The translations under genes and the position numbers were made by a program. From positions 48,779 through 68,778 of IMG/VR virus record IMGVR_UViG_3300001605_000032: 20,000 bases of DNA; one strand, 5' to 3'. Every line of letters begins with the position of its first letter. Position 1 is the stretch's first letter. The notes beneath the pieces are model-generated. The model saw only the letters and a list, made by a program, of their open reading frames with translations, was not told the DNA's origin and searched no databases. The stretch comes from an uncultured virus (IMG/VR IMGVR_UViG_3300001605_000032) (Duplodnaviria; Heunggongvirae; Uroviricota; Caudoviricetes). This document shows positions 1 through 20,000 of this stretch, piece after piece.

Positions 1-314
1 CCGGTTCCGCTTGTGCTCCAGCCCGTGGACGTGGTGCCGGTGGGTTCGAACAACACATACGGCTTCGTGGTCGTAGCGCTGCCGCCCGTGTACCACGTAC
101 CAGTCCCGGTGAACCCCGGTGCACTTACCGCACCATTGACGCTGATCGTCTGTGCCGCCGTCCACGTGTTGGCGAGGCCGAGAATGTAGGCAAGATACGT
201 CGTTCCAGCGTAGATGCTCGGCGTTGATGCAGACTGGCTATCCGCGCCGAACAGAAAGCCCCCGGATGGGAATGTCGCGTCCGGCGTTTCTGTCTTGAAA
301 TCAAAGTTTGCCAT
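1..314 (-). CDS. Virion structural/fibre-like protein, N-terminal part (runs off the window)
   Basis: Not in the ORF track. Manual translation from ATG 314 gives MANFDFKTETPDATFPSGGFLFGADSQSASTPSIYAGTTYLAYILGLANTWTAAQTISVNG..., open to the window edge. Thr/Gly/Ser-rich with an NTWTAAQT fibre-type motif. Confidence 0.7.
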   Translation of the reverse strand, partial: MANFDFKTETPDATFPSGGFLFGADSQSASTPSIYAGTTYLAYILGLANTWTAAQTISVNGAVSAPGFTGTGTWYTGGSATTTKPYVLFEPTGTTSTGWSTSGT

Positions 315-317
315 CGC

Positions 318-494
318 TTATTCCAGCCCCCACGTGAGGTTGAGCGTATCCCAAACCAAGAAATCGGCGCCCCAAAGCAGTTCCATCTCTGGGGATTCGC
401 TTGGTGCGATGTCGAGACCAGCACCGCCGATTGGCGTCTGGAACTGCAGCCCTTCGCCGAACGAAAGGCCGGTGTCGCTGTCGATCAGGCCCAT
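318..494 (-). CDS. Small hypothetical protein (58 aa)
   Basis: Manual translation MGLIDSDTGLSFGEGLQFQTPIGGAGLDIAPSESPEMELLWGADFLVWDTLNLTWGLE*. ATG overlaps the upstream stop (TGATG) and the ORF fills the gap between neighbours. Confidence 0.65.
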   Translation of the reverse strand: MGLIDSDTGLSFGEGLQFQTPIGGAGLDIAPSESPEMELLWGADFLVWDTLNLTWGLE

Positions 495-1456
495 CAGAGT
501 GGCACGTTAGCTGCCTGGATGATGGTCAGCTTGACTGAGCCAGATCCAGAGTTGAGCACGATGCGAACCACCTGCGGCGCGTAGGCGTAGTTGCCTTGTG
601 CGGTTCCTGTAGCAGCGACCAGCGAAGAGTCCGGATGGTTGACCCAATTCACGCTGGCAAGACCAACATCGTTGGGATCATCCAGCGACTGTTGAACCGT
701 GAAGTTGACGGTGCCCGTGACCGACACCTGCAAAGCAGTCGGTGCGAAGTTAAAGCGATCCATGAAGATCGGCCGCGATCCAGCAACGCCGTTTGTACCG
801 ATGGTGACGGTGCCAGCCGATGCGCCGGAAAGCTGAATGCTGGTGATCGTTGCAAAATCAAGCGTGCTCACAGCCGTTGCGCCGCTGGCGCCAGTGACGG
901 CCTGACTGATCGTGTTGTTGTTCCAGTCGGTGCCGTTGACGGTGAATGTGATGCCGGTGTCGTTGCCACCGGACGTGATCAGGATGCGGCGTGGCTCGTC
1001 GAGCGTGACCGTACCGTTAATGCCGACCGATACGTTGCCAGCAGCAGCACCAGATGCCGTCACCGACGTAACGGTGGAAAACAGCTTGGTGGTCGCGACG
1101 ATGCTCGTATTGGAGCCAGTCACAACCTCGCTCTGATATGCGCCGCCGTAGCCGTTCGGGCCATAAATCATACCGGCGATCGTGAACGTGATGCCGCTGT
1201 CGTTTCCAGCACTGGTGATGGTCACGGACGATGGCACGCCGCACTGGCCGATGCCGCCGTTGACGTTCGCGCCGCTGAGCGTTAGCGCGCCAGCGCCACC
1301 AACCGCTTGCGCGAGAGCGATAGCATCAGCATCAAAGCCGCTCGAATAGGCGCCATTCAGGGCCAAGCAGAACGCACCGGGACACGTCTGACTCGTCGCG
1401 ACGATATCGGCGTCCGCGCCTGCTAGCGGGCCGACCGTGACGATCATTGGCTGCAT
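494..1456 (-). CDS. Putative virion structural protein with an internally duplicated beta-rich domain (320 aa)
   Basis: GGAG RBS upstream; T/G/S/V-rich; duplicated ITSxGNDxGITFTxxG segment; located after the capsid genes. Confidence 0.75.
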   Translation of the reverse strand: MQPMIVTVGPLAGADADIVATSQTCPGAFCLALNGAYSSGFDADAIALAQAVGGAGALTLSGANVNGGIGQCGVPSSVTITSAGNDSGITFTIAGMIYGPNGYGGAYQSEVVTGSNTSIVATTKLFSTVTSVTASGAAAGNVSVGINGTVTLDEPRRILITSGGNDTGITFTVNGTDWNNNTISQAVTGASGATAVSTLDFATITSIQLSGASAGTVTIGTNGVAGSRPIFMDRFNFAPTALQVSVTGTVNFTVQQSLDDPNDVGLASVNWVNHPDSSLVAATGTAQGNYAYAPQVVRIVLNSGSGSVKLTIIQAANVPL

Positions 1457-1478
1457 GTGGAGTTCTCCGGTGTGCTCG

Positions 1479-1514
1479 AAAAGGAAACGCGCGGCCCGAC
1501 TGGGGACCGCGCGT
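1479..1514 (-). terminator. Rho-independent terminator-like hairpin
   Basis: Minus-strand RNA ACGCGCGGUCC-CCAGUC-GGGCCGCGCGU followed by UUCCUUUU; intergenic. Confidence 0.55.
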
Positions 1515-1525
1515 CGTTCGTGTCA

Positions 1526-1560
1526 GTGCCAACTTGTAAGGAATTCTTACAAGTTAGCAC
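1526..1560. repeat. AT-rich inverted repeat with 15-bp arms
   Basis: GTGCCAACTTGTAAG-GAATT-CTTACAAGTTAGCAC; the single mismatch is a U-G wobble on the minus strand. Confidence 0.85.
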
Positions 1561-1805
1561 TTGCCCGCACTGGTGATCGGATGCTTCGACGAGCTGGCGG
1601 ACAGCGGGCTCTTGTCAGCGCCAACCCGACCGCCTCGTGCCCTATCGAGGCGCTTCTTGGCCATCCCGCCGGGGATCATGCCAACCGTTTTGCTCTTGGC
1701 CTCGGCCTCAACATCCTTGTTGCCGCCGGCCTCGGCAGGCATGGGATCTTTGGCAACAACGCCGCCGCCCATTGCCTTCTTCGACGCCTTGTGACGATGC
1801 TTCAT
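1554..1805 (-). CDS. Small basic protein with (K/R)AxGG motifs (83 aa), possibly an internal head protein
   Basis: AAAGGG RBS; K/R-rich; motifs KAMGGGV and RARGGRV; shares GGMAKxRxDR with ORF 7338..7838. Confidence 0.7.
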   Translation of the reverse strand: MKHRHKASKKAMGGGVVAKDPMPAEAGGNKDVEAEAKSKTVGMIPGGMAKKRLDRARGGRVGADKSPLSASSSKHPITSAGKC

Positions 1806-1846
1806 GGGTCTACCCTTTCGATTGTGGTGTTACGCTCGATCACGCA

Positions 1847-2830
1847 TCACGTCGCATCGGCATTGGCCATCATGCCGCTGGTATCGCCATTCGGAACAGG
1901 CCCGGAGATCTTCACCGTTGACGTATCCGCCGCCGTCCAATCCGTGCATCCCGCAGCAGAGCAATTATCCATCAGGACAAAGCCGCCTTGAGATGCATGG
2001 TAGCCGACCACCGCCGCCAGAGCCGAAGATCCGAAGTTGGTGATTAGGCAGTTCTTGAGCCACACAAACCGATCGATCGACCCTGACGCTGCCGCATCCA
2101 CGACAAGCGGCGATGTCGCCGTGGCGTAGACAGGGAACAGGCAGTCCTGGAAGATGTTGCGGGTTGCGGCAGACCGCAGCTTGACGCTGGCGTTGGCGGC
2201 AGACCGGGACGCGGTATCGACACCGATCTGACATCCGACGAACGTGTTCTCGCTGCCGCCGTTGAGGTAGAGCACATACGATCCGGCGCGACCTGCACCG
2301 TTCGCGGAACCCATACCCTGGAAGCCGACGTTGTAGAACGCATTGCGCTGGCCGGTGATCTGGCACAGTTGCTCGTCGGTGGATGCCTCGCCGACGCCCT
2401 GGAAAATCGAGAAGTTTGCAAAGTAGCAGCCCTGGGCCGACACCTTGAAAAGATCTGCGATGTTTGCCGTTGCGCCGGTTGCCGTCGAGATGCGAGCGCG
2501 CTGCCCGATCATCGTCGGCGCCGTCATGCCAACCATGTGCGTTGCCGACTTTGCCCAATCAAGTTGGGCGGAAAGCCGGAACGTGCCAGTGGTCGGTGCT
2601 GCGGTGGTGGGAGCCGATACCAGAACCACCACGTCGTTGTTGCCCTCGGTGCAGAGAGCATAAGCACGCGTGATGGTCTTGAGCGGATCTTCCGCGCCAC
2701 CCGTGTTGCCGTCAGATCCGCGAACGGCATCGACGAAGTACCATGAGCCAGTGAACGGGATGCCAGACAGCGAGCCCACGAGGGGCACGCCGAAGGACGT
2801 CAACCCGTCCGGAAAATTGGTATAGCTCAC
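1847..2830 (-). CDS. Right-handed beta-helix (pectin-lyase-fold) virion protein, probably a head fibre/spike
   Basis: YFVDAVRGSDGNTG...PLKTITRA cap motif typical of beta-helix proteins; repeated N-x-F-x-x-C rungs; GTG start with AAAGGG RBS; directly after the capsid gene. Confidence 0.75.
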   Translation of the reverse strand: MSYTNFPDGLTSFGVPLVGSLSGIPFTGSWYFVDAVRGSDGNTGGAEDPLKTITRAYALCTEGNNDVVVLVSAPTTAAPTTGTFRLSAQLDWAKSATHMVGMTAPTMIGQRARISTATGATANIADLFKVSAQGCYFANFSIFQGVGEASTDEQLCQITGQRNAFYNVGFQGMGSANGAGRAGSYVLYLNGGSENTFVGCQIGVDTASRSAANASVKLRSAATRNIFQDCLFPVYATATSPLVVDAAASGSIDRFVWLKNCLITNFGSSALAAVVGYHASQGGFVLMDNCSAAGCTDWTAADTSTVKISGPVPNGDTSGMMANADAT

Positions 2831-2866
2831 AAGCTTACCCTTTCTTTTTGAGTGGGTTGACGAGGA

Positions 2867-3778
2867 TCAGGACGACGGGAACGAACCCCAAACCGCGCGC
2901 GGATCGTTGTTGAAGAATCCGCCGCGCTGGTACGCCTTGACGAGCAGGTTGTCGGTGATGTTGTCCACCCACATATCCGTCTCGTACGGAACGCGCTCGA
3001 TGTGGATAAACCCATCGATGGTGGTGTCGAGGAACCACGCGCGCGAGTTGGTGAGGTAGTCCCATGCGATGTACTGCGTGAGGCCGCCGGACAGCGACAG
3101 CACGGCGTTCACATCGTTGTTGGCCGTACCTGGGCGAAGCTCGGACTTGAGCAGGCGGATCGCCACCTTCTCAAGCTCCAGCGGCACGATCAGACGCTCG
3201 GCGCGGGCGTAGACCTTCAGGCCGGCCTCGTCCACGAAGTCTCTTCGAACAGCGGTCATGCCGTCGAGAAGCGAGCCCTCGTTAAGATCAAGATCGGTCG
3301 TCGGGCGATTGGCCCAAGTGCCACCATCGTAGGGATGGTCGGTGGCGCAGAGCGCCTTGCCGTCACCGCCAACGTTGGTGTCGTAGGTCGTGGCATTGTT
3401 GAAAATGCCAGCAGCCTCGCGCTCCCAGAACTGGTTGAACGACTTGCTGAGGCCAAGAGCGGTCGGCTTGAACTCGCTCTTGTAAAGGTTGTCGTCGATC
3501 GCCTTGCGGGTGATGGCGTAGCCAAGACCCACCTCGACCGGCTCCATATTGTAGACCCAGCGCTCGCCAGCGTTGTTGTCGAACTGCGTGGCGCCGCCTT
3601 CCGTCTTCAGTTCGGGAAGCGACATGTAGCGAGCCTGTACGCTGCGCTCGATCTGCATGTTGCTTTTACGCTTGCTGAAGATCTTCGAGTAGAAGTTCGG
3701 AAGATCCTTGTACTCTCCCGTGATCTCCATGAGACCGGGGAGCAGCAGGTCACGAATCTGACCAAGTGCAATAGCCAT
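2867..3778 (-). CDS. Major capsid protein (Mu gpT-like, HK97 fold), 303 aa
   Basis: Motifs LLLPGL, GLGYAITRKAIDDNLY, GGDGKALCATDHP, LIVPLELE and DPRAVWGS; strong AAGGAG RBS; position after scaffold and decoration genes. Confidence 0.9.
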   Translation of the reverse strand: MAIALGQIRDLLLPGLMEITGEYKDLPNFYSKIFSKRKSNMQIERSVQARYMSLPELKTEGGATQFDNNAGERWVYNMEPVEVGLGYAITRKAIDDNLYKSEFKPTALGLSKSFNQFWEREAAGIFNNATTYDTNVGGDGKALCATDHPYDGGTWANRPTTDLDLNEGSLLDGMTAVRRDFVDEAGLKVYARAERLIVPLELEKVAIRLLKSELRPGTANNDVNAVLSLSGGLTQYIAWDYLTNSRAWFLDTTIDGFIHIERVPYETDMWVDNITDNLLVKAYQRGGFFNNDPRAVWGSFPSS

Positions 3779-3804
3779 TTAGATTTCTCCTTGGTTCAGA
3801 GCCG

Positions 3805-4407
3805 TTAGATGCCGGTAGAGCCAGCACCGGACACGTTGGCTGCGACGATCGCCCAGTTGTACGAGGCGGCCTCCGAGCCAGGCGCACCAGCCGCCGCGAT
3901 GTCCGAGTACAGACCGACGATGCGGAACGGCAGCGTTGCGTTCGTGCCGAGCGTGCCTTGGTCGATGCTCGCGCCGGAGAAGCAACCACCAACGGTGCTG
4001 CCGGTGCCGATCGCGACATCGACGTTTGCACCGACATCGCCCTGAGTGATCGCCGTGCCAGACGACTGCACCAGGAACGTCGGCGCAGGGCTGAGAACGC
4101 ACGGGATCAGATAGGCCGTGATGTCGCCGGACGCGTTGGCGCCGGGCCAGAACGGCGAGTTCACGACACGACCAACCGACGTGTTGTAGTATTTGCAGCT
4201 GTGGAAGATGCCCCAAAGCTGAGACACCGCCGTCGATGCCGTCCACTGGTCGATGTAGCCAGTGTTCAGGATTTTGACAGGATCTTGATGGTAGATTGCA
4301 GTCGTGTTGTTCGACGCGATCTTCGCGGGGATCAGCTCGAAGTTCGGAGCCACACCGCCGCGAAGGCCAATCAGCTTGAACCCGAAGGGGCTGTTGCTGT
4401 TTGCCAT
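3805..4407 (-). CDS. Putative capsid decoration/cement protein (200 aa)
   Basis: Best start is ATG 4407 (MANSNSPFGFKLIG) with AAGGGA upstream. MANxxxPFG start and TLPFRIVGL motif resemble proteins encoded just before this capsid type. Confidence 0.7.
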   Translation of the reverse strand: MANSNSPFGFKLIGLRGGVAPNFELIPAKIASNNTTAIYHQDPVKILNTGYIDQWTASTAVSQLWGIFHSCKYYNTSVGRVVNSPFWPGANASGDITAYLIPCVLSPAPTFLVQSSGTAITQGDVGANVDVAIGTGSTVGGCFSGASIDQGTLGTNATLPFRIVGLYSDIAAAGAPGSEAASYNWAIVAANVSGAGSTGI

Positions 4408-4505
4408 GAGGGTTTTCCCTTTGGTGAAAAGGCTCTGACCCGAACGCTTGTCGGAGACGAGGCCAGCGAGTGACCCGGCAGCACGCCGGCATGAGCGAAC
4501 GCACA

Positions 4506-4533
4506 ACAAAAAAGGCCGGCAAAGCCGACCCTT
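4506..4533 (-). terminator. Rho-independent terminator upstream of the decoration/capsid genes
   Basis: Minus-strand RNA GGUCGGC-UUU-GCCGGCC followed by UUUUUUGUUG. Confidence 0.75.
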
Positions 4534-4560
4534 CAAAAACGCGGAACGTGTTGGTTGACG

Positions 4561-5127
4561 CTAGCCGTCGATGTCGACGGAGCGCGAATAGGTGGGACGC
4601 AACGACGGATCGGTTGCCTCGGGACGACCACGCCGCGCGCCAAAGTTTGCGCTGCCGGCGATCTCGTCGTCAAAGTAGCCGGGACGAACAGCGTCGTTGC
4701 GTGGGCGCTTCTGCTTGTGCTTCTCAGCCATCGCAGCTCTGCGCTCCTCGATGCGTGCCTGATGTACGAACGGCTCAGGGCACTCCATCAGAACAAGACC
4801 TTCCAGCCGTATCGGACGATCCGGGTGACGATCCGCCGGAACCTCGCGCCAGCCGTTACGCTTGAGTGCTGCGATGTTGGCCAGATCGGGCTCGCCCAGC
4901 ATGGCCTCGCGGCGCCAAGCGTACACCATCCCATCAGGCACGATGTCCCGTGGAATGTGATAGGGCGAGTCGTTCGCCGGCAGCGGATCGCGGACAAGCA
5001 CCTCACCCGTGAGTGGATGCGTGAACGTCATCGCACCTGGACGCGCAGCAACACGATCCGGCTCGCGCTCAGCTACCGGCTCACGAGCCTTCTGCCGCGC
5101 GGGCGTTTTGATTGAACCATCGGCCAT
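4561..5127 (-). CDS. Head-module protein of unknown function (188 aa)
   Basis: GGGGAAA RBS; PxGxxYxWxR...GExDxxN...GWxxV...GLxLMxxP motif; lies between scaffold and decoration genes; paralog at 14122..14664. Confidence 0.8.
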   Translation of the reverse strand: MADGSIKTPARQKAREPVAEREPDRVAARPGAMTFTHPLTGEVLVRDPLPANDSPYHIPRDIVPDGMVYAWRREAMLGEPDLANIAALKRNGWREVPADRHPDRPIRLEGLVLMECPEPFVHQARIEERRAAMAEKHKQKRPRNDAVRPGYFDDEIAGSANFGARRGRPEATDPSLRPTYSRSVDIDG

Positions 5128-5138
5128 GAGTTTTCCCC

Positions 5139-6194
5139 TTAAACGCGGTTGAGCCGGCCTTCTTGCTCGGCTTTGAGAAGCTGCTTGGCGTAGGCCGAAG
5201 GCGACATGCCCATGTGCTCGGCCATTTCTGCCTGCTCGCGTGTCAGCTTGATCTGCATGCGGCCATCGGCGCGGCGCGTGACGATCGAACTATCGCGCGA
5301 GACCGGAGCGGCCACACGCGGCGGTGCGGTTGCCTTTGGTGCAGCCTTGGCAGCGGTATCGACCACCACGTCATCCGCTGCCGCGTCGGCTGCCTTCCTG
5401 GTATCGACCACCACGTCGTCTGATCCTTCGCCAGAGAAACCCATCGCTGCGTCGAGCTTGTCGTAGTAGGCATCAGAACCATCGGCGACGCCGCCCTTGA
5501 TGATCTCGTAGTGGGCAGCCAACGCCTTGTGATAGAGCGCTGGGTTGTTGACCGGCGCGCACTCGGGATGCGACCGAAACCACGATTGAGCACGCGGCGG
5601 CATCTGGCTCTGCTCAAGGAACCGATCAAGCGGATCGCCTGACGCCTCGACCTTGGGCGGCTCGGCCTTTGCTGCTGTCTCCGCCTGCGTCTTGGCCTCG
5701 CGAACGCGGCCTTCCAAAGCTGCCTTGCCATCGCTCAACTGCGCAATGCGAGCGGCGGCCTCGGCCATCTTGGACGAGACTTCGGACACCTTCTCGTAAT
5801 CGCCGGCTTCCAGCGCCGCACGATGCGCGGTCTTCAGCGATTCCGCTTCGGACGTCGCCTTGTTCAGAGCGTTGGCGACCGCGTGAAAATCACTTTCGGC
5901 CGCTCTGGCTGCATTGATCGCGGCGCTCGTGCCACGCTCGTGTGCCAGCTTCTCAGCTTCGATACGCTTCGCACGCTCAGCCTGAACTCTGCTCTCAGCC
6001 TCAACGACGCGACGCATCAGGTCATCGCCGGCCTTGGCTGGTGCGGCTTCGCTTTTGGCAGGCGTCGCGGCTTCCGCCTTGGCCGTCGCTGGCGCTTTGG
6101 CGGCTTTGGGAGCGGCGAGACCGTATGCAGCCTCAAGCTCCTGGACCTCTGTTTCCGAGAGATCGATGACGTATTCATCATCCATGGTCATCAC
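5139..6194 (-). CDS. Putative capsid scaffolding protein (~350 aa)
   Basis: Ala/Glu/Lys-rich coiled coil; C-terminal KLTREQAEMAEHMGMSPSAYAKQL helix-loop-helix typical of scaffold capsid-binding tails; position before the capsid gene. Confidence 0.75.
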   Translation of the reverse strand: MMTMDDEYVIDLSETEVQELEAAYGLAAPKAAKAPATAKAEAATPAKSEAAPAKAGDDLMRRVVEAESRVQAERAKRIEAEKLAHERGTSAAINAARAAESDFHAVANALNKATSEAESLKTAHRAALEAGDYEKVSEVSSKMAEAAARIAQLSDGKAALEGRVREAKTQAETAAKAEPPKVEASGDPLDRFLEQSQMPPRAQSWFRSHPECAPVNNPALYHKALAAHYEIIKGGVADGSDAYYDKLDAAMGFSGEGSDDVVVDTRKAADAAADDVVVDTAAKAAPKATAPPRVAAPVSRDSSIVTRRADGRMQIKLTREQAEMAEHMGMSPSAYAKQLLKAEQEGRLNRV

Positions 6195-6616
6195 CAGATC
6201 GACGTTGGGTCACTGACAGCGCCGCGAATGAGCGACGAACGGATGAGGCGGCAGGACACGCCGTTGATCGACATCTCCCATGCGTCGGAAGGACGATAGA
6301 TGACCCAGTCGCCGACCTCCGGCTTATCGCCTTCCCATGCGAACTGGCCGGACTTGTCGAAGCGGAACGCCGTGCATCCCACCTTCAGCAGCAACCCAAC
6401 CTTGCCCTGAAACCTATCCTCCTGCTTGGCATTGTCGGTCAGGAAGATGCCGCCCTTGGTGCGCTCTGGACGGATGTAGGTTGCGATCAGAACGTCATCC
6501 TCGAACACCCGATAGGCGTCGATGTTCTGCTTGCCGATGGTTTCGAGTAGTGCCTTCCGTGGATCATCCGACTGGCTTAGTCGGTTGATCGACAGGGACA
6601 TCGCCGCATTGCTCAT
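6191..6616 (-). CDS. groES: Phage-encoded GroES-family co-chaperonin (141 aa)
   Basis: Mobile-loop motif ERTKGGIFL, then GLLLKVG and EVGDWVIY; GGAG RBS. Confidence 0.85.
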   Translation of the reverse strand: MSNAAMSLSINRLSQSDDPRKALLETIGKQNIDAYRVFEDDVLIATYIRPERTKGGIFLTDNAKQEDRFQGKVGLLLKVGCTAFRFDKSGQFAWEGDKPEVGDWVIYRPSDAWEMSINGVSCRLIRSSLIRGAVSDPTSIW

Positions 6617-6691
6617 GCGTGTATCTCCAATGGTTGTCGATCGCCTTAGCCGGCATGGCCAAGGCGTGTGGAACGCTCACTGCAATAGGGA

Positions 6692-6904
6692 TCAATGAAC
6701 GGACAGTTCGCCGCCGACGACATCGCGCGGATCGACGGGAACCGCCGTGGACTGCAAGTGCCAGCCATCGGCCGTCTGACGCATAACCCACACCGACAGC
6801 ATCATCGTCTGTGCATCGTAGCAACGCACGACGACGTTGCCGTCGTTGGCACACTCGACGAGTACATGATCGAGATTGAGCGTCACCGACGCGGCGTCCG
6901 TCAT
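6692..6904 (-). CDS. Hypothetical protein (70 aa)
   Basis: ATG 6904 overlaps the upstream stop (ATGA); MTDAASVTLNLDHVLVECANDG... Confidence 0.55.
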   Translation of the reverse strand: MTDAASVTLNLDHVLVECANDGNVVVRCYDAQTMMLSVWVMRQTADGWHLQSTAVPVDPRDVVGGELSVH

Positions 6905-7125
6905 GTCGAACTCGCCGTCTGGTCGGGACGATCTGGATCGTCGCTTTCTGCGATTTCCTTGCACCAGTCCCTCACATGATCCAGCGCCTGAAGGTATCCG
7001 CACTGCGCTTGATAGTCGGCGTAGTCCTTGGCCAAGCCGCGCGCGACGATCTCGACCTTTGCTTCTGCCTCATCTTTGACGCGAGACAGAAGCCGGCGCA
7101 CGAATACGCGATCAACGGGATGCAC
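6901..7125 (-). CDS. Small helical phage protein (74 aa)
   Basis: GAGGA RBS; GxAKDYADYxxxCGxxxxL motif I recognise from genes between portal and GroES in similar phages. Confidence 0.7.
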   Translation of the reverse strand: MHPVDRVFVRRLLSRVKDEAEAKVEIVARGLAKDYADYQAQCGYLQALDHVRDWCKEIAESDDPDRPDQTASST

Positions 7126-7134
7126 GGTAAGTCC

Positions 7135-7332
7135 TCAATCGGGAACAAGCGCGCTGGCTTGTTTTTCAGCCGACGCGTTCGGGTCCATAAACTCAAAATA
7201 TCGGGCGGCGCTTCTACACCATTCGGCGACAGTCGAGTGGGGAACACCAGCATCTATTGCCACATAGCCAGCGTCGACAATCGACTTCTTTAGATCTTGC
7301 GACCGGCCGGTTGCTTCTTCATCGGGTGTCAT
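7135..7332 (-). CDS. Hypothetical protein (65 aa)
   Basis: Fills the gap between co-directional neighbours with 5-9 bp spacing. Confidence 0.55.
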   Translation of the reverse strand: MTPDEEATGRSQDLKKSIVDAGYVAIDAGVPHSTVAEWCRSAARYFEFMDPNASAEKQASALVPD

Positions 7333-7337
7333 ATTGA

Positions 7338-7838
7338 TCAGCCCTTCCGCTTCTGGATGGCCTCTTTCTCAAGGCGTCCTTCGCCTGACCCTGCACCGGC
7401 CGTCATGCCGAGCCTGCCACCGGCTGCCCTCATGGGCATGGGAGGCCCACCAGGGCCACCGGGACCGCCTGGACCCATGCCAGGGGGTGGCATAGGTGGC
7501 ATCGGCGGGGGTGCCATGGCCGGCGGGGGAGCGGGCGGCTTTGGCATCGGCGGCAGTTCGCCCAGACCAGCACCGGGAGGCGGCGACGGATCTTTGTTGG
7601 CCACGACGATGTTGACCGTCGTGCCGCCCTTCTTGTCCTTCTTCTTGCCGCCCTTGCGATCCATGCGCGGCTTGGCCATACCGCCTTCGATCGCGCCACC
7701 TGCCGCGCGATGCTTGACGCCGTGCAAGCGGGACTCGTGGCTCTCGATCATCTTGCGATCTTCAGCCTTGTCCTCGCGGCCGAACGATTTGAGCTTGGCG
7801 TCAAGAGACCGTTCGATCTGTGCCTTCAGGTCTTTCAT
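7338..7838 (-). CDS. Basic Pro/Gly-rich protein with RAAGG motifs (166 aa)
   Basis: AGGAG RBS; RAAGG twice; poly-Pro tract; C-terminal MTAGAGSGEGRLEK. Confidence 0.75.
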   Translation of the reverse strand: MKDLKAQIERSLDAKLKSFGREDKAEDRKMIESHESRLHGVKHRAAGGAIEGGMAKPRMDRKGGKKKDKKGGTTVNIVVANKDPSPPPGAGLGELPPMPKPPAPPPAMAPPPMPPMPPPGMGPGGPGGPGGPPMPMRAAGGRLGMTAGAGSGEGRLEKEAIQKRKG

Positions 7839-7854
7839 GTGAAACAGTCTCCTG

Positions 7855-10107
7855 TCAGGTGTCTTCGTAAAGCGGGATCTGTTCAGTCGCGAGCAGGTCT
7901 TGAACCATGTCCTCGCTCTCCGGATGGACAGTGAGAGACGACGCCAACTTCAACTTTTCGATCATCAGCTTGACGTCGCGGTCGCGCTCTTTCTCGTAGG
8001 CGTTTGCCGCCAACTCGCGCTCGCGCACCTGTGCGTTGAGTGAGGCCACGGCCAGCTTGGGATCGACGGCTGGTTGCTCCGGTTGACCTTCAACTTGGTG
8101 CGGCTGCGCACGCATGGACGCGATGGCCAGTTGCGTTTGAAGCTGCTTGTCCTTGTTCTGCGCGTCCGCTGCGATCTTGGCTTGCTGGATCTGAGCGTTG
8201 ATGCCAGCAACCAGCAGTCTCGGATCTGGCGGCGGGGCTCCCGGCTGTTGCGGCGGCGCGAACAGTTCTTCCGGATTGTCGATGCCGATCGCCTTTAGGA
8301 TGTTCTCGTCCACCTTGCGAGCGTCGTACATCGCCGGGTTGGCGCTTTGAAGCTGCTTTACCGCTGTCCACTTCATCACACGGTGCATGTGCGACGGTGT
8401 ATTCGGATCGGCTTGCGGAACCAGATCGACGTTCTTCAACGCGGCGATCAGCTTGTCGGCATTCCACTTTCCGTTCTTGCGCCGCGCATGGCGCCAGAGC
8501 GCTTCCGGGTCTTCCTCAAAGCATTTCTTGAGCAGCCGCAGTTCTTCGCTCTGCGATGCGTGCAAACCCTTATGAACCGCGCCCTCGACCTTCATGGCTT
8601 GCTCGATCAGCGCCAGCGTGGTGCCAACGGGCGCGTTCTGCTTGCCCTCACCAACGCCTACCTCAGCCATGTTGCCGACGCGCTGGCCAACCTCCCGTAA
8701 GGCTCCCAAGAACGTCATGAACGCCGGGCCTGGCTCTTTGTACGGCAGCGGCATGACCATGTCTTTGATAGCCATGGTGCCGTTGGATTGGAGCGGCGCA
8801 CCACCACCGGGGGGAACCCGAAAGTGATTGGTCATCTGCCGATTGGAGCCGGTCTGCAAGTAGAGGAAGCCTGGGAAGTTCGCCAGCATGCCAGCGTCCA
8901 ACACTTCACGCGTGCCGGCCGTCAACGCCGTGGCGATGTTGCCGAGAATGTGCAACAGGCCGATGCCGTAGAAGCCGAACGCCTTGATGTAGCTGAACTC
9001 GACAAACGTCTTGCGCGGCTGGAACTCCTGATCTTCCTCGTCCCAATCGCGGCGGATCTCAAGGATCTGTTGAGACGCCTTGTCGATGGTGACGCGATAG
9101 GGCAGCGGAAGGCCAGTCGGAGCGCCGTTCTTCTTGTGCTCGTAGCCTTTGATGTCGAGTTCGCAGTAGCACTCCCACAGTTCGTAGTCCTGATCTTCCG
9201 GACGCGACTGCGTGTTGGGCTGGATACCCTGCACAGTATCTATCTTGCGCTGAACAGCATCGCCGCCCATCGGCTGCGGGAACAGATCGACGTGGCGATA
9301 GACGCCAAGGATCTGCATCCGCACCATGTCGGACTGTTTCATCCGAACGACTTGGGTAACCCTTGCCGCACTGGTCAGATCGACGGCGGCGTTGGAGACT
9401 ATCAAATCCTTGGCGTCCACATACTCGCTCACCGGACGATTGCGCAGAGGCGAGTGATATACCTTCTTGAACCCAGATCCACCGAAGCCGGTCATGAACA
9501 GCATCCGCCGCGTGTCGGGGTAATAGTCCGACGCCGTGGTGGTCAGGTAGATGTTGAGATCTTTTTCAAGCGTCTCCGCCTGCTGATCGCCGGCCGCGTT
9601 GCCGGGGCCATCGTTGCGCACCTTGACGGGGCCGCTCGCCGGCAGCAGTTCCGCCGCCGCGTTCGACATGAACCGGATGCACGCTTCCAGCAGGATCGGA
9701 TCGCGAACCGTGCTCATGCCTTCCAGCGGGGCGCCGGACGCTATGTCCGACTTTGGATCGTCGAGCTTCAAGCCAAGCAGATCAATGCCGCGTGCGCGGG
9801 CTTCCAGCCATTGCGACCGTGAACGATCGTCAGAATCGATACCGTTGCAGAGATCGCCACAGATGCGCGCGATCTCTGCCTGATCGATCTTGTCGGCAAG
9901 GTTCTCGTCGTGACCATCGCTGGCCATGGCATCGCGGCGGTACTGCGGGTTAAGATCGATGACGATCGAACCATCCGGCAGCGACACCTCGATCGTGCCG
10001 TCGCTCGTGACCCTTGGTGCGTCCAGGTCGACATCATCCGTCATCCCCTCCACCACCACGTCGTAATCGGCGTCGATGATGTTGGGTTGTGCGGCGATGC
10101 CTGCCAT
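7855..10107 (-). CDS. Portal protein (large, with helical C-terminal extension), 750 aa
   Basis: Located after TerL; motifs HDENLA, ELLPASGPVK, GSGFKKVY, FGFYGIGLLH, DAGMLANFPG and NAPVGTTLALIEQ; GAGGA RBS. Confidence 0.88.
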   Translation of the reverse strand: MAGIAAQPNIIDADYDVVVEGMTDDVDLDAPRVTSDGTIEVSLPDGSIVIDLNPQYRRDAMASDGHDENLADKIDQAEIARICGDLCNGIDSDDRSRSQWLEARARGIDLLGLKLDDPKSDIASGAPLEGMSTVRDPILLEACIRFMSNAAAELLPASGPVKVRNDGPGNAAGDQQAETLEKDLNIYLTTTASDYYPDTRRMLFMTGFGGSGFKKVYHSPLRNRPVSEYVDAKDLIVSNAAVDLTSAARVTQVVRMKQSDMVRMQILGVYRHVDLFPQPMGGDAVQRKIDTVQGIQPNTQSRPEDQDYELWECYCELDIKGYEHKKNGAPTGLPLPYRVTIDKASQQILEIRRDWDEEDQEFQPRKTFVEFSYIKAFGFYGIGLLHILGNIATALTAGTREVLDAGMLANFPGFLYLQTGSNRQMTNHFRVPPGGGAPLQSNGTMAIKDMVMPLPYKEPGPAFMTFLGALREVGQRVGNMAEVGVGEGKQNAPVGTTLALIEQAMKVEGAVHKGLHASQSEELRLLKKCFEEDPEALWRHARRKNGKWNADKLIAALKNVDLVPQADPNTPSHMHRVMKWTAVKQLQSANPAMYDARKVDENILKAIGIDNPEELFAPPQQPGAPPPDPRLLVAGINAQIQQAKIAADAQNKDKQLQTQLAIASMRAQPHQVEGQPEQPAVDPKLAVASLNAQVRERELAANAYEKERDRDVKLMIEKLKLASSLTVHPESEDMVQDLLATEQIPLYEDT

Positions 10108-10117
10108 GGATCAGTCC

Positions 10118-10345
10118 TCAGTTCGTCTGCTGCGCCGGCTCGCCGGGAACACGCCCGGCGATCTCGTCGATCATCCGCTGCGCAAGCTCGACGTCGGCGT
10201 ACATGCTGACCAGATGCTGCTTAGCGAGGTTGAAGTCACTGGCGACGCCGTTGGCGCTGAGATACGCCGTCATCTGATTGGCTCGATAGACCAGGATGCC
10301 GACCATGTCGTCGATGGTCAGCTGGCGTCCATTCGTCTCGTTCAT
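10118..10345 (-). CDS. Hypothetical protein (75 aa)
   Basis: Tightly packed co-directional ORF; helical composition. Confidence 0.6.
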   Translation of the reverse strand: MNETNGRQLTIDDMVGILVYRANQMTAYLSANGVASDFNLAKQHLVSMYADVELAQRMIDEIAGRVPGEPAQQTN

Positions 10346-10348
10346 TGA

Positions 10349-10882
10349 TCACATCCCCAGCGGTTCTGTTGTGTCACCCCGTGCCAGCCACCGCTTGAAC
10401 TGGCCTATCCCCATCTTGGTCACGGCGCCGATGCGCTCATGTCCGCGATTATCCGAAAATGCTTTCTTGTACGTCTCGATGGCGTCGTCTTTCGACGAGA
10501 ACCCTGCCATAACCTTGTGCTCGTCGAACTTGCCGTTGCGAGCGTCGATCTGGTCGATCACCCACACGTCTTGAGCAAGAGGATTAGGCCCCATGTAGAG
10601 ATCAATATGGTCGTCGTCGGCGCCTACGCTGCGAAGCACGTAACCGTACGAAGCGGGCATGGTGCAGGCCCATGCATTACCCTTCGCATCGACGCCGCGA
10701 CGGATAGAACCCTTGGCGTTCTCAATCGAAATCCGCAGGCCGTGCCAATTTATCTTGCCTTTGCGGTAGTTGCCGGCCGCGACCTTGGCCTCGCTCGGCT
10801 TGCGTTCCGTCTGCGCGGCAGCGTTCATCACGTGCTCACGCGCCAGCCGCATCGCCGTCGAGACGATGTCCCGGCCGCTCAT
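10349..10882 (-). CDS. Stand-alone inorganic-pyrophosphatase-fold protein of the polyvalent-protein (InPase) type, 177 aa
   Basis: Motifs GNYRKGK, ISIENAKGSIRRG, YGYV...GADDDHIDLY, VIDQ...FDEHKVMAGF and FKRWL. Confidence 0.85.
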   Translation of the reverse strand: MSGRDIVSTAMRLAREHVMNAAAQTERKPSEAKVAAGNYRKGKINWHGLRISIENAKGSIRRGVDAKGNAWACTMPASYGYVLRSVGADDDHIDLYMGPNPLAQDVWVIDQIDARNGKFDEHKVMAGFSSKDDAIETYKKAFSDNRGHERIGAVTKMGIGQFKRWLARGDTTEPLGM

Positions 10883-11076
10883 TTTTCTTCCTCGTCGCCG
10901 CGCTCGATCTTTGTCTCTATCAAAGGAAGTTCTTGAAAATCTTCAACCTGCAGCCTTGCAACTTGCTGGCTTTGCGGCTCAGTCGATCTCTGCGCTCGGC
11001 CGATAACTAAGTGGCCTGACATTCTTCCACCAGTGGAAACAGTAAGCGTACCACTGATTTGGATGCGATCATTCAT
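10879..11076 (-). CDS. Hypothetical protein (65 aa)
   Basis: ATG 11076 overlaps the end of the upstream ORF; stop overlaps the downstream ATG (ATGA). Confidence 0.5.
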   Translation of the reverse strand: MNDRIQISGTLTVSTGGRMSGHLVIGRAQRSTEPQSQQVARLQVEDFQELPLIETKIERGDEEEK

Positions 11077-11305
11077 CTGGCAAATCCTTCTGCTCGGCTG
11101 GTTCATCTAAACAATGAGATTGACCAATTATCGGCAAGGACCTGGCGGCACGAGTGGAAAGCACCAAAAATAACTCAGCCACCGAATCTAAATAGTCACC
11201 GCGACTGAACTCTGCTCCACACAGGCGTAAATGTCTGGCACCTGCGTCAATAGCCTCGATCAATGCTTCACTTTCAGGTTCCGTGAAGTCTATAATTTCC
11301 CTCAC
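11069..11305 (-). CDS. Hypothetical protein (78 aa), AT-richer than the core genes
   Basis: GTGA-coupled to the upstream micro-ORF. Confidence 0.55.
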   Translation of the reverse strand: MREIIDFTEPESEALIEAIDAGARHLRLCGAEFSRGDYLDSVAELFLVLSTRAARSLPIIGQSHCLDEPAEQKDLPDE

Positions 11306-11391
11306 TTATCGTCTCTCATCGCTTGGTTCACCACCATCGCTGCAATGATCAGCAGCGCTAAAACTACCGACAGTGCGAGTTGGTCGATCAT
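11302..11391 (-). CDS. Single-TM micro-protein (29 aa)
   Basis: Manual translation MIDQLALSVVLALLIIAAMVVNQAMRDDK*; GAGG RBS; starts 6 bp after the terL stop; stop overlaps the next GTG. Confidence 0.55.
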   Translation of the reverse strand: MIDQLALSVVLALLIIAAMVVNQAMRDDK

Positions 11392-11397
11392 GTTGCC

Positions 11398-13059
11398 TCA
11401 GACTGGATAGAGCGGCGGAACCTTCTCGCGGTGCATCGAGCGTGCGATGCGCTCGTCGTTTCTTTCCTCACGGCGAACGGCGAGGCCGACAATGCGAAGG
11501 TGATACAGAGCCTGCGTTGCGCTGTCGACAATGTCTCGATACCGACCGTTCGGGAACACGGCGTGATCGTCGATGACCAACTGCGCCCAATCGCGCGGAA
11601 CAAGCTCAGAGCCCGGATCTTTCGGATCTTCCAGTGATGCCGGAACGTGAACGAGACCGTCCGTCCAAAGGTGGATGACCGCCAGAGCACGGGCGAACTT
11701 GTCGCCGTCCGGGTTGACCATTTCAACGCCGAACGCCTCAGACCGATACAGCCGCTCAATCTCTTGACCGACCGACTGCCCGCTAGCTTTGTTCTCGATC
11801 AACAGTCGATCGACGCGGAGCCGCTTGCATTCGTATGCGACCCACTCGACCAGGCCCCACTCTCTCTTTGCCCGATCGACCCAGGACCGCTCGGATTCGT
11901 TTGGCTTGCGGTCGACGTGCGGGCCGTGGATCTCAAGATGCTTGCGCCACCCGGCCAGCATGAGAATCTGCGGGTTTCCGTGCTGGTCTCGATATACGCC
12001 CCAGACGCTGAACCCAGACGGATCGTTGTGCTCTTTCTTGGTGTAGGCGGAGTCCAAGGACGCGACGACATATTCCATCTTCGGCGGAAGTTTGCCGAAC
12101 GGGACTTCCAGCATCTGCCAATACTTACGCTTGAAGATGCCGCCGCCGCGTGGCTCTGGCGATTGTTGATACTGGCCGGCCCATAGAAACTCGTTGCGGC
12201 GAGACCGCGTCAGCACGGACTCTGGATAGCGCTCCGGCCACGCCAGTTCGCCCAACTCTGTTCGCGGGTCTTCCCACCCGATGATCGTCGAGCAACGCCG
12301 ACCGTCGAATTCCATCGGTATGCAGAGATGAACGTAGTCATCCTCGTGCGTGATGATGTGCCCACTGACATCATCTTCATGCACGCGCTGCATGATCACG
12401 ACGATCGCCGACTTTTTCAGGTCGTTGAGGCGGTTGCTCATCGCCTCGTCAAACCACCGAACCGTTTTGCTGCGGATGATGTCGGACTCGCCATCCTTTA
12501 TGTTGTGCGGATCGTCGAGGCAGACGATATCCGATCTGGCGCCTGTGCCGACGCCACCAACTGACGACGCGAACTTCCAACCCGTCTTGTCGTTCGATAT
12601 CTTTTCGACGCCGATTGCGGTTGACGCAAACCGCGACCCATACAGATCCTGATACTCTGCCGACTGGATCAGGTTGCGGAAGTAGCCGTTGTCTCGTTCC
12701 GTCAGATGAGCGGCGTAGCTGAACCCGATGATGCGCGTGTGTGGCAGGTCCATCGGACCCCAAATCCACGCCGGCCAAAATACGTTTGTGACGAGCGATT
12801 TTGAGAAGCCCGGAGGGACGTTGATCAAAAGCCGGTTGATCGTGCCGTACGTTACCGCTTCCAAATGCTCACAGATCGCCCGAACAGACCACCCATCAAC
12901 AAACGGCGTCTTCGGCTCCAGCACGTGCCAGAAGTATTTGACGAACTCGTACAAGCCGCCGGGACGGGCGTGCGCATCCTTCGCCTGTCTACGCAGCAAC
13001 TCCCGTCTCAGCGCTATCTGGCGTTCCAGAATAGGGCGACGGGAGCCAAGGGAGGACAT
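11398..13059 (-). CDS. terL: Terminase large subunit (553 aa)
   Basis: Walker A-like LLINVPPGFSKS, Walker B IVCLDDP, motif III VIMQR, GQYQQSP linker, and RNase-H-like nuclease acidic motifs SLDSA and DIVDSATQAL. Confidence 0.95.
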   Translation of the reverse strand: MSSLGSRRPILERQIALRRELLRRQAKDAHARPGGLYEFVKYFWHVLEPKTPFVDGWSVRAICEHLEAVTYGTINRLLINVPPGFSKSLVTNVFWPAWIWGPMDLPHTRIIGFSYAAHLTERDNGYFRNLIQSAEYQDLYGSRFASTAIGVEKISNDKTGWKFASSVGGVGTGARSDIVCLDDPHNIKDGESDIIRSKTVRWFDEAMSNRLNDLKKSAIVVIMQRVHEDDVSGHIITHEDDYVHLCIPMEFDGRRCSTIIGWEDPRTELGELAWPERYPESVLTRSRRNEFLWAGQYQQSPEPRGGGIFKRKYWQMLEVPFGKLPPKMEYVVASLDSAYTKKEHNDPSGFSVWGVYRDQHGNPQILMLAGWRKHLEIHGPHVDRKPNESERSWVDRAKREWGLVEWVAYECKRLRVDRLLIENKASGQSVGQEIERLYRSEAFGVEMVNPDGDKFARALAVIHLWTDGLVHVPASLEDPKDPGSELVPRDWAQLVIDDHAVFPNGRYRDIVDSATQALYHLRIVGLAVRREERNDERIARSMHREKVPPLYPV

Positions 13060-13062
13060 GGG

Positions 13063-13317
13063 TTACGATTGAGTGTCGCTTCGACGCAACCAGCCGGACG
13101 GAGGCGAGAGCGGTTTCCGGAAATGCCACTCGACCTCATCGGAGACAATTTGCAGCGTACCGTCAGAACCAAACTTTTCAGTGAGCGCCAATAGAACCGC
13201 AGCCATGAGACCTTGCCGTGGATCAGAGCTTTCGCCGGGCATGGCGATATACTTGCGCATCTGCTCAAGGATGTCGGTAGCTTCTGGGCTCAGGTTCCAA
13301 GCATAATCGTCGATCAC
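13063..13317 (-). CDS. Hypothetical protein between terS and terL (84 aa)
   Basis: GTG immediately follows the terS stop; ends 3 bp before the terL ATG. Confidence 0.6.
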   Translation of the reverse strand: MIDDYAWNLSPEATDILEQMRKYIAMPGESSDPRQGLMAAVLLALTEKFGSDGTLQIVSDEVEWHFRKPLSPPSGWLRRSDTQS

Positions 13318-13944
13318 CTAGTTCACCGTCCCGTTGCCGCTGTGCAAGTTTTCGATCTCGGCATCGGCCAGACGTTCCAACTCAGTGACGATCTCCTCGT
13401 CCGTCATGTTGGAGAAGTCGCCTGGGCCGCCAACCTCAACACGGTCGATGAACAGCCCAAGGTGCTTACCAAGATCAACCAATGCGCCCTTCTTGTCGTG
13501 GAGCTTCAGTGTAAGCGTGCCGTCCTTCGTCTGCTTCACTTCGGCAATCGCAGCCGCTGCGTTTTCCGACAAATCCTTTGCGTCAACAAGAGCGATCCCG
13601 TTTGTAATGTACTCGGTTCCATCCTCTTTCGTCACCGCTATCGCAGCGCCCCACTTCACGACGTCGGTGATGTTGGTGAAACCAATTTTGGCCAATTCGC
13701 CTAGAACCTTTTCCTTCGTAATGGCCAGCTTCTCAATGGCCCTCTCCGTTGCCTTGCGCTCGATGTGGTCGTGTTTCGCAAGCAACTCGCTAACCCTAGC
13801 TAAAATATGCTCTTTTCTGGCCATCGCCGCTGCGTTTGACGGGTGCGGCGAGAAACCGGCAGAAATATATGCTTTGGCAGCGGGCTCGCCCCTTGCAAGC
13901 GCTTGGGCAAAAGCCTCTTGGCGAACGTTCTTGATGATCGGCAT
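13318..13944 (-). CDS. terS: Terminase small subunit (208 aa)
   Basis: N-terminal HTH RQEAFAQAL...AKAYISAGFS; ITKEKVLGELAKIGF; LKLHDKKGALVDLGKHLGLF; upstream of terL. Confidence 0.92.
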   Translation of the reverse strand: MPIIKNVRQEAFAQALARGEPAAKAYISAGFSPHPSNAAAMARKEHILARVSELLAKHDHIERKATERAIEKLAITKEKVLGELAKIGFTNITDVVKWGAAIAVTKEDGTEYITNGIALVDAKDLSENAAAAIAEVKQTKDGTLTLKLHDKKGALVDLGKHLGLFIDRVEVGGPGDFSNMTDEEIVTELERLADAEIENLHSGNGTVN

Positions 13945-14121
13945 TCGATTTTATCCCACCAGCTTTGCAGGCGGTGCTATTTGCTTCCTGTTGCGACGAA
14001 TGTGTGTGTGAGATAGTTGACCGGCTCGAACTGGAACCACCGTGTCAGGTTGTACTGGACTATAATGCTGAGCGGGATGATGTCGCCGCGCTTGCATCTG
14101 GCTTTCCAGCGGCGGCGGTTG

Positions 14122-14664
14122 TCACCCCTCACGACGCGCCGCCCGATCTTTCCACGTCGCCGCGATAGCCGCGTGCTCTGCTGTGACGTCGCCTGTGTAT
14201 GGCAACCCATCCGTGCCGATGATGTCACCGCTGGGCTGGACGATGTAGCCCAACCTGACCGTCTCGGCCTGCATCTTGTGTGATAGACGATCCTTCTTGG
14301 CGAACCGCTCGGCAATGGCGCGCAATTCGCATTCGATGGTGGGACACTGCATCAGGATCAACCCTTGCCGTTCGAAGGCAATGGCCGCGTCCTCTACTGG
14401 CATCTCTGGATGTGCGGATGGTCGCACGAATGTCCAGCCGTTGTTCAGCCGATCTTCAAGGTTCGCCATGTCTGGCTCGCCCATCAGAGCGGTGCGCACC
14501 CAATTGTACGTTATGCCGGGAGGTGGCGTGAGAGTGGCAGTGGGTGCCACTGCTTCGGCAATCGCCGGATGCGCTGGCGCAATCGGAACCTTGGGCAGAA
14601 CGGCAATGACCGCTACGCCTGAAAGCCCCTTGAGGAATGATCGACGGGTAAGGTCGATGGTCAT
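14122..14664 (-). CDS. Protein with a twin-arginine (Tat) signal, paralog of head-module ORF 4561..5127 (180 aa)
   Basis: N-terminus MTIDL-TRRSFLK-GLSGVAVIAVLP fits the S/TRRxFLK consensus; the core aligns with 4561..5127. Confidence 0.8.
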   Translation of the reverse strand: MTIDLTRRSFLKGLSGVAVIAVLPKVPIAPAHPAIAEAVAPTATLTPPPGITYNWVRTALMGEPDMANLEDRLNNGWTFVRPSAHPEMPVEDAAIAFERQGLILMQCPTIECELRAIAERFAKKDRLSHKMQAETVRLGYIVQPSGDIIGTDGLPYTGDVTAEHAAIAATWKDRAARREG

Positions 14665-14667
14665 GCC

Positions 14668-14793
14668 CTAAATCATCCGAAGAACGTCACGCCAAAGCCA
14701 TAGGCTTTGCGGCTCTTGAGCTTGAGCCAACGCGTAAGAAACAGCCACCGCTGCCATCATAGCAACAACCGATATTGCAACGCGAGCCGTCAT
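14668..14793 (-). CDS. Micro-protein with a Sec-signal-like N-terminus (41 aa)
   Basis: Manual translation MTARVAISVVAMMAAVAVSYALAQAQEPQSLWLWRDVLRMI*; ATGA-coupled to the upstream gene; ends 3 bp before the next ATG. Confidence 0.5.
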   Translation of the reverse strand: MTARVAISVVAMMAAVAVSYALAQAQEPQSLWLWRDVLRMI

Positions 14794-15014
14794 TCCTTCT
14801 TCTCCCATGCGGAGCAGAGGGAAAGATCGGTGGTGTATTGAGGGACAAAATTACTCATAGCGCCAAGATTGATCGAAAACGAGTTGACCGAGCACTCCCC
14901 GAGCGTCGTGGCCGTGCGCGTGTCGCGCTTCCAATGCTTGCAGTTCGCGCACTTCGGATTGCGATCTTCCAGCCTCGCTTTAAGATAGGCGGTGATGTCG
15001 TCGGGGTGTGTCAT
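14790..15014 (-). CDS. Small four-cysteine metal-binding protein (74 aa)
   Basis: CANCKHW...GEC...LCSAW; ATGA-coupled. Confidence 0.7.
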   Translation of the reverse strand: MTHPDDITAYLKARLEDRNPKCANCKHWKRDTRTATTLGECSVNSFSINLGAMSNFVPQYTTDLSLCSAWEKKE

Positions 15015-15328
15015 GCTGCTGTCGGCCCTGTTCGCTCAATTGCCGTAGCGATCTCCATCAACCGCTGCTTAGCACGCTCCATCAGCCAAAGCACCGTGCC
15101 TCCATCGGCTATGCTCGCCGCAAAATAGTCTTCGTTGTTGAGATCGTAGCCGAGCACTACTACAGACGACATGCCGTCGCTGAGCGCGTTGGCAAGAATC
15201 ATTGCCGGATCGTAATTGATCGACGATGGCGTGCCGAGTTGCACGACGTTCTCATGCTGGCGGAGCCGGACCCGGCCGACGCGGCAATGCCATGTTGGAT
15301 CAGGGTTGCGGAGGGGAGCTACCGTCAC
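15011..15328 (-). CDS. Phage protein of unknown function (105 aa)
   Basis: VVVLGYD...YFAASIADGGTVLWLMERAK resembles a recurrent proteobacterial phage family; GTGA-coupled. Confidence 0.7.
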   Translation of the reverse strand: MTVAPLRNPDPTWHCRVGRVRLRQHENVVQLGTPSSINYDPAMILANALSDGMSSVVVLGYDLNNEDYFAASIADGGTVLWLMERAKQRLMEIATAIERTGPTAA

Positions 15329-15654
15329 GCCTTCTTCCCCCGCCCCTTGGGCTTTGCTGCCTGCTCAACCGGCTGCACTGGCACATCGTCGATTGCGCCG
15401 TCCTGTACGGCATGGGGTGGCTCTACATCGGCAGACGGTGGCGCTGGCTCAATCAGCGGGACCGGATCTGGGTGAGGCGCTGGGGTTGCCTTTGCTACCG
15501 GCTTGGCACGCTCTGCCCTGTACCGCTGGATAGCATCAAACGCCGCGATGATCGTCTTGGCGTCGTCATGCCGACCCGCACAGTCGAGACCTGGCTTATT
15601 TGCGTGAGCGTCGGTGATCGCCTGAGCTACTGCTGTCAGTTCGTCGCCGGTCAT
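15325..15654 (-). CDS. Hypothetical protein with a Pro-rich tail (109 aa)
   Basis: ATG 15654 has a GAGG RBS; first ORF after the structured non-coding region. Confidence 0.65.
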   Translation of the reverse strand: MTGDELTAVAQAITDAHANKPGLDCAGRHDDAKTIIAAFDAIQRYRAERAKPVAKATPAPHPDPVPLIEPAPPSADVEPPHAVQDGAIDDVPVQPVEQAAKPKGRGKKA

Positions 15655-15664
15655 CGCCGCCCTC

Positions 15665-15703
15665 AAATGCGAAAGGCCGCTCGCCCCTTGCGGGGCGCGG
15701 CCT
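15665..15703 (-). terminator. GC-rich GNRA-capped hairpin, terminator-like with a weak U tract
   Basis: Minus-strand RNA AGGCCG-CGCCCC-GCAA-GGGGCG-AG-CGGCCU then UUCGCAUUU, just before the RBS of the next ORF. Confidence 0.5.
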
Positions 15704-15820
15704 CTGTATCTTTCGATCCTTCACGCTTGACTGTACTGATTTGTGCCTGATTCACCTGTAGGTGTCCAGTGCCAAATGTATTGGGTCCTATAGGTGGGAG
15801 TGGCATGGGGCTTGCTTAAG

Positions 15821-15903
15821 TAGCCAGCGGGGCCGGTCCCCTATTCGTGTGCAGACACCGGAATCGCCCCTGGACCGGCGGGGCTCCGCACACGCGCTGG
15901 CTA
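15821..15903 (-). ncRNA. Candidate structured RNA with an 8-bp pseudoknot or alternative pairing
   Basis: Four perfect helices: 15821-29/15895-903, 15846-52/15888-94, 15866-70/15880-84 and the crossing 15832-39/15872-79. Confidence 0.55.
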
Positions 15904-15906
15904 TTG

Positions 15907-16041
15907 TTAAGAGATCAGCGGGGCAGGCCGGGCTTGATACCGGCTCGGGGCTTGGCGGTGCTGTTGACACCCCAGGGAACCAGCCCGCATTCGACGTTCC
16001 CGCGTGTCCTTCCACGCCGCTGCCCCGCTGATCTCTCTTAA
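15907..16041 (-). ncRNA. Candidate tRNA-like cloverleaf RNA (non-canonical, no CCA)
   Basis: Perfect 17-bp closing stem 15910-26/16020-36 enclosing D-like, anticodon-like, variable and T-like arms. Confidence 0.65.
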
Positions 16042-16189
16042 TCACTCGGCGGGCGACTAGCCCACCACGCGCCAACGGCAAATCCAGCGCTTACCCCTAA
16101 ACAAAATACAGCCAACATCTGCAGCCAGTCATACATGATCGCCCCGCAGATGTCGAACAGTCTCAGTGCAATATGTACTGGACAGCGTT

Positions 16190-17062
16190 CTACAAATCAA
16201 TGCCGTAGTGAGCGACAAGCCGCTCCAACCCACACTTTATCATCGCCGCGCCGGCAGCAGACGCCTGCACGGGTGACTTGTAGCCAAGGCACGCACGGCC
16301 AGCGTCTTCCAGGGACGGCGTGCGCTCTACTGCCATGTAGTCCTCGCACACCAGCACCAGCATCCAGTGCAGGGTATCGCCGGGCATCGGCTTGCCGGTC
16401 ACGGGGCATTTGGCGATGCCGATGGCTTCGCACGCCTTCCACCAACGCTTGTGGGCGTCGTAGCGGCGATCCTCGGGGCCTGGCACCTCAAACTCGCGGC
16501 CGAACTTGTCGTAGTAGTAGCGCGGAGCCTGTTGAGATGCAGGCGTACCGCCGCCGCTGGTCAACTCACCATAGCGCGCAGTGACGCTAGGGCCACGATG
16601 GCCCATGACAAAATCGCGATAGAACTGGCGCGCGGCTTCCATGTAGGCTCCCGCGTAATCCTTGCCGATCTGGCCGCGCCGAACCATGGCCTCGACGATG
16701 GGCACGTGGCGCCATACGTCCGCCTTGGCATCTCGCCCCGCACCGACCGACACGTTGACGTGCTCGAACATGCCACGGGATGCCACACGCTCTGGCGTTG
16801 GGGCATTGGTGTCGGGAGCATCGGCGGTGCTGCCGTCGCCGTCCATCAGGCCAAGCGGATCGCCAGCACGACGGAGCTTCAGAGTTGCAGTGCGAACGCG
16901 CCGATCGGCGGCGTCGGCATCGTCCAGCAGATCGACAATCGCAGCACGTATGGCGGCTGCAATCTCGGGCTCCAGTTCCCCCGTAGGGGCAAGCCCAATC
17001 TCGTCGTCGCTTGCGCACAGGTGATCGTCCTGCGGCGCCAGCATGGCGTCCAGGGTGGTCAT
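16190..17062 (-). CDS. DUF6456-like (GafA/GafZ-related) putative late-gene activator/antiterminator (290 aa from ATG 17062)
   Basis: AGGA RBS before ATG 17062; motifs MVRRGQI...AARQFYRDF, VTARYG, LVLVCED and C-terminal GLERLVAHYG match my recollection of the alphaproteobacterial DUF6456 family; upstream of the packaging operon. Confidence 0.65.
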   Translation of the reverse strand: MTTLDAMLAPQDDHLCASDDEIGLAPTGELEPEIAAAIRAAIVDLLDDADAADRRVRTATLKLRRAGDPLGLMDGDGSTADAPDTNAPTPERVASRGMFEHVNVSVGAGRDAKADVWRHVPIVEAMVRRGQIGKDYAGAYMEAARQFYRDFVMGHRGPSVTARYGELTSGGGTPASQQAPRYYYDKFGREFEVPGPEDRRYDAHKRWWKACEAIGIAKCPVTGKPMPGDTLHWMLVLVCEDYMAVERTPSLEDAGRACLGYKSPVQASAAGAAMIKCGLERLVAHYGIDL

Positions 17063-17299
17063 GTCAGGTTTCCTGAGTTGTAAGGGCGGCGCCGCCCTAA
17101 GAGGGCTGCAAGTTGATGGTGTCGCCAAGTATCTGGCGAGCACACACGATGTACGCGCTGCACATCTTGTACTTGCTATTTGTACGACGTAGACTTGCTC
17201 TATCTCGCTCCAACTCGATGACTCTCGATTGTAATACTTAGTCCGACAGACGCAGCAATACACAATCATCACGGCGGTGAAATAGATAACGTNCCTCAT

Positions 17300-17566
17300 T
17301 TTACTTACGCCTTGCAGAGCGATGATCAGGCGGACGGCTGGATCGCTCAGAAGAAGTCCCCNANGTGCTACCAGACCCAATGCCAGCCATCTCACGAACT
17401 CCTTCAAGAGATCGATGTCCNGCTTCCATTGCTCCAAGTGCTCGATGCGGCGCCCGTGGTCCTTCGTACTGCCCACGACGCCGTTCGTGCCGTTGTAGCC
17501 CCACATCGCATCCTGAAGACGCGCCAAAAGCACGTCCTTCCAGGAATTGTCGGATTGCTCGCTCAT
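17300..17566 (-). CDS. Holin-like small membrane protein (3' end uncertain; frame stays open into the next gene)
   Basis: GAGGGG RBS; GxNGxxG...RIEHLE coiled coil followed by hydrophobic WLALGLVAxxGLLL; contains ambiguous bases. Confidence 0.5.
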
Positions 17567-17578
17567 GAGCGTGCCCCT

Positions 17579-17995
17579 CTACCATCCAACCACTCCTGAA
17601 ATCATGCCTCCGATGAGAGCGCCGACGATAATGCCAGCCACCGTCGCAGGGACCGCCATGCGTCCGAGCGCGGGATAGGCCGCGATCGAAAGCACTGCAC
17701 CGCCGAACCCAAGCGCAACGATGTTGCAGATCAAAGGTATCAGGACGTTGGACGCCATAATTTCGGATGCGGCATGCAGGTCGAGCGATCTTAGAGCCCA
17801 CCTCACATGCCACCATGAAAGCCTGACAGCCCATGCCGCCATGAACACGGACAGGCAGAGCAGGATCGCCGCGCTTGGCATCGTGATGTCACCGCCGATG
17901 ACTGATCGCGCGCGCATGGAAAGAGCCAACGCCAAGCCGGCGAGCATCATGACCATCGGGAATTGCAGCGCGGTGTGGATCGCCTCAAGGTCCAT
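17579..17995 (-). CDS. Membrane protein with about four TM segments in the lysis cassette (138 aa), possible holin/antiholin
   Basis: Four hydrophobic stretches; starts 2 bp after the spanin stop. Confidence 0.65.
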   Translation of the reverse strand: MDLEAIHTALQFPMVMMLAGLALALSMRARSVIGGDITMPSAAILLCLSVFMAAWAVRLSWWHVRWALRSLDLHAASEIMASNVLIPLICNIVALGFGGAVLSIAAYPALGRMAVPATVAGIIVGALIGGMISGVVGW

Positions 17996-17997
17996 CT

Positions 17998-18294
17998 CTA
18001 ATTCTCACCTCGCGCCGTCTTGATATACCCCTGAAGACTGCGTAGGCGCGCCGTCTCGCGGAAATATTGCTGGCGCAACTTCAAGTGCGCCAGCACCAGG
18101 TCATCCCCTGGCTTTACCTGGCCGGCCGGCTCAGGGGGTGTCATCAGTCTGGCACTAGGTGGTGCCGGGGGTGGCAAGCCAGTGGCACAACCTGCGAGTA
18201 GTGACACCACAGCCATGACAGGGGGTGTCATCCATTTACGGTTGAGAATGCAGCGGGGTGCCGTGTGGCGCGCGCTGCCGCATAGGGTGCACAT
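17998..18294 (-). CDS. o-spanin-like (Rz1-like) lipoprotein with an N-terminal CCHC zinc knuckle (98 aa)
   Basis: GGGAGG RBS; TGATG overlap with the i-spanin stop; lipobox LAGC followed by a Pro-rich segment; N-terminus CTLCGSARHTAPRC. Confidence 0.75.
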   Translation of the reverse strand: MCTLCGSARHTAPRCILNRKWMTPPVMAVVSLLAGCATGLPPPAPPSARLMTPPEPAGQVKPGDDLVLAHLKLRQQYFRETARLRSLQGYIKTARGEN

Positions 18295-18587
18295 CACTGC
18301 ACAATCCTCCCTAGTGCCCGTGCCATGGTGTCGGTGACGACGCACTTATCTGCCGAGCCAAGATCGGCCAGCGCCCGACGATAGCCCTCGTCGCGCAGCG
18401 TATCGGCCTCGACCGCCGCTTGATCATCGCGTTGGTTGTACGACTTGATGGCAGCGTTGGCCGCGATCAGTTCGCGCTCGATCTTTGCCATCCGGTGAGC
18501 ATTAACGCCGTTCCGGTCGCCCCATGCCACCAGATAGATGACCAGTGCAGCGGCAACTCCGAGCTTCAGATAGGTAAGCCACGTCAT
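18294..18587 (-). CDS. i-spanin-like (Rz-like) protein (97 aa)
   Basis: N-terminal TM helix, coiled coil and a C-terminal Cys; lies between the endolysin and the lipoprotein. Confidence 0.7.
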   Translation of the reverse strand: MTWLTYLKLGVAAALVIYLVAWGDRNGVNAHRMAKIERELIAANAAIKSYNQRDDQAAVEADTLRDEGYRRALADLGSADKCVVTDTMARALGRIVQ

Positions 18588-19597
18588 GTGCCGCCCCCCT
18601 TGCTGGCGGCGGGGAAATACCGGCCGCTCACCAGATCGACGATCACGCGGCGGATGATGAACCGGCCGCGCCAGACGAGATAGGCACCCATCGCTATCAG
18701 GAAGAGGCCGAAGTGCTGCTTCATGAACCCGCTGAACTGAGCGAGACCCGCCGTCACAGTGTTGAGCGCGGTGATCTGGCTTGAGACCTCCGCCAGCTTG
18801 TCGGCACCTTCTGCTACCGCCCCAACCGTAATCGCCGCGCCACCCACTGCCTGGATCTCGGCTCCGGCTTTGGCCTTAGACGATACCTGCGTGACCTCGG
18901 ATGTCGTGACCGTGGGCGTGTCTGCACCAGGGAACCTTGGCCAGATAGCCTTGGCCTTCGCCAGATACTTCTTGCGACTCTCCAGCCCGTTGTATCCGCC
19001 ATTGATTCGCTTGGTGATGGACTTGATGTCGTCGCGAGCGGCCAGTTCGTTGCAGTTCTTCTCGTCCCACTCCCTGAACGATCCTCGGAGCGCGGCGTAG
19101 GGCGAATGATCCCCCATCAGCAGCCGTTCGTGATCGCGCCGGCCGGTGATTTGCATCGGGCCAAAGCCGCGATACTTGTACCCATCGCCCGGCTCTAGGT
19201 TGCCAAGCTCGATCGCCTTTTTGGGATTGCCCTGACCGTAGACGCGCTCAAACAAAGCCTTGGCCCGCGCCTCGCCGCGCATGGAGCCGATGGCGTGGGC
19301 TTCCTCGATGGAGACCTTGGCCGAGTGCCGCCCGATCCCAAAAATCTCCATAATCCGCTTGGCCGAGTACGCGCCGCTCTCCCAAAGTATCGTAAACCCA
19401 CCGCTTTCATGAGCAACTTGAGCCATGAAGTGCTGTAGTTCCAGCGCCGTGTCGATTCCGAACTCCGCGCACAGTTCGCCGCCATGGTTTACCAGCGCAT
19501 CGGCATAGACATCCCATGTCGACGCCTTGTCGCCAGCGGCCGGACGGGGTGCCAGCGTATGCAGGTCATCGCGCTTCAGCATCGAAAGACCCCCCAT
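18584..19597 (-). CDS. Glycoside hydrolase family 19 endolysin with a C-terminal membrane segment (start may be ATG 19582)
   Basis: HFMAQVAHESGGF, GNLEPGDGYKYRGFGPMQITGR and ITKRINGGYNGLESR motifs; hydrophobic tail FGLFLIAMGAYLVW. Confidence 0.9.
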   Translation of the reverse strand: MGGLSMLKRDDLHTLAPRPAAGDKASTWDVYADALVNHGGELCAEFGIDTALELQHFMAQVAHESGGFTILWESGAYSAKRIMEIFGIGRHSAKVSIEEAHAIGSMRGEARAKALFERVYGQGNPKKAIELGNLEPGDGYKYRGFGPMQITGRRDHERLLMGDHSPYAALRGSFREWDEKNCNELAARDDIKSITKRINGGYNGLESRKKYLAKAKAIWPRFPGADTPTVTTSEVTQVSSKAKAGAEIQAVGGAAITVGAVAEGADKLAEVSSQITALNTVTAGLAQFSGFMKQHFGLFLIAMGAYLVWRGRFIIRRVIVDLVSGRYFPAASKGGGT

Positions 19598-19962
19598 TCG
19601 TTGAGTTGCGCCACTGCGGCATCGATCCCGGCTGCCACTGCCGCGTCAGCGCCAGCTCGCTTGAATGCGGCCAGCATCGCGGTCTGTTCCGCTGATGCCC
19701 GGCCCTTGATACGTTTCAGTTCCAAACCGAAGGTGCGCCCCTCGCAGATCAGCACCAGGTCAGGGATGCCGGCGACCATGCCCATCGACCTGAGCTTGGC
19801 GCCTTCGTTCTTGGTTCGCTTGCCTTCGTTCGGCGTGTGCCAATAGAGCAGTCCCGGTCTGCCGCGCAGTCGCAGATGATCCAACACGGCACGGTGCACC
19901 TGCGCCTCGGTCGCGTGTGGCGCGACGGGCGGTTTCTTTCGTCTCGGCATGGTGTCACCCAT
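19576..19962 (-). CDS. VRR-NUC (PD-(D/E)xK) nuclease, Holliday-junction-resolvase-like
   Basis: TEAQVH, HTPNEG, GMVAGIPDL, LELK and GRASAEQ motifs. Confidence 0.9.
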   Translation of the reverse strand: MGDTMPRRKKPPVAPHATEAQVHRAVLDHLRLRGRPGLLYWHTPNEGKRTKNEGAKLRSMGMVAGIPDLVLICEGRTFGLELKRIKGRASAEQTAMLAAFKRAGADAAVAAGIDAAVAQLNEWGVFRC

Positions 19963-20000
19963 AAAGAGGGGCGGCCCGAGCGGGACGGGGGCAGCCGCTC

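Follow-up and report, generated by a model that had tools for sequence, protein, structure and literature searches.

An o-spanin-like lipoprotein precursor with a CCHC knuckle-like motif ahead of its signal peptide in an uncultured phage

Spanins carry out the last step of lysis by phages of Gram-negative bacteria, and to our knowledge their signal sequences have so far been treated as plain targeting devices. The locus described here raises the question of what a motif of the retroviral zinc-knuckle type may be doing in front of such a sequence. It belongs to an uncultured phage of 68.8 kb (68,778 bases), of which a stretch of 20,000 nucleotides (the window) was analysed. An alphaproteobacterium is its probable host. 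The minus-strand ORF in question (17998..18294) lies inside a lysis cassette comprising an endolysin, an i-spanin, the o-spanin-like lipoprotein with the knuckle, and a 4-TM protein. The coordinates are collected in Table 1.

Table 1. Features of the lysis cassette and of the o-spanin-like gene, in window coordinates
Feature	Position	Strand	Remarks
Endolysin	18584..19597	-	337 aa; GH19-like catalytic part, C-terminal hydrophobic helix and basic tail
i-Spanin-like gene	18294..18587	-	97 aa; N-terminal TM helix, then helical periplasmic part
Shine-Dalgarno-like GGGAGG	18306..18311	-	Serves GTG18297/ATG18294
Predicted lipoprotein signal peptide, residues 1-35	18190..18294	-	Met, 14-aa knuckle and complete ordinary signal
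CCHC zinc-knuckle motif, residues 2-15	18250..18291	-	Read directly; conserved in relatives
Lipobox L33-A34-G35-C36	18187..18198	-	Mature protein predicted to begin with lipidated C36
Mature o-spanin-like part C36..N98 and stop TAG (17998..18000)	17998..18189	-	PHROG and profile matches; AF2
138-aa protein, four hydrophobic helices	17579..17995	-	Starts 2 nt past the o-spanin stop

The endolysin, immediately upstream in the cassette, matches the endolysin family phrog_181 (E 7e-47), and its tblastn matches, which are endolysins of cultured phages, cover only residues 4-226. The i-spanin-like protein matches the Rz-like spanin phrog_8821 only at an E-value of 0.078. A gene of the same kind occupies the same position at the related loci L002, L003 and L027, and the i-/o-spanin pair is present at L071 too. 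The gene order, with a coupled i-spanin and o-spanin next to an endolysin, is that of the 'separated' architecture. The four-helix protein on the 3' side is possibly a holin. It matched no family in Pfam, PHROG or NCBIfam, and its homologues at L002 and L003 likewise lie 3' of the o-spanin gene.

The 98 residues of the ORF can be read directly as M1, the knuckle, the n-region ILNRKW, the h-region MTPPVMAVVSLLAG and the lipobox cysteine C36, so that an ordinary signal is contained within residues 1-35. The lipobox LAGC fits the consensus [LVI][ASTVI][GAS]C quoted in passages of a survey of spanins (PMC6139136). C36 is invariant in both of our alignments (A1 and A2), and by our own rule a lipobox is present in 123 of the 137 short family sequences; several of the 14 others seem to be N-terminally incomplete and some have variant lipoboxes. 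The window protein has a weak match to the Rz-like spanin phrog_456 (E 0.0061), and its relatives match phrog_1267 (E 3.9e-5 to 5.4e-3) or phrog_456. The family matched no spanin family in Pfam or NCBIfam: the relative P0012 has a Pfam LysC match below the cut-off (E 0.021), and the 8 proteins tried against NCBIfam gave no family and only one spurious sub-threshold match. The family profile has 133 matches, nearly all of them short lipoproteins. AF2 models the mature part with pLDDT 83-94 and a helix at 66-94. The mature part has no Cys besides the one predicted to be lipid-modified, and the residue that follows C36 is Ala, not Asp. By the sorting rule of E. coli it is an Asp after the lipidated Cys that matters, and Ala is compatible with sorting to the outer membrane. 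A lipobox with an invariant Cys, an adjoining i-spanin gene and an endolysin in the same cassette are all present, and the original prediction of an o-spanin-like lipoprotein stands as a sequence-based assignment.

The knuckle reads C2-T-L-C5-G-S-A-R-H10-T-A-P-R-C15, which is exactly C-X2-C-X4-H-X4-C, and its placement at residues 2-15 confirms what had been proposed from the sequence, namely a CCHC knuckle in the cytoplasmic n-region before the lipobox. When the A2 profile was compared with the PDB, 31 of the 32 sequences at E<=1 were CCHC knuckle proteins, and all of the knuckle alignments fall on profile positions 2-22. The best matches are the RSV nucleocapsid (2ihx, E 0.0012) and MoMuLV NCp10 (1a6b, E 0.0033), which are marginal E-values. 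The long multi-knuckle proteins P0024, P0047 and P0074 were matched through the same profile positions. With the retroviral nucleocapsid knuckles (zf-CCHC, PF00098; 2ihx, 1a6b and 1a1t, profile E 0.0012-0.03) the phage motif shares the exact spacing, the Gly after the second Cys and the basic tail, and most phage relatives also match the Gly before His and the Pro after the last Cys. It differs from them in being sub-threshold in Pfam, in being a single copy, in standing before a bacterial lipoprotein signal, and in its aromatic residues. Retroviral knuckles stack aromatic residues on bases. These are not conserved here: the window protein has T3/L4 and T11, with no aromatic after Cys1 or His, and some relatives have Y, F or W at these positions. 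In Pfam, the window protein has no match to PF00098 at E<=0.1, and its sole match is to PF21759 (AIR2-like ZnK4; E 0.075, 13.5 bits against a threshold of 27). The PF00098 scores of its relatives are 16.3-19.5 bits, below the cut-off of 20.8; five were scanned, P0013 (19.5) and P0066 (17.7) among them. On these scores we describe the sequence as knuckle-like and leave it outside the Pfam family. AF2 gives the region a pLDDT of 81 (residues 1-10) and 75 (residues 11-20). A search of the ESM Atlas with residues 1-40 gave no usable feature match, and on the structure side only TM-helix look-alikes.

About half of the relatives have RR after the knuckle. A Tat signal consists of RR plus further consensus residues; the rest of that consensus is absent, and basic residues past the last Cys are typical of CCHC knuckles, as seen in the PDB matches. 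Tat export was rejected as unsupported.

It might be argued that the knuckle is never translated, the real start being M22 or M27 and the CCHC pattern a spacer or an artefact of a GC-rich open frame. Both of these in-frame ATG codons do stand ahead of the h-region in the window, and the frame is open upstream as far as 18345. Against this, pairing with a generic anti-SD sequence gives -11.7 kcal/mol for GTG18297/ATG18294, compared with +0.6 for M22 and -3.1 for M27, and a start at M22 would leave an n-region with no K or R. The ligand residues are kept while their codons vary synonymously among loci (TGC/TGT, CAC/CAT). At L071, where the knuckle Met lies 8 nt past the i-spanin stop with GAGG upstream, there is no in-frame ATG, GTG or TTG from knuckle to lipobox, so that this o-spanin can only be made with its knuckle. 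The CCHC pattern matches once in the six frames of the window and once in the whole 68,778-base genome, compared with a chance level of 0.037 matches per 20 kb (mean of 300 mononucleotide shuffles of the window). An untranslated knuckle is largely refuted, and we regard it as most improbable. A true start at the downstream Met was one of two outcomes that the original prediction had named as fatal to it, and the missing SD at M22 and M27 and the L071 gene both speak against it.

The start at ATG 18294 with its GGGAGG and TGATG coupling, as first proposed, is upheld by this SD pairing, with a small reservation. The A of the ATG is the A of the upstream i-spanin stop TGA (18294..18296). Right before it, at 18295..18297, is an in-frame GTG that overlaps the stop as GTGA and has an 8-nt spacing to GGAGG, better than that of the ATG, so that the true start may add one residue. 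The homologues P0002 and P0003 open with MMC, and at L027 the knuckle Met lies within an ATGA overlap with the i-spanin stop. A programmed frameshift from the i-spanin into the knuckle, considered in view of the frame being open to 18345, was rejected: the zinc motif would end up in the periplasm.

The second outcome named as fatal was that the CCHC motif is not conserved. In the 23 knuckle-bearing relatives C2, C5, C15 and the lipobox C36 are invariant and H10 is present in 22, the exception being P0005, where Arg replaces the His. Some of these relatives are just 28-35% identical to the window protein. Apart from the lipobox Cys, no part of the protein is better conserved than the knuckle, and the mature parts share only about 30% identity. 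The design of a knuckle on an o-spanin is common to about twenty related uncultured phages. In the tree of o-spanins it appears in two separate clusters, on 16 of the 23 rows of one and 6 of the 7 rows of the other. The share of the distant knuckle-bearing o-spanins is inflated, as these were collected with a knuckle-containing profile. Within the family it is patchy, with at least two gains or losses, and six by parsimony. A tblastn search of 50,697 records of cultured phages found no match to the o-spanin of the window or of L071, and for P0013 one weak match to the Rz-like spanin of Salmonella phage SPLA5a (E 0.05). A metagenome scan recovered only L003, which has no knuckle, and L004, which is truncated, and a DNA pattern for the MxCT[YF]C subfamily yielded a single locus, L071. 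The locus L001 from the scan of genome contigs was doubtful (31 residues matched) and was left out.

The comparison with relatives that lack the knuckle is informative about its relation to the signal. In 101 plain family members the whole signal peptide has a median length of 16 aa. For 22 knuckle forms the corresponding median, counted from the end of the knuckle, is 20 aa, with about 2.5 K/R. The part after the knuckle is by itself a full signal peptide, and plain members are common, and the knuckle is therefore best described as an optional prefix. At L002 and L003, which have the same cassette, the o-spanin starts with MKYA.. directly at the ATGA overlap and has no knuckle.

These plain relatives also bear on whether the signal is cleaved at all. 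If it were an uncleaved anchor, the protein would stay in the inner membrane with the knuckle as a cytoplasmic domain; W21..L40 could span the bilayer, many bacterial membrane proteins have a zinc finger ahead of a single TM helix, and the DUF7220 carriers described below are exactly knuckle-then-TM. An anchor is nevertheless very improbable, given that the lipobox Cys is invariant, that the 101 knuckle-less relatives have textbook short lipoprotein signals, and that the i-spanin gene already supplies an inner-membrane partner.

A further possibility, the first of two roles suggested in the original prediction, is that the knuckle acts as a gate on export or processing, by folding or by binding something cytoplasmic and so delaying or metering Sec targeting, lipidation, cleavage or turnover and so tuning the timing or amount of spanin. 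The knuckle is physically in the precursor and always on the cytoplasmic side, and it recurs in two clusters of the o-spanin tree and possibly on a third, unrelated o-spanin (L005). The lipobox Cys is only 18-23 residues away in 18 of the 22 knuckle forms. However, the spacer reaches 39 residues in P0015, 56 in P0008 and about 95 in L005, so that the distance from knuckle to signal peptide ranges from about 5 to about 95 residues. There is a precedent in the ESPR of autotransporters, a conserved extension at the N-terminal end of bacterial signal peptides that modulates translocation. But close relatives with the same cassette do without the knuckle, the segment after it is already a normal signal peptide, and knuckle genes stand alone in other lysis cassettes. 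Moreover, the n-region never crosses the membrane, and from established Sec biology a domain folded there would not hinder export. We consider such a gate rather unlikely.

The knuckle is found well beyond the o-spanins, an observation that was absent from the original prediction. Unrelated phage proteins (phrog_3956-like, phrog_21134/34012 and DUF7220/phrog_4276) carry the same knuckle at one end, either N- or C-terminal. In two other lysis cassettes it stands alone: at L055 as a gene of 70 aa that is ATGA-coupled to the endolysin, and at L058 as an ORF of 24 aa. The L055 protein had no tblastn match in cultured phages. At L005 the knuckle shares its frame with an embedded o-spanin of an unrelated kind that lies about 95 residues further downstream, a possible fusion that is based on the open frame across the overlap, the relatives of L005 all being contigs of 91-100% identity. 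In a scan of IMG/VR, 5 of the 14 credible carrier groups (grouped by eye) were in lysis cassettes and 9 outside, implying that the module is not lysis-specific. Knuckle carriers are also found near terminase, primase, NinB and excisionase genes.

Such a distribution at the termini of many unrelated proteins in many genome regions, together with the patchiness within the family, is also what one would see if the knuckle were a generic end-cap or a relic of shuffling, a self-folding module with no specific ligand that would at most stabilise the N-terminus, for example against proteolysis. A relic would be expected to decay, but the ligand residues are invariant where the mature parts are only about 30% identical, and a ligand has been lost in only 1 of 23 sequences. 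It is distinctly unlikely that the knuckle is no more than such a cap.

The anatomy is clearer than the function. It is highly probable that the protein is an o-spanin precursor with an N-terminal CCHC knuckle on an otherwise complete lipoprotein signal peptide, for which we propose the following steps. Translation, coupled to the i-spanin stop, would begin at GTG18297 or ATG18294, and in the cytoplasm the knuckle would fold round a single zinc ion. Through Sec, the basic stretch and the h-region would insert N-in, Lgt would lipidate C36 and signal peptidase II would cut just before it, and the mature lipoprotein of 63 residues would go to the outer membrane. The knuckle, as follows from the invariant lipobox, is predicted to be left on the signal peptide of 35 residues, on the cytoplasmic side of the inner membrane, and to be freed later by signal-peptide peptidases.

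As to function, our preferred reading, put forward tentatively, is that the knuckle may be a separate, portable module for a cytoplasmic nucleic acid or protein, an accessory lysis factor that is neither periplasmic nor required for export. It would be made one-to-one with the o-spanin and delivered within the signal peptide. Of the two roles suggested in the original prediction, a second product fits better than a check on export for three reasons: relatives with the same cassette export the o-spanin without a knuckle, the spacing between knuckle and signal ranges from about 5 to about 95 residues, and stand-alone knuckle genes are present in other lysis cassettes. The sub-threshold Pfam scores, the lack of conserved aromatics, the Arg of P0005 and the 9 of 14 carrier groups outside lysis cassettes are points against a separate module.

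In unrelated phages the knuckle is joined to o-spanins of two lineages, shares the frame of a third and stands alone as a gene coupled to an endolysin, a pattern that may point to a cytoplasmic component of Gram-negative phage lysis. The signal peptide might then itself be a gene product, a gene of 98 codons yielding both a fusion subunit in the outer membrane and a knuckle tethered to the inner membrane. The knuckle would be an unrecognised cytoplasmic lysis component, for example a regulator of timing or expression. We offer this as speculation, suggested by the conserved module in the n-region and by the stand-alone knuckle genes, and consider it rather unlikely.

There are precedents for parts of this scheme. 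Enterococcal sex pheromones are cut from lipoprotein signal peptides and are a precedent for a second product, and the T4 RIII cytoplasmic antiholin is one for a small cytoplasmic regulator of lysis. Neither these nor the ESPR has a zinc knuckle or is homologous to the phage knuckle. The 'Putative Znf domain-containing protein' found in the Pseudomonas phages PaMx25, NP1 and JG012 (DUF7220, phrog_4276) has the same N-terminal cytoplasmic knuckle consensus directly before membrane helices. It differs in being a 2-TM protein encoded beside denV, neither a lipoprotein nor in a lysis cassette, and its membrane segment is not a cleavable signal.

Two-component spanins of the lambda Rz1 type (surveyed in PMC6139136) are similar in that a small lipobox lipoprotein is coupled 3' of the i-spanin in an endolysin cassette; the signal of the window type differs in having about 35-38 aa, not about 16, owing to the N-terminal knuckle. 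In the passages of that survey that were searched, the words 'zinc', 'knuckle' and 'cytoplasmic' do not occur. The stable signal peptide (SSP) of arenavirus GPC, as described in sections of PMC3280523, is alike in principle, being a viral signal peptide that works after cleavage as part of a fusion machine with zinc coordination on the cytoplasmic side. According to the same sections it has 58 aa, is myristoylated, spans the membrane twice, contributes a single Cys to an intersubunit site formed with G2 and remains part of the complex; in the phage protein the four ligands all lie within the knuckle itself, the mature lipoprotein would move on to a different membrane, and the two are not homologous. 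The long two-domain signal peptides of the 'NtraC' model, as set out in parts of PMC2447879, similarly combine an N-terminal domain with its own function and a C-terminal targeting part, but those parts concern vertebrate precursors of at least 40 residues with no zinc motif, and the phage case is a lipoprotein.

No knuckle-bearing spanin signal was found in the titles and opening lines of abstracts on spanins, phage CCHC knuckles, lipoprotein signal peptides and DUF7220, and a zinc knuckle before the export signal of an o-spanin is apparently a design new to print. There is a practical consequence for annotation, in that gene callers and curators who expect a short lipoprotein signal would trim the start and lose the knuckle. 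A retroviral-type CCHC knuckle that serves as a portable end-module of many phage proteins also provides a handle on the uncharacterised 'Znf' proteins of phages. The conservation of the knuckle means either that the precursor is handled in the cytoplasm in an unforeseen way, or that a single short gene supplies two compartments with a product each. Both possibilities would be new for phage lysis and for bacterial lipoprotein signal peptides alike, and if the two-product reading is true, the knuckle-bearing signal would give bacteriophages an equivalent of the functional signal peptides known from animal viruses.

The ORF reads exactly as had been predicted, with a C-X2-C-X4-H-X4-C knuckle ahead of the lipobox: Met and C2-X2-C5-X4-H10-X4-C15 come first, then ILNRKW, then a hydrophobic segment, and after it the lipobox L-A-G-C36. 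Over six frames, the CCHC pattern has a single match in the window, and a single one in the entire genome (a virus record of 68,778 bases, CheckV completeness 94%, of which the window is the end), shuffled windows giving 0.037 matches per 20 kb.

The original prediction had named a true start at the downstream Met as what would refute it, and this does not hold. With a generic anti-SD, the GGGAGG of the upstream start reaches a pairing energy of -11.7 kcal/mol, as against +0.6 for M22 and -3.1 for M27, and a start at M22 would give a signal peptide lacking basic residues. Furthermore, the knuckle Met is a coupled start in three DNA contexts, these being the window (TGATG or GTGA), L027 (ATGA) and L071 (8 nt past a TGA, behind GAGG). 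Since L071 has no in-frame ATG, GTG or TTG between knuckle and lipobox, its o-spanin is inseparable from the knuckle. The idea that the knuckle region is untranslated must, next to these starts, be rated extremely improbable. An in-frame GTG (18295..18297) just before the window ATG provides a GTGA overlap and better SD spacing, and two of the protein relatives (P0002 and P0003) begin M-M-C; the window protein may do likewise, the knuckle being retained with either start. Opposite the knuckle region there is an antisense 51-aa ORF, and upstream the o-spanin frame continues without a stop as far as a GTG at 18345. The 60% G+C would seem to account for both, and no homologs supporting either were found.

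On its minus strand the window has a compact lysis cassette, in which adjacent genes overlap or almost touch (endolysin/i-spanin, ATGA; i-spanin/knuckle ORF, TGATG; knuckle ORF/four-helix gene, a 2-nt gap). The knuckle ORF has the architecture of a spanin, and named spanin families match it weakly. The four-helix protein, for which there is no family in Pfam, PHROGs or NCBIfam, is kept in L002 (IMG/VR) and L003 (metagenome), and is by position only a candidate holin. The long ORF beyond it contains single N bases at 17293, 17362, 17364 and 17421, giving X at those codons. In the five cassettes of the window, L002, L003, L027 and L071 the endolysin ends in a hydrophobic helix and then a basic tail with a common ..[DE]..GR[YW].P motif; their catalytic parts differ in family (phrog_181 GH19-like, phrog_315, or no family), and relatives of the window endolysin from cultured phages align over aa 4-226 only. 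This shared C-terminus looks like a portable membrane anchor for endolysins.

Features of the window and of knuckle-bearing or related loci (L-numbers, DNA loci of other phages or metagenomes)
Sequence	Feature	Position	Strand	Match or remark
Window	VRR-NUC nuclease gene	19576..19962	-	PF08774 E 1.4e-4; phrog_824 E 3.6e-28
Window	Endolysin, shared C-terminus	18584..19597	-	phrog_181 E 7e-47
Window	i-spanin-like gene, 97 aa	18294..18587	-	N-terminal hydrophobic helix; phrog_8821 E 0.078 (weak)
Window	Knuckle o-spanin-like ORF, 98 aa	17998..18294	-	phrog_456 Rz-like spanin E 0.0061
Window	138-aa protein, four hydrophobic helices	17579..17995	-	Directly after o-spanin
Window	Long ORF	16190..17566	-	
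Window	Antisense 51-aa ORF	18182..18337	+	
Window	Upstream extension of o-spanin frame	17998..18345	-	
L002	Endolysin, shared C-terminus	2704-3675		
L003	Endolysin, shared C-terminus	2550-3521		
L027	Endolysin, shared C-terminus	1519-2658		
L027	Further knuckle o-spanin			Lysis cassette
L071	Endolysin, shared C-terminus	2875-3888	-	
L005 and 7 near-identical loci	Knuckle ORF, 167 codons	2986-3489	+	Lysis cassette
L055	Stand-alone knuckle gene, 70 aa	2995-3207	+	ATG in ATGA overlap with endolysin stop
L055	Holin gene	3083-3310		phrog_1356
L041	2-TM protein, knuckle just ahead of first helix	2989-3276	+	DUF7220/phrog_4276
L013, L039	2-TM protein, knuckle just ahead of first helix			DUF7220/phrog_4276
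L032	Putative two-knuckle ORF	1884-2471	-	
10 loci	Carriers, ~150-410 aa, N-terminal knuckle			Partly phrog_3956
6 loci	Carriers, 131-133 aa, C-terminal knuckle			phrog_21134/34012
10 loci	Carriers between terminase genes			

A word-indexed search with the window protein found eight relatives (57-96% identity), six with the exact motif; in P0005 an Arg replaces the His, and P0007 is without the extension. An exhaustive profile search then gave 133 proteins, making 137 short sequences with the earlier matches and the window protein. Four long proteins were set aside, three being multi-knuckle proteins matched solely via the knuckle positions of the profile. The short sequences comprise 22 with a knuckle within 2-8 residues of Met1, 101 with a plain lipoprotein signal, and 14 with no lipobox by a simple rule, several of which seem to miss an N-terminus. 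Ten relatives were checked for annotation; each is either unnamed or called hypothetical protein, and one comes from a Xanthobacteraceae MAG.

The alignment of 23 knuckle-bearing sequences (A2) includes members whose identity to the window protein is just 28-35%. Its invariant columns are C2, C5, A12, C15, the lipobox C36, L50, L87 and Q88, and T3 and H10 are conserved in at least 90%, so that nothing in the protein is better conserved than the knuckle and the lipidated Cys. A CCHC that is not conserved in homologs, the other refuting outcome named in the original prediction, is not what is seen. The ligand codons vary synonymously across the window, L027 and L071 (TGC/TGT, CAC/CAT), which shows that the constraint acts on the protein. 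That the knuckle is a generic end-cap or a relic is, alongside these columns, improbable.

The knuckle is an optional prefix. The median signal peptide is 16 residues in plain family members and 37.5 in knuckle forms, and the post-knuckle stretch (median 20 residues, about 2.5 Lys/Arg, with an h-region as hydrophobic as in the plain forms) would by itself be an ordinary lipoprotein signal. An uncleaved signal anchor is very unlikely. L002 and L003 have the same gene order, and their o-spanin starts MKYA.. right where its ATG overlaps the stop of the i-spanin gene (ATGA); since these cassettes are knuckle-less, the knuckle is unneeded for spanin export. A gate on export or processing, in which the conserved knuckle would control the precursor, is accordingly unlikely. 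In a tree of mature parts only (123 rows, 66 columns, the 14 no-lipobox rows and four long proteins excluded), the knuckle is found in two separate clusters, in 16 of 23 and 6 of 7 rows. Parsimony gives six changes, a number as low as which did not arise in 500 shuffles of the labels, and at least two are required by branches with good support; the tree is poorly resolved, and the search profile, which included the knuckle, is biased toward distant knuckle-bearing sequences.

By Pfam the window knuckle passes for no family, the sole match being AIR2-like ZnK4 (E 0.075). On PF00098, whose cut-off is 20.8 bits, its relatives and further carriers reach 16.3-19.5 bits. A search of all PDB sequences with the A2 profile gave 32 matches at E<=1; all but one of these, 31 in number, are proteins with CCHC knuckles (retroviral nucleocapsids, AIR2, TUT4/7, Lin28, CLIP-170), the best being RSV NC (E 0.0012) and MoMuLV NCp10 (E 0.0033). 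The matches all align to A2 positions 2-22, a stretch that takes in the Pro and the basic residues following the final Cys. AlphaFold2 run on A2 gave a mean pLDDT of 81 for residues 1-10 and 75 for 11-20; over the signal peptide the values are 55-59, and over the mature part, which has a long helix at 66-94, they are 83-94. Spacing and profile likeness thus point to a retroviral-type CCHC knuckle, below the threshold for Pfam membership. In nucleocapsid knuckles aromatics stack on bases, and these are not conserved in the phage o-spanin knuckles; the profile likeness suggests a nucleic acid ligand, a suggestion weakened by the missing aromatics.

A degenerate DNA pattern (C-[AT]-[LF]-C-X4-H-T-A-X2-C) found 57 stretches in IMG/VR. 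Grouped by eye, 46 loci form 14 credible groups, which also have the consensus residues left unspecified in the pattern (Gly, Gly, Pro/Asn-Trp), and 11 loci are doubtful. Five of the 14 groups (those of L005, L027, L029, L055 and L058) are in lysis cassettes, and the other nine have genes for replication, recombination, excision or packaging nearby. The knuckle module is therefore portable and not lysis-specific, and by this grouping it occurs in lysis cassettes more often than we would expect. The DUF7220/phrog_4276 protein is annotated as putative Znf domain-containing protein in the cultured Pseudomonas phages PaMx25, NP1, JG012 and others; of the 141 phage records matched by the DUF7220 query, 23 cover at least 80% of it.

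In L005 the knuckle ORF starts at the junction of endolysin (phrog_7, E 1.7e-34) and i-spanin (phrog_312, E 3.7e-12), within the last 37 nt of the endolysin gene, and stays open across the 5' portion of the i-spanin gene until it enters an unrelated o-spanin embedded there (lipobox LSGC), so that any ribosome initiating at the knuckle would yield a knuckle-o-spanin fusion, a possible product. The L055 knuckle gene overlaps the start of the holin gene in another frame, upstream of an i-spanin (phrog_312, E 5.1e-22) with an embedded o-spanin (phrog_11621, E 3.5e-19). L029 has a knuckle downstream of holin (phrog_4237) and endolysin (phrog_7), at the contig end, and L058 a 24-aa knuckle-only ORF between the endolysin and a putative spanin pair with no PHROG match at 1e-5. 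The L032 ORF has tandem knuckles, CTFCGAGTHTAALC and CTYCGARDHDVKAC, and overlaps, in another frame, the gene for a 734-aa virion structural protein (phrog_3287).

The n-region of a signal peptide stays cytoplasmic on insertion, the lipobox Cys is where Lgt and signal peptidase II act, and zinc sites depend on the reducing conditions of the cytoplasm. The knuckle can hence be no part of the mature periplasmic spanin, and must act on the precursor or within the cleaved signal peptide. Our preferred reading, tentative and at a little short of even confidence, is that of a second product, in which the knuckle forms a binding module complete in itself and separate from the mature spanin. It would be made in a fixed ratio with the o-spanin, the h-region would keep it at the membrane's inner face, and cleavage would part it from the spanin. 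This reading is favoured because relatives with the same cassette are knuckle-less, spacers vary (mostly 15-26 residues, also 39, 56 and ~95), other lysis cassettes have stand-alone knuckle genes, and unrelated proteins carry the module.

Enterococcal pheromones, released from the signal peptides of lipoproteins, and the autotransporter ESPR are working analogies of the knuckle signal peptide. Close working analogies are also the arenavirus stable signal peptide, held in the fusion complex via a cytoplasmic zinc site (PMC3280523), and the model in which long signal peptides have two domains (PMC2447879). In the openly accessible full-text literature, judged by titles and the opening lines of abstracts, no account was found of a zinc motif on the signal peptide of a spanin or lipoprotein, and in the searched passages of the spanin survey (PMC6139136) the words zinc, knuckle and cytoplasmic do not occur. 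The knuckle o-spanin is a real and conserved variant of a known lysis protein, and one that is apparently undescribed so far.
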